Shown here piece after piece: positions 1-64,000 of a stretch of 64,000 nucleotides of DNA (positions are counted from its first letter, which is position 1; each line of letters opens with the position of its first letter). Source of the DNA: Candidatus Bathyarchaeia archaeon (GTDB taxonomy: Bacteria > Hydrogenedentota > Hydrogenedentia > Hydrogenedentales > SLHB01). A model generated the notes under the pieces. That model saw only the letters and a program-made list of their open reading frames with translations. It searched no databases and was not told the DNA's origin. Location of the stretch: assembly GCA_035530195.1 (NCBI GenBank), contig DATKVG010000217.1, forward strand, positions 5,241 through 69,240, in the 5' to 3' direction. The position numbers were made by a program, and so were the translations under genes.

Positions 1-546
1 TTTGAAGACCGGGGCTGCGTGGGTGTGTATCTCGATGACATGTTCGCGTCGGCCGTCATTTACGGCAACGTGTTCTGGGAAGTGACGCGGGCCGCCTTCC
101 TCGGCGGCGGGCGCGATTGCACCGTCGAGAACAACATCTTCATCGACTGCAAACCGGCGCTGCACCTGGATGCCCGCGCGCTCAACTGGGCCGCGTACCA
201 CGCCGACGACTGGATCAAGGAATCGCAGGAGAAGGGAACGCTATCCGGCATAGCCTACAACAAGCCGCCGTACAGCACGCGGTACCCGCGGCTCATCACG
301 ATCTTGGATAAAGAACCCAAGGCGCCCGAAGGCAACGTGATCGCGCGCAACGTCTGCTGGGGCGGGACGTGGGACGAAGTCGAGCCGATCGCGCGGCCGT
401 ACCTGCGGTTTGAAGACAACATCGTGGGCGAGGACCCGCTGTTTGTCGACGCGGCGCGCCAGGATTTCACGCTGAGCCCCGAATCGCCCGCGTGGCGCGT
501 GGGGTTCAGGCCCGTCCCGTTCCGTAAGATGGGGCTGAGGAAGTAG
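1..546 (+). CDS. right-handed parallel beta-helix repeat protein, C-terminal fragment (5' end outside the window)
   Basis: The frame is open from nt 1, so the GTG at 19 in the ORF track is probably internal. YGNVFWEV..NNIFIDC..PPYSTRYP..GFRPVPFRKMGL aligns by eye with YGNVFERC..NNVMADC..PPYSTKYP..GFRPIPLDEIGL of the 1007-4624 product, making the two paralogues. Confidence 0.6.
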   Translation, partial: FEDRGCVGVYLDDMFASAVIYGNVFWEVTRAAFLGGGRDCTVENNIFIDCKPALHLDARALNWAAYHADDWIKESQEKGTLSGIAYNKPPYSTRYPRLITILDKEPKAPEGNVIARNVCWGGTWDEVEPIARPYLRFEDNIVGEDPLFVDAARQDFTLSPESPAWRVGFRPVPFRKMGLRK

Positions 547-570
547 ACTGCATGCAGCAAAAGCGGCAGC

Positions 571-750
571 AAGGAAGCTGTCTCAAAATGAGGCACGACC
601 GTTATGAAGCCTCAAAAGGAAGCTGTCTCAAAATGAGGCACGACCGTTATGAAGCCTCAAAAGGAAGCTCTCTCAAAATGAGCCGCGACTGTTATGGAGC
701 CCCAAAAGGAAGCTCTCTCAAAATGAGCCGCGACTGTTATGAAGCCCCAA
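571..750. repeat. 4 x 45 bp tandem repeat (A-A-B-B' arrangement)
   Basis: Units at 571-615 and 616-660 are identical (aaggaagctgtctcaaaatgaggcacgaccgttatgaagcctcaa). Units at 661-705 and 706-750 are a second variant (aaggaagctctctcaaaatgagccgcgactgttatgRagccccaa). Confidence 0.95.
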
Positions 751-760
751 AGGGGCGTGA

Positions 761-903
761 CATGTTAGCCTGGGGCAACGCCCCAGGTAGGGAGCAATCC
801 CAACAACCTAGCCCTGAAGGGGCGTCACAAACCCTTGTTGCGCCCCTTCAGGGCTTGACCATTGTCAATCCGCCGTCCTGGGGCGTTGCCCGAGGCTAAC
901 ATG
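761..903. repeat. nested inverted-repeat element (MITE- or structured-RNA-like)
   Basis: The outer 27 nt arms are 761-787 (catgttagcctggggcaacgccccagg) and 877-903 (cctggggcgttgcccgaggctaacatg), with 1 mismatch. The inner arms are a perfect 14 nt pair, 811-824 (gccctgaaggggcg) and 841-854 (cgccccttcagggc). Confidence 0.85.
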
Positions 904-1006
904 CATGGCTCCTTCAGAGCTTTTTTGTTCGGTGGGCAGTGTTTTAGGACAGCTTCCAAGCTGCCATAGTCCATATAACGACGCGTCGGCAAAAAGGAGA
1001 TATTTG

Positions 1007-4000
1007 ATGCGCACTTGCGTAGTGCTGGGAATATTGGTTGCAGCGGGGCTGGGTGCTTGGGCGGAAGGCGCCGATGTGCAGGGGCTATTCGACCAGGGCG
1101 CGGCCGCGATCGACGCGGGGCAGTACGGGCCGGCGCGCGACGCGTTCGAGCAGGCGGCAGCGATGGAAGGGATCGAGGCGGGCCTGCGCAGCCTGGCAAC
1201 ACTGCGCGTGATCGACTGCCTTGTGCTCGAGCAGCGGTATGAAGACGCGGCGCGTGCGTGTGAGGAACTGGCGCGACTCGAGGGAATCCCGCCGCATCAT
1301 AAATGGGAAGCCGGGCAGTACCTGGACTCCATAAAACGTACTCAAGCGGGCCTGACGCCGCGCGACCCCACGGCGACGCGTGTCAAAATCGAGCCCGACC
1401 CATCGCCGGCCGCCGTGTTTTTCATCGGTCCCAACGGCGCCGATTCCGCTGAAGGGTCGCAGCAGGCGCCATTCGCCACGTTCGCACGTGCGCTCGATGC
1501 GGTGCGGGCGTTGAAACAATCGGCGCCGGACCGGCTGATGCCGCCGGGCGGCGTGCGAATACGGTTTTTGCCGGGCGTGTACCGGATTCGCGAGGGGCTG
1601 AAACTGCCGGTGGACGCATCGGGCCGGGCAGGCGCGCCGCTCGTGATTGAAGGGAAAGGCGCCAAAATCAGCGGCGGCGTGGTGGTTGAAGGGCTGAAGC
1701 CGGTCGAGGACCCGGCGGTGCTCGAGCGGCTTCCCGAGGAAGCGCGGGGAAAAGTTTTGGAGGCGGATTTAAAAGCACAGGGATTGGATCGGTTTCCGGC
1801 GCTTTCATCGCGGGGATTCGCGAAAACACCGCAACCGTTTCTGGAAGTTTACGTGAACGGCCAGCCGACAAAGCCGGCGCGGTGGCCCAATGAGGGCTTC
1901 GTCAAAACAGGCAAAATCATTGACGCGGGCCTGCCGGGGTCAGGCACACAAGCGGCGTTCGAGTACGCCGAGGACCGGCCCGCGCGATGGAACGCCGCAA
2001 AGGACCTCTACCTCTACGGCTACTGGTTCTATGATTGGGCCGACAATTCGGTGCGGGCGTCGATAGACCCCGTAGCGAAAACGTTTACGCTGCCGGATCA
2101 GACGGCCTACGGCATCAAAGACGGCCAGTGGTATTGCGCGCTGAACCTGCTCGAAGAGATTGACCAGCCGGGCGAATGGTACCTCGACCGCGAGACGGGC
2201 CGCCTTTACTTGTATCCGCTGGACGGGCTGAAGGGTGCGCCGGTCGAGGTGTCGGTGCTCACGGAGCCGCTGCTCGAGATGACGCGGGCGTGGCACGTGC
2301 GCGTCGAGGGGCTGACGTTCGAACTGGGCGCGTGGACGGGCATCGAGATCCGCGGCGGGCGCGACTGCTTCGTCACGGGCTGTGTGGTGCGCAGGGTGGC
2401 CGGTACGGGCATCGCAATCGAGGACAGCCGGGACTGCGGCGCCCTCAGTTGCGACATCTACACCGTCGGCCGCGGCGGCGTCGAGATAGCCGGTGGCGAC
2501 AGAAAAACGCTGGCGCCGGGTGGCCTGTTCGTCGAGAACTGCCACATCTACGACTACTCGAGGGTCGACCACACATACACGCCGGCCGTCGTCATCGAGG
2601 GCGCGGGCAACCGGATCGCCCACAACAAGTTTCACGACTCGTCGTGCCAGGGCATCCGGCTCGAAGGCAACGACCACGTCGTCGAGTTCAACGAAATTCA
2701 CGAGGTGGTGCGCGAGTCCGACGATCAAGGCGGGCTGGACATGTGGGGCAACCCGAGCTACCGCGGCAACGTCCTGCGGTACAACCACTGGCACGACATT
2801 GGCAACGGGCGACTGTGCGGCCAGGCGGGCATCCGGCTGGATGACGCGATCAGCGGGACGGTCGTCTACGGCAACGTGTTCGAGCGGTGCAGCGGGGCCA
2901 ATTTCGGCGCGGTCCAAATCCACGGCGGCAAAGACAACTGGGTCGACAACAACGTCATGGCCGACTGCAAGTACGCGATCAGTTTCTCGCAGTGGGGCAA
3001 TGTACGCTGGGACAATTTTCTGGCGAGCGATGGTGTGCAGAAACTGCTGAAGCAAGACGTGGATATCACGCGCCCGCCATACAGCACGAAGTACCCGGAC
3101 CTCGCGTGGCTGGGCGAGGGCAACGACATCAACAGGATCTGGCGGAATCTCGTCTACAACTGCGGCGCGTTTCTCACGCGCGACAACGGCCGCGAAAAGC
3201 TGGCCAACAACCTGGTGGTGCAGCCAGATCCCGCGGCAGGCGCGCAAGGATGGAAACCACTGCTTGCCGACGGGACCGCGCTGCGTAAGATCGGTTTCCG
3301 GCCGATCCCGTTGGACGAGATCGGGTTGTACGATGATGTGTACCGGGCGGGCGCCTCCGTCACTGCGGTGGGCGAGGATCTGCCCGAGCGCGTGGGCTGG
3401 CACAAGGCGCAGTACGACGCGGACGGTAAGCTGATCCCGTGGACAACCTGGCAGGACGCGGTGGACCGCGAGATGAAATGGTATCTCGACTGCCCGCTTG
3501 ACCCGTACGGCTACCCGATTTTCGTGTTCACGACTTTCATGGACGAGTTGTATCAGCCGTACAAACCCGAGGTAATCCCCGCAACCCAGGACGGAATGGG
3601 CATCATCTCGTACCTCAAATACTGGGAATGGTCGGGCAAACGCGCGGGCGCGCCGAACCCAAAGATCCTCGAATGGGCGCGCAAAATGGGCGACTACCTC
3701 GTCGATCAAACCCTGACGCCAAACGAGGGGCCGTACCCCGCGTTTACCCGCTCGACCGGCCTCAACACGGACTTCCCGCTGACGCACAGTTCGCAGGGCG
3801 ACGCGGCCCACGGGCCCAACGTGATCGAGCCGGACAAGGGCGGCATCGCGGGATACGCGCTGGTGCTGCTGCATCGCGAGACGGGCGAGAAACGCTACCT
3901 GGATCAGGCGGTCCAAAACGCGGACGTGCTGGCGAAGAACATGATCGAAGGCGACGCGCTGCATTCGCCGTGGCCGTTCCGGATGGATTCGACCACGGGC

Positions 4001-4624
4001 CAGTTCTGGGGCGAGCGCAGCGGTAACATGGCGTTCATCCTGCGGCTGTTCGACGAGTTGCTGGCGCTCGGGATGGACCAATACCGTGCGCCGCGCGAGA
4101 AGTTGTGGAAATGGATCAAGACGTACCAGTTCAATGCGCCCGAGGACCGCGCGTCGAACCTGTGGATACAGTTCTTCGAAGACATGACTGAGGAGGACAA
4201 CCGGAACTCGTGGGCGCCGCTCGAGATGGCCCGCTACCTGATCGAGAAGAAAGAGGCGCTGGACCCCGATTGGAAACTGGATGCGGAGAAATGCATCGAT
4301 TTCGCAATCCGCAACTTCGGCGACCCGCGACCCGGCGGCGTAATGCTGATGGGCGAACAGGACTCGGACCGGCGTGCGTGGGGCGGAGCATGCTCGAAAC
4401 TGGGCGGCGTCGCGGCGATGTTTTACGCCGCGGGCGGCGGTGACAAATACAAGGAAATCGCGTACCGAAACCTGACGTGGGTGACGTATTTTATCCGCGA
4501 GGACGGCGTGCCGTGCGATCAAACCGGCGAGCCGCGCGTCCGCGAAGGCGGCTGGCAGGAAGATTGCCACACCGATGTCGTGCACAACTTCGTGGACGCC
4601 TGGAAAACAGGCGCGTTTCAGTAG
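1007..4624 (+). CDS. secreted multidomain protein: signal peptide, TPR-like N-terminus, parallel beta-helix (pectate-lyase-fold) core, and a C-terminal domain that may be an (alpha/alpha)-barrel glycoside-hydrolase-like fold
   Basis: The preferred start is ATG 1007, with AGGAGA 6 nt upstream and the signal-like MRTCVVLGILVAAGLGAWA. Beta-helix repeats follow (GIEIRGGRDC, GIAIEDSRDC, GVEIAGGD, NRIAHNKFHD, GIRLEGNDH). The C-terminal fold is a guess. Confidence 0.75.
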   Translation: MRTCVVLGILVAAGLGAWAEGADVQGLFDQGAAAIDAGQYGPARDAFEQAAAMEGIEAGLRSLATLRVIDCLVLEQRYEDAARACEELARLEGIPPHHKWEAGQYLDSIKRTQAGLTPRDPTATRVKIEPDPSPAAVFFIGPNGADSAEGSQQAPFATFARALDAVRALKQSAPDRLMPPGGVRIRFLPGVYRIREGLKLPVDASGRAGAPLVIEGKGAKISGGVVVEGLKPVEDPAVLERLPEEARGKVLEADLKAQGLDRFPALSSRGFAKTPQPFLEVYVNGQPTKPARWPNEGFVKTGKIIDAGLPGSGTQAAFEYAEDRPARWNAAKDLYLYGYWFYDWADNSVRASIDPVAKTFTLPDQTAYGIKDGQWYCALNLLEEIDQPGEWYLDRETGRLYLYPLDGLKGAPVEVSVLTEPLLEMTRAWHVRVEGLTFELGAWTGIEIRGGRDCFVTGCVVRRVAGTGIAIEDSRDCGALSCDIYTVGRGGVEIAGGDRKTLAPGGLFVENCHIYDYSRVDHTYTPAVVIEGAGNRIAHNKFHDSSCQGIRLEGNDHVVEFNEIHEVVRESDDQGGLDMWGNPSYRGNVLRYNHWHDIGNGRLCGQAGIRLDDAISGTVVYGNVFERCSGANFGAVQIHGGKDNWVDNNVMADCKYAISFSQWGNVRWDNFLASDGVQKLLKQDVDITRPPYSTKYPDLAWLGEGNDINRIWRNLVYNCGAFLTRDNGREKLANNLVVQPDPAAGAQGWKPLLADGTALRKIGFRPIPLDEIGLYDDVYRAGASVTAVGEDLPERVGWHKAQYDADGKLIPWTTWQDAVDREMKWYLDCPLDPYGYPIFVFTTFMDELYQPYKPEVIPATQDGMGIISYLKYWEWSGKRAGAPNPKILEWARKMGDYLVDQTLTPNEGPYPAFTRSTGLNTDFPLTHSSQGDAAHGPNVIEPDKGGIAGYALVLLHRETGEKRYLDQAVQNADVLAKNMIEGDALHSPWPFRMDSTTGQFWGERSGNMAFILRLFDELLALGMDQYRAPREKLWKWIKTYQFNAPEDRASNLWIQFFEDMTEEDNRNSWAPLEMARYLIEKKEALDPDWKLDAEKCIDFAIRNFGDPRPGGVMLMGEQDSDRRAWGGACSKLGGVAAMFYAAGGGDKYKEIAYRNLTWVTYFIREDGVPCDQTGEPRVREGGWQEDCHTDVVHNFVDAWKTGAFQ

Positions 4625-4823
4625 ACATTCGGCACAAGGCCATAATAGGCGCAATCAAAGATGGGGCTGAGACCGAAAAGATGTTTCGGTGGGGTCGCGC
4701 TCCCGCGCGACCGGGTGGTGGCGGAGGCGGTGCGGTGGAGGCCAAGTTCGGGTGATGGCGCCACGGTCGAGCAGGAGCTCGACCCCACCGCGTTGGCGCT
4801 TCTACGATGAGAGGACTTTAAGG

Positions 4824-5978
4824 ATGAAGCTCATTGTGCGGGGGCATCTGCTCGACGAGACACAGGTGTCCGATGTTGTGGTGGATGCGGGGCATGTGGT
4901 GTCGATGGCGCAAGCTGGTCGCGGGCGCGCCGACATCGGCGGGCGCGACTCGATCATCGCCCCGACACTGTTCGACATCCAGGTGAACGGCGTGATGGGG
5001 ATGGACCTGCAGAGTCCCGCGCTGCGTATCGAGGATGTTCGCGGCATCACGGACTATCTTGCGGGCTGGGGTGTGTCGCGGTTTGTGCCGACCGTCATGA
5101 CGGGCGCGCCGGCCACGATGGCGAGGTCGTGCAGGGTCATTGCCCAGGCAATCGAGCAGGACCGGGAGGTAGCGCGGGCCGTGCCGGGGATTCATCTCGA
5201 GGGGCCGTGCATCTCGCCGGAGGACGGCCCGCGGGGCGCCCACGCGCGCCGGTACGTGGGCAAACCCGACCTGCGCGCGTTCGACAAGCTGTACGATGCC
5301 GCCGCCGGCCGCATCGTATATACGACGGTCGCGCCGGAATTGCCGGGCGCGGCCGAGTACATTCGCGCACTGACGGCGCGCGGCGTCGTGGTGTCGCTCG
5401 GGCATCATAATGCGACGGGCGAGCAGATCGCGCGCGCGGTCGACGCGGGCGCGCGGATGTGCACGCACCTCGGCAACGGGCTCGCCTCGATGATCCACCG
5501 CCACACCAACCCCCTGTGGCCGCAACTGGCCGACGACCGGCTGGCCGCATCACTCCTCCCCGATTTGCAGCACCTGCCCGCGCCGATGCTGAAGACGTTC
5601 ATCCGCGCAAAAGGCCCGCGCAACATCGTGCTGGCGTCCGACTGTGTTCACATCGCGGGGCAGCCGCCAGGCAGGTACATGCTGGGCGAGATGGCCGTGG
5701 AACTGCTGCCGAGCGGCCGGATCTGCCTGAGCGGCACCGACCTGCTCGGGGGAAGTTCGCTCACGCTGCTGCAGGGTGTCGTCAACGCCGCGCAGACCGG
5801 CGCCATGACGATGGCGCAAGCGTTCGCAAGCGCATCGGACGTGTCCGCGCGCGTGCTCCGGTTGAAGAACCGCAGTCGTATGCCCGAGCCGGGGAAGAAG
5901 GCCGACTTCCTGGTGTTCAGGTTGGAAGAAGGCAGGGCCGTGCCGCAGGCGGTGTTTGTCAGGGGGAAGTTGGCGTAG
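4824..5978 (+). CDS. nagA: N-acetylglucosamine-6-phosphate deacetylase
   Basis: LFDIQVNG, GIHLEGPCISPE..GAH, VAPELPGA, SLGHHNAT and THLGNG match the NagA (E. coli-type) motif order. The start is taken at MKLIVRG rather than the Arg-rich upstream extension. Confidence 0.85.
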   Translation: MKLIVRGHLLDETQVSDVVVDAGHVVSMAQAGRGRADIGGRDSIIAPTLFDIQVNGVMGMDLQSPALRIEDVRGITDYLAGWGVSRFVPTVMTGAPATMARSCRVIAQAIEQDREVARAVPGIHLEGPCISPEDGPRGAHARRYVGKPDLRAFDKLYDAAAGRIVYTTVAPELPGAAEYIRALTARGVVVSLGHHNATGEQIARAVDAGARMCTHLGNGLASMIHRHTNPLWPQLADDRLAASLLPDLQHLPAPMLKTFIRAKGPRNIVLASDCVHIAGQPPGRYMLGEMAVELLPSGRICLSGTDLLGGSSLTLLQGVVNAAQTGAMTMAQAFASASDVSARVLRLKNRSRMPEPGKKADFLVFRLEEGRAVPQAVFVRGKLA

Positions 5979-5990
5979 GAAAGAACATAG

Positions 5991-6049
5991 GACGGATCAG
6001 ACGGATCGGACGGATCGGGACCGATCGGACCGATCGGACCGATCAGACC
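5991..6049. repeat. 9 bp minisatellite: 3 x gacggatcR followed by 3 x ggaccgatc
   Basis: Read directly from the sequence. It lies between the convergent stops of nagA and the GT9 gene and contains repeated CGATCG and GGAC. Confidence 0.95.
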
Positions 6050-6873
6050 TATAGCAAGGCGGACAAGACTTCCTCCGCTGTTGGAAAACCTTCTTTCCCT
6101 TGGATGACGCGAACATTCTCGCCTCTTGGCGCCCAGACGGCGGGGTTGGTCGGGCCGAATATGGCGAGGGTGGGGCATCCCACGGCGGCGGCGAGGTGGG
6201 TGATACCGCTGTCGTTGCCGATGTAGAGGCGCGCGCGGGCGAGCGTCCTGCCGAGACTGGCCGGCAACATCGGGGGCAGCGACGGGCCCAGGCCCTGCAT
6301 CTGCTCTTCGGCAGGCCCCGTGCACCAGACAATCCGGCGCCCGCGGCGGGTCAGTTCATCGGCCACGGCACGAAAATTATCCAAGGGCCAATTCTTCTGC
6401 CGGCCGCCGCTGCCCGGCTGAATGACCACATCGAGATCCGGCGTATCTTTGATGTCTTTAAACGACAGCCGCGGCGGGCCGGGGTCTTCGAGATCGAGGC
6501 AGTCGAGATAGTAGGCCGATGCGTGCCGCACCCAATCGGCGGGCGGCAGCCCCGGATAGGCGTGGATCTCCTCGATGCCGCAGCCGCACATTGCATCCAG
6601 CATGGCCGCATCCGGCCGGAGCCACGCGACACATCGGTCAAATTGGGCCAAAAACCCGCGCAGCCGGGGCGACGGTATCGAGAAAAGCGTGTCGAACTCG
6701 CACGCGCCCGCGTCATGGGCGGCGTCGGCCAGCCCGCCATCGACGGCTATTTGCAGCCGCTCCCGCTTGCCCAGCAGTTCAATAGGGCCGCTGCCGCGGA
6801 GCGCCGCCAATGAAGGGCAGGACAGCAGGAAGTCGCCGATGCCGCCCAGATGAATGACCAGCGTGCGCATCAC
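6049..6873 (-). CDS. glycosyltransferase family 9 (heptosyltransferase-like)
   Basis: N-terminal MRTLVIHLGGIGDFLLSCPSL and C-terminal GNDSGITHLAAAVGCPTLAIFGPTNP are typical GT9 signatures. Confidence 0.75.
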   Translation of the reverse strand: MMRTLVIHLGGIGDFLLSCPSLAALRGSGPIELLGKRERLQIAVDGGLADAAHDAGACEFDTLFSIPSPRLRGFLAQFDRCVAWLRPDAAMLDAMCGCGIEEIHAYPGLPPADWVRHASAYYLDCLDLEDPGPPRLSFKDIKDTPDLDVVIQPGSGGRQKNWPLDNFRAVADELTRRGRRIVWCTGPAEEQMQGLGPSLPPMLPASLGRTLARARLYIGNDSGITHLAAAVGCPTLAIFGPTNPAVWAPRGENVRVIQGKEGFPTAEEVLSALL

Positions 6874-8420
6874 GGGGAACGTTGCACCACTTCATAAATC
6901 ACGACGCGCGACCGCGGATACGGGGCGAACTCCTTGATCAGGCGGAGGTCGTCGGGTGCGAGCTGCGGGTTGAGCAGCGGCGCCATACCGGGGGCCATCT
7001 GCGCCGTGTAACGCTCATCAACAACGACGTACCGCGCGCCCGCTTTTTTCGCCCTGGCCACGGCGCCCTCGAGCGAGTCGTTGAGGTCGGGGCCGGTGGA
7101 CGGCATGCCGGCGTAATAGGCGATCTGGGGTTTGCGCGAGAAGATGAGTCCCGGCGCCAGATTGTTGTGCATCCACAATCCGGCCGTCTTATATTCGAGT
7201 GGTTTCACCGGCTGGCGGTGCATGTAGTCGGCCGCGAGCGCGAGCGCCACGCCGAAAACCATCAGCAAAACCAGCGACGCGGCCGGCGCAAGGTGCAGCA
7301 GCCTGCCAAACCGCAACCTGCGCGCACGACGCGCTACAACCACAATCCCAAGCGCCGACCACATCGACAGCGCAACCAAAACCGACATCTGATACCGCGG
7401 CTCCGGCGAGAGCACAAACAGGCTCAAAAACCACTGGCAGAACGCATAGAACAGAACAAAAAACTCGAGGCGCACGTCGCGCTTAAGCGGCGCACCGTCG
7501 GGACGCCCCCCGGCCGCGCTTCCCAGCGCCGCGCTTCTTAGCGCGCTTTGTGGGGGGTGTCCCTCTTTTCCCTCCTCCTCAGGCCGATTAAAAAAACCCG
7601 CGCCGATGAACAGCAGCAGCACCGGGCCAAGCATGACGGGCAGGACTTCCGTGACCGTCTTGACAGCCGTTTTGGCCATCTCGACGAATTCAAAGTCCAT
7701 CAGGATTCTGTCGGCGCGATAGTTGATGGCCGCGTGGCCGGCAACCCGGCTCATATAGGCCGCGTACGCCCCGAGGAGCACGGCGCACACGGCCGCGTAG
7801 GGTAGAAGGCGCCACAGCTTTTTGCGCTCGCCGCGACCGAGCAACAACAGACCCGCAATTGGCGCCGCAGCCAGCAGAAATGTACCTTCCGGCCGCGTCA
7901 GGTGGAGCAGGAAAAACGCGAGCGCGGCCGCGGGAACGTACAAGCCGCCGCGGCGCAACCCCCTCGCCAGAAGCCATACCGACGTGAACCAGAGCGTGGC
8001 GGCCAGCATGTCCGGCCCGACGCGGTTCGAATAGTCGGCCAGCCACGGCCAAAGGGCGACGGCGAGCGCGCTGATGCGGGCAGGGCCGCGCCCGTGCATG
8101 TCGCGCGACACGGCGTAGACCGGCAAGACCAGACAAATGCCCGCCACAAACGACACAAAAATCCCGGCTGCTTCCCAATTAAGGATAAACAGGCCCGCCA
8201 GCGCCGTCAGCGCCGGGTACAAGACGGGGATTTTCGGGTCAAACCCGAAGAAATGGCCCATCGAAAGCTGCCGCGCCGACTCCAGATAGTGGATCGCATC
8301 GGCCGTATCAAGGACTTGCGGGGTGCCAAACACAAACGCCGCCCGCACAAGAAACGCCAGCACCATCAACATGGCGCAATCCCTGGCGGCGCCCAATCTG
8401 TTTTCCACGTTCGTTTCCAC
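6870..8420 (-). CDS. polytopic membrane glycosyltransferase (ArnT/PMT, GT39/GT83-like)
   Basis: About 10 predicted TM helices plus a C-terminal soluble domain. It overlaps the GT9 gene by 4 nt. The family assignment is from architecture only. Confidence 0.55.
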   Translation of the reverse strand: METNVENRLGAARDCAMLMVLAFLVRAAFVFGTPQVLDTADAIHYLESARQLSMGHFFGFDPKIPVLYPALTALAGLFILNWEAAGIFVSFVAGICLVLPVYAVSRDMHGRGPARISALAVALWPWLADYSNRVGPDMLAATLWFTSVWLLARGLRRGGLYVPAAALAFFLLHLTRPEGTFLLAAAPIAGLLLLGRGERKKLWRLLPYAAVCAVLLGAYAAYMSRVAGHAAINYRADRILMDFEFVEMAKTAVKTVTEVLPVMLGPVLLLFIGAGFFNRPEEEGKEGHPPQSALRSAALGSAAGGRPDGAPLKRDVRLEFFVLFYAFCQWFLSLFVLSPEPRYQMSVLVALSMWSALGIVVVARRARRLRFGRLLHLAPAASLVLLMVFGVALALAADYMHRQPVKPLEYKTAGLWMHNNLAPGLIFSRKPQIAYYAGMPSTGPDLNDSLEGAVARAKKAGARYVVVDERYTAQMAPGMAPLLNPQLAPDDLRLIKEFAPYPRSRVVIYEVVQRSP

Positions 8421-8466
8421 GGCTCAGATTCTACCCGTGCCTGCCGATTCAATCAACGGCGGCGTT

Positions 8467-8729
8467 GGCCCGAAATCATTTCGGGCCATGGAGTTTGTAC
8501 ATTTTCCACCCCCGTGAGATCCCGTTTTTCCAAAGGCCGCCTTGCGCACCAAAGGCCGCCTTGCACACCAAAAGGCCGCCGGGCGTACCAAGGCTGCCGG
8601 ACGCATCAAAGGCTGCCGGACACATTCTTGAACCCGCGAAAGCGGGTGGCTCAGAATGTGGCCCAGGGTGACCGCAGGGAACCCTGGGATAGAGGCTCCC
8701 CCCCGTGATAGAAGTCCCCGAAGGGGCCG
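8467..8729. repeat. left arm of a large imperfect inverted repeat flanking the low-GC insert; contains 5 x 19-20 bp tandem repeats (8530-8625)
   Basis: 8467-8502 (ggcccgaaatcatttcgggccatggagtttgtacat) is the reverse complement of 10570-10605. 8651-8729 is the reverse complement of 10435-10512 at roughly 85% identity by eye. The tandem units are ccaaaggccgccttgcRca and related forms. Confidence 0.8.
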
Positions 8730-8939
8730 TCAGAACCTCGAAAGGATCGCGAAATGCCGCATTCGTACCACAACCTTCTTTATCGCATGCTCCACTCAAG
8801 GAATAAAAGCCGCCCTTGGATTGACGCGAAAGTAGACGCGCGTCTCCCGTACCCCCGGCCACGGCACCGGCCAATAGCGGACCTATTCTTCACAGCCCAC
8901 GGTGAAACAAACAGCCGTCGCGTGCATTCCGGCCTTTGT

Positions 8940-10352
8940 TCATGGCCTCTGTCGGAAACTGGGGATCACCGAGTCATGAGACCGGAAACCTGTGAGAGCG
9001 TTAAGAACTTGTTTGGCAATATCGTCATCGACACAGCCATTTGCCAACATAACTACGCCGATAGCGTGCTCTTTTGAAAAGGCCAAATAAGAATGGAACC
9101 CCTTTGTAGCCCCACTATGCCAGTACACTGGATCTTTGTACCTCGCATCCTTAATCATCAGGCACAGTCCAATCCTGGAGTTCTCGATGGTTGTCTCTGC
9201 AATGGGTCCCTGCATTCTCGTGAGGTCGTTCCCTGCCGGACCCTTCGGCGCCGCGATATTTGCCTTGATGTAGCGCAGCATGTCTTTTACCGTTGAGCGT
9301 AATCCCGCAGCGCCCTCGTATACATTGGTACATGCGTTTGCATCCGCGCGAATCACGAGAGAAAGAGGCCCGAATCGTAGCGGGCCCAAATATCCCTGAG
9401 CTGTACGGTTGCCTCCTTCAGCAACCTGCACGTGCGTATCCTGCATGCCAATAGGCTCACAGATGAACTGTCTGACCATTTCTTCGTAATTCATGTTGAC
9501 TTTTCGGGCCAAAGCGAATCCTAGCAGGCCAACTCCAAAATTGGAATAGCGGAAAGATATAGCTCGAGATCTGAAGCCCGCAAGATATGCTCGCGATTCT
9601 GCATCCGTGAGATAACTGTAGCTGATGCCTGGTTCCTTCATGGACAGAAAAGCTTTCAACGTGTGGCGAAGCAGTTCTCCAAAGTTTGGCAACCCGGAAT
9701 GGTGCGTCGCGAGAGCCTTGAGCGTGATCTGATTGTCGGGTATTTTCCAGTCTGACAGGAGTGATGACAATGGGTCGTCAAGGGCGACAAGTTTCTGCTC
9801 AACGCAGTGTGCAAGCGCATGGCCCGTGAACACTTTTGTTATGGAGCCGATTTCAAAAAGGGTACCCGCATCAGGCGTTACATCGCTTTCGATAGCAACG
9901 TGGCCAGCACTGAAAACAAATGTGCGGTTCTTGTAAACAGCCCCCATGCAAATTCCTACAGGAGTAGATTGTACTTTATGACTCTTAAAGAACGCGCGGG
10001 TTATTCTGTCGAGCTTCTTAACAACGGCTGCATCCTCAGGCGAACCATCCTGATCCAGTAAGTGCCATTGATGAAGTTCTGGGTCGTAGAACGGATGGGA
10101 CTCAATGTGCAGAACAGGGTGTACCTGGATAAGCCACAGAGATGTGAACAGAACATACGTACAACCAAGTGCGAGTCGGAAGGCCAGCCGCCACCATGAT
10201 TCAGTGCGCAGGCAGTTTTGCCGAGCCAACTTGGGCCATAGTCCTCTTAGGGCACTCCAGACTATGCGCACGCTCAGAATCAAGAACAGTAGCGAAAAGA
10301 GGGAAAACAAGGCTTTAACATAGAAGTGCCCCATTGGAACTTCAGCCTCCAC
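8940..10352 (-). CDS. membrane-anchored serine hydrolase of the beta-lactamase / DD-peptidase (class C-like) family
   Basis: Two N-terminal TM helices, then SITK (SxxK), YSN (YxN) and HSG (third box) in canonical order and spacing. Confidence 0.75.
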   Translation of the reverse strand: MEAEVPMGHFYVKALFSLFSLLFLILSVRIVWSALRGLWPKLARQNCLRTESWWRLAFRLALGCTYVLFTSLWLIQVHPVLHIESHPFYDPELHQWHLLDQDGSPEDAAVVKKLDRITRAFFKSHKVQSTPVGICMGAVYKNRTFVFSAGHVAIESDVTPDAGTLFEIGSITKVFTGHALAHCVEQKLVALDDPLSSLLSDWKIPDNQITLKALATHHSGLPNFGELLRHTLKAFLSMKEPGISYSYLTDAESRAYLAGFRSRAISFRYSNFGVGLLGFALARKVNMNYEEMVRQFICEPIGMQDTHVQVAEGGNRTAQGYLGPLRFGPLSLVIRADANACTNVYEGAAGLRSTVKDMLRYIKANIAAPKGPAGNDLTRMQGPIAETTIENSRIGLCLMIKDARYKDPVYWHSGATKGFHSYLAFSKEHAIGVVMLANGCVDDDIAKQVLNALTGFRSHDSVIPSFRQRP

Positions 10353-10434
10353 GTCAGAGTTATCGATTCATCTTCTTATACATGCACCAAAAATACAAGA
10401 CAGGAAGTAGACGGCCAGGCGCGCGAAGCCTCTG

Positions 10435-10621
10435 CGGCCCCATTCGGGGACTTCTTTGATCGGGGCAGCCCCTGTCCCAGGGTTCCCTTCGGTCACCCTG
10501 GGCCACATTCTAAATCACCCGCTACGCGGGTTATAGACCAACCGTCGGGAAGGGCCGCTCCCAACGATAATGTATAAATTCCAGGGCCCGAAATCATTTC
10601 GGGCCTACATTTCGGGCCTAC
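10435..10621. repeat. right arm of the inverted repeat flanking the low-GC insert
   Basis: See the left-arm entry. It ends with the ggcccgaaatcatttcgggcc palindrome (10585-10605) followed by a duplicated atttcgggcctac. Confidence 0.8.
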
Positions 10622-10626
10622 ATGCG

Positions 10627-10655
10627 TTGACAACCCCCATACCCTGTGTTAAGGT
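10627..10655 (+). promoter_or_regulatory. possible sigma70-type promoter of the flagellar export operon
   Basis: TTGACA (10627-10632), a 17 nt spacer, then TAAGGT (10650-10655, a weak -10), about 50 nt upstream of the fliQ ATG. Confidence 0.25.
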
Positions 10656-10707
10656 GCTTTTATTAGTGGACTTGCCCGGTTTCTGGGGACGCGGCTGGGG
10701 TGGAAAA

Positions 10708-10977
10708 ATGACCGTTGATGATGTTGTTGCTCTGGGGTGGAACGCCCTGCTCGTTACCCTCCTGATGGCGGCGCCGATGTTGCTTTCCGGGCTGATGGTG
10801 GGGCTCGCGGTCAGCATTTTGCAGTCGGTGACGCAGGTCCAGGAGATGACGCTGGCGTTCGTGCCGAAAATCGTGGCCGTAATGCTGGCGTTCATTCTTT
10901 TCCTGCCGTGGATCATGGCCACCCTGCTCAACTTCGTCCAGCCGTTGTTCGGCAATTTCGACATGCTGGTCAGATAA
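10708..10977 (+). CDS. fliQ: flagellar biosynthetic protein FliQ
   Basis: An 89 aa two-TM protein (MTVDDVVALGWNALLVTLLMAAPMLL..LQSVTQVQEMTLAFVPKI). The ORF-track start at 10570 lies inside the repeat arm and is unlikely. Confidence 0.85.
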   Translation: MTVDDVVALGWNALLVTLLMAAPMLLSGLMVGLAVSILQSVTQVQEMTLAFVPKIVAVMLAFILFLPWIMATLLNFVQPLFGNFDMLVR

Positions 10978-10991
10978 TCCGGACTTATGCT

Positions 10992-11771
10992 GTGGAACCA
11001 TTTACCGTATTCGAGGTGGAAGTTTTTAAAGTCTTCCTGCTCGTAATGGTCCGGATCAGCGGGTTTGTGGTTTCGGCGCCCGTCTTCGGTTCCAGAAACT
11101 TCCCCATCGTCGCCAAAATATGTTTTACGGCGCTGGTCGCGGCCATCCTTACACCGAGCATCCAGAGCCTGGGGCAAACCCTTCCAAGCGAGCCGGTGGC
11201 GCTGGCGGTGCTGGGCGTGGGCGAGCTCATGATTGGCCTGATGCTGGGATTTGTGATGACGCTCGTATTCGCCGCAATCCAGGTCGGCGGCCAAATCATG
11301 GACATGCAGTCCGGGTTCAGCATGATCAACGTGTTCAACCCCGCCATGGAAACCCAGGTGCCCGTGTTCGGCTTTTTCCTGTTCATTCTGGCGGTCCTGT
11401 TCCTGCTGGTTACCAACGGGCATCACGTCATGATCCGCGCGCTGGTTTCGACCTTTGATCAGATCCCGCTGGGCGGGTTTGTATTGCGGCCCGAACTGTT
11501 CTGGGAAATCACCCGGTGGGGCCGGGTGATGTTTTACGACGGGCTGCTGATAGCGGCGCCCGTGGCAGCGGCCCTGTTTGTGGCGTATCTGGCGATGGGC
11601 CTGATAGGCCGGGTGGTCCCGCAGATCCAGTTGTTCGTGGTTGGATTCCCGCTGACGATCGCGGTGGGCTTGTTCGTGATGGCGATCTCGGTCCACATGT
11701 ACCTGATGACGCTCGAAGGCATGTTCCATGATATGTTCGAAGGCGTCGCATCCATGATTAGAGCCATTTAG
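10992..11771 (+). CDS. fliR: flagellar biosynthetic protein FliR
   Basis: GTG 10992 gives 259 aa and does not overlap the fliQ body. RISGFVVSAPVFG and the polytopic profile are typical of FliR. Confidence 0.8.
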   Translation: MEPFTVFEVEVFKVFLLVMVRISGFVVSAPVFGSRNFPIVAKICFTALVAAILTPSIQSLGQTLPSEPVALAVLGVGELMIGLMLGFVMTLVFAAIQVGGQIMDMQSGFSMINVFNPAMETQVPVFGFFLFILAVLFLLVTNGHHVMIRALVSTFDQIPLGGFVLRPELFWEITRWGRVMFYDGLLIAAPVAAALFVAYLAMGLIGRVVPQIQLFVVGFPLTIAVGLFVMAISVHMYLMTLEGMFHDMFEGVASMIRAI

Positions 11772-11773
11772 AC

Positions 11774-12889
11774 ATGCCTGAGCAACCCGGCGGAGATAAA
11801 ACTTTACCGGCATCGCCGCTCAAGCGGCAGCGCGCGCGCGAGGACGGGAAGGTTGCAAAAAGCCAGGACCTCGTGTCGGCGGGGGCGCTCCTGGCGGCGT
11901 TGCTCGCGCTGCGGCTGCTGGGCCCGGCGTCGTTTGACCGCCTGATCGGGGTGATGTACTACTACCTCGGGTCGTTTCCCGAAAAATTCCAGGACCTGGA
12001 AGCCCCCCAGCGGTTCGCAATAGAACTGCTTTGGGTAGCCGCGCCGATCGTGCTGCCGTTCATGCTCGTGATGATGCTGGCCGGCGTCCTGCTCAACGTC
12101 ATGCAAGTCGGCATCCTGTTTACGGCCAAACCGCTGACCCCCAAGCTGGACAAACTGAACCCGATCAATGGGCTTGCGAACCTGTTTACGCTCCGCTCGT
12201 TCGTCGAGTTGATCAAATCCATCTTGAAAGTCACGCTCGCTGTGTGGATCGTGTGGCTGACCGTGAAAACCCGGCGGGAACAGTTTGTAAACCTTATGGC
12301 CGCAACCCCGGAAGCCTTACCGACTGCTGTTGGCGGGATGATCGTCACGATTTGGTGGCGGGTGGCGGCGGCGATGCTCGTGCTGGGCCTGCTGGACTAC
12401 GGATTCCAACGCTGGCAGTACGAGCGCGACCTGAGGATGACCACGCAGGAAGCCCGCGAAGAACTCCGCGAATTCGAAGGCGACCCCCGGATCCGCCAGC
12501 GGGTCCGCCAGATCCAGCGGCAGATGGCGATGCAGCGCATGATGGGCGAAGTGCCGCGGGCCGACGTCGTCATCACCAACCCCACGCAATTCGCCGTCGC
12601 GCTCCGGTATGACGCCGCCACCATGCGGGCGCCGGTGGTCGTCGCCAAAGGCGCCCGAATCCTCGCCGAACGCATCCGCACGATTGCCGTGGAAAACGAC
12701 GTGCCGATTGTCCGGAAACCGGAGCTGGCGCGCACCCTCTACCGGACGATTGACGTCAACCAGCCCGTGCCCGAGGACCTGTTCCGGGCGGTGGCGGAAG
12801 TGCTGGCGTACGTGTACCAGATCGACAGGCGCGAGCAGAAAATACGGGAGCGCCGCGAGAATTGGAACTCGTCCCCCGCGCGGGCATAA
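11774..12889 (+). CDS. flhB: flagellar export switch protein FlhB
   Basis: N-terminal KTLPASPLKRQRAREDGKVAKSQDL, 4 TM helices, and a C-terminal autocleavage region ITNPTQFAVALRY. The motif is NPTQ rather than the canonical NPTH. Confidence 0.9.
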   Translation: MPEQPGGDKTLPASPLKRQRAREDGKVAKSQDLVSAGALLAALLALRLLGPASFDRLIGVMYYYLGSFPEKFQDLEAPQRFAIELLWVAAPIVLPFMLVMMLAGVLLNVMQVGILFTAKPLTPKLDKLNPINGLANLFTLRSFVELIKSILKVTLAVWIVWLTVKTRREQFVNLMAATPEALPTAVGGMIVTIWWRVAAAMLVLGLLDYGFQRWQYERDLRMTTQEAREELREFEGDPRIRQRVRQIQRQMAMQRMMGEVPRADVVITNPTQFAVALRYDAATMRAPVVVAKGARILAERIRTIAVENDVPIVRKPELARTLYRTIDVNQPVPEDLFRAVAEVLAYVYQIDRREQKIRERRENWNSSPARA

Positions 12890-12929
12890 TATCCGGCGTA
12901 AGCATCTAGGAGAAACCGGGGAGTCATAA

Positions 12930-15008
12930 ATGGCCTTGCCGGCAACAGAGACCCAGCCGCAGCGGTGGTCCCTGGCTCAAAACCAGGATATCGCCCTGGC
13001 CGTCTGCGTGATCGGCATTCTGGTCGTCCTCATCATCCCGGTCCACTGGCGCATACTCGACGTTCTGCTGACGCTGAACATTTCGGTGTCCGTGGTGGTT
13101 TTGCTCGCGACAATTTATCTTCAGCGCCCGGTCGAGTTTGCCGTTTTCCCCTCGCTTCTGCTCATCCTGACCTTGTTTCGCCTGAGCCTCAACGTGGCCT
13201 CGACGCGCCTGATCCTGTCGGACGGGTTCGCGGGCAGCGTGATCGCCTCGTTCGGCAACTTCGTGACGCGCGGCAATATCGTGGTGGGATTCGTGATCTT
13301 CGCCATCCTCATCATCATTCAGTTTGTGGTGATCACGCGGGGCGCGCAACGCATCTCCGAAGTCGCCGCCAGGTTCACGCTCGATGCCATGCCCGGCAAA
13401 CAAATGGGCGTCGACGCCGACCTCAACGCTGGGCTCATTACCGAAGCCCAAGCCAGGGTGCGCCGCCACGACATCGAGCGCGAGGCCGATTTCTACGGCG
13501 CCATGGACGGCGCCACCAAGTTCGTCCGGGGTGACGCAATCGCCGGCATCATCATCACGATCGTCAACATCCTCGGCGGGTTCATCATCGGTATCGCCAT
13601 GCAGGGGCGGTCGCTCATGGATGCGCTGAGCCTGTACACGAAACTGTCGATCGGCGACGGGCTGGTGACACAGATCCCGGCGCTGATCGTGTCGACGGCG
13701 GCGGGCCTGATCGTCACCCGGACCGCCACCGACCAGAACATGGGCATCGATTTTACCCGGCAACTCACCCGTTATCCGCGGGCGCTGATGGTGGCGGCCG
13801 CCATGCTGGGGGTGTTCGGCGTGGTGCCCGACATGCCCCGGTCGTTCCTGGTCGTTGGCGCGCTAGTGGCGTTCGTGGCGTACAGCGCGCAGATGTCGCT
13901 CAATCAGCAGACAGCCGCCGCCCGCGCGGAGGCCGCCGCCGAAAAAGAAGCCGCCGTCAAAGAGGCCCCGCAAAAAACCGAAGACCTGCTCGCCGTCGAT
14001 CCCCTCAAGATCGAACTCGGCTACGCGCTGGTTCCCATGGCGGACGCACGCCAGGGCGGCGACCTCCTCACGCGCATCCAGATCATCCGACAGCAGGTGG
14101 CGGCCAAGATGGGTTTCATCGTGCCCGTGATCAGGATCATCGACAACATGCGCCTGCGGCCCAATCAGTATTGCGTCCGATTGCGCGAGGCGCTCATCGC
14201 CACCTACGAAATCATCCCGGATCATTTCCTCGCCATGAACCCGGGCCTCGTCGAAGAGGAAATCAAGGGAATACCAACCAAAGAGCCCGCGTTCGGGCTC
14301 CCGGCGGTCTGGGTTTCTGCGGGTGACAGGGACCGCGCGCAACGGCTGGGTTACACCATCGTGGAGCCGTCGGCCGTGCTGGCCACGCACCTGACGGAGC
14401 TCATCCTCGGCCACGCAGACGAACTGCTGTCGCGCGAGGACGTGCAGGGGCTCGTCAAGCATGTCCGGGAGAAGGCGCCGAGCGTGGTAGACGAACTGCT
14501 GCCGAACATCCTGACGCTGGGCGAGCTCCAGAAAGTGCTCCATACGTTGCTGCGCGAGCGCGTCTCTATCCGCAACCTGGAAGCCATACTCGAAACGCTC
14601 GCCGATTATGCGCCGCGCACGCGGGACGTCGAGTTGCTCGCCGAATATTGCCGCCACCGCCTGGCGCGGGAGATTTGTCACGCCTACACCGACGAGCAGG
14701 GCGTGCTGCACGTGATCACGCTCGCGCCCGCGATCGAGAAAGAAATCCTCGACGCGCTCCAGAACTCGGAATCGGGCGCGTACGTGCCCCTGGATCCGCG
14801 GCGCGCCGACGTGATCGCGCTCAACGCCGTCCAGGCGGTCCAGCCACTGGTTCTGATGGGGCACGAGCCGGTCGTGCTGACGTCGGCGGCCGCGCGGAGG
14901 TACGTGAAGCGGATTCTCGAACGGCAGCAGCCCAAGATCGTGGTGCTGTCATACAATGAGATCGATCCTTCGGTGCAGTTGGAAAGCGAAGGCCAAGTGA
15001 GCGCATAA
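12930..15008 (+). CDS. flhA: flagellar export gate protein FlhA
   Basis: 692 aa. TM region with FRLSLNVASTRLIL, the FHIPEP-like loop RFTLDAMPGKQMGVDADL, and a large cytoplasmic C-domain. Confidence 0.95.
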   Translation: MALPATETQPQRWSLAQNQDIALAVCVIGILVVLIIPVHWRILDVLLTLNISVSVVVLLATIYLQRPVEFAVFPSLLLILTLFRLSLNVASTRLILSDGFAGSVIASFGNFVTRGNIVVGFVIFAILIIIQFVVITRGAQRISEVAARFTLDAMPGKQMGVDADLNAGLITEAQARVRRHDIEREADFYGAMDGATKFVRGDAIAGIIITIVNILGGFIIGIAMQGRSLMDALSLYTKLSIGDGLVTQIPALIVSTAAGLIVTRTATDQNMGIDFTRQLTRYPRALMVAAAMLGVFGVVPDMPRSFLVVGALVAFVAYSAQMSLNQQTAAARAEAAAEKEAAVKEAPQKTEDLLAVDPLKIELGYALVPMADARQGGDLLTRIQIIRQQVAAKMGFIVPVIRIIDNMRLRPNQYCVRLREALIATYEIIPDHFLAMNPGLVEEEIKGIPTKEPAFGLPAVWVSAGDRDRAQRLGYTIVEPSAVLATHLTELILGHADELLSREDVQGLVKHVREKAPSVVDELLPNILTLGELQKVLHTLLRERVSIRNLEAILETLADYAPRTRDVELLAEYCRHRLAREICHAYTDEQGVLHVITLAPAIEKEILDALQNSESGAYVPLDPRRADVIALNAVQAVQPLVLMGHEPVVLTSAAARRYVKRILERQQPKIVVLSYNEIDPSVQLESEGQVSA

Positions 15009-15009
15009 C

Positions 15010-16332
15010 ATGTCAAACACTTTCCACAAATTCAAAGCCGAAACGTTCGACGAAGCCTACCAGCAAATGGTGCGGGCACTCGGGAAAGACGCCGTCGTCG
15101 TGAACACCACCGAAGTCACTGAAGGCGGGTTGTTCGGCTTCCTCGGCAACAAAATGATCGAGCTGACGGCATCGGTGCCGGGTCCCGCCGCCCCGCGTCG
15201 TCCGAGCCTGCCCGAAAAAAAGTACCAGGAGGCGGCGTCCGTGGGTTCCGATGAAGCGGTGCAGGACACCGTGGCGTATTTTCGCCGGATTGTCGCCGAC
15301 GCCCAGGCGCGGATTGCCCGCAACGCGGCGCAGAGCCAGAAGGGTGATGAACCCAACGCGCCGATTCCAGACCCCAAAACGCCCATTCTCCCCACGAAAG
15401 CCGCCGCACCTGTCGTGCAGGACTTCAACGCCGTTCAACGCGAACTTCGCGAGATGCGCGAGATGCTCCAGATCCTGGTTTCCGAGAATCCGGCATCCGG
15501 CATGCCGCCCGAGTTCGCCGAATGTTACCGCCGTCTGATCGAGCACGGCGTGTGTCGCAAACTGGCGGGCGGGCTCGTCTCGTCCGTCGTTGCCGGCAGC
15601 GACCTCAACATCATTCGGCACCCGCGCGTGTTCTACGAGCGCCTGAAAATGGAGATGCAGAAACTCCTGTGCGTCACGGGCGGCATCAAGGTCGTAAAAG
15701 GCCAGAGACGCGTCGTTGCACTCGTGGGCGCGACCGGCGTCGGCAAGACCACAAACCTGGCAAAACTGGCGGCCATCTTTGCGGTCGAACGCCGTGCCCG
15801 CGTCGCGTTGGTCACGACGGACACCTATCGCGTGGCCGCTCCCGAACAGCTCCATGTCTACGCCAATATCGTTGGACTGCCCATGCAGGTCACGCATTCC
15901 GGCGAAGAACTCGTGAAAGCCCTCAACCTCTACCAGAACTACGATCTCGTCCTGATTGACACCGCCGGCGGCAGCCAATTCAATCAGAAAAAAATCGAGG
16001 AACTACACCTCAACCTTAAGGCGGTTCACCTGGACGACGTTATCCTGGTGCTCAGTGCCAACACCCAACTGGAAGAACTGCGCAGCGCCATGGAGAGCTT
16101 TGGGCGGCTCAGCCCCACCGAGATTCTCTTCTCCAAGCTTGACGAAACCCGCAGGTTTGGCGTTCTTTTCACGGCCGCTGTCGAAAGCGGGCTGCCCGTG
16201 GGCTATCTCAGCATCGGCCAGAACGTCCCCGACGACATCGAATTGGCCAGCGTCCGCACCATCACCCGGCTGCTCATTAACGAGGGAGGAAGTCTGTTTG
16301 GATCAGGCGCAAAATCTTCGGGAACTGGTTAA
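15010..16332 (+). CDS. flhF: flagellar SRP-type GTPase FlhF
   Basis: G1 GATGVGKTTNLAKLA, DTYRVAA, G3 DTAGGS, G4 SKLDET. Confidence 0.85.
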   Translation: MSNTFHKFKAETFDEAYQQMVRALGKDAVVVNTTEVTEGGLFGFLGNKMIELTASVPGPAAPRRPSLPEKKYQEAASVGSDEAVQDTVAYFRRIVADAQARIARNAAQSQKGDEPNAPIPDPKTPILPTKAAAPVVQDFNAVQRELREMREMLQILVSENPASGMPPEFAECYRRLIEHGVCRKLAGGLVSSVVAGSDLNIIRHPRVFYERLKMEMQKLLCVTGGIKVVKGQRRVVALVGATGVGKTTNLAKLAAIFAVERRARVALVTTDTYRVAAPEQLHVYANIVGLPMQVTHSGEELVKALNLYQNYDLVLIDTAGGSQFNQKKIEELHLNLKAVHLDDVILVLSANTQLEELRSAMESFGRLSPTEILFSKLDETRRFGVLFTAAVESGLPVGYLSIGQNVPDDIELASVRTITRLLINEGGSLFGSGAKSSGTG

Positions 16333-17152
16333 GAAAAGCCAGAACATGGCGCGCGTCCTCGCCGTCACCAGCGGCAAAGGCGGTGTCGGCAAGACCAGCA
16401 CCAGCGTCAACCTGGCCATTGCGCTGGCTTCCCACAAAAAGCGGGCGATCGTGCTCGATGCCGACCTCGGCCTCGCCAACGTCGAGGTCCTGATGGGCCT
16501 CAACTCGATGTACAACCTCCAGCACGTGATCGACGGCGAGAAAACCATCATGCAGATCCTCGTCCAGGGGCCCGGCGGGATTGAAGTGGTGCCCGGTACG
16601 TCCGGCCTGGCCAAGCTGGCCGATCTGTCCGCCGCCGCCCGCCAAAATGTCTTGAAGGGTCTCAAAGACCTCCAGGAACAGACCGACTTCATCATCATCG
16701 ACACGATGGCAGGCATTGGCCAGAATGCCATCTCGTTTGCCGCCGCCGCCGACGAAGTCCTCGTGGTAACCACCCCCGAACCTTCCGCCATCGTCGACGC
16801 CTACGCCACCATAAAGACCATCCACGGCATGCGGGAAGACGCCGTGTTCCGGCTGATTGTGAACATGGTGGCGAGTTCGCAGCAGGCGCTCGCCGTCACC
16901 ACCAACCTGACGCGCGTGGCCCAGCAATATCTCGGCCTGCGGCTGTCGTACCTCGGCCACATCCTGCGCGACCCCCACGTCGCCCAAGGCGTCATGCAGA
17001 CCCACCCCTTCATCCTGCGCTTCCCCAACGCGCCCGCCACCAAATGCGTCCACGACCTCGCCACAAAGCTCATCCAGCAGAAAACCGAAAACAAAGACGG
17101 ACGCGCAGGCTTCTTCCGCCGCTTCGCACAAACCATCGGCATCGCCGGGTAG
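16298..17152 (+). CDS. flhG: MinD/ParA-type ATPase FlhG (FleN/YlxH)
   Basis: A TTG start at 16298, preceded by GAGGGAGGA, yields the N-terminus MDQAQNLRELV, which is the DQAxxLR FlhF-activating motif. Deviant Walker A SGKGGVGKTS. C-terminal amphipathic GFFRRFAQTIGIAG. It overlaps the flhF 3' end by 35 nt. Confidence 0.8.
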   Translation: MDQAQNLRELVKKSQNMARVLAVTSGKGGVGKTSTSVNLAIALASHKKRAIVLDADLGLANVEVLMGLNSMYNLQHVIDGEKTIMQILVQGPGGIEVVPGTSGLAKLADLSAAARQNVLKGLKDLQEQTDFIIIDTMAGIGQNAISFAAAADEVLVVTTPEPSAIVDAYATIKTIHGMREDAVFRLIVNMVASSQQALAVTTNLTRVAQQYLGLRLSYLGHILRDPHVAQGVMQTHPFILRFPNAPATKCVHDLATKLIQQKTENKDGRAGFFRRFAQTIGIAG

Positions 17153-17222
17153 GAGGCAGGTCTGGAGGAAAAGAAGATCCGACGGATCGGACAGATGTTT
17201 GTTTAGCCACGACTTTTCACAG

Positions 17223-18110
17223 TCAGCCTAACCTCCGCCGCGCCGATAGGATCGTGTTTTTCATGAGCATCACGATCGTCATCGGCCCGACGCCGCCCGG
17301 CACCGGCGTGATGGCTTCAACCTTGGCCTTGACCTCCTCGAAATCCACGTCGCCCACGAGCCGGTATCCGGATTTCTTGCTCGCGTCCTCGACGCGGTTG
17401 ACACCCACGTCGATGACGACCGCCCCTTCCTTCACCATGTCGGCCTTGACAAACCGCGGCACACCGATCGCCGCAATCAGAATCTCGCCCTGCTGTGTGA
17501 TCGACGGCAGATCCCGCGTGCGCGAGTGGCAAACCGTCACGGTGGCGTTCGCCCCTTGCGCTTTCTGCATCAGGATAGCCGCCAGCGGTTTTCCAACAAT
17601 ATTCGAACGCCCCACGATGACCACGTGCCGGCCGTCGGGGTTGTAGCCGCTCCGGATCAGCAGTTGCTGGCAACCCGCCGGCGTGCAGGGGAGGAAGCCC
17701 GGCTCCCCACTCAGCATTTTGCCCACGTTCACCGGGTGAAATCCGTCCACGTCCTTGTTCGGGTCGATCGCCAGCAGCACCTGGTGGGTGTCGATCTGTT
17801 TGGGCAGCGGCAACTGCACCAGTATCCCATGGACCCGGCTGTCGGCGTTCAGCTCGGCGATCAAGCCCAGCAGCCGGTCTTGCGTGCAGTCCGCCGGCAG
17901 GTCGTGCGAGAACGACGCCAAGCCCAGGTCCACGCAGCTTTTGTTTTTACGCCGGACGTAAACCTGGCTTGCCGCGTCTTCGCCCACGAGCACCACGGCC
18001 AGACCCGGCGTCACCCCACGCGCAACCAACTCTTGGACCTCCCGCCGCAGGTCTTGCCGGATTTCGCCGGCTATTTTCGCGCCATCAATGATTTTGGCTG
18101 TCTTTTCCAC
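17223..18110 (-). CDS. folD: bifunctional methylenetetrahydrofolate dehydrogenase / methenyl-THF cyclohydrolase
   Basis: KIIDG..IA..IR, PGLAVVLVGEDAASQVYVRRK, VIVGRSNIVGKPLA, PVPGGVGPMT. Confidence 0.9.
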   Translation of the reverse strand: MEKTAKIIDGAKIAGEIRQDLRREVQELVARGVTPGLAVVLVGEDAASQVYVRRKNKSCVDLGLASFSHDLPADCTQDRLLGLIAELNADSRVHGILVQLPLPKQIDTHQVLLAIDPNKDVDGFHPVNVGKMLSGEPGFLPCTPAGCQQLLIRSGYNPDGRHVVIVGRSNIVGKPLAAILMQKAQGANATVTVCHSRTRDLPSITQQGEILIAAIGVPRFVKADMVKEGAVVIDVGVNRVEDASKKSGYRLVGDVDFEEVKAKVEAITPVPGGVGPMTIVMLMKNTILSARRRLG

Positions 18111-18294
18111 GTGGATTGCTCCGGTTTTTGGCCACGCTGGCCAGATGCCTGCATTACAGCAAGCCCAATCTTACCCAAGAGGCATAAAACGAAGCAAAAA
18201 TCCCTTGCCACGGGCCTGTTGTGGGAACACCGGCCGCCTGATACAATCAAGTTTAACCGATGCCGTCTTGGCGGCTCACTGGAAAGACGGATCC

Positions 18295-18897
18295 ATGTCC
18301 AGTTCTCATTATGCGCCTCTACCGTGCAGCGCGAGCCGGTGCGGGAAATTCGCACTCTCCGGCGCCGCCTATTGCTGGGCTCACATCGAGAACAAGGGCC
18401 AATTCCTCGACTCGCTGAACCTGAGCGCCATGGTGGATGCCTGGCTCGCCGAGATCGACCTGTCCGGCCGCGACCTGTCCAACGCCAACTTCGTGCGCGC
18501 ACGGCTTTCCGGCGCAAACTTTGCCGGCGCCAACCTCTCCGGGGCCGATCTGCGCCGCGCGTTCCTCGACGGGGCCAATCTCCGGGAAACCAACCTGCGC
18601 AGGGCCAACCTGGAACTCGCCGTGCTCGGCGGGGCTGACGCGTCTGGCGCGGATTTTACCGGCGCGGATCTGCGGCGTTCCAACCTCGTCGGCACAAAAG
18701 CCCACGGCGCCGACTTCTCGCAAGCCGACCTTTATTATGCGCGGCCGGGCAACGCCGACTTGCGGGCCTCCTCGTTTCGAGGCGCCACCATCGAGAGGAC
18801 CATCTTCCGCCGCGCCAACCTGGCCGACACCGATTTTACCGCCGCCCACGGAACCCCCAACTTCGAGAACGCAACCATGCAGGGAATGAAACGATGA
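18295..18897 (+). CDS. pentapeptide-repeat protein with a Cys/His-rich N-terminus
   Basis: The start is taken at MSSSHY. CSASRCGKF..YCWAH is followed by about 30 A(D/N)LxG-type pentapeptide units (ANFAGANLSGADLRRAFLDGANLRETNLRRANL...). Confidence 0.8.
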   Translation: MSSSHYAPLPCSASRCGKFALSGAAYCWAHIENKGQFLDSLNLSAMVDAWLAEIDLSGRDLSNANFVRARLSGANFAGANLSGADLRRAFLDGANLRETNLRRANLELAVLGGADASGADFTGADLRRSNLVGTKAHGADFSQADLYYARPGNADLRASSFRGATIERTIFRRANLADTDFTAAHGTPNFENATMQGMKR

Positions 18898-19454
18898 TCT
18901 TTCAGTCGTTCCTGCTCGACATCAACGAGTCCAACTGCTACCTGGTAGCCTCCGAAATGACCCGCGACGCCATCCTCGTCGACGCCGGCGATTTCGACAG
19001 CCGAATCCACGATTACATCGAAGAAAACAACCTCAACCTCGAAGGCGTGTTCATTACGCACGACCACTACGATCACACCAGCGGCCTCACCGGTCTCATG
19101 CGCCAATACCAAGTCAAAGTCTGGTCGGCATCCGGGAACGCAGGAAAAACCGCCGGCCGCCGAGTGGCCCACGGCCACGAAATCGCCGTCGGCGAGCTTA
19201 AAGGAACCGTCCTGGCCACCCCCGGCCACACGTTTGACAGCATCAGCCTCGCGTTTCCCGGCGTCGTATTCACGGGCGACGCGCTCTTCTCGGGCTCCGT
19301 CGGCGGCACCAGCTCATCCGACGCCGCACGCCACCAGATAAAAGCCATCCGCCAGCACATCTTCACCCTTCCCGCCGATTGCGAAATCTACCCCGGCCAC
19401 GGCCCCGCATCCACCGTCGCCATCGAAAAACAATTCAACCCCTTCTTCGCCTGA
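18894..19454 (+). CDS. MBL-fold metallo-hydrolase (glyoxalase II-like)
   Basis: THDHYDHTSG (HxHxDH), later TPGHT and GD..F. ATGA overlap with the upstream pentapeptide gene. Confidence 0.75.
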   Translation: MIFQSFLLDINESNCYLVASEMTRDAILVDAGDFDSRIHDYIEENNLNLEGVFITHDHYDHTSGLTGLMRQYQVKVWSASGNAGKTAGRRVAHGHEIAVGELKGTVLATPGHTFDSISLAFPGVVFTGDALFSGSVGGTSSSDAARHQIKAIRQHIFTLPADCEIYPGHGPASTVAIEKQFNPFFA

Positions 19455-19494
19455 GACCCATTAGATCATTTTCGTCTTGAAATGCAGCTTTAAC

Positions 19495-19519
19495 GTAGAC
19501 GCGGCATCCTTGCCGCGTT
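19495..19519. repeat. dispersed palindromic element, family C (gtagacgcggcatccTgccgcgtt)
   Basis: A near-identical copy lies at 60372-60395, and a related gtagacgcgcgtctc at 8832-8846. The internal hairpin is acgcggca/tgccgcgt. Confidence 0.8.
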
Positions 19520-19688
19520 CTTGCGTCTCGGCTTTCAAGAACAAGAGGCTGGAAGCCTCTTCTACACCCTCTGGTTTTCATTACGCGGCTTGAGCGCACG
19601 GGGCATCTCAACCTTAAAATGATCTGGCCACAAAGAAGCAAAGCAAATCTTTTTCCTTGTGATCTTTGTGCTCTTTGTGGCTGGAAAG

Positions 19689-20663
19689 TCAGCTCAGTAA
19701 GCCTTGGATGATGATATCCACCGCTTCGTCTTCAGTGAGCCCGCGCGACTGCAGCGTTTGCAGTTGTTTTGAATCGACGCTGCCGATCGCGGCCTCGTGG
19801 GTGACGTGCGCCAGCGGGTGGTTCACCTCGACGACCGGCACCGCTTTCGCCACGGCGTTGCCCTGGACTATTTCCTTGCAGTCGACGTGCCCGCGGGCGT
19901 ATGCGGCCGACGCCCGCAGCGTGTTAAACACTTCGGCCTGGGCGTCGTCACGCAACGCGATGTACGATTTCAGCACGGCCCGCGCATACTCCCCCTCGAG
20001 CAGGGCTGTCTCATGGATTTTTATCACGTCATTCTTGCTGCCGCTGATCCGCGCCACCATCTCCACCACGCCGTGCGCCAGGCACGTGGTCTCATAATCA
20101 ATATCGATCCGGCCAACGCGCCCTTTGATCAGCTCGAACTCCGTCCGAAACCGCCCTTCTTCCTCGACCCTCACCTTCGCCTTTGGCAGCACCAGCACCC
20201 CGCCATGCGGGCCGTGCACGTGCCGCTCAAAATACGAGTAGCTTGCTCCTGCGCCCACGGTGATCTCCGCGTCCATCCGGTGGACCACGTCCACCGCGTT
20301 CGGGAACGAGCAGTGCGCAATCACCGACGCCTGGCTTCCCGCTTGCGCCCGAATGTCGAGCACGATGTTTTGCACCCCGGTCTCCGGCAGCATCCCAAAA
20401 CAGATATGGACCGGATTCGCTATTTTCGCGCCTTCCCGGAAAGTGATTCGAGCGCGGATACCTTCGGCCTGTTCTTCGACCTCGACCTCGAGCCCGGGCA
20501 CCAGGTGGGACCCCAACACCTGGTTGTGATGCACCTCGATCCGGGCCACGTCGTCGCCCGTCGGATGACCCCCAATCGACGCCAGCAGTTTCTCCAGCAG
20601 TTCGGCTTTGCTCACATCAACTCCTCCGCCACCGGGACATTCATGTGATCGCAGGGCAGGCAC
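19689..20663 (-). CDS. SufB/SufD-family Fe-S cluster scaffold protein (short form)
   Basis: The C-terminus AKAVPVVEVNHPLAHVTHEAAIGSVDSKQLQTLQSRGLTEDEAVDIIIQGLL is the UPF0051 SufB/D signature. The true start may be the GTG overlapping the sufC stop near 20630. Confidence 0.75.
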   Translation of the reverse strand: MPALRSHECPGGGGVDVSKAELLEKLLASIGGHPTGDDVARIEVHHNQVLGSHLVPGLEVEVEEQAEGIRARITFREGAKIANPVHICFGMLPETGVQNIVLDIRAQAGSQASVIAHCSFPNAVDVVHRMDAEITVGAGASYSYFERHVHGPHGGVLVLPKAKVRVEEEGRFRTEFELIKGRVGRIDIDYETTCLAHGVVEMVARISGSKNDVIKIHETALLEGEYARAVLKSYIALRDDAQAEVFNTLRASAAYARGHVDCKEIVQGNAVAKAVPVVEVNHPLAHVTHEAAIGSVDSKQLQTLQSRGLTEDEAVDIIIQGLLS

Positions 20664-21346
20664 TTGTTTTCAAAATATCCGGCGATTCTGCCCACCTCGC
20701 CTTTATCGATTACCTTGCCGCAACACATCAAAAATGCATGCTCGGACTGGCGCAGCACCGCCAGGCTGTGCGTGATCTGGATCACCGTGGCCCCGTTGGC
20801 TTTCAGCGTCTGGTTGGCCTCGAAGATCTTCTCGAGCGCCTCGACGTCGATGCCCGAGTCCGGCTCGTCCATCAACACCAGCTTCGGTTCCATCGCCAGG
20901 ATCGACGCCAGCTCGATGCGTTTGCGCTCGCCGCCGCTCAGCGTCTTGTCGACGGCGCGAGCGAGGTATTTGGCGGGATCCAGCCCAACCTGGTCCAAGG
21001 CCGCCTTAATCCGCGTATTGCCCTTGTCTTTTGCGCCGGCCCGAATAAACTGGCGCACCGTCAGCCCCTCGAAGCGCGCCGGTTCCTGCCAGGCCATCGT
21101 GATTCCAAGCCGCGCACGCTCGTCCACCGACAGGCCTGTTATGGACGCCCCCTCGAACAGGATGTCGCCTTCGATACGCCGGAAGCCCGCGAGCCCGATG
21201 ATGGTGCTGGCAAGCGTCGATTTGCCGGCACCGTTCGGGCCGATCAGCGCATGGATCCGGTTTGGCCAGATATCGAGCGTGATCCCGTTGAGGATTCGGC
21301 GTCCCCCGAGTTCCAAACTCAGATTCCGTAGCTCCAGGATGTTCAT
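20612..21346 (-). CDS. sufC: Fe-S cluster assembly ATPase SufC
   Basis: Walker A GPNGAGKST, signature LSGGERKR, Walker B LVLMDEPDSGID, H-loop ITHS. Confidence 0.85.
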   Translation of the reverse strand: MNILELRNLSLELGGRRILNGITLDIWPNRIHALIGPNGAGKSTLASTIIGLAGFRRIEGDILFEGASITGLSVDERARLGITMAWQEPARFEGLTVRQFIRAGAKDKGNTRIKAALDQVGLDPAKYLARAVDKTLSGGERKRIELASILAMEPKLVLMDEPDSGIDVEALEKIFEANQTLKANGATVIQITHSLAVLRQSEHAFLMCCGKVIDKGEVGRIAGYFENKCLPCDHMNVPVAEELM

Positions 21347-21357
21347 TTCTGTTAATC

Positions 21358-22365
21358 CTAATCCGCCCGCTTCACTTCTACCGCATTGCCTGTCCGCGCC
21401 GACTGATATAATGCGTCTATCACGGCCATGTTTCTAATCGCATCTTCAGCCGGCCACCGCAGCGGCTCGCCCTTTCGCAGTGCGCGCGCAAAATCTTCCA
21501 CCTCGAGCCGGTACGTGTTCACGCCCGGCGTAACGATTCTTTCTTCTTTGCCGCCGCGGCACAGCACCACTTCCGCGTCGGCTTCCCCGGGGATCCATGC
21601 ATTTTCCAGCACGATCGCGCCGTCAGTCCCGGCAATTTCAACCCGGCACCGTTCGCTGGCCTCGATGCTGCACTCGAAATGGGCCAGCGGCCCGTTCTCG
21701 AACTCGAGCGCGCCCACCATCGAATCGTCCACCGTTGTCCGCCGCTCGAATGCGAAGACTCGGGAAGGTTCGGCCTTCGCAATCATCCTCGAGAGATTCA
21801 CGCAGTAGCAGCCCACGTCCATCAGCGAACCGCCCGCCAACTCGCGCGATGCCGGGATTTCGCTGCGGTCCTCCAAAAAAAACGTAAATGCGCTGTTGAT
21901 CGTGACCACCCGGCCTATCGCGCCCGACTCGATCAGCCCAAACACCCGCTCGTACATCGGGTGGAACCGGTACATGAAGGCTTCCGCCAGCAGCATGCCC
22001 GTGCGCCGCGATGCAGACACCATCTCGCCCGCCTCCGCCGCGGAAACCGCAACCGGTTTTTCGCACAGCACCGGCTTGCCCGCATCGAGCGCGCGGATCG
22101 TCCACTCCGCGTGCAGGCTGTTGGGCAGCGGGACATAAACCGCCTCAACCTCCGGCGATTGCAGCAACTCGTCGTATGAGCCAAATGCCTGCGCGATACC
22201 GTGTTCCTTGGCAAACTGGACGGCCCGCGCCCGATTTCGGCTTGCCACGGCGCTGACAACGCTGCCACGGCTCTGCCCAATCCCGCGGACAATCTGCCGC
22301 GCAATCCGCGCCGTACCCAGTATGCCCCACCGAACTGGCTGTTCCATCCCGATTCCCTTCCGCAA
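21358..22365 (-). CDS. Gfo/Idh/MocA family oxidoreductase
   Basis: N-terminal Rossmann VRWGILGTARIA and EKP motif LCEKPVA. The start may be the internal MEQPVRW (22347). Confidence 0.8.
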   Translation of the reverse strand: MRKGIGMEQPVRWGILGTARIARQIVRGIGQSRGSVVSAVASRNRARAVQFAKEHGIAQAFGSYDELLQSPEVEAVYVPLPNSLHAEWTIRALDAGKPVLCEKPVAVSAAEAGEMVSASRRTGMLLAEAFMYRFHPMYERVFGLIESGAIGRVVTINSAFTFFLEDRSEIPASRELAGGSLMDVGCYCVNLSRMIAKAEPSRVFAFERRTTVDDSMVGALEFENGPLAHFECSIEASERCRVEIAGTDGAIVLENAWIPGEADAEVVLCRGGKEERIVTPGVNTYRLEVEDFARALRKGEPLRWPAEDAIRNMAVIDALYQSARTGNAVEVKRAD

Positions 22366-22386
22366 CGGCGGGTGCGACCCGGCCGC

Positions 22387-23115
22387 CTATTCGGCGATGC
22401 GCGCCGTCTTGACGTAATCCAGCCGAGGGAACGTCCGCTCGAGGTACGAGTTGCCTTCCGCCGTGATCCGCCCTTGATTCGGCATCTCCCTGTACTCCGA
22501 GTTGATCTTCTTCACGACGTCGAAACCCTCCACCACCTTGCCGAACGGCGAAAAGCCCAGAGGGTCAAGCCGGGCGTTGTTCTCGAGGTTGATGAAAAGC
22601 TGCGCAGTTCGCGTGTTTGGCCCGCCGGTTGCATACGTGATCGTCCCGGGAGCGTTGGTCTCCTTGACCGGATCGTCTTTAATCCGCTTCTTTTCCCACT
22701 CGGCCGCCACCTTCGGATCGCCGTTAAGCCCGAATTGCACCACAAAACCCGGCAGCACACGGAAAAACCGGTTGCCGTCGTAATAGTTCGCTTTCACCAG
22801 TTCTTCAAACCGTTGCGCACCAATCGGCGCCCAATCCCGGTGGACTTCAACGACAAAATCCCCGCCGCTGGTCTCGAACTTCACTTTGAACACGTTCGCG
22901 TCCGGTTTGGTATCGGATGGAGCGGGTTCTTTCACGGACTTCTCCTTTTCCCCGCCAGATGCGGCGGCCTCCGCGTTGCTGTCCAGTTGTTTTTGCACTT
23001 CCTTCGCCTTCTCGAGCCGGTCAGCGGTCAGCCGATCCGGCTGAAAATGGTTCAGCACCAGCAGCCCCGCCACCACTACCACCACACCCACGGCAACTTG
23101 TATCAATTTCTTCAT
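22387..23115 (-). CDS. exported cyclophilin-type peptidyl-prolyl cis-trans isomerase
   Basis: Start at MKKLIQVAVGVVVVVAGLLVL (GGAGA 9 nt upstream). FFRVLPGFVVQFG and GTITYATGGPNTRTAQLFINL form the cyclophilin core. Confidence 0.85.
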   Translation of the reverse strand: MKKLIQVAVGVVVVVAGLLVLNHFQPDRLTADRLEKAKEVQKQLDSNAEAAASGGEKEKSVKEPAPSDTKPDANVFKVKFETSGGDFVVEVHRDWAPIGAQRFEELVKANYYDGNRFFRVLPGFVVQFGLNGDPKVAAEWEKKRIKDDPVKETNAPGTITYATGGPNTRTAQLFINLENNARLDPLGFSPFGKVVEGFDVVKKINSEYREMPNQGRITAEGNSYLERTFPRLDYVKTARIAE

Positions 23116-23297
23116 TGCGCACTCTCCACATTCACGGAAACCCGTCTTGATAAAGCTCAATCATACCTGCCGCAGCCTCCCGCTTGCAACGCGAGCCCCT
23201 CGTTGCACTCAGCTTCACCGGGGTGGGTGACCCGCCTGTTGGCTACTGCACTTTCACTATCAAGACGCGCATAGGGCCTCTTCATGGTTCACCAACA

Positions 23298-23371
23298 AAT
23301 CCTGTCAATCCTGTTATCCCGTCCAACTTAGAAGCCAAAAAGTCAGACAGGATAACAGGATTTACAGGATT
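23298..23371. other. long imperfect hairpin (26 bp stem, 2 mismatches, 22 nt loop)
   Basis: aatcctgtcaatcctgttatcccgtc (23298-23323) pairs with gacaggataacaggatttacaggatt (23346-23371). Confidence 0.85.
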
Positions 23372-23469
23372 GACTTCCGAAAACGCCGGGCGTCCCCGCC
23401 ATACGAACGGAACTGCGCTGTAGGCACAGAACTACGCGCCAGACGCAGAACTGCCCTCTCCGCGCAGGC

Positions 23470-23772
23470 CCGCGCTGTAGGCGCGGAACGCAATAGGCCG
23501 GGGCAACGCCCCATAAGCGCTAACATAAGGCGAGTCCGCTCTCGCGCACTACGTTTTAGCCCGCTTGAGCGGGCTCCTCTTTGCACCCGTCTTTAGACGG
23601 GGTGACCATAGCTTAACTCTTCTCGACAGCGCGCTTTAGCGCGACTTCAAAACGGCTTCAGCAACAACTCTCAGTATCAGGCAAGAGCACTGTTAAGGCG
23701 CTTAAGTTAGCGCATATGGAGCAACGCACCGGTGATACGACCCAACAATAAAGCCACCACGCTGAAAGCGTG
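23470..23772. other. array of eight short GC-rich hairpins with different stems; the first five are spaced 28-30 nt apart
   Basis: Hairpins start at 23470, 23500, 23530, 23558, 23586, 23630, 23698 and 23758. Several have a C-TTNA-G centre (gcTTGAgc, tcTTTAga, gcTTTAgc). See findings. Confidence 0.7.
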
Positions 23773-23910
23773 ACAGGATCCTCACCTTTTCAGTTTGCAT
23801 TGCCCCGACGCCGGTACTACACTAGCCGACCGAGGGGAGTACTAACAGCGCCGACGTTGTACGCGCCACCGCGCGCCAACAACCCGCCCGCGCCGTAAAC
23901 GCGCACGGCG

Positions 23911-26643
23911 ATGCAAACGGCCGCAACCAAAACGGAGCTGGATCTCGTGCCCGACTATTCATCCAAGGAGATCGCGGACCGAGTCGCCCAAGCCGCACGC
24001 GGCGGCTGGGAAAACTTAGATCTGATGCAGTGTCAGGTCCAAGTCGCGGACCTCCGCAAGCTCCTGGACGAACCCGGCATCGAACAGCTTCAGTCGCTGG
24101 ACCTCGACAGCAACCGGCTCTCGACGCTTCCCACGGAGATCGGCCGGCTCACCGCTCTGACATGGTTCGATCTCCGCAACAACCAACTCTCGACGCTTCC
24201 GCCGGAGATCGGACGGCTCACCGCTCTGACGAGGCTGTGGCTCTCCAACAACCGGCTCTCGACGCTTCCCACGGAGATCGGCCGGCTCACCGCCCTGACA
24301 TCGCTGTGGCTCAACGACAACCAACTCTCGACGCTTCCGGCGGAGATCGGCCGGCTCACGGCCCTGACAGAACTGTACCTCCACAACAACCAACTCTCGA
24401 CGCTTCCCGCGGAGATCGCCCGGCTCACCGCCCTGACAACGCTGTGGCTCAACGGCAACCAACTGTCGACGCTTCCGGCGGAGATCGGCCGGCTCACCGC
24501 CCTGACGGCGCTGTGGCTCTACAACAACCAACTCTCGACGCTTCCGGCGGAGATCGGCCGGCTCACCGCCCTTGAGCGGCTCTTCCTGCACGGCAACGAC
24601 GCCCTCGCGATACCGCCGGAAATTCTCGGCCCCACGTGGAACGAGGTCGGACCTGGCAAGAAGCCGGCAGCGCCGTCGGCGATTCTCGATTATTACTTCC
24701 GGACGCGGGCCGCGGCGGGCACGCGCGCCTTGAACGAGGTAAAGGTGATCCTGGTAGGCCAGGGGGCCGTGGGTAAGACGTCGCTCGTGAAGCAGATCGT
24801 TCATAACACGTTCAATAAGCGGGAACGAAAAACCAAGGGCATATACATCGAGAAGGCGTGGAGCGTCCCGGGGAAGAAGAAGGGGGAGAAGGTGCAGGTG
24901 AATTTCTGGGATTTCGGCGGCCAGGAGATCATGCATGCCACCCACCAGTTTTTCCTTACAAAACGTACGGTTTATCTGCTGGTGGTCGATGCCCGGAAAG
25001 GCGAAAACGAGAGCAACATCCACTATTGGCTGAAGATCATCCGGAGTTTCGGCGGCGAGTCGCCGGTGCTGGTGATCACCAACAAGTGCGACGCCCATCA
25101 TCTCGAACTGAACGAAACCCGGCTCAAGAAGGACTATCCGAACATCCGCGGATTCTACCGGACTTCCTGCGAGACCGGCGACGGCATAAAAGAACTCAAA
25201 GCGGCTATCGAGAAACAGATCCAGGGTCCGGCGATGCGTTACGTGTTCGACTTGCTCCCGAAGGATTACTTCACGGTGAAGGAAAAACTCGAGACGCTGG
25301 CCGAGCAGCGCAACTATATCGACATCCGCGACTATTACGCGCTGTGTACTCAAAACGGCGTGACCGACAACGAGGAACAGGACCGGTTGCTTCGGTTTCT
25401 GCACGACCTGGGCAGCGTGCTCAGTTTCACGGACCCGGACAGCCCGCTGGCCGTGCGCGAGACCAGCGTGCTCAACCCGCACTGGGTGACCCAGGGTGTG
25501 TACAAGATCCTCAACGACGAGCAACTCGCACGTGCCGGCGGCGTCCTCGAGGCGGACGACCTGCCCCGCATTCTCAAAGGTAAAACACATCCGGTCGAGT
25601 GCCACCCGTTCATTGTGGGCATGATGCACAAGTTTGAACTGTGTTTTACCATCAAAGAGGACCGGAAATGGCTTGTGACCGAACTGCTGCCCAAGAAGGA
25701 ACCGCCAAAACTCGCGGAGTGGGAAGATGCGTTGCGGTTCCAGTACCATTACGACGTTCTGCCGGGCGGCATCATCTGCCGCTTCATGGTCCGTCGCTAT
25801 GAAGACCTCACCAGGCCGCCGACGTACTGGCGCAGCGGCGTTGTGCTCGAGATGGACCGGTGTAAGGCCCTCGTCCGCAGCGATACCGACAAAGGCCGGA
25901 TGTACATCGCCGTAACGGGGCCCGAAGGCGGCCGCCGCCCGTTGTTGTCGGTCATCCGCGACGAGTTCGCCCGCATCCACCGCACGATCCCCGGCCTGCT
26001 GCCCAAACAAATGGTGCCACTGTGGGACAACCCGGACATCGTGGTGTCGCATGAGCATTTGTTGACCCTAGAGCAAGAGCGCGTGGAAGACTTCATCCCG
26101 GATGGCGCCGGTAAGCGTTATACGGTGAAAGAGATGTTGGACGGAATTGAGTTTGCCTGGCTGCGCGAGTTTGGGGAATCGCATCTGTATCCGCCCCTGT
26201 TTGTTGTCGCGCCGCAGAAGTCTTTCCCCGATGCCTGGGAAGTGTTTTGTTGCGAGGTGCTCAACCGCTACTACAAGACAGACAAAATTCGTCAGCGGAA
26301 ACCTCCGGAAAACGGTGTGGATTTGTACTGCCCAAAGACAAAGACGGCGTTCCAATGCAAGTCGGTCGAGAAAGCGGCGGGCAAGTTCAATATCACCAAT
26401 GCGGAGGAATCGCTGCGGCGTGCGCTCGAGATACGCAAAACGCTGCCTTGGAAGAAGTACGCGTTGTGCAGCAACATAGCGTTAACCGAGCCCCAAGAGA
26501 AGAAGTTGCGAGCCACGTTTCCGGACATCGAGTTTCTTACACCCAGCTTCTGGGTGGCCCGATGCCGGGAGCAGTCGAGATACCTAGGCGACCGTTTCCG
26601 CCGCCTGGAACCGATGCAACGCCGCGGGCCTGCAAAAGCATAG
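23911..26643 (+). CDS. ROCO-type protein: LRR x8, Roc GTPase, COR-like region, C-terminal PD-(D/E)xK (Mrr-like) nuclease-like module
   Basis: aa 60-243 are LRRs (LxxLxLxxNQLSTLPxEIGRLTA). G1 GQGAVGK289TS, G3 WD334FGGQE, G4 TNKCD394, G5-like TSCETG. VLNPHWVTQGVYKIL is COR-like. The C-terminus has WEVFCCEVL...ENGVD804LY...FQ815CK817. Confidence 0.8.
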   Translation: MQTAATKTELDLVPDYSSKEIADRVAQAARGGWENLDLMQCQVQVADLRKLLDEPGIEQLQSLDLDSNRLSTLPTEIGRLTALTWFDLRNNQLSTLPPEIGRLTALTRLWLSNNRLSTLPTEIGRLTALTSLWLNDNQLSTLPAEIGRLTALTELYLHNNQLSTLPAEIARLTALTTLWLNGNQLSTLPAEIGRLTALTALWLYNNQLSTLPAEIGRLTALERLFLHGNDALAIPPEILGPTWNEVGPGKKPAAPSAILDYYFRTRAAAGTRALNEVKVILVGQGAVGKTSLVKQIVHNTFNKRERKTKGIYIEKAWSVPGKKKGEKVQVNFWDFGGQEIMHATHQFFLTKRTVYLLVVDARKGENESNIHYWLKIIRSFGGESPVLVITNKCDAHHLELNETRLKKDYPNIRGFYRTSCETGDGIKELKAAIEKQIQGPAMRYVFDLLPKDYFTVKEKLETLAEQRNYIDIRDYYALCTQNGVTDNEEQDRLLRFLHDLGSVLSFTDPDSPLAVRETSVLNPHWVTQGVYKILNDEQLARAGGVLEADDLPRILKGKTHPVECHPFIVGMMHKFELCFTIKEDRKWLVTELLPKKEPPKLAEWEDALRFQYHYDVLPGGIICRFMVRRYEDLTRPPTYWRSGVVLEMDRCKALVRSDTDKGRMYIAVTGPEGGRRPLLSVIRDEFARIHRTIPGLLPKQMVPLWDNPDIVVSHEHLLTLEQERVEDFIPDGAGKRYTVKEMLDGIEFAWLREFGESHLYPPLFVVAPQKSFPDAWEVFCCEVLNRYYKTDKIRQRKPPENGVDLYCPKTKTAFQCKSVEKAAGKFNITNAEESLRRALEIRKTLPWKKYALCSNIALTEPQEKKLRATFPDIEFLTPSFWVARCREQSRYLGDRFRRLEPMQRRGPAKA
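24088..24570 (+). repeat. 7 x 69 bp near-identical tandem DNA repeats encoding the LRRs
   Basis: Blocks such as caaccaactctcgacgcttccggcggagatcggccggctcaccgccctgac recur almost verbatim at a 69 nt period. Confidence 0.9.
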
Positions 26644-26677
26644 GCCGATACCTGTTCCAAACCACATCCCAGGCGCC

Positions 26678-26703
26678 TTGTGGTGCGGGCGTCTCGCCTG
26701 CAC
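26678..26703. repeat. dispersed element, family A (ttgtggtgcgggcgtcYcgcctgcac)
   Basis: The same 26-mer, with 1 mismatch, occurs at 37206-37231. A variant, ttgtagcgcaggcgtcccgcctgcat, is at 37242-37267. Confidence 0.85.
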
Positions 26704-26774
26704 AGTCCCGTAGGGACGTTCTTTGAGCAGCCCAGGACTGATACGGGCATCCCCGCAGGGGACTTCTTTCCAGC

Positions 26775-27689
26775 TTATTGTTTTGCCTGGCGCTCTTGCC
26801 ATTCCCGTTCGAGACGCGGCTGGCGCTTCCACCTTCGGTGCAGCCACAGCCACTGCCCCGGATTTCGCTCGACCCCGCGGGCTACGGCATCCTGGCAACG
26901 CTGGCAATTCTCGACGATGGTCTCGCTGAGTCTTCCCCCGGCCAGTTCAATTTCAGGCAGGATTTCCGCCTCATACCGGCCATCCGCGCCGCGTTGCATG
27001 AAGACGGTGAAGATCGGCGCCCCGGTCTTTTTCGACAAGACCACCGGCCCGATCGTACCCCAGCATTCTTTGCCCAGGAATCGCAGCGGCACCCCGTTCT
27101 CCCGCGGGCTCTGATCGATCATGATGCCCACGTGATAGCCGTCCCGCAGGCAGCGAGCCACCTCCTGGGCCGCCCCTTCTTTGGGTATTGTGACGATGCC
27201 GCCGGCACGCCGCGTCTTGTCCACGTACTCGTTCAGCGCCGGGTCGGCCAGGGGCCGCATCACCGCCGCCACTTTCAGCCCGCTGTTTGCCAGCGCCGCC
27301 GCAAGCCATTCCCAATTGGCCTGGTGCGCCCCGATGAGGATGGCCCCTCGATCCCGCGGCAGCCGGTCAAGGCCTTTTATCGTCACGTGTCGATCGAGGA
27401 ACCGGCCGCGCAACCGCTTGATGCTCAAAAACTCCGCGGCCACGATGCTGACGTTGTCGACGCACTGTTTGAGCCGCCGGGCTTTCTCCTTCCGGCTGAG
27501 GCTGTCGCCGTACACGAGGTCCAGATTCGAGAACCCCGTCCGCCGTACCCGTGGAACCACGTGATACGCCGCCCGCCCAAGCACCAGCATTACCCAACGC
27601 GCCATGCTCAGCGGCAGCCGGCCAAGCAGCCACGCAAGAATCAGCGTCACCCGCGCCGCCAGGTATCTTCTGACACCGCGCCATCTCAT
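26775..27689 (-). CDS. lipid A biosynthesis (LpxL/HtrB-like) lysophospholipid acyltransferase family protein
   Basis: An N-terminal membrane anchor, GAHQANWEW (the HxxxxE/D box of this family), and a length of 304 aa. Confidence 0.65.
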   Translation of the reverse strand: MRWRGVRRYLAARVTLILAWLLGRLPLSMARWVMLVLGRAAYHVVPRVRRTGFSNLDLVYGDSLSRKEKARRLKQCVDNVSIVAAEFLSIKRLRGRFLDRHVTIKGLDRLPRDRGAILIGAHQANWEWLAAALANSGLKVAAVMRPLADPALNEYVDKTRRAGGIVTIPKEGAAQEVARCLRDGYHVGIMIDQSPRENGVPLRFLGKECWGTIGPVVLSKKTGAPIFTVFMQRGADGRYEAEILPEIELAGGRLSETIVENCQRCQDAVARGVERNPGQWLWLHRRWKRQPRLEREWQERQAKQ

Positions 27690-27808
27690 TCGGCATGACC
27701 TGAAGTCGGTTGTTTTTCAGCCACAAAAGAAACCTCGGAACGTAAGAAGCCAGACTCTCTTTTGAATCGTGAGCGCAAGGGTAAGAATCTTATACTGCTC
27801 TTGGATTG

Positions 27809-29182
27809 TCAATCCAATTCAACGGTTTCGCCGGCAGAAGAGCAGAATTTGCGGCGGCCATTCCCGGCCTGATCATACATCCAGTCAATCGCTTCGGGGT
27901 CGCCGTGGACGAAAATCACGTTGCGCGGGTTCAACCGGTTGATCTGTTCGTGCAAGGCGTTTCGCGGGGCGTGCGCGCTGAAATGGAAATGGGCGACATT
28001 CTCCAGCTTCACTTTCACTGCCGGCCGGGACGGGCCGAAATGAAGCACCGTCCCTTTCTTGGCGTGCAACACCCTATATCCCAGCGTCTCCGGATCCACG
28101 TAACCCACAAAGAATATGCCGTGGTGCGGGCTTTGCACCATCTCCTCGGCTATCAGGGCCGAAGGCGTGTTCTCGACCATCATCCCGGACGTCGCCACGA
28201 TAATGGCCGGCTCGGACAGGAGAGCCTGCACGTTATCCCTGTTCCACACGTCGCCCACACGGCCAAACCGGCTCAGCGGCCGCAACATCGCATCCGGGTG
28301 CAGGTAATCGGGGTAGCGGTTGTACACCTCGTAGATGGCCCGGCCCAGACCCGACGCGTACACCGGCACAGGCGGCAGGCCTCCCGCGTCTTGGTATCGG
28401 GCGATGATGTTGAGCATCTCCTGCGTCCGGCCCAGCGCAAACGCCGGCACCAGAACCGCCCCGCCCCGGTTCAACACATCCGCGATACGCCGGCAAAACC
28501 GATCCGCCTGCTCCTGATACCGGGACTGGTCGGCCTCGAGATTCGCCCCATACGTCGACTCGATGATGAGCGTATCGATCTGCTCGGCCTCGTCCAGCGG
28601 ATCGAGGCCCGCCATAAGTTCCTGGTCGGTGTCGCAGATGTCGCCGGTGTAGAACAGGGTGTGGCCCTCCGCCCGCAGCAGGATGCTGGCGCTGCCCAGC
28701 ACATGCCCGGCGTGCCGCAACCGGCCCACCATGGCGCCGTTGCCGCAGACGCTGAACTCCTCGTCCAGCCCAACGGCCACCGCACTTCCCACCGCGTAAT
28801 CGACGTCCTCGTGCGTATACAGCGGATATCCCGGCACGTTCCGCTCCCGCGCGATGGTGCCCATCACTGAAACGCTGTTGTGCAGCATGCGGTCCATCAC
28901 GCCCACGGTGGCCGGCGTCGAGTAGGGGACGGTTTCGCGGAACCGCCGCAGCAGTTCGGGAACCGCCCCGCAATGGTCGACGTGGCCGTGCGAAATCAGC
29001 ACCGCTTCCGGCGCCTCGCGAAGCAGCGAAAAATCCGGAAGCGCCTGAGGGCCGTCCTTTTTCGGATGGAGACCGCAGTCCAGCAGAATCCTGTGGCCTT
29101 CCAGTTCGATCAGGTATGAATTCGCGCCGATTTCGCGGCCGCCACCGATCGGCGTAAACTGTAACGGGGAAACCTTCTTCAC
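27809..29182 (-). CDS. MBL-fold, beta-CASP-type metallo-hydrolase (RNA-metabolising family)
   Basis: LISHGHVDHCGAVPEL (HxHxDH), the later ESTYG and GHVLGS, and a C-terminal HGDP-like box (FVHGDPEA). Confidence 0.6.
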   Translation of the reverse strand: MKKVSPLQFTPIGGGREIGANSYLIELEGHRILLDCGLHPKKDGPQALPDFSLLREAPEAVLISHGHVDHCGAVPELLRRFRETVPYSTPATVGVMDRMLHNSVSVMGTIARERNVPGYPLYTHEDVDYAVGSAVAVGLDEEFSVCGNGAMVGRLRHAGHVLGSASILLRAEGHTLFYTGDICDTDQELMAGLDPLDEAEQIDTLIIESTYGANLEADQSRYQEQADRFCRRIADVLNRGGAVLVPAFALGRTQEMLNIIARYQDAGGLPPVPVYASGLGRAIYEVYNRYPDYLHPDAMLRPLSRFGRVGDVWNRDNVQALLSEPAIIVATSGMMVENTPSALIAEEMVQSPHHGIFFVGYVDPETLGYRVLHAKKGTVLHFGPSRPAVKVKLENVAHFHFSAHAPRNALHEQINRLNPRNVIFVHGDPEAIDWMYDQAGNGRRKFCSSAGETVELD

Positions 29183-29230
29183 GGGTGCAATCTTAAGAGT
29201 TAGAAGTAAACATTGTCAAAGCCGGATGTA

Positions 29231-29254
29231 ACGCGCGCGTGCGCGCACGCGCGT
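29231..29254. repeat. 24 nt perfectly alternating purine-pyrimidine tract containing a perfect 20 nt palindrome (29234-29253)
   Basis: acgcgcgcgtgcgcgcacgcgcgt. Every base pair of the palindrome was checked by hand. Confidence 0.9.
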
Positions 29255-29264
29255 CCTCGCGCGC

Positions 29265-29882
29265 TTACAGGAACGCACAGCGCGACGTGTCCATCAGTTC
29301 AAAAAGAGTAAACCCAATTTGGCGGAGCACCTCATCGAGGCGGACCAGCGGCAGACCCAGCACGTTCTGATAGCAGCCGTCATACCGCGCCACCAGAAGG
29401 GCTCCGGGGCCGTCCACCGTGTAAGCGCCCGCGCGATCTATCGGGTTAACGGCGCGCATAAACCCCTCAATTTCCGAACTGGACAGTTCCCGGAACGTCA
29501 CGTCCGTCGATTCGTAGCCCTCGGCCACCCTGCCCGTCGACGTATCCACCACCGAAAGACCCGTCAGCACCTGGTGCGTGTTCCCGGAAAGTTTCTCCAG
29601 CATCCGCCGCGCCTCGGCCGAGTCGGCCGGTTTGCCCAGCACATGATCACCCAGAAAAACCAGCGTGTCCGCCGCAATTACGAGCGCCGGCGAATCGAGC
29701 CGCCCCGCCACGTCGTCTCGCTTCGCCCTCGCGTTGATCACCACCATCGTGGCCGGGTCGCCTTCCAACGTTTCCTCGACACGGCTCGGGATAATCGTAA
29801 ACTGCAGGCCCAGCGCCGTCAGAAGGGCACGGCGACGCGGCGACGCCGACGCCAGCACGATCCCGCGCATCCGCGCGCTCAT
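29265..29882 (-). CDS. maf: Maf-like nucleoside triphosphate pyrophosphatase
   Basis: IVLASASPRRRALLTALGL, ADTLV, GKP, and AYTVDG/GAYG-like boxes. Confidence 0.85.
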   Translation of the reverse strand: MSARMRGIVLASASPRRRALLTALGLQFTIIPSRVEETLEGDPATMVVINARAKRDDVAGRLDSPALVIAADTLVFLGDHVLGKPADSAEARRMLEKLSGNTHQVLTGLSVVDTSTGRVAEGYESTDVTFRELSSSEIEGFMRAVNPIDRAGAYTVDGPGALLVARYDGCYQNVLGLPLVRLDEVLRQIGFTLFELMDTSRCAFL

Positions 29883-30601
29883 TCCGGCTTCACCCCCATC
29901 GGACCCGGAAGCCGCCGCCCCTCGATCTCCACCGTCTCGACCAGCCGGTCGTTCTCGATGATCTTTGTGCCTACCGCCACTTCCACCTGCGCCCTCGACG
30001 GATCCAGCGGCTCGTTGATCCGAAACTCCGAAATGTCGATCCGCGCCTCTGAATCCTCGTCGTTGATCACGTGAATCCGCACCGGCAGGTAATCTTTCTC
30101 CCTCAGGTACAGCCTCACTTCCTTGAATGGCACGGGCTGCTCCTCTTGCGGCTTTGGCCGGATAGCGAGGCCTTTAGTCGCACCGGGCGCCGACTCGGCG
30201 GTCCCCTGCGGGTCGAACAATTCGAGGTTATACGCCTGCCGCAAAGCGTCGGCATTGTCCTCAAACCCGAGGAAGAATATCTCCGCCTGGGGATTGTCTC
30301 CGATGTCGTGGACCTCGACCTGCTCGATCTCGGGGATGTATTCGTACGCCCGGTACCCATCGATCACGTACGTCGCGCCAACTTCAGGTTTTTCGTAACG
30401 GAACACGATCCGCCGCGGGTTGACATAGACCACCGAGCCCTCGGTCACTCTGGTCTCTTCGGGCGTCTTATTCTCCTGCTCGAACCGGGCCTCCAGCGTC
30501 TGGATGGCATCGCGTTTCGCCGAGAAATCTCTGAAAAAAGCGTCAAACGCATCGTTTTCCACCGCCCCGACAAATGCCGCCAATATCAAGATGGTTGCCA
30601 T
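29879..30601 (-). CDS. LolA-like outer-membrane lipoprotein carrier/sorting protein
   Basis: Signal-like N-terminus, F..F..L.A.F.Q, and beta-rich periodicity. The assignment is by general resemblance only. Confidence 0.5.
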   Translation of the reverse strand: MATILILAAFVGAVENDAFDAFFRDFSAKRDAIQTLEARFEQENKTPEETRVTEGSVVYVNPRRIVFRYEKPEVGATYVIDGYRAYEYIPEIEQVEVHDIGDNPQAEIFFLGFEDNADALRQAYNLELFDPQGTAESAPGATKGLAIRPKPQEEQPVPFKEVRLYLREKDYLPVRIHVINDEDSEARIDISEFRINEPLDPSRAQVEVAVGTKIIENDRLVETVEIEGRRLPGPMGVKPE

Positions 30602-30628
30602 CGGATGTTCCTCGTTTTATTCCGGGTT

Positions 30629-31192
30629 TCAGCCCGGTGGGGTATTAAAGATGGCACTGGCACGAGGCTGATCCGGTGTGCCGCCGTCTTCCAATAAGGC
30701 CTCGTGCGAGGCGAGGATCGCCCGGATGTCCGCACGCAGCCTGTCCCGCTGGTCCTGCAGATGCGTGATTTCCTGCGCCAGAAGAACCGGCAGACGCGCG
30801 TTTTCCGTGTCGATTCTGGATTTCTCCAGCCGGGCCGCTTCGATCAGCAACGACGCCTCCCGTTTCGCCGACTCGATCAGGTTTTCGCCGAACTTTTGCG
30901 AAGTCACCAAGGCGTCGCGCAGCGTCTCTTGCATCTGCTGGTGCTCGTCGAGTTCGTCGTTTTGTTCGGCCAACTGCGCCTTCAAACCGCGGATCTGCTG
31001 GATCAGGTTCTCCAGCACGTCTGCCACGCGCGCCAGGAACCCGTCCACCTCGTTGGCGCTGTACCCGCCCACCAGCGACCGGCTGAATTCGTAATTGAGC
31101 ACGTCGCTGGGCGACAGCACGCGTTCCTTGCCCAGCACGTTCGAGACCACCTTGTTTTTTCTCATGGGCGCTCCAATGTTAACGAGTTCCAC
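30629..31192 (-). CDS. DivIVA domain protein
   Basis: LSPSDVLNYEFSRSLVGGYSANEVDGFLARV followed by a coiled coil. The start may be the internal MRKNKV (31165). Confidence 0.75.
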   Translation of the reverse strand: MELVNIGAPMRKNKVVSNVLGKERVLSPSDVLNYEFSRSLVGGYSANEVDGFLARVADVLENLIQQIRGLKAQLAEQNDELDEHQQMQETLRDALVTSQKFGENLIESAKREASLLIEAARLEKSRIDTENARLPVLLAQEITHLQDQRDRLRADIRAILASHEALLEDGGTPDQPRASAIFNTPPG

Positions 31193-31216
31193 CGCCGTCG
31201 CGCAGAGCGCGCTTAT

Positions 31217-32509
31217 TCATTTGCCCAGCTCTTTTGACCGCGCAACCGCCGCATCTACCCCGGCCGCAATCAGTTTTTCAAAACCGCCGGCGCGGAACGC
31301 CTCCAGCGCCGCCGCCGTGGTCCCGCCTTTCGACGTCACCCGCTCGCGCAACACCGACGGGCCTTCGCTCGACTCCTTCAGCAACTGCCCCGCCCCAAAC
31401 AGCGTCTGCGCCGCCAGCCGCGTCGCCTTGTCCGGCTCGAGCCCGTGCGCCTGCGCCGCCCGAACAAGCAACTCAACCACATAAAAGAAATACGCCGGGC
31501 CGCTGCCGCTCAGCGCCGTCACTGTGTCCATCATGTCTTCCGAAACAAATTCTGCGATGCCGATGGCGCCAAAAATCGCCCGAGCGACCGACTTGTCGGA
31601 TTCCGTGCAATTGTCCGCCATGGCGATCCCCGCCGCGCCCGCTCGTACCAGCGCGGGCGTGTTGGGCATCACACGCACCACCCGGACGTCCCGGCCAAGC
31701 CGCGACTGAATGTAGCCTATGGAAATACCCGCCGCAATCGAAATCACCAATGTCCCCGCCTTCAATCCCGGTCTGATCTGGTCGAGGGCTTCCGCCATAT
31801 TCTGCGGTTTTACCGCCAGCAGCAGGACATCGCTCGCTTCAGCCAGCGCCCGCGGTGACTCCGCCACACGTACATCCAGGTTGGCTGCCGCCGCCCGCCG
31901 GCCTTCCGCTAAGTCGTAAACTATTGCAGCGCTTGGTGTTATGGTGCCCGTCGTTATCAGCCCCTGCACAATCGCGCTGCCCATGTTCCCAAACCCAAGG
32001 AAGCCCACCGCGCCCAACAAACCCGGCGCAGCCTCTTCCTCGCTGTTTGCCGGCGCCAGCGTTTTCACCATCGCCACTTCGTCGCAGTCCGGGAACAGCG
32101 GGCAGCGGATGCAATCGTTAAATACCTTATGGGGGAGGTCATGCTTTTCTATTTGCTCGAACTGGTAGCGGGCAAAGAACGAAGGCGTCCGCGTCAGCGC
32201 GTAGACGCTCGAAATCTTCAAGCTCCGCGCCTCATCCAGGCAACGGTCCAGCAGCCGCCCGCCAATCCCGGTGTCGCGCAGGTCAGGACGTACCACCAGC
32301 GACCGGACTTCGGCCAGATCGAGCGTGTCTATATGGAGGGCGCAACATGCCGCCACTCCCTGCTCGTCGACATACGTATAAAAGTCGCGGACAGTTTCGT
32401 ACAATTCCATCAGGGGACGGCGAAGCAGATCGCCCTGCTGGGCCGCATTGTCCAGCAACTGTTTGATACCCACCACTTCATCGAGCTTCGGTTTGCGAAT
32501 TACGTTCAT
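31217..32509 (-). CDS. proC: fusion protein: ArgA-like GNAT N-acetyltransferase (N-terminal) plus pyrroline-5-carboxylate reductase (C-terminal)
   Basis: aa 1-150: LLRRPLMELYETVRDFYTY..VRSLVVRPDLRDTGIGGRLL (GNAT motif A), with a CxxC..C tail. aa about 165-430: VGFLGFGNMGSAIVQGL..MPNTPALV..SGSGPAYFFY..VTSKGGTT (ProC). There is no stop between the two parts. Confidence 0.8.
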   Translation of the reverse strand: MNVIRKPKLDEVVGIKQLLDNAAQQGDLLRRPLMELYETVRDFYTYVDEQGVAACCALHIDTLDLAEVRSLVVRPDLRDTGIGGRLLDRCLDEARSLKISSVYALTRTPSFFARYQFEQIEKHDLPHKVFNDCIRCPLFPDCDEVAMVKTLAPANSEEEAAPGLLGAVGFLGFGNMGSAIVQGLITTGTITPSAAIVYDLAEGRRAAAANLDVRVAESPRALAEASDVLLLAVKPQNMAEALDQIRPGLKAGTLVISIAAGISIGYIQSRLGRDVRVVRVMPNTPALVRAGAAGIAMADNCTESDKSVARAIFGAIGIAEFVSEDMMDTVTALSGSGPAYFFYVVELLVRAAQAHGLEPDKATRLAAQTLFGAGQLLKESSEGPSVLRERVTSKGGTTAAALEAFRAGGFEKLIAAGVDAAVARSKELGK

Positions 32510-32922
32510 TCCAGCACCTCAACATGCTTTCTTCGGTGAAAAAACTTCACAAAGTCTATCACAAACCGGGTGCACCCTTCCGGTTCCCCTGCTATCCCGC
32601 AAAAAAAGAATGACCCCGTTACCGCGGGCCATCCTCGCCTGTCTACGGCCACAGACCCCCAGCGCCCGCGACCGCTAACCTCGGATACGTTCAGTCCTTA
32701 AACCAGCCGATCACCGTCTTGATCAAGTCGTACAGGCTGTCCGGCAGATTCGCCTCCAGCCAGTCCCCATTGATCGTTACCGCCTTCTTTGGAACCGATA
32801 TGCGCCTAACGTGCATTCCGTTTCACCTCCTTCCGCTTGTGGTCAAAAGAATACTACCCCAGCATGCTGTGGTTGGTCAACCGAAAAAATCCCAACTTCT
32901 CGTCTGGATTGTATCTCAGAGA

Positions 32923-34263
32923 CTACGAGGGGCGCCCCACACGGTGCGGCGGCCACCACACGGCCGTTCCCCGGCCGACAAGCTTGGCTCTTGGCACCCA
33001 ACCCACCGTGCGGCTGTCCAGATGCGCTTCGGGGTCGTCGTCTTCCGTGAGAATGAACACCCGGCCTTCCGGCACCAGCGAGTATTCCTTGCCCTTAGAC
33101 CGGGCGTAAGGGCCGACGCCGTCTCCCGACGGGAAAAGCCGTTCCGCCAGAACCGGACTGCCCACCGGCGCACCGTTTACCTCCAGCTTTCCGCCGTCCA
33201 GGAACACCCGTTCGCCGGGCAGCCCCGCAATCCGGCCAACCAGGTAGTGAGGAATGTCCTTGCCTTCCTTGGGTGGCCGGTACAGCACCAGATCGCCGCG
33301 GCGCGGCTGTCCCCACGACATGAGGCGCAGCTTCGTAAACGGCGCCGGCAGGCCGTATGCCCAGCGGTCGATATAGGCGTGATTCGATTTGCCGCCCCGC
33401 TCATACCGCCACGACCGCCCGAAGAAAACTCGGCCCACGAACAGAACCCCCACAACCGCCACCACCGTCTGCCACCACCATGTCCGGCTGAACCCCGTAA
33501 AATCCCGACGCCGGATGATTGGCAGCCAGATGCATGATACCCTCCCCAAGATGCGCTCGTACGGCACCCAGCCAAAGTACCGGCCATCCCTGCTCTGGCT
33601 GCTGTTGTCGCCCAGCAGCAGGTAGGAATTCTCCGGCACCACCGAATAGGCGTCTTCCGTCAAAATGCCGTACTTCATGTCGGTACTGTAGCCGGGCCGC
33701 GGCGACGTGTACTGAACCGGCGGCATATCCGGCGGCAACTCGAGCGGGACACCGTTGGCGTAAACCTTCCCGTTGGCGATGTGGATGCGTTCGCTGGGAA
33801 GCCCGACCACCCGTTTGACGAGCGTCGTGTGAACGGCATTTTCCTCCACCGACTTGAACACCACGATATCCCACCGCTGAGGTTTTGAGCGCCGCCAAAT
33901 CCGATCCTTGGCATAGTTCAAGTGATAGTTCGTCAATGGAATGCGGATACCGTTGAGTGGATACCGCAGCCCATAAACAAACTTGTTAACGAAAACCCGA
34001 TCCCCCTTCAGGATGTGCGGGTCGCCGTAGAACGTCGGCTCCATCGAACCCGACGGGATCCGGAACGGCTCGACAAACGCCCAACGTATCGCCAGCGCCA
34101 CCAGAATCGCGATCAGCATGCTCTTGATCCACTCGACGCCGCCCGGCCCCAATATGCTGACCAACAAGCGCCAGGGCGCCGCCACGCTCGCCACGCTCGC
34201 CGTTTTAACCTTTTCATTTGGTGCTGATTTCTTCCGATTCGCTGCCATCTGCGTATCTTCCAT
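32923..34263 (-). CDS. lepB: signal peptidase I with an additional degenerate S26-like C-terminal domain
   Basis: Domain 1: SGSMEPTF, GDRVFVNKFVYG, LVKRVVGLPSE, GDNSSQSRDGRYFGWVP. Domain 2: GDLVLY, LVGRIAGLPGE (the catalytic Lys position is Gly), DSRTVGWVP, and no SMxPT box. Confidence 0.85.
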   Translation of the reverse strand: MEDTQMAANRKKSAPNEKVKTASVASVAAPWRLLVSILGPGGVEWIKSMLIAILVALAIRWAFVEPFRIPSGSMEPTFYGDPHILKGDRVFVNKFVYGLRYPLNGIRIPLTNYHLNYAKDRIWRRSKPQRWDIVVFKSVEENAVHTTLVKRVVGLPSERIHIANGKVYANGVPLELPPDMPPVQYTSPRPGYSTDMKYGILTEDAYSVVPENSYLLLGDNSSQSRDGRYFGWVPYERILGRVSCIWLPIIRRRDFTGFSRTWWWQTVVAVVGVLFVGRVFFGRSWRYERGGKSNHAYIDRWAYGLPAPFTKLRLMSWGQPRRGDLVLYRPPKEGKDIPHYLVGRIAGLPGERVFLDGGKLEVNGAPVGSPVLAERLFPSGDGVGPYARSKGKEYSLVPEGRVFILTEDDDPEAHLDSRTVGWVPRAKLVGRGTAVWWPPHRVGRPS

Positions 34264-34338
34264 TAAACCACGGGTAAAGAGGTAACTATACCTTTTAGGG
34301 GCGGCGGGACGCCAGCGCGCCTGATTATGCCGAAGCCT

Positions 34339-34365
34339 GTAGGCCCGAAATAATTTCGGGCCTAC
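34339..34365. repeat. dispersed palindrome, family B (gtaggcccgaaatNatttcgggcctac)
   Basis: A perfect 13+13 palindrome overlapping the lepB-2 stop codon. Related copies are at 8467-8487 and 10585-10621. Confidence 0.85.
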
Positions 34366-35357
34366 TTCCGGCGCTGGCCCCGGCGCCTTCTCCTGAGACG
34401 AGAAATGATCTCAATGGCCGCGATCGCCGCCGGCACACCGTACAGCACCGCCTGGCCCTGCCACGCGTGCCAAAACCCCGTAAAATCCCGCGCGCGCCCG
34501 ATTGGCCAGAATGTGCAGGACACCCTGCCCAGGATATTGCCGCTGGGCAGCCAGCCGAAATACCGGCCGTCGAGGCTGTTGGGGCTGTTGTCGCCCAACG
34601 CCAGGTAGTTGTCCCGCGGCACGGCCGAATACGCGTCATCCTCCAGAATCCCGTACTTCAGCGGATTCGGGTACTGTTGCTCGAAGTTCTTGACCGCGAC
34701 ATCCCGCAGCCATTCCGGCAATCGCTCGTACAGGCGTTTCAATTCCCCGCCTGTCAACGCCATCAATTGCCCGTCTATCATGTTCCTTAAATCGGCATCT
34801 GCGGCGTTGCCCGAACGTACCGCCAAGGTCACCGCAAAACGCATCCTCTCCACTTCGTACGCCCCGAGGTAGCGCGTGTAGTGCAAGACGTCCCGCAATT
34901 CTTCGGGCGGCTCGAGCCGCCGGCCATTCGCCCAAACCGCCCCGTCCTTAATTTCAATTCTTTCGCCGGGCAGCCCCACGATGCGCTTGATCAGCACGGG
35001 GTGCGGCGAGTCTTCTTCTACCGGCCGGAACACGACGATGTCCCACCGCTCGGGATCCTTGAACCGCCGCAGGCGGGTGCTCGTGAAAGGAATTCGGGGA
35101 CCGTAGATAAGCTTGTTGACGAAGATCCGGTCTCCGCGAAGGAACCGCTCGTCGCCGTTCAGCGTCGGATACATGGATTGGGTGGGAATCACAAACGGCT
35201 GGAACAGCAGCCACCACACCGTCAGCACCGCCAGCCCCAAAAAAGCCCAGCTCAGCGCGTTGCGTACCGTCAGCGGGCCCACTACCGCCTCAACCAGCCG
35301 CAACACCGTCTGCCGCCGCGGTCGAGGCTCCGGCCCCTGCGGATTAGGCTGATTCAC
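34362..35357 (-). CDS. lepB: signal peptidase I (second paralogue)
   Basis: IPTQSMYPTL, GDRIFVNKLIYG, LIKRIVGLPGE, GDNSPNSLDGRYFGWLP. Confidence 0.85.
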   Translation of the reverse strand: MNQPNPQGPEPRPRRQTVLRLVEAVVGPLTVRNALSWAFLGLAVLTVWWLLFQPFVIPTQSMYPTLNGDERFLRGDRIFVNKLIYGPRIPFTSTRLRRFKDPERWDIVVFRPVEEDSPHPVLIKRIVGLPGERIEIKDGAVWANGRRLEPPEELRDVLHYTRYLGAYEVERMRFAVTLAVRSGNAADADLRNMIDGQLMALTGGELKRLYERLPEWLRDVAVKNFEQQYPNPLKYGILEDDAYSAVPRDNYLALGDNSPNSLDGRYFGWLPSGNILGRVSCTFWPIGRARDFTGFWHAWQGQAVLYGVPAAIAAIEIISRLRRRRRGQRRK

Positions 35358-35378
35358 ATTTTCTTCCGGCGCGCTCAG

Positions 35379-37190
35379 TTAATCATCCTCGTCCACGCGG
35401 AGCAGCGCCATAAACGCCTCCTGCGGCACTTCGACCAGCCCAACCTGTTTCATGCGGCGCTTGCCTTCTTTCTGTTTCTCGAGCAGTTTGCGCTTGCGCG
35501 TGATGTCGCCACCATAACACTTCGCCGTCACATTCTTCCGCAACGGTTTCACCGTCTCCCGCACGATAATCCGGCTGCCGATCGCCGCCTGGATCGCCAC
35601 CTCGAACTGCTGGCGCGGGATCGCCTTGCGCAACCGAGACGCCAGCCGCCGCCCGATCATTACGGCCCGGTCCCGGTGCACGATGCTCGACAGCGCGTCC
35701 ACCGGCTCCCCGTTCAGCAGCAGGTCGAGCTTGACCAGCTCGCCCGGCCGGTAGCCGATAATGCGATACTCGAGCGAGCCGTAGCCGCGCGTGAGCGTCT
35801 TCAGCCGGTCGTAAAAGTCCAGCACGATCTCCGCAAGCGGCATTTGATAGACGGCCATGCACCGCTTCGAATCGATGTAATCGACCCGGACGTGGATCCC
35901 GCGCTTTTTCTTGCACAACTCGATCACCGCGCTCAGATATTCGGTCGGGCAGAGGATGTCCGCCTCGATATACGGCTCCTCGATCGCTTCGATCTCGCCC
36001 GGCGGCGGCATTTTCGAGGCGTTCTCGATGATGAACTCTTCCCCGCTCGCCTTGACGATATGGTACGCCACGTTCGGCACCGTCGACACCAGCGTCAGGT
36101 TGAACTCCCGCTCGAGACGCTCCTGGATAATCTCCATGTGCAGCAGCCCCAGAAAGCCCAGCCGGTACCCCAGCCCAAGCGCGTCCGAACTGTCTGCCTG
36201 AAACACAAACGACGAGTCGTTCAACTGGAGCCGCTCGAGCGCGTCGCGCAACTCCTCAAAATCCGTCGCCACCGCCGGGTACATCCCGCAGAAAACCACC
36301 GGCTGAACGTCCTTGTATCCCGGCAGCGGCTCGCGGGCCGGATTTTGCGCGTCCGTAATGGTGTCGCCGATCTTTGTGTTCAGCAACGTCTTGATGTTGC
36401 AGACCACGTACCCCACCTCGCCCGCCTCCAAAACGGAACCCGGCGTCAACCCCGGCGTCAACACGCCCAACTCCGCCACCTCGTACTTCTGGTTCATCGA
36501 CATCATCAACACCTTCGACCCGGCCCGAATCGCCCCGTCCACCACACGCACGAAAACAATCACGCCACGGTACGAGTTGTACACCGCGTCGAAAATGAGC
36601 GCACGCAACGGGCCGTTCCGGTCGCCTCGTGGCGGCGGAATCCGGTGCACGATCGCCTCCAGCACCTCCCGCGCGCCGCGCCCTTCCTTGGCGCTCGCCA
36701 GGATTGCCCCGTCCGCGTCCAGCCCGATCACGTCTTCAATTTGCCGTTTGGCCGATTCGATGTCGGCGCTGGGCAGGTCGATCTTGTTGATCACCGGTAT
36801 GATTTCGAGATTCGCCTCGATGGCCTTGTACGCGTTCGCAAGCGTCTGCGCCTCGACGCCCTGCGCCGCGTCCACCAGCAGCAACGCGCCCTCGCACGCC
36901 GCCAGGCTCCGCGAAACCTCGTACGAGAAATCCACGTGACCCGGCGTGTCGATCAGGTTCAACTCGTAATCCTGCCCGTCCAACGCCCGGTAATTCATCC
37001 GTACCGCAACCGACTTGATCGTGATCCCGCGCTCGCGCTCGATGTCCATCGTATCGAGCGTCTGTTCCTTCATTTCGCGCGCCGCGACTGTCCCCGTCAA
37101 CTCGAGCAGCCGGTCGGCCAACGTCGACTTGCCATGGTCAATGTGTGCCACGATTGAAAAGTTTCGTATGCGTTCTATAGGAGTTGCCAT
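35379..37190 (-). CDS. lepA: translation elongation factor 4 (LepA)
   Basis: [33 protein letters not shown], and a full-length 603 aa EF4 C-terminus ([21 protein letters not shown]). Confidence 0.95.
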
Positions 37191-37205
37191 CTTCTACAGC
37201 ATCTA

Positions 37206-37267
37206 TTGTGGTGCGGGCGTCCCGCCTGCACGGTTTTCGCATTGTAGCGCAGGCGTCCCGCCTGCAT
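37206..37267. repeat. two tandem copies of dispersed element family A
   Basis: ttgtggtgcgggcgtcccgcctgcac (37206-37231) and ttgtagcgcaggcgtcccgcctgcat (37242-37267), lying between the recO stop and the lepA start. Confidence 0.85.
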
Positions 37268-37274
37268 CCGTCCT

Positions 37275-38021
37275 TTAAAGCCTGAATATCTCGTCAATGA
37301 TTCGCGCGCTCCGGAAATCCACCTCCAACTGCCTCGACGCATACATCCGCAGCACCTTGAAAAGCGAGCCCGCCGTCCCTGTGTCCGGGCACGACGAACT
37401 GTTTGCCGCAAGCGCCCGCAGCTCCTCCAATTCGCGCGCCGTCAGCCGGCGGTCGCCCACGCAATCCCTGCACGTCACCCCGCCGCGATACCCGAATCCC
37501 GCCGCGCCCGAAACCGGCCGGCCGCAATCCACACAAACATCGAGCGACGGCCCAAAACCGGCACTTATCAGCAATTGTACCACTTGCCAGCAGGCGTGCG
37601 CCCGCGCATCGCCACGCCACCCGTCCAAACTCCCAAGCCCGTGTACCAGCGTGGCAAAAAGTTCATGCGACGGCTCGTTCTCGTGCGCCACACGCAGCGC
37701 CAACTCCAGCGGAAACGCACCGTACGCGGATTTCTCCAAGTTGCCCTTGATGCGGCCGTACGACTCGAGGATGCTCGCCTCGCCCAACTGCTGCACGTCC
37801 CGCCCGTCCTTCCAGTAATAGACCACCTCGATCCGGTTGAACGTATCGAGCGCACCGCCGAACCCGCTCTTCTTCCTGCGAGCACCTTTCGCCAGGCACG
37901 CCATCCGGCCGCGCACCGGCAGAAGCAGCGTCACAATCCGGCTCGTCTCGCTGAAATCCACACCCCGCAACACCACCGCCTCCGACCGCTCCTGAGACAC
38001 TTGGTTCTCCTTTTCCCACAA
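37275..38021 (-). CDS. recO: DNA repair protein RecO
   Basis: EAVVLRGVDFSETSRIVTLL (OB fold) and the zinc motif CVDCGRPV...CRDC. Confidence 0.8.
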   Translation of the reverse strand: MWEKENQVSQERSEAVVLRGVDFSETSRIVTLLLPVRGRMACLAKGARRKKSGFGGALDTFNRIEVVYYWKDGRDVQQLGEASILESYGRIKGNLEKSAYGAFPLELALRVAHENEPSHELFATLVHGLGSLDGWRGDARAHACWQVVQLLISAGFGPSLDVCVDCGRPVSGAAGFGYRGGVTCRDCVGDRRLTARELEELRALAANSSSCPDTGTAGSLFKVLRMYASRQLEVDFRSARIIDEIFRL

Positions 38022-38199
38022 CCGGCGCCCACACTACCCGCTCAAAAAGTTCAAGGATGACACCGGCGCAAACACGCGCCAAGCCAGGCGGGAGCCATGC
38101 ATCCTGAAATGATACCATTCCACCAGTAGGCGCGCAAATGTGCGTAGGCGCGCAAATGCAGGTCGCGGTCGCGCGTTACCCACTTCGCCATCTAACGCA

Positions 38200-38228
38200 T
38201 TGGCAGGTAAGCTGAAGATTCTTATATA
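38200..38228 (+). promoter_or_regulatory. putative sigma70 promoter of the TA pair
   Basis: TTGGCA (38200-38205), a 17 nt spacer, then TATATA (38223-38228). The ATG at 38237 implies a very short or absent leader. Confidence 0.4.
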
Positions 38229-38236
38229 ATGCTTGA

Positions 38237-38491
38237 ATGAGAGAATACACAGTCAGGCTGAAGCCGAGGGCTCAGAAGGAGTTGACGCTTCTTAACAAAG
38301 AAATGCGGCAAAGACTGATAATAGCCCTTGAAAGACTTCAAAAAGACCTGGCGGGAGACGTGAAGCGCTTGACAAATTTCACGCCGGAGTATCGTTTGCG
38401 GGTTGGCGATTACCGTGTGTTATTTGAGTTGGAAGACAATGATATAATTGTTTACCGCATCTGCCCAAGGCGAGACGCGTACCGAAAGTGA
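38237..38491 (+). CDS. RelE/ParE-superfamily type II toxin
   Basis: 84 aa. KAQKEL..L....R..I...I..L, and YRLRVGDYRVLFELEDNDIIVYRICPRRDAY is the typical RelE/ParE C-terminal core. Confidence 0.7.
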   Translation: MREYTVRLKPRAQKELTLLNKEMRQRLIIALERLQKDLAGDVKRLTNFTPEYRLRVGDYRVLFELEDNDIIVYRICPRRDAYRK

Positions 38492-38500
38492 GCCTGACAA

Positions 38501-38695
38501 ATGATCGAGCTACATCCTAACTACATCGAAAAGGACGGACGAACCGAGTTCGTCGTGCTAACCATCGAGGAATTCCAGTTTCTCCGGGATCATATCGAAG
38601 ACATGGAGGATCTGCTTGATCTGCGTAATGCCAAAGCGGAAGAAGCCGACGCGCCGACAGTAACGCTCGATCAGGCCAAGTCAAAGCACGATTGA
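38501..38695 (+). CDS. putative antitoxin (Phd/YefM-like N-terminus) encoded downstream of the toxin
   Basis: 64 aa. EFVVLTIEEFQFLRDHIEDMEDLLDL resembles Phd/YefM-type antitoxins. It lies 10 nt after the toxin stop, in an acidic, low-GC region. Confidence 0.5.
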   Translation: MIELHPNYIEKDGRTEFVVLTIEEFQFLRDHIEDMEDLLDLRNAKAEEADAPTVTLDQAKSKHD

Positions 38696-38769
38696 CAAGC
38701 AACCGCCTCCCTTCTTTGCGGGCAGCACGTCTTCACACCGTTTAGCTTTCCCCCGCTTCCGGCGCTACA

Positions 38770-39708
38770 ATGCGCCCTATGCGAGCCACGCTAGATCAAC
38801 CAGGTTCCGGGGATCAAGCCCGCCGCGTCGATAACGTCTTCGCACGTGCCGCCCGCGCGGTCCGATGGCGTATTAAGACCTTGCGCCGGGCTCCGCGTGA
38901 AATCCGCGTGGACCTGCGGTGGCGGCTGGGGGACGAAATCATGGCCCTGCCCATTTATCCGGCCCTGCGCGAACGCTACCCCCGGTGCCGCGTGTCGGTC
39001 CTGTGCAACTACCCCGACCTCCTGCATGACAACCCCTACGCCGCACCCGCCGACCCCGGCGGCCCCGCGCCCGACCGCGTCATCAACCTCCGAAGCGGCC
39101 CGCGCCACGCCTACCGCCTCGCCCACTACGCCCGCCTCGCCGGGGTACCCCTGCCCGCCGCCCGCCCGTGCCTCTACTACCAGGACTGGCACACCCCGCA
39201 CCTCGACGACATCGGCGACCGGTTCGTCGCGGTCGCCGCGGGCGCATCCTGGCCAACCAAGCGCTGGCCGGCCGCCCGGTGGCGGGCCGTCTGCCGGACA
39301 ATCCAGGACCTCGGCTACAGGGTCGTTGAACTCGGCCACGCCGATGAACAAATCGGCGTCGGCCTCTCGCTGGCCGGGAGAACGTCGATCCGGGAGGCGG
39401 CCTGCGTCCTGCATTCGGCGCGGTTGCTCATAACGGGCGATACGGGCCTCATGCACCTCGCGCTGGCCGCCGGCACGCCCGTTCTGGCCTTGTTCGGCCC
39501 GACGGATCCTGACATACTGATCCGTAACGAACCTATTTTCCACGTAGTAAGGAGCACGCTGGAGTGCCGTGGATGTTGGAATCACCGCAAACAACCGTTC
39601 ACACCGGGCACATGCCCCGAAACACACGAACCTCTCCCTCCCGCACCCTGCATGCAACAGATCTCCGTAGAGCAGGTCACCGCCGCTCTCCAGAAAATCC
39701 TCTCGTAA
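38770..39708 (+). CDS. glycosyltransferase family 9 (heptosyltransferase-like)
   Basis: LGDEIMALPIYPALRERYP and GDTGLMHLALAAGTPVLALFGPTDP. Confidence 0.75.
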   Translation: MRPMRATLDQPGSGDQARRVDNVFARAARAVRWRIKTLRRAPREIRVDLRWRLGDEIMALPIYPALRERYPRCRVSVLCNYPDLLHDNPYAAPADPGGPAPDRVINLRSGPRHAYRLAHYARLAGVPLPAARPCLYYQDWHTPHLDDIGDRFVAVAAGASWPTKRWPAARWRAVCRTIQDLGYRVVELGHADEQIGVGLSLAGRTSIREAACVLHSARLLITGDTGLMHLALAAGTPVLALFGPTDPDILIRNEPIFHVVRSTLECRGCWNHRKQPFTPGTCPETHEPLPPAPCMQQISVEQVTAALQKILS

Positions 39709-39805
39709 GGGCAGTGTTGAAAAACTCGACTGATTGTTTCATGCCCGCGAAAAGCAGGAACAGTGGGCCCGGTAAAAAGACCGGGTATCGGGTTGCAGGA
39801 CCGCG

Positions 39806-39871
39806 AAAAACGGGGACAGACACGGTTTTCTCAAACTGCCGAGAAAACCGAGTCAGTCCCCGTTTTTCGCT
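39806..39871 (+). terminator. long bipartite hairpin followed by a T-run (intrinsic-terminator-like)
   Basis: aaaaacggggac...cggttttctc / gagaaaaccg...gtccccgttttt, followed by tttttcgc. Confidence 0.55.
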
Positions 39872-39875
39872 TATG

Positions 39876-39938
39876 TCATCCTTCATCCTTCATCCTTCAT
39901 CCTTTAACCCGCAATCCGCAATCCGCAATCCGCAATTG
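39876..39938. repeat. two adjacent heptanucleotide tracts: 4 x tcatcct (39876-39903) and about 3.7 x gcaatcc (39911-39938)
   Basis: Read directly from the sequence. The second tract ends 2 nt before the ATG (39941) of the GT4 gene. Confidence 0.95.
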
Positions 39939-39940
39939 CC

Positions 39941-41002
39941 ATGCGCGTCCTCTTCCTGACACTCTACCCAAACATCGCCGCCAGCCCGCGGTTGCGCGTT
40001 GGCCAGTTTATCCCATACCTCAGCGAAAATGGCATCGAGTGTACGGTCCGCTGTCCCCTCACCGAGCTCGAGTTCCGCCGCCTCACCGGCCCCGGAAGAG
40101 CCGCCCGCCCGTTCTGGTACCACCTCCGCGAGACGCCACGCCGCATCGCACAAATTCTGTCCGCGGGCCGGTACGACGTCGTGTTTGTCCAGAAGGCCAT
40201 TATGACGGCTTACCTGCGCGGCCTCGACGGCCTGTTGCGCAGGAAGTCCCGCCGCCTTGTGTATGACATCGACGACGCCGTCCACCTCGCCCCGCCCCAT
40301 CCGCTCAACAACCCGTGGAGCAAGCTCGAGGATCGCGCCCAGATCGTGAACCTCATCAAATCGGCCGACCTCGTACTCGCCGGCAACGCATGGCTCGCCG
40401 CCGCCGCCCGCGAAGTGTGCGCAAAGGTGGAACTTTTCCCGACCGTTGTCGATACCGATAAGTATGTTCCCGCCCCGACTCCGCCCGACTGCTATCGTGT
40501 AGGCTGGATCGGCAACTCGAGCACCACCGTCTGCCTCGATCCGGCCGCGAACGCGCTCGTCGCACTGCAAAACGCCCACATCTGTCTTGTGGGCGCGGAC
40601 ACCGACCGGATCCCGTGGCTACGGCGTGTTGACGCATACGAAGTTCGCCGTTGGTCGCTGAAGCGCGAGGTTGACGAGTTGCAGCGGTTCAGCGTCGGCC
40701 TGATGCCCCAGCCGCAGACCGAATGGATGCGTGGCAAATGCGCGCTCAAAGCGCTCCAATACATGGCCTGCGGCATCCCATGCGTGGCGTCGCCGTTCGG
40801 CGCGGCACTCGACATCATCCGCGACGGCGAGAACGGCCTTTTCGCCGACTCCACCGACGCCTGGCTCGACGCCGTCAACCGGCTGCGCGACCCCGCCCTC
40901 CGCCGCCGGCTGGGCGAGGCCGGGCGCGAGACTGTGCTGTCGCGATACTCGCTCAAACAGGCTGCCCCGCGCCTCCTCGAGCTCCTTCGGGAGGTGGCAT
41001 GA
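39941..41002 (+). CDS. glycosyltransferase family 4 (GT-B fold)
   Basis: MRVLFLTLYP, and a C-terminal EWMRGKCALKALQYMACGIPCVASPFGA..IIRDGENGLF (E-x7-E region). Confidence 0.7.
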   Translation: MRVLFLTLYPNIAASPRLRVGQFIPYLSENGIECTVRCPLTELEFRRLTGPGRAARPFWYHLRETPRRIAQILSAGRYDVVFVQKAIMTAYLRGLDGLLRRKSRRLVYDIDDAVHLAPPHPLNNPWSKLEDRAQIVNLIKSADLVLAGNAWLAAAAREVCAKVELFPTVVDTDKYVPAPTPPDCYRVGWIGNSSTTVCLDPAANALVALQNAHICLVGADTDRIPWLRRVDAYEVRRWSLKREVDELQRFSVGLMPQPQTEWMRGKCALKALQYMACGIPCVASPFGAALDIIRDGENGLFADSTDAWLDAVNRLRDPALRRRLGEAGRETVLSRYSLKQAAPRLLELLREVA

Positions 41003-42117
41003 TCAAGATCTGCTACGTCATCCCGTCTCTCGGCATGGGCGGCACCGAACGCCAGCTTATGCATCTCGTGCGGGGCCTGGCGCGCGATTTCGACATCAGC
41101 GTCGTCTGCACCCGCCTCGAAGGCGCGCTTGCCGGCGATGCGCGAAAGGCCGGCGCCAAACTCCGCGTAGTTCCAGCAATAAGCGGGTGGGACTTCCGGT
41201 TCCGTGGCCGGTTGCGCGCCTTTCTGCACACGCACAGGCCCGACATCCTCCACTCGTTCCTGTTTGGTTTTGACTATTTTGCGAATCTCGCCGCGCGCGA
41301 CGCCGGCGTTCCGGTCATTATTTCAAGCCGGCGCCAACTCGCAACCTGGAAAAAAGCCCGACACCTGTTCATCCAGCGGCGGGCCAACCGGCTCGTCGAC
41401 GCCATCGTCGTCAACAGCCGCGCCGTCGCCGAGTTTGCCGCCAGGCAGGAATCCGCCGACCCCGCGCTCTACCGCGTCATCCCCAACGGCATCGACCCGC
41501 ACGAATTCTTCGCCAAACCCGACCTCCGCGTACTCCGGCTCAGATACAAAATCCCGTTTCACCGCCGCGTCATTGGAATCGTCGCCAATTTCAGCCCCGT
41601 AAAAGACCACCAGCTTTTCGTTGCCACCGCACACCAACTGCTCCGCAGAAGGGCCGACCTCCATTTCCTCATGGTCGGCGACGGACCGCTCGTGCCCGCA
41701 ATCGAAAAACTTGTCCGTGCCGGCGGCGCCCCCGACTGTTTCACCCGCATCAGCACCGTCAGCGAACTTCCCGACGTGTACGCCCTCATGGACGTCTCCG
41801 TGCTGTGCTCGCACGTCGAAGGTTTCCCCAACGCGGTGCTCGAATCCATGGCCGTGGGAAAGCCCGTCGTCGCGACGGCCGTCGGCGGCATTTGCGAACT
41901 GATCCGCGACGGCGAGACCGGCCGCCTGATCCCGTCACGCGATCCCGCCGATTTCGCCGACGCCATCACCGCGCTGCTTGATCACCCTGATGCCGCCGCA
42001 CGTATGGGCAAACGGGCCGCCGCCGAAGTCAAAGCCCGCTACAGCCTCGCCGCAATGGTGGATGCCTACCGGTCGCTCTACACGGGCCTGCTGGCACGAA
42101 AACGGGCAGGGGCGTAG
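40999..42117 (+). CDS. glycosyltransferase family 4
   Basis: ATGA overlap with the upstream gene. MIKICYVIPSLGMGGTERQL, and VEGFPNAVLESMAVGKPVVATAVGGICELIRDGETGRLI. Confidence 0.8.
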   Translation: MIKICYVIPSLGMGGTERQLMHLVRGLARDFDISVVCTRLEGALAGDARKAGAKLRVVPAISGWDFRFRGRLRAFLHTHRPDILHSFLFGFDYFANLAARDAGVPVIISSRRQLATWKKARHLFIQRRANRLVDAIVVNSRAVAEFAARQESADPALYRVIPNGIDPHEFFAKPDLRVLRLRYKIPFHRRVIGIVANFSPVKDHQLFVATAHQLLRRRADLHFLMVGDGPLVPAIEKLVRAGGAPDCFTRISTVSELPDVYALMDVSVLCSHVEGFPNAVLESMAVGKPVVATAVGGICELIRDGETGRLIPSRDPADFADAITALLDHPDAAARMGKRAAAEVKARYSLAAMVDAYRSLYTGLLARKRAGA

Positions 42118-42121
42118 CGCC

Positions 42122-43984
42122 ATGTGCGGCATCTGCGGCATCTGCTACTCCGACAGGTCCAAGCGGCCCGACCTCCACGCGCTCGCGCGGATGAACAACG
42201 CCATGGCGCACCGCGGGCCCGACGATGCCGGCCTGTGGGACGGCGGCCACGTGGCGCTGGCGATGCGGCGCCTCAGTATTCTGGACCTTCCCGGCGGCCA
42301 TCAGCCCATGGCCAACGAGGATGAATCGATCCGGCTCGTGTTCAACGGCGAGATTTACAACTTCCAGGAGTTGCGGGCCGGCCTCGAGAAAACCGGACAT
42401 GTGTTCCGCACCAACTCTGACACCGAAGTCATCGTCCACGCCTACGAACAGTACGGCGACGACTGCCTCAGCCGCCTCAACGGCATGTTTGTTTTCGCCC
42501 TCTACGACGCCCGACGCGACCGCCTCCTGATCGCGCGCGACCGCCTCGGCATCAAGCCGCTCTTTTATACCGTCAACGGCGGCGCGCTCGTCTTTGCCTC
42601 CGAACTGGGCGCGCTCGTGCAATCCGGGCGCGTCGAGAAAAAAGTCAACCCGGCGGCGCTCGACGCCTATTTCACGTTCCTCTACATTCCCGCGCCCGAC
42701 ACCATCTATGAAAATGTCCGCAAACTTCGGCCCGCGCACAAACTCGTGTTCGAGCGCGGCGCCGTGTCGACTTCGCAATATTGGCGCCTCCGGTTCGAGC
42801 CCGATGATTCGTGGACGCTCGATTCCGCCGCCGAAAGATACCTCGAACTGGCCCGCGACGCCGTCCGGCTCCAGCGCATCAGCGACGTGCCGCTCGGGGC
42901 GCTCCTGAGCGGCGGCATCGACTCCAGTTCGGTGGTCGCGCTCCTCAGCGAGTGCACCGACAGGCCCGTCAAAACCTTTTCTATCGGTTTTGACGACGCC
43001 CACGCTAACGAACTCGAATGGGCCAGAATCGCCGCACAAAGGTTCAACACCGACCACACCGAAGAAATCTTGGCCCCGGATATCGCCGGTTTTGCCCGTA
43101 AAATCGCCCCGCATTTCGGCGAGCCGTTTGCCGATTCGTCCGCCGTACCCACCTGGCTCGTATCGTCCGTGGCACGCCGCCACGTCACTGTCGCCCTGTC
43201 CGGCGACGGCGGCGACGAGTGTTTCGCCGGCTACGAATGGACCAAAATGAACCGGCACGTGGCCGCCGTCAGAAACATCCCCGCGCCGCTGCGCAACATC
43301 GCAGCCGCCGCGCTTGCCGCACTGCCCTCCGATCCGCGCCTGCAAAAGGTAATACGCGTCCTCTACGACGCCCGGCTGATCCCGCGCGACGCGTTCCGCC
43401 GCCGCCTGACCTGCTTTCCTCCCAGCCTCAAAACGCGCCTGTACCAGCCGGACTTCGCCACGAGCCTGCGCAAGCCATTCATCGACCGATTCAATGAACA
43501 TGCCGACGCGGGACCGACCGACCCCGATAACTGGATGCTCTACCAAGACACCGTCATGTACCTGCCCGACGACATCCTCACCAAGGTCGACAGGACCAGC
43601 ATGGCCAACTCGATCGAGGCCCGCGTGCCTCTGCTCGACCACAGAATCGTCGAGTTTGCCGCAACCCTGCCGTTCTCGCTCAAGCTGGACCGCGGCGTGT
43701 CGAAGCGCGTGGTCAAGCACGCCCTGCAAAACATCCTGCCGCCCGAACTGCTCGTTCAGCGCAAGCGCGGGTTTGCCGTGCCGATCCATCGGTGGTTCCG
43801 CGGCGGCCTGCGCGCGCCGTTCGAGCAAGCCGTTCTGGCGCCCGGCAGCCGGTGCACCCAATTCATCGAACCTGCCGTAGCCCGGATGCTGCTCGACCAA
43901 CACCTCGCCGGCCGCGAAAACTACGGCCACCATCTCTGGGCGCTCCTCATGCTCGAATACTGGATGGAATCCGCCAACGTGTAG
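42122..43984 (+). CDS. asnB: asparagine synthase (glutamine-hydrolysing)
   Basis: MCGICG (Ntn Cys2), FNGEIYN, the SGGIDSS PP-loop, and an AsnB C-domain. Confidence 0.85.
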   Translation: MCGICGICYSDRSKRPDLHALARMNNAMAHRGPDDAGLWDGGHVALAMRRLSILDLPGGHQPMANEDESIRLVFNGEIYNFQELRAGLEKTGHVFRTNSDTEVIVHAYEQYGDDCLSRLNGMFVFALYDARRDRLLIARDRLGIKPLFYTVNGGALVFASELGALVQSGRVEKKVNPAALDAYFTFLYIPAPDTIYENVRKLRPAHKLVFERGAVSTSQYWRLRFEPDDSWTLDSAAERYLELARDAVRLQRISDVPLGALLSGGIDSSSVVALLSECTDRPVKTFSIGFDDAHANELEWARIAAQRFNTDHTEEILAPDIAGFARKIAPHFGEPFADSSAVPTWLVSSVARRHVTVALSGDGGDECFAGYEWTKMNRHVAAVRNIPAPLRNIAAAALAALPSDPRLQKVIRVLYDARLIPRDAFRRRLTCFPPSLKTRLYQPDFATSLRKPFIDRFNEHADAGPTDPDNWMLYQDTVMYLPDDILTKVDRTSMANSIEARVPLLDHRIVEFAATLPFSLKLDRGVSKRVVKHALQNILPPELLVQRKRGFAVPIHRWFRGGLRAPFEQAVLAPGSRCTQFIEPAVARMLLDQHLAGRENYGHHLWALLMLEYWMESANV

Positions 43985-44052
43985 GGATCTTGCAGTAGAC
44001 CCCCGGAGGCGATAGGATGGGGTGGCGCAAGATCGCCTGAAGGTAAGCCCTA

Positions 44053-46122
44053 ATGGCCAGGATCAAATGTCCAAAGTGCGATTTCATCAATGAAGAGGGC
44101 CGGCCAACGTGTTCCCGCTGCGGGAATACGCTGCCCCTCGTCAAAATCCAGGCTGTCGCGCCCCCACCCCCGCCCGAGCGCCGACACCCCGAGATGAACC
44201 AGATCCAGTTCCGCCGAGGGCAGGTGGTCGCCGGACGGTACACCGTCCTCAGCATGATCGGCCGCGGCGGCATGGGGTGCATCTACCACGTCCGCGACAA
44301 CGCCCTCCACGAGGAAGTCGCACTCAAAACCCTCCTGCCACAGTTCGTCCGCGACAAAATGGTCGTCGAACGGTTCTTCAACGAAGCCCGCATCGCCCGC
44401 GCACTCTCCCACCCAAACATCGTGCGCGTACATGACATCGGCGTCACCGGCGAAATCATCTACATCTCCATGGAGTTGGTTCGCGGCAAATCGTTGCGCA
44501 GCATGCTCGAAACTTCCGTTACCGAAGACTATATCCCCTTTAAACAGGCACTGAAGATCACCGACCAACTCTGCGCCGCGCTCGATTATGCCCACCGACA
44601 TACCATTCACCGCGACATCAAGCCCGAAAACGTCATGGTGTGCGACGACGGGACCGTCAAGCTCATGGACTTCGGCATCTCGAAGCTGATGGATTCCTCG
44701 CGGCTCACCGGCACCTCGATCATCATGGGCACCCCCATGTATATGTCCCCCGAGCAGTTGAGAAACAGCGCCAACGTCGACGCACGCGCCGACATCTACA
44801 GCATCGGCGTCATGCTCTACGAACTCCTCACCGGCAACCTCCCCACCAGCCTCTCAAAGCCGGCCTCGCAGATCACCCGCGGAATCCCCGCCGCGGTCGA
44901 TAACATTGTCGCAAAATGTGTCGAGCCCGATCCCGAAAAAAGGTTTCAATCCGCGGCCGACTTGCGGGCCGCACTCGAACAGTTCGTCACCGACGGCAAA
45001 CCCGCACGGACACACAGAACACGCAACGGTACCATCCTCGATGAAGACGATGAGACCGCGGAGGGGGCGCCGTGGGGGCGCCGCATCGTCGGCGGGTTGC
45101 TCATCGCCGTGATCGCCGGCCTCACCGCGGCGGGCTTTTATACGCTCGAAGTGGCGCGCCGCGCTCAAATCGAAAATGCCCTGGCGGCGACAGCCGGGCC
45201 GCAAATGGAGCTAGAGCCGGGCCAGGTTTTCAAACGGTTGGCGGAACTTCGCGGGCGCCTGCGCAACCTGCTCGCCGAGGTCGCCGCCAACGACGACTTT
45301 GCCGCTAAAGTGCTGGCCGGCGCCGACGCGGCCTGGGAAAAGGCCGCGGCTGCCGCCGCCCAGGACCCCGCCGCCGCCATGGAACCCGCGCAGGTGGCGC
45401 TGCAGGCCTATCTGGGCCCGCTGACGGCCCCGCAGGGAATGGTGTTCGTGCCGCCGGGAAACACCTTCATCGCCGGCACGCCCGTCTCGGTCAAAGGCTT
45501 TTTCATCGATGCCACCGAGGTCACTGTCGCCGATTACCTGCTGTTCTGCATATCCAAGAACTGGATCCCACCATACGATGGTCTGGCCGCGGCGCCACAA
45601 GACATCCCGGTGTCCGGCGTCACCTTCTACGATGCCCTCGCCTATGCCGCGTGGAAAAAGAAATCCCTGCCAACCGAGCCGCAGTGGGCCCGCGCCGCCT
45701 ATGGCGACACCAGCCTATTCTATCCGTGGGAAGGCGGCGCGTGGCAAGACGGGGCCGCAAATACACTCGGTGGCGATGACGGCCAGGAATACGCCGCGCC
45801 GGTGAAATCGTTCCAAACCGACAGGAGCTGGGTCGGTTGCTACGACATGGTCGGCAACGTCGCCGAATGGACCCGGTCGATGTACTCGGAAGCGCCGTAC
45901 GACCCCGCTGACGGGCGCGAAGACTTGGCCGCCATTACGTTTGGCTCGCTGCTCACGATCCGCGGGGGTTCGTTCATGGGCAAGGAAATGACCTTGCAGA
46001 CGCGCGTTCCTTACGCCTACGAAGGCGCGTGGGGAAACCTCGGATTCCGCTGCGTCACCGAAATGCCCAACAGCATCGAAGGCCTGCGCACCCTCGCCGA
46101 AAAAATCCTCACAGGCCGATAG
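44053..46122 (+). CDS. Ser/Thr protein kinase with an N-terminal zinc ribbon, one TM helix and an extracytoplasmic FGE-sulfatase (SUMF1-like) domain
   Basis: CPKCDF..CSRCG; GRGGMGCIY..VALK; HRDIKPENV; DFG; SPE; TM IVGGLLIAVIAGLTAAGFY; and GMVFVPPG..FFIDATEVTVADY..RGGSF. Confidence 0.85.
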   Translation: MARIKCPKCDFINEEGRPTCSRCGNTLPLVKIQAVAPPPPPERRHPEMNQIQFRRGQVVAGRYTVLSMIGRGGMGCIYHVRDNALHEEVALKTLLPQFVRDKMVVERFFNEARIARALSHPNIVRVHDIGVTGEIIYISMELVRGKSLRSMLETSVTEDYIPFKQALKITDQLCAALDYAHRHTIHRDIKPENVMVCDDGTVKLMDFGISKLMDSSRLTGTSIIMGTPMYMSPEQLRNSANVDARADIYSIGVMLYELLTGNLPTSLSKPASQITRGIPAAVDNIVAKCVEPDPEKRFQSAADLRAALEQFVTDGKPARTHRTRNGTILDEDDETAEGAPWGRRIVGGLLIAVIAGLTAAGFYTLEVARRAQIENALAATAGPQMELEPGQVFKRLAELRGRLRNLLAEVAANDDFAAKVLAGADAAWEKAAAAAAQDPAAAMEPAQVALQAYLGPLTAPQGMVFVPPGNTFIAGTPVSVKGFFIDATEVTVADYLLFCISKNWIPPYDGLAAAPQDIPVSGVTFYDALAYAAWKKKSLPTEPQWARAAYGDTSLFYPWEGGAWQDGAANTLGGDDGQEYAAPVKSFQTDRSWVGCYDMVGNVAEWTRSMYSEAPYDPADGREDLAAITFGSLLTIRGGSFMGKEMTLQTRVPYAYEGAWGNLGFRCVTEMPNSIEGLRTLAEKILTGR

Positions 46123-46133
46123 ATTCCCATCGT

Positions 46134-46847
46134 CTACGCCAACAGGCCCGGCAGAATCTCCAAGAACTCCTGCCAATTACTAAACACGTAATCCGCCCGC
46201 GTATCGTTTGCATGGGCGGCGTTTGCCGCCGTAAACAACGCGGCCTTCGCGCCAACCCCTTGCGCACCCGACACGTCCGTGTACTCGAGGTCGCCGATAT
46301 GCAGCAACTCGTCCGGCTTCACGCCCAACGTCCCGGCCGTCGCCTCAAACATCGCCGCATGCGGTTTCGACACGCCCACGCGATCCGAAAACGTGATCGC
46401 CGTGAAATGCTCCGTGAACCCGTGCCGGTCCAGGATGTACTCGAGCGACGAGCCGGGGCTCACGCCCGTGTCCGAGATCAATCCTATCGGCACGACGGCC
46501 GCCGCCGCTTTGACAGCTTCAATCGCGCCCTCGATCGGCACCGGGCTGTAGACGATGACAGCCGTTGCAAACACTTTTTCCAGCGCCTCCGCCACGGGCG
46601 CCTCGATTTCGCGCCCCAGCGCCTCGCCCACCATGCGCACCGCGTCGCCCGGCCCGGACGTCCGCTGCTCTTCCCGATGGCGTCGGCCGAATTCGGCCCA
46701 CACCGTCTTCAGCGCGTCCGCGGCTTCCTCTTCGCTCACCTCGCACATCTTGGACACCGCGCTGATCCGAATTTCCTGCCGAGCGGCGCTGTTGGCCTCG
46801 CGGAACAGGGTGTTCCAGAAATCAAACGTGACCGCCCGGATGGACAT
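46134..46847 (-). CDS. HAD-superfamily hydrolase (subfamily IA-like)
   Basis: VTFDFWNTLF (motif I variant), SDT (motif II) and GDLEYTDV (motif IV-like). Confidence 0.6.
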   Translation of the reverse strand: MSIRAVTFDFWNTLFREANSAARQEIRISAVSKMCEVSEEEAADALKTVWAEFGRRHREEQRTSGPGDAVRMVGEALGREIEAPVAEALEKVFATAVIVYSPVPIEGAIEAVKAAAAVVPIGLISDTGVSPGSSLEYILDRHGFTEHFTAITFSDRVGVSKPHAAMFEATAGTLGVKPDELLHIGDLEYTDVSGAQGVGAKAALFTAANAAHANDTRADYVFSNWQEFLEILPGLLA

Positions 46848-47090
46848 AACTCTCCCCTGGCCTACCCGGCCACGCCCGTGTAACGCCTTTTATACAATGC
46901 TCCTTACTGCGTCCTACTCAGCCCGTTATGGTAACACGAGGGCCCGGCTTCGGTCGAACATGCCCTCGGAATCAGGCGCGGTGTGGCGCGTGTTACAAAA
47001 CCGGTGTCTGCGGCGCGACGTATCACCATCGTCATCATCCAAATCGCCGTCCTATAACCCTCCGGTACCGGTTGACACGACCTGACCGCT

Positions 47091-47936
47091 ATGATAAAAC
47101 GTCTACCGAAAACAGCCTCATCCACGCCACGGGGGTTCCGCATGACTGAAGACTCGCAACAGCTTAATGAGACCGCTGTGCCCGCCGCATCTGATGAAGC
47201 CGCGCCGGACACGCCTCCCGCAATGCCTGCAGTAGTCCGAGACGGGCCGGGGGGTTGGGCGCTGATGGTGGCGGTCCTCCTGAACTGGGCCGCGATACTT
47301 GCCGTCACGTTTCTGGTCTTGCATTTGTCAGGCGGCACGATCGAGCAGGCCGGCGAAATGAGCTCCCTGAACGTACTCGTCATTTCGCTGCTGAGCACGC
47401 TCATCACGTTCTCAATTGTCTGGTATTTTGCATGCCGCCGGTACGGCAAATCCCTGAGGGACGGATTGCTGTTGAAAGGCGCGGAACGGAAGACGCTCAA
47501 GAAATGGGCATACATTTCAATATTCGCGGGGTGCATGGCCGCCGCCGCCTTGGCTCTCGCCGGTGAAGAAGAGGGTTTTCTGCTCGATCTTGTCAAGCAG
47601 CCCGGCGGTTTGGCCGCTTTGATCCTGATGGCGATTCTGCTCCCGCCGTTCGAAGAGGCCTACTACCGCGGCCTGATCCAGCCTGTCCTTACGCGCAAAA
47701 TAGGCGCAGTCGCGGTGCCGTTGACGGCCCTCTGGTTCACATCCGCGCACCTCGCCCAACTCTGGGGCAATTGGCCCGGGGTGGCCGTCATCGCCACGAT
47801 GGCACTCCTCTGGTCGCTACTACGGCGCCGGTACAACTCGCTGTTGCCCTCGATCGTCTCGCACTGGTGCTACAACACCACGCTCGTCGTCATCACGGTT
47901 GGCCAGGTGCTGGTTGCGTCCATCGGCGGGGCTTGA
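47091..47936 (+). CDS. CPBP (CAAX) family intramembrane glutamic endopeptidase
   Basis: EEAYYRG, FTSAH and HWCYN motifs in order within a polytopic protein. The start may be MTEDSQQ (47143). Confidence 0.75.
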   Translation: MIKRLPKTASSTPRGFRMTEDSQQLNETAVPAASDEAAPDTPPAMPAVVRDGPGGWALMVAVLLNWAAILAVTFLVLHLSGGTIEQAGEMSSLNVLVISLLSTLITFSIVWYFACRRYGKSLRDGLLLKGAERKTLKKWAYISIFAGCMAAAALALAGEEEGFLLDLVKQPGGLAALILMAILLPPFEEAYYRGLIQPVLTRKIGAVAVPLTALWFTSAHLAQLWGNWPGVAVIATMALLWSLLRRRYNSLLPSIVSHWCYNTTLVVITVGQVLVASIGGA

Positions 47937-47945
47937 TCCCTTGCC

Positions 47946-48491
47946 CTATCTCTTGTACCGGCCCATCAGTTGCGTTTCCGCCAGGATGTGGCCTTCCATC
48001 GCCTTGACGAGGTCCGCCTTTTTTGCGCCCGGCTGCACGTCAAGCTCCGCATCCAGCGCGTACAGCTTGAAATAATACCGGTGGTCCGAGCCTTTCGGGG
48101 GCATCGGCCCGCCATAGCCGGTCCTGTTGAAGTTAGTGGTGCCCTGTTTCATGCCGTCCACCGTCTTCGACGTCGGCACCCCTTCCGGCAACTCGCGCAC
48201 GTCCGGCTTGATTCCCCATGCCACCCAATGCACCCACGTGCCCATCGGCGCGTCGGGATCGTCCGCGATCAGGGCAAAACTCTTCGTACCCTCCGGCGGG
48301 TCCGTCCATTTCAGCGGCGGCGACACGTCTTTCCCCTCGCCCGTGTATTTCGCAGGAATATACTCCCTCTCCTTGAATGCCGTGCTGGTCATCTTGAATT
48401 GCATGTCTTTTCCTCCTTTTTCTGCACTGTTTGCCCACCCCATCGCAACAACCACCATGCTCCCGGCCAACAAAACCGCCCAGTGTTTCAT
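47946..48491 (-). CDS. YbhB/YbcL (PEBP/Raf-kinase-inhibitor-like) family protein, exported
   Basis: A signal peptide, DDPDAP, WVHW and GYGGPMPPKGSDHRYYFKLYALD. Confidence 0.8.
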   Translation of the reverse strand: MKHWAVLLAGSMVVVAMGWANSAEKGGKDMQFKMTSTAFKEREYIPAKYTGEGKDVSPPLKWTDPPEGTKSFALIADDPDAPMGTWVHWVAWGIKPDVRELPEGVPTSKTVDGMKQGTTNFNRTGYGGPMPPKGSDHRYYFKLYALDAELDVQPGAKKADLVKAMEGHILAETQLMGRYKR

Positions 48492-48614
48492 TTCCCGCCC
48501 TCCCTCTCGGTATCACCACCATTAAACTAAGACATCGGTTGGACCCGGATCAAATCCCCCCAACGGCGCGTTTCCAACTGGCATTGCCCGCGCGCAATCC
48601 TTTATTGTTCCCGC

Positions 48615-49733
48615 ATGACGTTCCGCGAAACCAATCTGAGCGTATTCCGCCGCGAGCCATACTTCGGCGTGTTGTGGCAGCCGCGAATCGAGCACTGGTA
48701 CCACACCAACCGCGACGCCGGAACACTCCCCGAACGCTACCGCGGGATGACGATGCTCGAGGTGTTCGACGACCTCGGCTGCAGCGCGCGCCCGTACTGG
48801 GCCTTCAACGAGTGTTTCCATTACGACCCGCCGGAGGACCTGCGCCGCGAGGAGCACCGCGATGGCGACAAGACCACGGTGATCGACCACACGCCCGCAG
48901 GCGATCTCGTGACCGTCCTACAGCAGACGTCGGTCGCGTCGCACACACTCAAGTACCCCGTTGAGACGCCCGAAAACTTCCGCGCCATCGAGTGGGTCCT
49001 CAAGCACAAACGGGTCTGGTTCGACCCTCAAGCCTACGCCAGGGCATGCAACGAAATCGGCGACAGAGGCGCGCCCGCCATTTTCATACCGCGCATCAAC
49101 ATCATGCGCATCATGATCGAGTTTATGGGCTTCGAAAACGGAACCACCGCCCTGTACCTTTATCCCGCCGAAATGGATCGCCTGATCGACGCCATCAACG
49201 AGAGCGACGACGCCGTCCTCGAGACCATCGCAAAATCCCCCGTCGAGATCGTCAACTTCGGCGACAACGTCCACCAGGCTCTGTGCGCGCCGCCCATTTT
49301 CGAGAAGTACGTCCTGCCCGAATATGTCCGCCGAAACAAGCGGCTGCACGACGCCGGCAAAAAAACCTACCCACACTGGGACGGCGACTGCCGGCAATTG
49401 CTGCCATACGCGCGCGACTGCGGGTTCGACGGCATCGAAGCCATCACGCCGGTCCCGCAGGGAGATGTGACGCTCGAAGAGGTGCGCGACGCGTTGAACG
49501 GCCTCATCCTCCTCGACGGAATACCCTGCACCGACTTCTTGGCCACGGAACCAATCGAGAGCCTGGTGGAAAACACCTGTAAATGCGTCGAGTACTTCTG
49601 GCCGAACCTTATTCTCGGGATCAGCGACGAGATCTCGCCGGTGGGCGATATCGAGCGGGTGAGGCTGGTGAGCGAAATCTGCGCCGGCGAATGCCGCGGC
49701 TACTGCCGGCAAAGCGAAGGAGCCAAATCGTGA
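48615..49733 (+). CDS. uroporphyrinogen-decarboxylase-like (URO-D/MtaA-type TIM barrel) family protein
   Basis: The call rests on length and general resemblance (..VNFGDNV...P.FEKYVLP.Y..............HWDGD......A...GFDGIEAITP). No catalytic motif was verified. Confidence 0.4.
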   Translation: MTFRETNLSVFRREPYFGVLWQPRIEHWYHTNRDAGTLPERYRGMTMLEVFDDLGCSARPYWAFNECFHYDPPEDLRREEHRDGDKTTVIDHTPAGDLVTVLQQTSVASHTLKYPVETPENFRAIEWVLKHKRVWFDPQAYARACNEIGDRGAPAIFIPRINIMRIMIEFMGFENGTTALYLYPAEMDRLIDAINESDDAVLETIAKSPVEIVNFGDNVHQALCAPPIFEKYVLPEYVRRNKRLHDAGKKTYPHWDGDCRQLLPYARDCGFDGIEAITPVPQGDVTLEEVRDALNGLILLDGIPCTDFLATEPIESLVENTCKCVEYFWPNLILGISDEISPVGDIERVRLVSEICAGECRGYCRQSEGAKS

Positions 49734-50581
49734 GCGTTGCGGAAAAAAGCGCCGGGAAATTCCCGGCGGCGCATTACGTGCCGCAGACAGTCAAGCTGGG
49801 AAACGTCACCGTCACGCGCTTCATCATCGGCGGCAACCCGTTCGGCGGGTTTTCCCACCAAACCCTCAAACGCGACACCGAAATGATCGACTGGTACACG
49901 ATGGACCGCGTCAAGCAGGCATACAAACTCGCCGAGAAGGCCGGCGTCACCACCCACCTCGGCCGTGCCGACGACTTCATCATCCGCGCACTCCGCGAAT
50001 ACTGGAATGACGGCGGCCGCATCAAATGGATCGCCCAAACCTGCCCCGGCGTCGGAACCCTCATGCAGGGTGTCGAAAACGCAATCCGCGGCAAAGCCAA
50101 ATGCTGTTTCCTCCACGGCGGCGAGATGGACCACCGCGTCATGACGCGCCAGACTCGCGGAATCGCAGACGCAATCGCCGCCATCAAAGACGCCGGAATG
50201 GTCGCAGGGGTCGCCGGACACCGGATCGAAAGCATCCGGTGGGCCGCCGACAAGCTCGACCTGGATTTCTTCATGACGTGCTATTACAACCCCAGCGACC
50301 GAACCCATCAGCCCCTCAGAAACATGGCCGTCCGCGAACGGTACCTGCGCCGCGACCGCGAGGCCATGTGCGCCCTCATCCGGCAACTCCCCGCACCAGC
50401 CATCCACTACAAAGTACTCGCCGCAGGACGCTACGACCCGCGCAACGCATTCGAGTACGTCGCCCAAGTCTACCGCCCCGGCGACGCCGTCTGCATCGGC
50501 ATCTTCACAAAAGACAACTTCAACATGATCCAGGAAGACGTCGACCTCCTCGAAGCCGCCCTGCGCAAAATGGGAAAGTAG
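49730..50581 (+). CDS. hypothetical protein translationally coupled to the URO-D-like gene
   Basis: GTG 49730 overlaps the upstream TGA (GTGA). The product has good coding character, but I cannot recognise a family. Confidence 0.5.
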   Translation: MSVAEKSAGKFPAAHYVPQTVKLGNVTVTRFIIGGNPFGGFSHQTLKRDTEMIDWYTMDRVKQAYKLAEKAGVTTHLGRADDFIIRALREYWNDGGRIKWIAQTCPGVGTLMQGVENAIRGKAKCCFLHGGEMDHRVMTRQTRGIADAIAAIKDAGMVAGVAGHRIESIRWAADKLDLDFFMTCYYNPSDRTHQPLRNMAVRERYLRRDREAMCALIRQLPAPAIHYKVLAAGRYDPRNAFEYVAQVYRPGDAVCIGIFTKDNFNMIQEDVDLLEAALRKMGK

Positions 50582-51763
<1,182 letters not shown>

Positions 51764-51831
51764 ATTGCTGAACGGTTCGCAATCTCCGGCCGAATAAACG
51801 TTTTTCGAATCGATTAGGAGGAAACGGGACA

Positions 51832-52167
51832 GTGTGGGACGTTGTGTTGGCCCAGGCGCAGGAAGGCGCGGAGCCGGCTCCACAGCCGCCGATGGGCGGT
51901 TTGGGCGGCTTTTTGCCGATGATCCTCATCTTTTTTGCGATCATGTACTTTCTGATGATCCGCCCAAATCAGAAGCGGGAGCGGGAGCGGCGTCAGATGC
52001 TGGCGGCGCTGGCAAAGGGGGACAAGGTGGTGACGACGGGGGGTATTTCCGGAACGGTGGTCGGCTTGAGCGAACGATCGGTCGTTGTTCGTGTCGACGA
52101 CAACGTTAATATCGAGTTCCTGCGCGGGGCGATCTCCCAGGTAACCTCGCACGAGAAAGAAGAATAA
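51832..52167 (+). CDS. yajC: preprotein translocase subunit YajC
   Basis: MILIFFAIMYFLMIRPNQKR......L.KGD.VVT.GGI.G.V. Confidence 0.85.
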   Translation: MWDVVLAQAQEGAEPAPQPPMGGLGGFLPMILIFFAIMYFLMIRPNQKRERERRQMLAALAKGDKVVTTGGISGTVVGLSERSVVVRVDDNVNIEFLRGAISQVTSHEKEE

Positions 52168-52214
52168 ACGGTTCAAGCCAGGCATTATCCGGCGCAGCAT
52201 TTCTGGAGTCGTCA

Positions 52215-54872
52215 ATGAAAAACAACCTGTATAGAACTCTTCTGATTGTACTGGTGCTTATTTTCACGGGCATTTACATTTACCCGACGGCAGGCTGGAT
52301 GCTGCTTTCGGACCAGGCCCGGCAGGAGCGGGTCGCGAAATGGAAAGCGGAAGATTCGGTGTATCACCCGCCGAACTTTTGGCGCGACGTCAGCCAGGGC
52401 GTTCGCAGGTGGGCCGAGTTTGACGTCAACCAGGTGGTGACGCTGGGGTTGGACCTGCAGGGCGGCGTGCATATGGTGCTGGGGTTCGAACTGACCGACG
52501 AGCAAAAGGAAAAAGGGTTCAACGAAGCGGCTATCCAGGAACTGCTGCTGCAGAAGATCCGGAGAAGGATCGCGGAGTTTGAAGCCAAAGACCCGATCAT
52601 CCAAGCGTTAGGCGCCAACCAGATCCAGATCCAGTTGCCGGGCGAAAAAGATATCGACCGGGCCACGCGCCTGATCAAACAGACCGCCCTGCTGACGTTC
52701 CATATCGCGTCCGGCACGGAGGAAACGACGCGCGTCATCAACACGATCCGGTCGGACAAGCGGTTTGAGAACCGGTTCACGCCGTTCCTGATGAAGCCGC
52801 GGGTCCCGGGCATTTTCCGGATCCCAGTCGACAAGATTGTACAAGTCCGTGGCGTGGTCGAAGAGATCAACGCGTCCCAAGGGCTGCTGCCGGAAGCCAA
52901 AAAATTCTTTATCAGCCAGCCGCCCAATCCGTGGGACGACCAGGAGTACGAACTCTACCTGCTTGACGCCGAGCCTCAAATGACCGGCGAAGGGCTGACC
53001 GGGGCGATGTTCGCCGAGAACAACGACCGGCCCGGCTACTACATGATCCACTTCCAATTCGGGGCGGACGCGGCAAGCCGGTTCGGCGAAGTGACCGGTA
53101 ACAACATCGGCCGTGCGCTGGCAATCGTGCTGGACGGCGTGGTGGTGTCGGCCCCGACGATCGAGAGCCGGATCACGCGGCAAGGGCAGATTACGGGCAA
53201 TTTCAGTTTCGAGCAGGCCAAAGACCTGACGATCGCTCTGAACTCGGGGTCGATGCCGGTTCCGGTGCGCGAGGAATACATGGGCGTGGTCGGGGCAAGC
53301 CTGGGTACGGACTCGATCCGGAAGGGCCTGTATTCGTCGGTGTTTGCGCTGGCGTCGGTGATGATTCTCATGCTGGTTTACTACCGGTTCGGGGGTTTGG
53401 TGGCGAATGTCGCGCTGCTGCTGAACGGGTTGATCATGCTGGCGGCATTCGCGTATTTCCGGCTGACGCTGACGTTGCCCGGCATCGCGGGTTTCGTGCT
53501 GACGCTGGGCATGGCGGTGGACGCGAACGTGCTCATTTTCGAGCGGGTGCGCGAGGAGGTCAGAAACGGTAAGTCGCTGATATCGGCCATCGAGCTGGGG
53601 TACAAACGGGCGACCGTGACCATCCTTGACGCCAACATCACCACGCTGATCGCGGCGCTGGTGCTGCTGCAGTTCGGCACGGGCCCGGTGCAGGGATTCG
53701 GCGTGGCGTTGGCCATAGGTATTTTCACCAGCGTGTTCACGGCGCTCGTGGTCACCAAGGCCATCTTCGACTTCATGGTGAGCCACAAGCGGCTCAGCAA
53801 GCTGACGATGATGAGCCTGATCAAACCCGACACGAAGATCCCGTTCATCGAATGGCGTAACAAAGCGTTCATCGTTAGCGGTATTCTGATCCTGGCGGGG
53901 ATCGCGATATTCTTCGGGCGCGGTTACGAGAAAAACTTCGGCGTCGACTTCGCCAGCGGCTCGAGCATGGTGGTCCGGTTGGACACCGAGCAGCCGGTGA
54001 AAATAGGCGACGTCCGCCGGCAACTGACAAGCGGCGGGTTCCCCGATGCCATCGTCCAGGAGTTCGGCGAAGGCGCGACACTCGCCAAAAACCAGTTCAC
54101 CATCCGCACCACACAAATGCTCGATACGGAGGAACAGGCGGTTGAACCCGCATTCGGGAACCCCCCGGCAGAAGGCTCGGTGCGCAGCCGGCTTAAGGCC
54201 GCGTTGCGCCCGCTCACGGGCGAGCTCACCGGTCGGGAAAAGGTCGTGATTGAACGCGCCGAAGTGGTCGGCCCGGCCATCGGCAGCCAGTTGCGCAACG
54301 ACGCCATCAAGGCGGTCTTGTATTCGTTCCTGTTCATGATCGCGTACATGTGGTTCCGGTACAACCTGGTGTTCGGCGTGACGGCCGTGATAGCGCTGGC
54401 CCACGACACCCTGATCTGCACGGGCCTTCTGGCCCTGTATGGCGGCCACATCGACATGACGGTGGTTGCGGCGGTGCTGACGATCGTCGGTTATTCGGTC
54501 AACGACACGGTCGTTATCTTCGACCGGATCCGGGAAGACATGCGCGTGTACAGCGGCCGTGGCTGGTCGTATATGCAGATCATGAACCAGGCCATCAACC
54601 AGACGCTCGGCCGGACAATTCTGACGTCAGGCTTGACCTTCACGGCGGTGCTCATGCTGTTCCTGTTCGGCGGTCAGGTGCTTCACGACTTCGCGTTCTA
54701 CCTGATGGTGGGCATCCTCATCGGCACCTACTCCAGTACCTTCGTCGCGAGCGCGCTGGCCTATATGTGGCAGACCTGGTGGAAAAAGCGCCAGACGGCC
54801 ACAAACACCTCGAAGGCCAAGTCCGGCCCGAGCCGGCGCACCGGCGGCAAGGAGAAAGAAGCCGCCGTCTAA
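52215..54872 (+). CDS. secDF: protein translocase subunit SecDF (fused)
   Basis: 885 aa. A SecD periplasmic domain plus two 6-TM RND-like blocks (GLVANVALLLNG.., AVDANVLIFERVREE, VNDTVVIFDRIRE). Confidence 0.9.
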   Translation: MKNNLYRTLLIVLVLIFTGIYIYPTAGWMLLSDQARQERVAKWKAEDSVYHPPNFWRDVSQGVRRWAEFDVNQVVTLGLDLQGGVHMVLGFELTDEQKEKGFNEAAIQELLLQKIRRRIAEFEAKDPIIQALGANQIQIQLPGEKDIDRATRLIKQTALLTFHIASGTEETTRVINTIRSDKRFENRFTPFLMKPRVPGIFRIPVDKIVQVRGVVEEINASQGLLPEAKKFFISQPPNPWDDQEYELYLLDAEPQMTGEGLTGAMFAENNDRPGYYMIHFQFGADAASRFGEVTGNNIGRALAIVLDGVVVSAPTIESRITRQGQITGNFSFEQAKDLTIALNSGSMPVPVREEYMGVVGASLGTDSIRKGLYSSVFALASVMILMLVYYRFGGLVANVALLLNGLIMLAAFAYFRLTLTLPGIAGFVLTLGMAVDANVLIFERVREEVRNGKSLISAIELGYKRATVTILDANITTLIAALVLLQFGTGPVQGFGVALAIGIFTSVFTALVVTKAIFDFMVSHKRLSKLTMMSLIKPDTKIPFIEWRNKAFIVSGILILAGIAIFFGRGYEKNFGVDFASGSSMVVRLDTEQPVKIGDVRRQLTSGGFPDAIVQEFGEGATLAKNQFTIRTTQMLDTEEQAVEPAFGNPPAEGSVRSRLKAALRPLTGELTGREKVVIERAEVVGPAIGSQLRNDAIKAVLYSFLFMIAYMWFRYNLVFGVTAVIALAHDTLICTGLLALYGGHIDMTVVAAVLTIVGYSVNDTVVIFDRIREDMRVYSGRGWSYMQIMNQAINQTLGRTILTSGLTFTAVLMLFLFGGQVLHDFAFYLMVGILIGTYSSTFVASALAYMWQTWWKKRQTATNTSKAKSGPSRRTGGKEKEAAV

Positions 54873-54886
54873 AGAGAAGAAGTCAG

Positions 54887-54926
54887 AATTCAGGAGTCAG
54901 AATATTCTGACTCCTGAATTTTTTTG
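54887..54926 (+). terminator. rho-independent terminator of the tgt-yajC-secDF unit
   Basis: A perfect 17+17 nt palindrome (aattcaggagtcagaat / attctgactcctgaatt) immediately followed by ttttttt. Confidence 0.85.
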
Positions 54927-55019
54927 CTCCTGACTCCTGAACTCTTTGGATACAACAACCGCCTGCGCTACAATGGGCGCGGCGCGCAAGTGCGCGCCAT
55001 TCAGCATACGGTGCCCATC

Positions 55020-55796
55020 ATGAGCAGCATTACGGTCTTGACACTCGTGCCTAACGCGGGCGACCGCCTCCCGCGATGCCTCGACAGCGTCGCCTGGGCC
55101 GACGAGGTGTTTTGCGTGGTCGACCCCAAAACGGTCGACGGCTCGCAAAACGTCGCGCGCCGGCGGGCGACCCGCATCGAGGTGCACGAGTACGTCAATG
55201 CCGCACAGCAACGAAACTGGGCACTGCCCCAGATTCAAACCGAATGGACGCTGGTGCTGGATGCCGACGAGTGGGTGTCGGAGGAGTTGGCCGCCAGAAT
55301 CAAGCAACTAACCTCCAATAAGAACGCCTGCGACGGCTACAACATCCGGCGTCTCTCCTACTTTTTCGGGAAGCGCATCCACTATTGCGGCTGGCAACGG
55401 GATTACAACCTGCGCCTGTTTCGAACCCCCAAAGGCCGCTACCTCGACCGCCGGGTCCACTCCAAGGTTGTGGTCGATGGGACCGTCGGCCGCATCACGG
55501 AACCGATGTTCCACGATACCTACCGAAATTTCGACGAGTACTTTACAACGTTCCAGCGATTCACAACTTGGGGCGCGCAAGACCTCCACGACAAGGGAAA
55601 ACAGACCCGGATTTGGGACCTCACGATCCGCCCGGCGTTGCGGTTCTTCAAGATGTACATCCTGCGGCGGGGGTTTTTGGACGGCTATCATGGGGCGGTG
55701 TTGTGCGGGCTGGGGGCGTTCAGCGTGTTCGTGAAATATGCCAAGCTCTGGCGCCTTCAACGGGGCTCGGGGCCGGATGAGAAGCGTGGGGCGTAG
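55020..55796 (+). CDS. glycosyltransferase family 2
   Basis: Start at MSSITVLTLVPNAGDRL. VVDPKTVDGS and LVLDADEWV (DxD). Confidence 0.7.
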   Translation: MSSITVLTLVPNAGDRLPRCLDSVAWADEVFCVVDPKTVDGSQNVARRRATRIEVHEYVNAAQQRNWALPQIQTEWTLVLDADEWVSEELAARIKQLTSNKNACDGYNIRRLSYFFGKRIHYCGWQRDYNLRLFRTPKGRYLDRRVHSKVVVDGTVGRITEPMFHDTYRNFDEYFTTFQRFTTWGAQDLHDKGKQTRIWDLTIRPALRFFKMYILRRGFLDGYHGAVLCGLGAFSVFVKYAKLWRLQRGSGPDEKRGA

Positions 55797-55844
55797 GAAG
55801 CCGGGAGCTGGTATTACTACGGGCAGGTTTAGTAATATCGTGGC

Positions 55845-56747
55845 ATGGACCACCTTCTAGCTGCACGGACCAACACGGACGAACACGGACGAACACGGAC
55901 CGTGTTGGCGGTCCTGTGTCTTGCAAGCGCCGTCTTGGGGTGCGGCAGGCTGGCTTGGGCGGAAGAGCCGCTTGTAATCGTAGTGGGGAGCAGCCACATC
56001 GGCGATGTTGTAAAGGCCCTTTCAGGCGACACGCCTCTTACCATTCAGACGCTTGTCCCGCCGACAATGTGCCCCGGCCATTTTGACGCGAAGCCAAGTG
56101 AAATCGCGGCCGTGAAAAACGCGCGTTGCGTGTTGCTTCACGACTGGCAGCAACCCATGCCGGGGATCCGGTCGGTGCTTACGGCGGCGCAGGTCCCTCG
56201 AGATCGCGTTCACACGATTGCTGTTTCCGGCAACTGGCTTGTGCCGGCGGTGCAAGAGCAGGCGGTGCAACGGGTTGAGTCGGTGCTAGCGGGGCTGGAT
56301 CCGGCGCGGGCAGACGAATACCAGGCAAGAGCTTCGAAGCGGATCGAGGCTGTTCGCAAGGCAGGCGAAACCTTCTTAAGTCAAGTGAAGGAAGGGGGTT
56401 GTAGCGGCATGAGCGTCATTTGCCACGACAAACTGGCTGACTTCTTGAAGTGGGCGGGGTTTGCTGTGATCCGAGAGTATGGCCAAGACGGGCAACTGAG
56501 CGCGGGCCGGATGTCGGATCTGGTGCGGGTAGGCCGTGCGGCCGGGGTGAAGTTGGTGGTTGACAATGTTCAGGGTGGGGGGCTGCGCACCGGCGCGGTA
56601 ATTGCCCGGGACACGGGGGCCGCGCACGTGATTCTGTCGAATTTCCCCGGCGGGTTTTCGGGAGTCGAGACGTGGGAAGACACGCTGCGGGAAAACGCGG
56701 ACCTTCTGGTACGGGCGGCGAAAGGAATCAGGCAAAATGGCCCCTGA
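55845..56747 (+). CDS. metal ABC transporter substrate-binding lipoprotein (ZnuA/TroA-like); the true start is possibly GTG 55902
   Basis: The lipobox LAVLCLASAVLGC lies directly after the 10 bp repeat. The gene forms an operon with Znu/Mnt-type ATPase and permease genes. The first 19 codons of the ORF-track model are encoded by the repeat. Confidence 0.55.
   Translation: MDHLLAARTNTDEHGRTRTVLAVLCLASAVLGCGRLAWAEEPLVIVVGSSHIGDVVKALSGDTPLTIQTLVPPTMCPGHFDAKPSEIAAVKNARCVLLHDWQQPMPGIRSVLTAAQVPRDRVHTIAVSGNWLVPAVQEQAVQRVESVLAGLDPARADEYQARASKRIEAVRKAGETFLSQVKEGGCSGMSVICHDKLADFLKWAGFAVIREYGQDGQLSAGRMSDLVRVGRAAGVKLVVDNVQGGGLRTGAVIARDTGAAHVILSNFPGGFSGVETWEDTLRENADLLVRAAKGIRQNGP
55861..55900. repeat. 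4 x 10 bp tandem repeat (SWRCACGGAC), followed by the complementary cgtgtt
   Basis: ctgcacggac caacacggac gaacacggac gaacacggac, then cgtgtt, which forms an aacacgg-a-ccgtgtt palindrome. Confidence 0.95.
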
Positions 56748-57537
56748 TACGGCCATCGAGTTCGAAAAAGCCACGGTGCGGTACCACCGGCGGCTGGCAC
56801 TGGACGAGGTGTCGCTGAGCGTAGGGCGTGGCGAGTTTGTCGGCATCATCGGCCCCAACGGCGCGGGTAAAACTACCCTGTTGAAGAGCGTGAATGGGTT
56901 GGTGCGGCTGTGGTCGGGCCGGGTGGGTGTGCTGGGGCTTGAACCGCACAATGGCGCGGGGCACCGCGTCCGCAAACGGGTGGGCTACCTGCCGCAGGCG
57001 CCGCAAATCGACTCGAGGGTCCCGCTGGCCGTGCGGGACACGGTGCTGGCGGGACGGTGGGGCCGGCTGGGGTGGCTGAGGCGGCCGGGCCGTGCCGACC
57101 GGGAAGCAGTCGAGCGCGCGCTCGTGGCGGTGGGGGCGGCGCATCTGGCCGACCGGCCGGTGGGGAAGCTTTCGGGTGGCGAGTATCAGCGGGTGGCGCT
57201 CGCCCGGGTGCTGGCGCAGGAGCCGGACGTCTTCCTTTTCGACGAACCGACGGCCGGGATCGATCCGCAAGCTCAACTCGAGTTGCTCGAATTGATAAGG
57301 CGTGTGCACGCCGAACGGGAGGTTACCGCGCTGTACGTTACGCACCACATCCGGCTCGAGGACGGGCACGCCGCACTCCCCGAATGCTGCACCCGCCTGC
57401 TCATGATGCGGCACGGTCGGATCTGGCGCGACGGGCCCCGCGGCGACTTGGCGGATGAGGCGCTCCTGCGCGAGTTATACCACTGCTGTTCCGAAGCCGC
57501 GCCGCTCGCGGCGCCGCATGCCGGCGGGGGCTTTTGA
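56737..57537 (+). CDS. metal (Zn/Mn-type) ABC transporter ATP-binding protein
   Basis: GPNGAGKTTLLK, LSGGEYQRVALARVL, LFDEPTAGID. Confidence 0.85.
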   Translation: MAPDTAIEFEKATVRYHRRLALDEVSLSVGRGEFVGIIGPNGAGKTTLLKSVNGLVRLWSGRVGVLGLEPHNGAGHRVRKRVGYLPQAPQIDSRVPLAVRDTVLAGRWGRLGWLRRPGRADREAVERALVAVGAAHLADRPVGKLSGGEYQRVALARVLAQEPDVFLFDEPTAGIDPQAQLELLELIRRVHAEREVTALYVTHHIRLEDGHAALPECCTRLLMMRHGRIWRDGPRGDLADEALLRELYHCCSEAAPLAAPHAGGGF

Positions 57538-58352
57538 TGATGGGATGGCTCGGCGACCAGTTCATGCAGAACGCCTTGCTGGCGGGCCTTTTTGCGGGGG
57601 TGGCGTGTTCGTTGGCGGGCGTTTTTGTGGTGACGATGCACGTGTCGTTCCTCGGGGTCTGTATTGCGCACGCGGCGCTTGCGGGGGCACTGATGGGCGA
57701 GTGGCTCGAGTTTAATCCGGTTATCGGTGCGCTCGGGTTCAGTGTAGGCGCGGCCGGGCTGGTCGGCCCGCTCGCGGACAAAGGCGACCTCAGCCCCGAC
57801 TCGGCGATAGGCATTGTGTTTTCGCTGATGCTTGGGCTGAGCCTGTTGTTTCTGGGCTTGATTCCCGGGTCGCGCACGGAAGCGCTGAACCTGTTCTGGG
57901 GCAGCATCCTGACCGTGACGCGCGCCGACGTGGCGGTCCTCGCATTGACGGCGGCGGTGCTGGCCGCGCTGGTGGTCCTGTTTTTCAAGGAAATCCAGGC
58001 GGTGGTGTGCCACCGTCACGTAGCGCTTGCCGTGGGGATTCCTGCGGGGATTGTGTTCTACGGGATGCTTCTGGGGACGGGCGCCACCATGGCGGTGTCG
58101 TTGCGCAGCGTGGGCGGGCTGGTCATTTTCTGCCTCATCATTAACCCCGCCGCCGCCGCGTTCCAGCTTACGTACAGTCTCAAGCGGATGTTTGTCATCT
58201 CGGCGGTGCTGGGCGTGTTTTCCTGCTGGGCGGGTTTGGCGGCTTCATATTTTTGGGACCTGCGCACCGGGGCGTGCATTGCGATAGTCTCGTCGTGCGT
58301 GTTTGCCCTGGCGGCCGCCGTGTCGCCCAAGAGGCGGCTCGCCTGGAGATAA
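57534..58352 (+). CDS. metal ABC transporter permease (ABC-3 family)
   Basis: An 8-9 TM protein with FMQNALLAGL..GV.C...G.FVV and the typical ABC-3 layout. ATGA overlap with the ATPase gene. Confidence 0.75.
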   Translation: MMMGWLGDQFMQNALLAGLFAGVACSLAGVFVVTMHVSFLGVCIAHAALAGALMGEWLEFNPVIGALGFSVGAAGLVGPLADKGDLSPDSAIGIVFSLMLGLSLLFLGLIPGSRTEALNLFWGSILTVTRADVAVLALTAAVLAALVVLFFKEIQAVVCHRHVALAVGIPAGIVFYGMLLGTGATMAVSLRSVGGLVIFCLIINPAAAAFQLTYSLKRMFVISAVLGVFSCWAGLAASYFWDLRTGACIAIVSSCVFALAAAVSPKRRLAWR

Positions 58353-58387
58353 TGGACTTAGTGGACACGGTGGACACGGTGGACGAA
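58352..58387. repeat. 4 x 9 bp tandem repeat (atggactta gtggacacg gtggacacg gtggacgaa)
   Basis: Read directly from the sequence; it starts at the stop codon of the permease gene. Confidence 0.9.
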
Positions 58388-58509
58388 GACAATGGGCTCG
58401 AAGAGTCAGGGTTTTTTTGACGAGCGGCGTCTGGGACACCCCCCGGCCGCGCCGAAGGCGCCGCACTTTAGTGCGCCTTTGTTGAGGGCATGTCCATTTT
58501 CTCACTCCC

Positions 58510-58536
58510 CTTATGTCCCTTACGTCCTTTATGTCC
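58510..58536. repeat. 3 x 9 bp tandem repeat (YttaYgtcc; GGAC core on the minus strand)
   Basis: cttatgtcc cttacgtcc tttatgtcc. Confidence 0.9.
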
Positions 58537-58580
58537 TTTTTCCCATCTTCTTACCCGGCTTCCATCCCCCCTTCAAGGAC

Positions 58581-58608
58581 CCCAAACCCCAAACCCCATA
58601 CCCCATAC
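58581..58608. repeat. 4 x 7 bp repeat (cccaaac x2, cccatac x2); G-quadruplex motif on the minus strand
   Basis: The minus strand of 58578-58612 reads gggtatggggtatggggtttggggtttgggg. Confidence 0.9.
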
Positions 58609-58657
58609 CCGATCTTGACGGCGGCTTACCACGCTGTGGAGATAGTTGACAAAGCCA

Positions 58658-59254
58658 ATGGCCTCAAAAATTCAGACGTTTTTTGACGAGCGCGCCGCGG
58701 GATGGGATTCCAGCGTGCCGGCGGACGTCATCGAGCGGGCACGCGAAATCATCGAGCAGCTTGGCATCGCACCGGGCAGCCGTATTCTCGACGTTGGTTG
58801 CGGTACGGGCGTGCTTGTGCCCATGCTGCGCGAACTGATGCAGGCGAGAGGCTTTGTCGCCGCCACCGACGTGTCCATCAACATGCTTCGCGAAGGCCGG
58901 AAGAAGTATGGGGGCGAGTTGGCGGGTTGGGTGCAGTCCGACGCGGCTCGCCTGCCGTTGCGCGGGGAAAGCGTTGACTGGGTCCTGTGCTACAGCGTGT
59001 TCCCACACTTCGAGGACCAGCGCGGGGCGGTTTTCGAGCTTGCCGGGGCGTTGACTCGAGGCGGCCGGCTCGCCATTTTCCACAGCAAGAGCCGCGAAGA
59101 TATCAACGCCTTTCACCGCGAGATCGGCGGCGAGGTCGGCGGCCATGAGTTGCCGGACGAACCCGAGATGCGCGAGATCCTCGAGGGGGCGGGGCTCAAG
59201 GTCGAGCGGCTCGAGAACCGGAGCGACCGGTATTTGGCGCTGGCTATCAAGTAG
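58658..59254 (+). CDS. class I SAM-dependent methyltransferase
   Basis: Start at MASKIQTFFDERA; the ORF-track start at 58646 is a TTG 12 nt upstream. Motif I ILDVGCGTGVL and motif post-I VAATDVS. Confidence 0.8.
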   Translation: MASKIQTFFDERAAGWDSSVPADVIERAREIIEQLGIAPGSRILDVGCGTGVLVPMLRELMQARGFVAATDVSINMLREGRKKYGGELAGWVQSDAARLPLRGESVDWVLCYSVFPHFEDQRGAVFELAGALTRGGRLAIFHSKSREDINAFHREIGGEVGGHELPDEPEMREILEGAGLKVERLENRSDRYLALAIK

Positions 59255-59255
59255 T

Positions 59256-60194
59256 TTATTTCCCGAGCAGGTGGCGGAAGTAGGCGATGGTGGGTTTGAG
59301 GCCTTCCTCGAGGGGGATTTTAGGTTCCCAGTCAAGTTTTTCACGGGCCAGTGAAATGTCGGGGCGTCTGCGGACGGGGTCGTCGGCCGGGAGCGGTTTG
59401 TGAACAATCTTCGAGGGGCCGCCAACCTGGCGGACCACTTCCTCGGCCAGTTGCTGGATGGTGAACTCGCCGGGGTTGCCGATGTTCACGGGCCCGGTGA
59501 GGTCCTCGCAGTCCATCATACGGATCAGCGCGTCGACGAGGTCGGACTGGTAGCAGAACGACCGGGTCTGGCTCCCGTCGCCGTACACGGTGATCGGCTC
59601 GCCGCGCAGGGCCTGGACAATAAAGTTGCTCACGACGCGGCCATCGTTGACGAGCATGCGGGGTCCGTACGTGTTGAAGATGCGGACGACCCGGATGTCG
59701 ACGCCGTTCTGGCGGTGGTAATCGAAGAAAAGCGTTTCAGCGACCCGCTTGCCTTCGTCGTAGCAACTGCGCAGGCCGACGGGGTTCACATTGCCCCAGT
59801 AGGACTCCGTTTGGGGGTGGACGGTGGGGTCGCCGTACACCTCCGAGGTGGATGCCTGAAGGATCCGGGCTTTGACGCGTTTGGCCAAGCCCAGCATGTT
59901 GAGCGCCCCCATGACGTTGGTTTTGATCGTCTTAACAGGGTTAAACTGGTAGTGGATAGGCGAGGCGGGGCAGGCGAGGTTGTAGATCCGGTCCACTTCC
60001 ACCAGCAGCGGCTCGGTGACGTCGTGGCGCAGCAACTCGAACCGCGGGTTGGGCCGCATGGGGCGGATGTTGTCCTTGCGGCCGGTGAAGAAGTTGTCCA
60101 GGCAGACGACTTCCTCGCCGCGCTCCAGCAGTTTCTCACACAGATGCGAGCCAATAAAGCCCGCCCCGCCTGTCACCAGATTTACGTAAGCCAC
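59256..60194 (-). CDS. UDP-glucuronate decarboxylase (UDP-xylose synthase)
   Basis: A GTG start with GGGAGGA 6 nt upstream. [33 protein letters not shown] and YDEGKR are the UXS signatures. Confidence 0.9.
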
Positions 60195-60371
60195 CGTTAG
60201 TCCTCCCGCGGACGCGCATGTTGCGCCCATATTGTATGCAATTTGGCGGGACTCAGACAATCTGTGCCGATCAAGACCCGTACACAAGGCCCTCCCACGA
60301 TCTTGCCGTCAAGAACAAGGATCGCAGCGAGGAGCAAGCGGCAAGATGCCGCTTCTACACTGGCCGCAAAG

Positions 60372-60395
60372 GTAGACGCGGCATCCTGCCGCGTT
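60372..60395. repeat. dispersed palindromic element, family C
   Basis: gtagacgcggcatcctgccgcgtt, paired with an inverted partial copy at 60341-60358 (gcaagatgccgcttctac). Confidence 0.8.
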
Positions 60396-60616
60396 ACGCG
60401 TTTCTTACGTGCGGATCAAAGAGATGACGCAGCATTGGTGATCCTGCTTACCGGTTGTAGTATCATGGATTTCAGTGCACATGGGCTTGGCCGGGAAAAC
60501 AGATGCCGATAAACAACCCCCACGAGCGGCTCGAACAGAAACCTGAGCCGGTTTTGACCGGCGATGCCGGGGTCGGGCAAAATGATTTGGATGCAAGCTC
60601 ACCGGTGGTAGTTTTC

Positions 60617-61486
60617 ATGCAGCTTTTTAAATCCCTGCGCGCGTACCAGTGGTCGAAAAACCTGTTGTTGTTTGCGGCGCTGGTATTTGCGCGGCAGCTC
60701 CAGGTTCCCGGCCAGTTGACGAAGGCCGTGATCGCGTTTTTGGCGTTTTGCGCCGCTTCGAGCGCCATGTACATGCTCAACGACATCCTCGATGTAAAAC
60801 AGGACCGCCTTCACCCGGAAAAATGCAAGCGGCCGATAGCCAGCGGGAAACTTTCGATATCGACGGCGGGTGCGGCGGCGGTCGTGCTGGGATCTGTCGC
60901 CCTGGGGTTGTCCGGGTTTCTGGGGCTGGGGTTCCTGGGTATTATGGCGGTTTACGTGTTCATCACCGTCGCGTACAGCCTGGGGCTGAAAAACGTCTTC
61001 TTGGTGGACGTGCTGGTTATCTCGATAGGGTTTGTGATCCGGGCGCTGGCGGGCGCGGTTGCGCTCGATGTACCGTTTTCAAACTGGCTGATGGTGTGCA
61101 CGCTGTTTCTGGCGCTGTTTTTGAGCCTCAGCAAGAGGCGTTACGAGATCCAGCTCCTCGAGGAAGAGGCGGTCAACCACCGCGAAGTGCTGGGCCACTA
61201 TACGGTCGAGTATCTGGACAGCCTGAACCTGGTGGTGGCGTGCGCTACGCTGATCACCTACACGATCTACACCTGCTCCCCGGAAGTGGTTGAGCGGCTG
61301 GGAACCGACCGCCTCTATTTGACGCTGCCGTTTGTGGTGTATGGGCTGTTCCGTTACCTGTACCTGCTGCACGCCAATACGCACGGCGGCGACCCGGCCC
61401 GGACGCTCGTCAAGGATAAATATCTGGCGGTGACGGTCTTATTGTGGGGGGTGCTGTGCGTCATCATTATTTACGGCAAGATTTAG
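60617..61486 (+). CDS. UbiA-family prenyltransferase, decaprenyl-phosphate phosphoribosyltransferase-like
   Basis: YQWSKNLLLFAALVFA and NDILDVKQDRLHPEKCKRPIASGKLS (the first Asp-rich motif of the DPPR synthase subfamily). The start could be as early as 60503. Confidence 0.7.
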   Translation: MQLFKSLRAYQWSKNLLLFAALVFARQLQVPGQLTKAVIAFLAFCAASSAMYMLNDILDVKQDRLHPEKCKRPIASGKLSISTAGAAAVVLGSVALGLSGFLGLGFLGIMAVYVFITVAYSLGLKNVFLVDVLVISIGFVIRALAGAVALDVPFSNWLMVCTLFLALFLSLSKRRYEIQLLEEEAVNHREVLGHYTVEYLDSLNLVVACATLITYTIYTCSPEVVERLGTDRLYLTLPFVVYGLFRYLYLLHANTHGGDPARTLVKDKYLAVTVLLWGVLCVIIIYGKI

Positions 61487-61524
61487 CTTTTTCAGCCTGT
61501 TTTTACGCAAGGGAGAGACGCCTG

Positions 61525-61602
61525 ATGGCTGAAATGCTGGCGGTTGACCTCGAGAAAAACGGGTGTCCCCGCTTTTCCTACGCTAGGGAGGAGGATGCCT
61601 GA
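61525..61602 (+). CDS. 25-codon upstream ORF whose N-terminus duplicates that of glgC; its stop overlaps the glgC ATG (TGATG)
   Basis: It encodes MAEMLAVDLEKNGCPRFSYAREEDA*, compared with glgC MADTLAVDLE. It has its own SD-like GGGAGAG. Coding status is unproven. Confidence 0.35.
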   Translation: MAEMLAVDLEKNGCPRFSYAREEDA

Positions 61603-62915
61603 TGGCCGATACGCTGGCGGTTGACCTCGAGATCGGCCCGGACATCATGGGGCGGGTGGGGGCGCTGGTCTTGGGCGGCGGCCGCGGAGCCAGGCTTCAC
61701 CCGCTGACGGCGTTGCGCGCGAAACCGGCGGTGCCGCTGCTGGGGCGGTACCGGCTTGTCGACATTCCGCTGAGCCAATGCATTCATTCGGGCGTGAAGA
61801 AGATCATGGTTCTCACCCAGTTCAACAGCGCCTCGCTTCACCGGCACATTCAAAACAGCTACCACTTCGATAACTTCTCGAAGGGATACGTCGAAATCCT
61901 CGCCGCCGAGCAGACTATCGAAAGCGGCGACTGGTACCAGGGAACCGCCGACGCCATCCGGAAGCAACTCCGGCACGTCCGCGACATGCGGGTGAAGTAC
62001 TACCTCATTTTATCCGGCGACCAACTGTACAGCATGGATTATCGAACGCTGATGAGGACGCATCTGCGCAACAAGGCCGATATCACCGTGGCGGCGCTAC
62101 CGGTTTCTCGCAATGACGCGTCGCAACTGGGCATACTCAAGGTTTCCAGCCGCGGGCGGATCCGGTCGTTTACCGAGAAACCCAAGGACCCGGCCGTGCT
62201 CGAGCAGCTCGCAATGCCGGCGGCGTTTTTCAGCCGGCGCGGGATCCACGCGGGGGGGCGGGATTGCCTGGCGTCGATGGGCGTTTACCTGTTTAATGCC
62301 AGGGTGCTCGAAGAAATCCTTGAAAGCCGGGCCGAGTGGAACGACTTCGGCAAGCACATCATTCCTTACTCGCTCAAGACCCACCGGGTGTTCGCGCATC
62401 TTTTCGATGGGTATTGGGAAGATATCGGAACGGTCCGGTCGTACTATGAAGTTCACATGCGGATGGTGGGTCCGAACCCGCCGCTGGACCTGTTCAAGCC
62501 TGGCGGCATTATCTATACGCATCCGAGGTACCTGCCCGGCTCCCGGTTCCAGGACGTCCAGATTAAGGATTCGATCATCAGCGAGGGTTGCCGGATCACC
62601 CGGGCCTCGATCGTCAACTCCCTGATCGGCATCCGAAGCATCATCCGAACCGGCGCCACCATCCACAGGTCAATCGTGATGGGCGCGGACTTCTTGGAAA
62701 GCGAGGCCGACGACGGTTCGGTCCCGATGGGAATTGGTTCGGGTTCGAGCATTTCCGGGGCCATCGTGGATAAAAACGCCCGGATTGGAAAAAATGTCGT
62801 CATCAAAGGGTCTCAGCGGCTGGCCGATTGCGACCGGAAAGGCTACGCCGTCCGAGATGGCATTGTGATAGTCTTGAAAAACGCGGTAATCCCGGACGGG
62901 ACACGGATCGAGTAG
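61602..62915 (+). CDS. glgC: glucose-1-phosphate adenylyltransferase
   Basis: LGGGRGARLHPLTALRAKPAVPLLGRYRLVDIPLSQCIHSG, FTEKP, and a C-terminal left-handed beta-helix. GGAGGAGGA precedes ATG 61602; an alternative start is at 61647. Confidence 0.9.
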   Translation: MADTLAVDLEIGPDIMGRVGALVLGGGRGARLHPLTALRAKPAVPLLGRYRLVDIPLSQCIHSGVKKIMVLTQFNSASLHRHIQNSYHFDNFSKGYVEILAAEQTIESGDWYQGTADAIRKQLRHVRDMRVKYYLILSGDQLYSMDYRTLMRTHLRNKADITVAALPVSRNDASQLGILKVSSRGRIRSFTEKPKDPAVLEQLAMPAAFFSRRGIHAGGRDCLASMGVYLFNARVLEEILESRAEWNDFGKHIIPYSLKTHRVFAHLFDGYWEDIGTVRSYYEVHMRMVGPNPPLDLFKPGGIIYTHPRYLPGSRFQDVQIKDSIISEGCRITRASIVNSLIGIRSIIRTGATIHRSIVMGADFLESEADDGSVPMGIGSGSSISGAIVDKNARIGKNVVIKGSQRLADCDRKGYAVRDGIVIVLKNAVIPDGTRIE

Positions 62916-62921
62916 TAGCGA

Positions 62922-64000
62922 ATGAGGGGAAATCGAGAGTACCGGTTGATCGAGGGGGTGGCGCTTTTTTTGGCGTGCATCGCCATTCAAATCAACAGCG
63001 AAGTCCTGGCCCAGTGGGGATTTTATTTTTACTCGCCCGCGGCCAACACCGGCCAGACCATTTACGTGGCGGTGGGTTTGGCGGGGGCCATTTTCATTCT
63101 GGGCCTCCTGACCGACGCGGTCAGCGACCCGATCATTGGGCTCTGGTCGGACAAGACGCGCACCCGCCCGTCTTGGCGGCGGATCGTGCCGATTTCGGGC
63201 CGGCGCAGGCCCTTTATTTTCTGGGGCTCGATCGGGCTGACGTTTACGGGGATCGCGTTCTGGTTCCCGCCCGTCGACGGGACCTCGGCGGCGAATTTTG
63301 TCTACGCCAGCGTGATTATCTGCCTTCACAGCGCCTTTTTCTTTACGATCGTGGCGATTCCATTCAACGCGTTGGGCCCGGAGTTGGCGCGGTCGGACGA
63401 GGCGCGGGTCCGGCTGGGCAACTGGATAGCCGGCGGGATGATCGTGGGGCTGGCGGTTGCGGTGGTTTTGCCGGGCATTCTGATTGAAGTTCTCGACCCG
63501 GTCAAGCAGACCGCGGGCGCCGTTGTGCAACAAGCCGGCCCCGTCGCGGAAGACGCGCCGCCGGTGGCGTCTCCGCGGGGGTACCAGCGGATGGCGATCG
63601 TGTTTTCGCTGATCTCGCTGGTGCTGTTCCAATTCATGGTGTGGGCAGTCCGGGAGCGGTACGACTCGGATCGGGTTCCCAACCCGACGCCGTCCATACA
63701 AGTGCTTTTCCAAACGGTATCGAACCGGCTTTTCCTTCGTTACGCGGCGGTGTTTTTCCTGTTCAATATTGGCTTGTTGGGGGTGCAACGTGTTCTACCG
63801 CACTGGGTTCGAATCGGCCTGAATGGAAGCCCGAAAATGGTGTCGATGCTGATGGCGCCGTTCATCGTGATGGCACTGGTTGCGCTGAGCTTCATGCCGG
63901 CGCTGTCGAAGCGAGTTCCGATCAAATGGTTGTTTTTCACGTCGCTCACGATCATGGCGATCGGGCTGCCGTTCATGTATCCGATTGCGGTGATGGACGT
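62922..64000 (+). CDS. MFS transporter of the glycoside-pentoside-hexuronide (GPH) type, 3' end outside the window
   Basis: This ORF is absent from the supplied track because it has no stop in the window. My own translation is MRGNREYRLIEGVALFLA...LLTDAVSDPIIGLWSDKTRTRP...GRRRPFIFWG, which carries the GPH signature D..DP.iG..SD.t.....GRRRPF. The frame stays open to nt 64000. Confidence 0.7.
   Translation, partial: MRGNREYRLIEGVALFLACIAIQINSEVLAQWGFYFYSPAANTGQTIYVAVGLAGAIFILGLLTDAVSDPIIGLWSDKTRTRPSWRRIVPISGRRRPFIFWGSIGLTFTGIAFWFPPVDGTSAANFVYASVIICLHSAFFFTIVAIPFNALGPELARSDEARVRLGNWIAGGMIVGLAVAVVLPGILIEVLDPVKQTAGAVVQQAGPVAEDAPPVASPRGYQRMAIVFSLISLVLFQFMVWAVRERYDSDRVPNPTPSIQVLFQTVSNRLFLRYAAVFFLFNIGLLGVQRVLPHWVRIGLNGSPKMVSMLMAPFIVMALVALSFMPALSKRVPIKWLFFTSLTIMAIGLPFMYPIAVMD

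Follow-up and report, generated by a model that had tools for sequence, protein, structure and literature searches.

Mobile DNA that inserts into REPs is known in the form of REP-targeting insertion sequences. REPs are hot spots for repeats (PMC3733652), and in REPtrons and TIRtrons the Y1 genes termed RAYT or TIRYT lie between inverted REPs or long TIRs (Nunvar 2010, PMC2817692; Di Nocera 2013, PMC3733652; Corneloup 2021, PMC8266576). The REP-associated Y1 transposases are seen as domesticated, single-copy and immobile. A review finds "no evidence of tnpAREP mobility" (PMC8266576). Here we describe a 2.1-kb insert upstream of fliQ in a 64,000-nt stretch of a Hydrogenedentota MAG (the window). 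With a probability of about three in four, this cassette is the decayed shell of a REPtron or TIRtron at a resident hairpin, in which the transposase was replaced by a horizontally acquired hydrolase gene.

The segment was bounded by nested inverted repeats, an outer one of 43 nt (86% identity) and an inner one whose two blocks merged into about 105 nt at 84.8% identity by BLAST (Table 1), which bears out the inverted arms at about 8467-8729 and 10435-10605, alike at about 85%, of an earlier note on this DNA. A 21-nt hairpin was present at each insert end (8467-8487 and 10585-10605; repeat family D6), the two copies being 100% identical. About 20 related copies occurred genome-wide, a comparable tail-plus-hairpin unit was found at C100:6865-6908, and an exact-pattern scan of GTDB representatives matched the short hairpin in two MAGs only. 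The expansion of a 19-bp unit that the earlier note had placed at 8530-8625 was recovered by TRF; this array was identical across five assemblies and had no convincing genome match outside the window (best 21 nt, E = 0.03). On contig C158, an analogous 23-nt array adjoins another Y1 locus. Since the left arm was identical and lay in the same context in five independent public assemblies, the locus is not an assembly artefact. The unit was single-copy, its core and tails being found nowhere else in the genome, and no second insertion site was seen in any assembly: every public contig with the hydrolase gene represented the same locus.

Table 1. Coordinates (window positions) of the insert, its components and the flanking promoter-like sites.
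Feature	Position	Strand	Details
PMT_2 (GT39-type) glycosyltransferase gene promoter-like site	8428..8456	-	TTGATT-17-TAGAAT; consensus match only
Outer inverted repeat I2	8464-8506 / 10566-10608		43 nt, 86%
Left short REP copy	8464..8487	.	GTTG + 21-nt hairpin GGCCCGAAATCATTTCGGGCC
Left tail of outer inverted repeat	8488..8506	+	ATGGAGTTTGTACATTTTC; inverted repeat I2; insert begins here
19-nt tandem array	8530..8625	+	TRF: 8530-8619, period 19, 4.7 copies, 82% matches
Left R105 arm	8628..8735	+	core GTGG + CCCAGGGT..ACCCTGGG
Inner inverted repeat block	8641-8702 / 10462-10523		62 nt, 89%
Second inner inverted repeat block	8700-8734 / 10431-10465		35 nt, 77%
Y1 (IS200-family, RAYT-like) transposase remnant, codons 1-31	8754..8845	+	MPHSYHNLLYRMLHSRNKSRPWIDAKVDARL; tblastn 64.5% over 31 aa
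Spacer, transposase remnant to hydrolase stop codon	8846..8939	.	
Membrane-anchored PF00144 serine hydrolase	8940..10334	-	464 aa; Pfam E = 2.4e-42
Hydrolase upstream region	10335..10398	-	GGAGG + conserved TGCATGTATAAGAAGATGAATCGAT block; conserved in L030
Transposase 3'-end remnant + spacer before right arm	10403..10430	+	BLAST match starts 10403
Right R105 arm	10431..10531	-	inverted relative to left R105 arm
Right tail of outer inverted repeat	10566..10584	-	inverted repeat I2
Right 21-nt REP hairpin copy + TAC	10585..10608	.	GTAG on minus strand
13-nt tandem duplication of hairpin 3' half	10595..10623	+	CATTTCGGGCCTA x2.2; TRF; right junction
fliQ operon promoter-like site	10627..10655	+	TTGACA-17-TAAGGT; read from the sequences, unlisted by consensus scan

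The arm of about 105 nt, hereafter R105, had the consensus fold of a three-hairpin REP-like repeat, with invariant paired positions and thus no covariation. Its core tetranucleotide is GTGG, whereas the canonical one is GTAG, and the core of GTGG and CCCAGGGT...ACCCTGGG was present in all the copies that we found. The arms had been taken for copies of a palindromic repeat, and the genome-wide arm search showed this repeat to be dispersed, returning nine copies at at least five loci (three on C209, two on C127, one each on C191 and C51, and the two of the window). The left arm was 83-87% identical to the copies on the other contigs, and the window's two arms resembled each other no more than they resembled those copies. 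By exact match of the core pattern, R105 had no copy among 40 relatives, the same-genus genome G001 included, and none in a scan of GTDB representatives. An Rfam scan of 8300-10800 gave just a match to sul1 (21 bits against a threshold of 36, E = 0.62); as the score was sub-threshold, a sul1 identity for the first R105 hairpin was rejected.

The copies on C209 and C191 led to an intact counterpart of the cassette. There, a 150-aa IS200-family Y1 transposase gene is flanked by three direct and one inverted R105; this reference locus was pieced together from the two contigs through a 141-nt overlap, and the join is likely to be correct. The protein matched PF01797 (E = 3.5e-23), and its HLH and RYISSQ motifs were read by eye. 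It scored 64.6 bits against the NCBIfam IS200/IS605 model NF033573 (cut-off 55) and 24.7 bits against the RAYT model NF047646, under the cut-off of 80, so that we use "RAYT" as an architectural label and not as a family assignment. In the family genomes G006 and G016, genes homologous to this Y1 gene were likewise flanked by inverted repeats of 52-64 nt with GTAG and a hairpin.

Both ends of the window cassette aligned to the two ends of this locus. Positions 8628-8845 matched it at 83.5% DNA identity (E = 6e-62) from the left arm through the 5' UTR to transposase codon 31, and positions 10403-10530, running from the final bases of the transposase gene across the spacer into the right arm, matched its end on C191 at 82.8% (E = 1e-33); the 3' remnant could be extended by eye to GGAAGTAG at 10396-10403. 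It follows from these two alignments that the hydrolase segment, 8846-10402, took the place of the transposase body. The earlier note had reported that no transposase was present, which has to be corrected in view of the 31-codon remnant and the last bases of the gene, while its suggestion that a palindromic repeat, present in two copies, had trapped a gene between them came close to the truth, the hydrolase being flanked by R105 arms. The remnant carries neither the HUH motif nor the catalytic Tyr, and past 8845 no DNA or protein similarity to the transposase exceeded that of shuffled controls. The spacer 8846-8939 matched neither the remainder of the transposase gene nor any other part of the genome, nor the unrelated locus L030 described below. 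The ORF predicted at 8754-9077 as a 107-aa "hypothetical protein" is accordingly a chimeric remnant.

These stubs bear directly on a reading in which the hydrolase gene landed alone and gathered REP-type repeats later, the stubs being incidental parts of those repeats. REPs do proliferate in intergenic DNA generally (PMC3733652), and this particular intergenic region gathers different repeats in each lineage. However, the stubs are not parts of R105, since the copies on C127 and C51 and the copies C209a and C209b carry none, and the two stubs (5' and 3') together with the two arms match the intact locus in order, orientation and spacing. Independent accretion of this kind is thus already disfavoured, and we give it hardly any credence.

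To place the cassette in its genomic context, we turn to the sister species. In L061, the order of ten genes was unchanged and 191 nt separated the PMT_2 gene from fliQ; this gap held one GTAG-type REP hairpin, GTAGGTCCGAAATAATTTCGGACC, at the position of the window's left hairpin. Since the syntenic site in this sister is empty, the window segment is an insertion, as had been proposed. The glycosyltransferase promoter-like site lies outside the insert and has the counterpart TTGATT-17-TAAAAT in L061, and the fliQ promoter-like site is the first stretch to the right of the insert that is conserved in all relatives. A second sister species (L060 and L032) had about 565 nt at the site, with a different extra sequence in which both the hydrolase gene and the R105 core were absent. 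The 13-nt duplication at the right junction was absent from L061 and L032. In G001, contigs end at window-equivalent 8425 and about 11764, and no match to 8424-11800 turned up, which makes this same-genus genome uninformative on the site. The locus L033, whose FliR is 87% identical, was considered as an empty site and rejected, a HAD-family gene upstream of fliQ marking a break in synteny.

In principle, this difference could also have arisen the other way round: the cassette, or just the REPtron, would then have been ancestral at the site, and recombination between the hairpins would have removed it cleanly from the sister lineages. Identical 21-nt repeats would permit a precise deletion that leaves one hairpin, as in L061, and PMT_2 distances among the three lineages were nearly star-like. 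On the other hand, at least two independent losses would be required (L061; L060/L032), the second sister's extra sequence at the site differs, and the exact R105 core was matched in neither G001, the other 39 relatives nor the GTDB representatives. By flhB dS, L061 fell outside the pair formed by the window and L032, so that one gain is more parsimonious than two losses, a polarity based on three lineages only. We therefore consider ancestral presence followed by deletion quite improbable.

The gene between the arms lies in an ORF at 8940-10352, the 464-aa product starting from the ATG at 10334. The earlier description of a serine hydrolase with SxxK, YxN and HxG motifs and two transmembrane segments held: besides the Pfam match, the protein has the motifs S164-I-T-K, Y263-S-N and H406-S-G and two hydrophobic segments, one near residues 8-28 and one near 50-69, and the positive-inside rule would place the hydrolase domain on the periplasmic side. 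Its predicted fold is that of class C beta-lactamases, DD-peptidases and family VIII esterases; with class C beta-lactamases and the esterase IS11 as Foldseek matches, the AlphaFold model (pLDDT 85) reached TM scores of about 0.8, at about 20% identity to solved structures. NCBIfam scores were under every curated cut-off, and assignment as a class C beta-lactamase was rejected, with 109.5 bits against the 415 required and a third motif of HSG, not KTG. The protein thus belongs to PF00144 at superfamily level only, a beta-lactamase label is unsuitable for its annotation, and the substrate may be peptidoglycan-like, a beta-lactam or an ester. Neither the hydrolase nor the chimeric ORF matched a defence system in PADLOC.

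Base composition set the hydrolase segment apart from its surroundings. The core (8846-10402, 1.56 kb) had 50.9% GC, with 47.7% in its lowest 300-nt window, against 61.1 ± 2.8% for 1557-nt windows of the genome (z = -3.7), of which just 0.5% were as low; the drop announced by the earlier note is therefore real, if milder than its hand counts of 43-47%. The third codon positions departed as well, GC3 being 53.5% for the hydrolase gene and 74-86% for its neighbours. The gene is compositionally foreign and was probably acquired horizontally. Its best match among the 40 relatives had 37% identity, and no close homologue was found in same-genus and family genomes. Closer relatives from the databases have other mobile or foreign surroundings. 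One, at L030 (79% identity by BLASTP, 78% in the codon alignment), forms a low-GC island next to the tube gene of a contractile injection system. L030 is an unrelated locus, yet it conserves the hydrolase upstream region, which moves along with the gene. The L030 host probably belongs to the same family, given that genes flanking the island, which are absent from G000 and G001, have 58-66% identical homologues in G020, a genome of that family. A relative with 61% identity comes after the C-terminus of an IS30-type transposase (assigned by eye), and one with 47% identity has an ISL3 transposase gene 2.4 kb away. Measured against the 78%-identical relative, dN/dS was 0.49: the ORF is intact, the catalytic motifs are kept, and selection is purifying though relaxed.

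The earlier note had placed the insert where fliP would normally precede fliQ, a view that the relatives do not support: fliN-fliO-fliP were found on a different contig (C129), fliQ heads the cluster in four of the four relatives examined (G003, G015, L033, L061), and in L061 the glycosyltransferase gene directly abuts fliQ. The insert did not displace fliP, the flagellar operon is intact, and there is no functional link between the cassette and flagellar export.

Taken together, these data suggest the following course of events. The shell would have been an IS200-family Y1 (HUH) transposase gene between inverted copies of R105. On the branch to the host species, this unit would have ended up at a GTAG-type REP hairpin already resident there, where the divergent promoters of the glycosyltransferase gene and of fliQ enclose what appears to be a promoter-free gap, the resident hairpin being present thereafter at both ends of the insert. 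Transposase codons from about 32 to 148 would then have been exchanged for a 1.56-kb segment of 51% GC on the opposite strand, bringing in the horizontally acquired hydrolase gene with its own upstream region. Insertion of the locus would thus have come first and loss of the transposase second, and the unit is presumably now immobile by itself.

A related possibility is that the R105 arms and the hydrolase gene form a non-autonomous cargo element, that is, a REP/TIR-bounded transposon with a passenger, moved in trans by the intact Y1 protein of C209/C191. The genome does hold this intact cognate gene, with arms 83-87% identical, the unit is inserted relative to the sister species, and the hydrolase was swapped in almost exactly from transposase start to stop with the ends of the locus intact; R105 is moreover low-copy and species-specific, as a recent and possibly active system would be. 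Nevertheless, a mobile element of this kind is unlikely, because the unit exists in one copy with a unique core and unique tails, no assembly holds a second insertion site, R105 was not found beside the relatives of the hydrolase at L030 and L056, the similarity between the two arms does not exceed that to the remaining copies, and the published view is that REPtrons lack evidence of mobility (PMC8266576).

A REPtron/TIRtron-type unit that is present in one species, missing at the syntenic site of its sister and bracketed by a duplicated hairpin bears on the view that such units are immobile, and so does the finding that, where the transposase would be, the space between the arms can house a foreign gene. 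Should the intact paralogue act on the arms, REP systems could move genes besides 100-nt repeats, and the small size of the Y1 protein and of the arms makes such gene movement testable in vitro. Our literature search returned no earlier case of an IS200/IS605 or REPtron element with a passenger gene, though such cases may exist; were the cargo reading true, this would be the first natural REPtron-type element both mobile and cargo-carrying.

Among known systems, the PF00144 hydrolases (class C enzymes, AmpH/DD-peptidases and family VIII esterases) share SxxK, YxN and the fold (TM about 0.8) with the protein described here, which differs in having HSG in place of KTG and an N-terminal two-helix membrane anchor. 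As regards a MITE-like element, the insert has an outer inverted repeat of 43 nt and 86% identity, and the perfect 21-nt repeat that flanks it is the resident hairpin, single in the empty site and not a typical target-site duplication; several copies of such an element would be expected where the window element is single-copy. IS200/IS605 elements, including the non-autonomous PATEs, resemble the locus in the PF01797 transposase, the hairpin-rich ends and the palindrome-bordered gene. Their ends, however, have subterminal hairpins without terminal inverted repeats, in contrast to the inverted arms of about 105 nt seen here, and their copies are near-identical, whereas our two loci are 83% alike and the core is single-copy; for these reasons we rejected an IS200/IS605 insertion sequence, and the window locus also contains no TnpB.

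The insert resembles REP-targeting insertions in that a REP hairpin was resident at its site, which is a short gap flanked by divergent promoters, and in that sister lineages each add a different sequence at the same hairpin. It differs from them in that the whole 21-nt hairpin stands at both junctions and is not split with a 2-4 bp duplication, and in that a REPtron shell was inserted and not a DDE-type insertion sequence. Compared with REPtrons and TIRtrons themselves, the window transposase is cut to 31 codons with a foreign gene in its place, the unit is present or absent between syntenic sisters where reviews see no evidence of tnpA(REP) mobility, the Y1 protein scores as IS200 by NCBIfam and not as a proteobacterial RAYT, and the host is a Hydrogenedentota MAG. 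The likeness lies in the position of an IS200-related HUH/Y1 gene, with inverted structured repeats close by on either side, in the occurrence of the same repeats at other genome sites, with few copies clustered near the gene, and in a GT(A/G)G tetranucleotide beside a hairpin in the repeat core, a role that GTGG would have here by its sequence; for multi-hairpin arms of about 100 nt, the TIRtron description of a "long TIR" is the best fit.

The roughly 2.1-kb cassette occupies an intergenic stretch of ~2.3 kb between a PMT_2-type glycosyltransferase gene and fliQ, in a genome of 4.77 Mb (232 contigs, 61.0% GC) of which the window is C217:5241-69240. A repeat in common and homologues with named hosts assign this genome to Candidatus Hydrogenedentota. 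The inverted-repeat arms, the expanded 19-bp unit and the serine hydrolase gene that the earlier note had read here were all recovered, the arms as nested repeats (see table). Windowed computation bore out the claimed low-GC interior as well: the cassette core (8846-10402) has 50.9% GC, against 61.1 ± 2.8% in genome windows of equal size (z = -3.7; equally low GC in 0.5% of windows), and GC3 is 53.5% in the hydrolase gene versus 74-86% in the adjoining genes. The locus recurs in five independent assemblies, where the left arm is 100% identical; assembly chimerism can be excluded.

Coordinates of the cassette, its neighbours and the dispersed R105 repeat (window positions unless another contig is named)
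Feature	Position	Strand or orientation	Details
PMT_2/GT39-type glycosyltransferase gene	6870-8372 or 8420	minus	left neighbour of region
Left hairpin	8464-8487		GTTG-GGCCCGAAATCATTTCGGGCC; distance from PMT_2 equals that in L061
Outer inverted repeat	8464-8506 vs 10566-10608	inverted	43 nt, 86%
Tandem array	8530-8619		19-nt unit x4.7
Inner inverted repeat	8641-8702 vs 10462-10523	inverted	62 nt, 89%
Inner inverted repeat	8700-8734 vs 10431-10465	inverted	35 nt, 77%
PF00144 hydrolase gene	8940-10334	minus	E = 2.4e-42
Right hairpin copy	10585-10605		identical over all 21 nt; just before fliQ promoter
Tandem duplication of hairpin 3' half	10595-10623		CATTTCGGGCCTA x2.2, 13 nt; at right insert junction
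fliQ	10708-10977		right neighbour of region; then fliR, flhB, flhA downstream
R105	end of C209	direct	3 copies, spaced 168 nt
R105	end of C127		2 copies
R105	start of C191	inverted	1 copy
R105	C51		1 copy

A genome-wide search with the arm sequence, as the earlier note had proposed, identified the inner ~105 nt as a dispersed REP-like repeat (here R105), of which pattern searches found nine copies in this genome, none in 40 relatives, same genus included, and no match among GTDB representatives. The copies fold as three hairpins with the invariant core GTGG-CCCAGGGT-GACCGAAGGGA-ACCCTGGG. On contig C209 an ORF starts 13 nt after the third R105 copy; joined to contig C191 through a 141-nt overlap, it encodes a 150-aa protein, whose end is separated by 17 nt from the inverted R105 copy on C191. 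This protein matches PF01797 (Y1_Tnp, E = 3.5e-23) and, with 64.6 bits, clears the cut-off of 55 set for the IS200/IS605 model of NCBIfam, while staying below that of the proteobacterial RAYT model (24.7, cut-off 80). Y1 homologues in two genomes of the same family (G006, G016) have tight inverted-repeat flanks of 52-64 nt containing GTAG and a hairpin. The overlap of exactly 141 nt equals the assembler's k-mer size. The contig break falls within the Y1 gene, a hint that the assembly graph branches there, owing to a variant strain or to one more copy.

Alignment to this locus argues that the cassette is another copy of it, with the interior removed. Positions 8628-8845 match the stretch that runs from the last R105 copy through the 5' UTR to nucleotide 92 of the transposase gene (83.5%, E = 6e-62), and positions 10403-10530 match the stretch from the final 7 nt of that gene through the spacer into the inverted R105 (82.8%, E = 1e-33). 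The 5' remnant encodes MPHSYHNLLYRMLHSRNKSRPWIDAKVDARL, with neither HUH motif nor catalytic tyrosine left; no similarity to the transposase gene was found beyond 8845. Since the other R105 copies carry no such stubs, these are gene remains and not part of the repeat. In place of ~353 bp of transposase gene stand 1557 bp (8846-10402), with the hydrolase on the opposite strand, and the 107-aa hypothetical protein that public gene callers give at 8754-9077 is chimeric: 31 codons come from the transposase, and the rest is read antisense to the 3' end of the hydrolase gene.

Comparison with relatives, another check proposed earlier, found the region upstream of fliQ empty of the cassette in a sister species represented by the metagenomic contig L061 (PMT_2 88% identical by BLASTP, FlhB 94% by codon alignment). 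Its gene order matches the window (flhG-flhF-flhA-flhB-fliR-fliQ / PMT_2-GT9-amidohydrolase-beta-helix), and its fliQ-PMT_2 gap of only 191 nt consists of a PMT_2 promoter-like site, GTAGGTCCGAAATAATTTCGGACC, 37 nt and a fliQ promoter-like TTGACA-17-TATGGT. In the window the hairpin stands at both ends of an insert of 2118 bp (hairpin to hairpin); because both promoter-like sites lie outside it, the insertion fell in a neutral gap. In the second sister species (L060 and L032, whose contigs share a 60-nt overlap) the site measures ~565 nt; the hairpin is there along with further palindromic sequence, and both the hydrolase gene and the R105 core are missing. What has been added here (L060:1-196 and L032:1-430) differs from the window and includes the inverted pair gatagccccaaatccgcacgtaagg / cttacgtgcggatttgggatagcc. 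The PMT_2-fliQ gap gains repeats independently in each lineage. PMT_2 distances among the lineages are nearly star-like; since by flhB synonymous distance L032 groups with the window and L061 falls outside that pair, a gain of the cassette on the branch of this species is most parsimonious.

Some 20 copies related to the short hairpin occur in the genome and form with it a GTAG-headed REP family; the tails of the outer repeat recur beside such a hairpin on contig C100. The hairpin is present too on L070 (CAZPMT010000012.1), a contig from a public MAG that bears the title 'uncultured Nitrospiraceae bacterium', an organism label that is probably wrong. Inside the PMT_2 ORF (7495-7580, minus strand), a ~75-nt palindromic repeat, GGGACGCCCCCCGG...GGGGGGTGTCCC, adds ~20 residues in frame and is an intragenic REP-like insertion. 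The L061 orthologue lacks it and L060 has a shorter version; BLAST aligns it 72 times to this genome, with several alignments to a locus, and over 40 times to the same-genus genome G001. A third REP family, with core CCTGGGGCNNNGCCCCAGG, forms an inverted doublet (769-787 / 877-895) upstream of the beta-helix gene. This core also occurs in ~100-nt inverted arms around two more Y1 transposase genes (C158:14300-15900), one with an internal TGA, which adjoin a tandem array of ~13 units of 23-24 nt, an arm-plus-array layout that matches the R105 arm and 19-nt array of the cassette.

The earlier note had placed the cassette exactly where fliP would normally precede fliQ, a reading that does not hold. 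PF00813 matches once in the genome, on contig C129, where fliN, fliO and fliP are adjacent (C129:2713-6294, L009) and no fliQ comes after them; fliQ is the first gene of its cluster in four relatives (G003, G015, L033, L061), whose upstream neighbours show no relation to each other. In this lineage the genes of the flagellar export gate stand in two separate clusters, and the cassette displaced no gene.

The intact hydrolase frame (464 aa) has two N-terminal hydrophobic helices (~8-28 and 50-69) joined by an arginine/lysine-rich loop, which by the positive-inside rule suggests an outward-facing catalytic domain, and the motifs S164-I-T-K, Y263-S-N and H406-S-G. Its AlphaFold model (pLDDT 85) aligns structurally with beta-lactamases of class C and with IS11, an esterase of family VIII (target-normalised TM ~0.8, ~20% identity), and the protein falls far below the cut-off of every curated class C and AmpH model. 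The 40 relatives hold no close homologue (best 37% identical), and a paralogue on contig C118 (32% identical, 57.6% GC) is less deviant in composition. Closer relatives came from a large protein database. P0003, 79% identical by BLASTP (78% in codon alignment), is encoded in locus L030 by a 45-52% GC island between flanks of 60-66% GC (L030:900-2850); a contractile-injection-system tube gene converges on it, with the end of that gene just 14 nt away. DNA homology between L030 and the window is limited to the coding sequence and ~60 nt upstream (window ~8979-10395). For the genes that flank it in L030, the closest homologues are those of G020, a genome of the same family, so related hosts appear to have received the module at different sites; G020 itself lacks a close homologue of the hydrolase (its best match, E = 5.3e-4, is on a different contig). 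P0004 (61%) directly follows an apparent IS30-type transposase C-terminus (read by eye), and P0005 (47%) comes from a contig of ~50-55% GC that has an ISL3 transposase gene 2.4 kb away. Since dN/dS between the window and L030 hydrolases is 0.49 (dS = 0.25), against 0.08-0.11 in flanking core genes, the gene evolves under relaxed purifying selection.

The history with the best support runs in two steps: an R105-type Y1 locus would have come to rest at the resident REP hairpin, and a foreign hydrolase module would then have replaced most of the transposase gene through illegitimate recombination, the order being our inference. The whole hairpin at both ends could reflect strand transfer by a Y1 enzyme at REP cleavage sites, a pre-existing REP doublet that served as target, or later gene conversion; the 13-nt duplication at the right junction may have been left by slippage, or when the hairpin was cut and rejoined. 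Shell and cargo might instead have moved as one unit with an intact paralogue acting in trans, for which the sole positive point is that such a Y1 gene exists in the genome; with the unit present there in a single copy, we consider this improbable. Under the two-step history, the remaining shell would be unable to move on its own.

The C209/C191 locus has the architecture of a REPtron (PMC2817692, PMC8266576) and, because its arms are long, fits more exactly the TIRtron variant of Di Nocera et al. (PMC3733652). REPtrons, TIRtrons and their decay are already known; on evidence that is solely comparative, what appears undescribed in the literature is an arms-intact copy in which an unrelated gene replaces the transposase, together with a clear comparison of filled and empty sites between syntenic sister species.

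Follow-up and report, generated by a model that had tools for sequence, protein, structure and literature searches.

A hairpin-rich spacer 5' of a ROCO gene is a mosaic of dispersed repeats enclosing a three-hairpin element that also brackets Y1 transposase genes

In REPtrons, also described as REPIN-RAYT systems, a single-copy Y1/HUH gene lies between inverted extragenic palindromic repeats, which number in the tens, stand either alone or as inverted doublets, and are patchily distributed among relatives (Nunvar et al. 2010, PMC2817692; Bertels & Rainey 2011, PMC3116915). In TIRtrons (TIRYT), long TIRs take the place of the REPs on either side of the Y1 gene; as repeat families they are moderately abundant and comprise single, dimeric and clustered copies (Di Nocera, De Gregorio & Rocco 2013, PMC3733652). 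Most TIRYTs were later assigned to subclass 2.1, which has C-terminal HTH domains and a Y motif of the YIELNP type (PMC6006769). The same classification describes a TnpA-Y1 subclass 1.2, mainly from Cyanobacteria and Bacteroidetes, that was reported without REP-like structures (Quentin, Siguier, Chandler & Fichant 2018, PMC6006769). In the IS200/IS605 elements (IS608, ISDra2), HUH and YxxxQ catalytic motifs go together with hairpin ends that bear a conserved tetranucleotide 5' of the stem foot; the ends are direct-orientation hairpins on one strand, there are no TIRs, and the gene is multi-copy.

Here we compare these systems with a spacer that lies between a cyclophilin gene and a ROCO gene in a 64,000-nt stretch of DNA (the window; C217:5241-69240) of assembly G000 (4.77 Mb in 232 contigs, about 87% complete). 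The spacer holds one copy of a 112-nt repeat with three hairpins, and other copies of this repeat bracket Y1 genes. The layout is that of REPtrons and TIRtrons/TIRYT, and the protein motifs fit subclass 1.2. The hairpin stretch in the window is very probably a nest of mobile non-coding repeats, in which the three-hairpin core is a solo, well-preserved 112-nt copy of a REPtron/TIRtron-type element with no dedicated role for the ROCO gene.

Composition of the hairpin-rich spacer

The original prediction had described eight hairpins in this spacer, which is about 750-790 nt long, and had read them as a periodic array. A script that searched for non-overlapping hairpins with a perfect stem (5 bp or longer, three or more GC pairs) and a loop of 3-6 nt recovered exactly these eight with the stems and loops that had been listed (Table 1), and the first five indeed start 28-30 nt apart. 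On either strand, 23465-23780 folds better than all 100 of its dinucleotide-shuffled versions (z = -3.70 and -3.99). When 674 spacers of at least 316 nt, delimited genome-wide in G000 by a crude gene caller, were scored by their densest 316-nt window, only three reached eight hairpins, this one included, and the median was 2. In the comparison with ordinary intergenic DNA that the prediction had proposed, the array is therefore an outlier. Most of the other hairpin-dense spacers hold the same repeat families as this one.

Table 1. Genes and repeat features in and around the hairpin-rich spacer (window coordinates; hairpins numbered 5' to 3')
Feature	Position	Strand	Script-recovered hairpin	Remarks
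Cyclophilin-type PPIase gene	ORF 22387-23160	-		real start near 23117 by homology with a relative
Indel block	23196-26745			repeat-laden spacer, ROCO gene and about 100 nt of 3' flank; absent in the same-genus genome G001
Long inverted repeat of ATCCTGT words	23298-23371			74 nt; head of the spacer; separate dispersed family, outside the hairpin array
Weak 19-nt-period repeat	23411-23494		1: 23470-23486	GAAC every 19 nt; hairpin 1 in the fourth unit
Hairpin 2 (GGCCGGGGCAACGCCCC)	23495-23512		2: 23500-23512	separate short-hairpin repeat family
MITE-like shell enclosing the core	23513-23717			TIRs at about 23513-23529 and 23701-23717
Hairpin 3	23530-23545		3: 23530-23545	between left TIR and core; not conserved in other shell copies
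Core (112-nt three-hairpin repeat copy)	23553-23664	+		covariance model R1, 119.5 bits; blastn, nhmmer
Core hairpin A (hairpin 4)	23558-23575		4: 23558-23575	followed by linker CTCCTCTTTG
Core hairpin B (hairpin 5)	23584-23604		5: 23586-23601	bulged G; followed by about 25 variable nt
Core hairpin C (hairpin 6)	23629-23645		6: 23630-23643	bulged A
Core terminal motif GCTTCAGC	23656-23663			unpaired
Hairpin 7	23698-23713		7: 23698-23713	part of the right TIR of the shell
Hairpin 8 (CACGCTGAAAGCGTG) with flanks	23755-23780		8: 23758-23772	another dispersed hairpin family
LRR-Roc-COR (ROCO) gene	23911-26643	+		3' of the hairpin-rich spacer, same strand as the array

Blast of the spacer against the whole G000 assembly revealed that the array is a mosaic of dispersed repeats rather than one periodic array. 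The stem sequences do differ, as predicted, but this is not variation inside a single array: the hairpins come from several unrelated repeat families. Given these different origins, the 28-30-nt spacing is partly a property of the core, in which the distance from hairpin A to hairpin B is fixed, and partly coincidence.

Two of the outer hairpins belong to short families of their own. Hairpin 2 has 18/18 identical matches at C216:13591, C216:13724, C208:18401 and C211:23467, and a diverged direct copy of it (GGAGCAACGCACC, 23718-23730; direct repeat D8) lies just outside the shell. The hairpin 8 region has a 26-nt match (96%) at C208:18422-18447 and further matches in C211 and C216, and forms a terminator-like site on the minus strand (23776-23754). 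The two families were found travelling together at C48, C208 and C211. Upstream of them, the 19-nt repeats that had been noticed before the array are present, with GAAC recurring every 19 nt and one direct repeat (D3) of 18 nt, 89% identical, at a spacing of 57 = 3 x 19; they are weak, however, and were missed by Tandem Repeats Finder at score 30. At the head of the spacer, the 74-nt palindrome (inverted repeat I1, whose 32-nt arms are 88% complementary) is built from AATCCTGTnAATCCTGTTATCCTGTC, a run of three ATCCTGT heptads with about 14 genomic matches (e.g., C48:1158-1184, C211:23561-23588 and C211:26364-26391). Several copies of AATCCTGTnAATCCTGTTATCCTGTC sit 20-60 nt upstream of start codons; the word may serve as a promoter or operator, or may be one more repeat family.

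The core sits inside a shell whose arms, as delimited by repeat finding, are 23498-23529 and 23701-23732 (inverted repeat I2, 32 nt, 78% complementary). The shell TIR, about 20 nt long and resembling AATGGCRCTAAGATAAGG, also flanks the core at about nine other places in G000. At C22:17088-17330, a 22-nt version of the TIR (CACGAATGGCACTAAGATAAG) encloses about 200 nt of unrelated cargo, which indicates that the shell is a MITE-like element in its own right. Both facts, the recurrent enclosure of the core at about 10 places and that of unrelated cargo, are also what one would expect if the shell (23513-23717) were a cut-and-paste MITE moved by a DDE-type transposase, with the core as mere cargo and the Y1 enzyme taking no part in this insertion. 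The diverged 13-nt direct repeat that flanks the shell (23500-23512 and 23718-23730) can be read in the same way, but it belongs to the palindromic family of hairpin 2 and hence need not be a target-site duplication, and no transposase gene was linked to the shell TIRs. We regard such a delivery as rather unlikely; it would touch the arrival route only and is compatible with the nest of mobile repeats that we favor.

A further hairpin near 58466 (cgcacTTTAgtgcg; at 58462-58475 by contig arithmetic, 4 nt off the coordinates first given) had been taken for one of the same kind, and a genome-wide census of hairpins with the TTNA loop had been proposed. This census found 204 in G000, of which 94 lie inside core copies and 110 outside, compared with 73-81 in mononucleotide-shuffled genomes. 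The excess outside the core is modest and leaves no large genome-wide class, and the hairpin near 58466, which falls within no copy of the three-hairpin repeat, is therefore background.

The three-hairpin repeat and the covariation of its stems

By blast, the segment 23551-23667 has about 40 relatives in G000 at 75-90% identity, many of them in inverted pairs and several at contig ends. A covariance model (R1) was built from 31 own-genome copies, and nhmmer was used as well; R1 gave 45 matches to the 112-nt unit in the assembly, among which the window copy is the third best. The unit is laid out as hairpin A (TTAGCCyGC-TTNA-GCrGGCT), the linker CCTCTTTG, hairpin B (CACCCnnn-TTNA-nnnGGG(G)TG), about 25 variable nt, hairpin C (AGCnCGC-TTYA-GCGnG(A)C), TT plus about 6 nt, and finally GCTTTAGC, with one bulged base in each of the second and third stems. 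In G000, both ends of the unit carry TTAGC. Across phyla, the features that are kept are the GCTTYAGC apex on all three hairpins, a TTTG before hairpin B, and a fourth, unpaired GCTTYAGC at one end. In the papers searched, we found no description of the three-hairpin unit.

The stems are preserved while their sequences change. In the 31 own-genome copies, 98.9% of stem cells are paired across the three stems, and double-sided changes occur at 8/21 pairs (59 cells), a count that includes changes inherited within subfamilies and thus overstates independent events, but that was matched by 0/500 shuffles. Sliding the stem partners in this alignment lowers pairing to 26-45%, and RNAalifold independently finds the three helices. 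Among 91 copies from other phyla (alignment A3), whose fitting to the model inflates both the pairing figures and the G.T excess, 98.1% of stem cells are paired and double changes are seen at 16/21 pairs, with the same reservation about inherited changes. On the strand with the TTYA loops, G.T wobbles outnumber A.C mismatches by 21 to 5 and by 48 to 16, an excess subject to this inflation, which hints that the TTYA-loop strand is the one that folds.

The element is scattered as singles and inverted doublets almost exclusively between genes: 40/41 copies checked with the crude gene caller are intergenic, in a genome in which about 80% of the DNA is coding. Copies occur in both orientations, whether the neighboring genes are tandem, divergent or convergent; this speaks against an RNA role tied to one strand. 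The idea of a selected structure or BIME-like repeat was thus essentially right for hairpins 4-6, which are dispersed, extragenic, covarying and linked to Y1 genes as REPs are to RAYTs; what it did not anticipate is that the window holds a single core copy among other repeats rather than a decayed array of one unit. For the same reason, a BIME proper, with one REP family at regular spacing and in alternating orientation, was rejected, the other hairpins being members of other families.

Two kinds of composite copies were seen elsewhere in the assembly. At C110:17716-17848 and C11:15947-16040, an extra 18-nt hairpin (CGGCCGTCTCCGGCCGAC or CGACCGTCTTCGGTCGGC) is nested in the A-B linker of the core. 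A sharply bounded element of about 330 nt, which starts with TTAAATGAC and ends with CTTGCTTA, carries the core in its middle and a CCCCCGGCAsAGCCGGGGG hairpin in direct orientation near both ends, an end geometry like that of IS200/IS605; it breaks several contigs and was located at C190:13500-13950, C38:4200-4650, C123, C197:40450-40900, C122:27400-27648, C112, C20, C17 and C171.

Y1 transposase genes bracketed by the repeat

A Pfam Y1_Tnp scan of 41 relatives returned four Y1 genes positioned between two R1 matches. In G000 itself (contig C216, locus L017), a plus-strand core (551-661), an ORF (660-1109) and a minus-strand core (1103-1213) follow one another so closely that the single-copy gene, which encodes 149 aa, is abutted by two inverted core copies: its ATG directly follows the terminal GTCTTTAGC of the first, with a GGAGG 9 nt upstream and within the repeat, and its stop codon lies within the GGCTGAAGCC of the second. 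The same inverted bracket surrounds the Y1 gene in G011 (C17) and G003 (C24), while G013 has an upstream doublet only and the downstream copy is absent. Blast of the window spacer against all 11 Y1 loci of G000 matched the core alone, and at C216 only; hairpins 1-3, 7 and 8 are tied to no other Y1 gene. Adjoining the Y1 gene and its right repeat, L017:1134-1740 (G000:C216:24930-25540) consists of tandem units of about 60 nt (CATTTCCGCGATCCGTCCCCTTGGTTTCCTGC...) with long spurious ORFs in several frames.

The repeat was found in 7/41 relatives, all of the window's family, at 12-68 copies each. A Y1 gene of this clade, always as a single copy, is present in 4/7 repeat-bearing genomes versus 0/34 others (hypergeometric P about 3.5e-4, our own calculation); it was not detected in the repeat-bearing genomes G001, G010 and G023, which are 80-93% complete. 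A scan of one genome per species with Y1 proteins extended the association to 80 loci from at least five phyla, comprising Sumerlaeota, Hydrogenedentota, Planctomycetota (Planctomycetia and Phycisphaerae), Verrucomicrobiota and Acidobacteriota. At most of these loci, a plus-strand R1 copy ends at about 1190-1200 and a minus-strand copy starts at about 1610-1640, with the gene in between.

The Y1 proteins are 149-156 aa long and 49-58% identical to one another. They share an H-V-H (HUH) motif, an invariant WQRGYG and the tyrosine motif RYVxxQ(K/R)EHH, in which YV..Q.EHH is invariant, and Y1_Tnp is their sole Pfam match, with no extra domain. Among NCBIfam models, IS200 (NF033573) scores 49-71 bits, whereas the REP-associated tyrosine transposase model (NF047646) scores 16.6-20.4 bits against a cut-off of 80, placing the protein outside the RAYT/TnpA-REP clade and closer to the TnpA of IS200/IS605. 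The closest solved structures are likewise ISDra2 and IS608 TnpA (E about 5e-9), and the RAYT structure 4ER8 was not among the PDB matches at E <= 0.01. By comparison of motifs, the proteins fit TnpA-Y1 subclass 1.2 (PMC6006769), with which they share Y---Q--HH, the WQ motif, a length close to the median of 148 aa and a low copy number. Subclass 2.1, which holds most TIRYTs, differs from the proteins here in its added domains and in its Y motif (Y---Q-EHH here), and the motifs of class 3 (W[TA], YV[VI][AENY]EQ, 178 aa and a CnGA foot; PMC6006769) differ as well.

The arrangement of the repeats, in turn, combines features of several systems. Like the REPs, the element is present in tens, both singly and as inverted doublets, is patchily distributed among relatives, and brackets a single-copy Y1 gene. 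In G000, 45 repeat copies stand against one gene of the Y1 clade, as in a REP/RAYT pair. Some canonical REPs (Haemophilus influenzae, GTAGGGTGGGCTTYAGCCCACC) have the GCTTYAGC apex too. A REP, however, is one imperfect palindrome of 20-40 nt, whereas the unit here has 112 nt, three hairpins and a fourth, unpaired motif, and the 5' GTAG/GTGG head of REPs is absent, with TTTG preceding hairpin B instead. The likeness to TIRtrons lies in Y1 genes flanked by long inverted repeats that are also dispersed as repeat families, moderately abundant and made up of single, dimeric and clustered copies. The TIRtron motif GGGGWSAS can be matched to GGGGTGAC, which the window copy has 3' in hairpin B, but the cross-phylum consensus is GGTGG. 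With IS200/IS605, the system shares the catalytic motifs and hairpins with a conserved tetranucleotide 5' of the stem foot, but its ends are inverted, and the gene is single-copy in each of four genomes, with only the ends multiplied.

Two other classes of hairpin elements were considered and set aside. An integron attC site, suggested by the bulged bases and the GTTAGCC-like start, does not agree with copies that are dispersed, arranged in inverted pairs and flanking a Y1 gene. A TnpB omega-RNA or an IS110 bridge RNA scaffold was rejected since the copies examined have neither a tnpB nor an IS110 gene next to them.

Relation of the array to the ROCO gene and to its likely enzyme

The original prediction had proposed that the array, lying 5' of the ROCO gene and on the same strand, could be a regulatory or partner RNA of that gene. 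A structured small RNA or cis-regulatory leader acting on or with the ROCO gene would account for the strong compensatory covariation and for the strand bias of the wobble pairs, but the distribution of the element speaks against it. The 45 copies lie in both orientations beside unrelated genes, and across phyla inverted copies of the element consistently flank a transposase gene. Five further genera of the family carry it, and the four genomes searched among them (G003, G010, G011 and G013) have no ROCO homologue at E <= 1e-30; at this threshold, only 1/24 relatives has a homologue (49% identical), and its contig breaks off within the gene. A search next to the orthologous cyclophilin genes of six relatives did not find the element. 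In the same-genus genome G001 (locus L024), the cyclophilin and lipid-A acyltransferase genes (83% and 81% identical) are only 148 nt apart, so the spacer repeats and the ROCO gene together constitute an indel. Compared with G001, the ROCO gene looks like a lineage-specific insertion with repeats at its border.

No promoter-like site was found on the plus strand of 22900-24100, and a scan for tRNA and tmRNA returned no match in the window. A permissive Rfam scan of 22800-24300 gave nothing at the gathering threshold, the best match being a miRNA model on the palindrome 23298-23371, at 30.9 bits versus a threshold of 90. The loops of the element are not known as stable RNA tetraloops, which also counts against an RNA acting on the ROCO gene. 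We consider such an RNA very improbable; rather than a dedicated regulator of the ROCO gene, the array is genomic debris of a familiar general kind.

Hairpin repeats recognized on single-stranded DNA are also used by the Ssn-type GIY-YIG single-strand nucleases (PMC11893778), and G000 does encode an SsnA-like gene (C168), so the hairpins might have been recognition sites of such an enzyme with NTS/SRM-like motifs. The SRM pattern (HGTCWY N0-2 YYVSBRH N0-5 WNVSBRG N0-2 RNCYNB), however, matches 0/41 cores and nothing in 23118-23910, and its 45 matches genome-wide compare with 48-50 in shuffled genomes. The C168 gene is flanked by exact NTS repeats of its own that are unrelated to the core, and the core co-occurs with and flanks the Y1 gene rather than an Ssn gene. 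We hold recognition by an Ssn enzyme to be extremely improbable. The C168 locus (C168:12601-13250, outside the window) has the layout that PMC11893778 describes for SsnA and NTS: the Neisseria NTS consensus (CGTCATTCCCGCGCAAGCGGGAATCCAG) has four exact copies there, arranged as two inverted pairs around a small GIY-YIG-looking ORF (MDEKRPAVYILASKRNGTLYTGVT...), and a run of GGGAATGACGC half-sites then follows. These four are the only dRS3-type palindromes in the G000 assembly.

A nest of mobile repeats, with a Y1 enzyme as the partner of the core, could work as follows. The hairpins would fold when the DNA is single-stranded, probably on the TTYA-loop strand, and the Y1 enzyme would recognize them there in the manner of IS200/IS605 ends and REP/RAYT pairs (PMC6006769, PMC2817692), with the conserved tetranucleotide at the foot of hairpin B possibly acting as a guide or GTAG element. 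If the copies that keep their hairpins are the ones that are copied, covariation would be explained without invoking RNA. The two copies that flank the gene are inverted relative to each other, so that they take different forms on any one strand, and the enzyme cannot excise the gene-carrying unit the IS608 way; this fits a sedentary, single-copy Y1 gene whose ends may have been multiplied as singles and doublets, as in REPtrons. The window copy probably came inside the TIR-bounded MITE-like shell, and any activity may be old, given that copies are only about 75-90% identical within the genome.

We also propose, tentatively and at somewhat less than even confidence, that the 112-nt element is the cognate repeat of subclass-1.2-like Y1 transposases, in an ancient REPtron-like system of five phyla (Hydrogenedentota, Sumerlaeota, Planctomycetota, Verrucomicrobiota and Acidobacteriota). 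The enzyme would then read a composite module: three GCTTYAGC-tipped hairpins, the TTTG foot, the bulged bases and, beside the gene, the fourth, unpaired GCTTYAGC.

For the window, these results dispose of a possible regulatory RNA. Mobile repeats have expanded the long spacer ahead of the ROCO gene, and spacer and gene form a lineage-specific block. The three-hairpin core gains a concrete partner in the Y1 transposase instead of an Ssn nuclease. While the array is ordinary for the window and the wider interest is modest, our findings suggest that a Y1 subclass described without associated repeats does have one, possibly an undescribed repeat partner, and the about 200 covarying copies across phyla are a good substrate for studying how HUH/Y1 enzymes read multi-hairpin single-stranded DNA.
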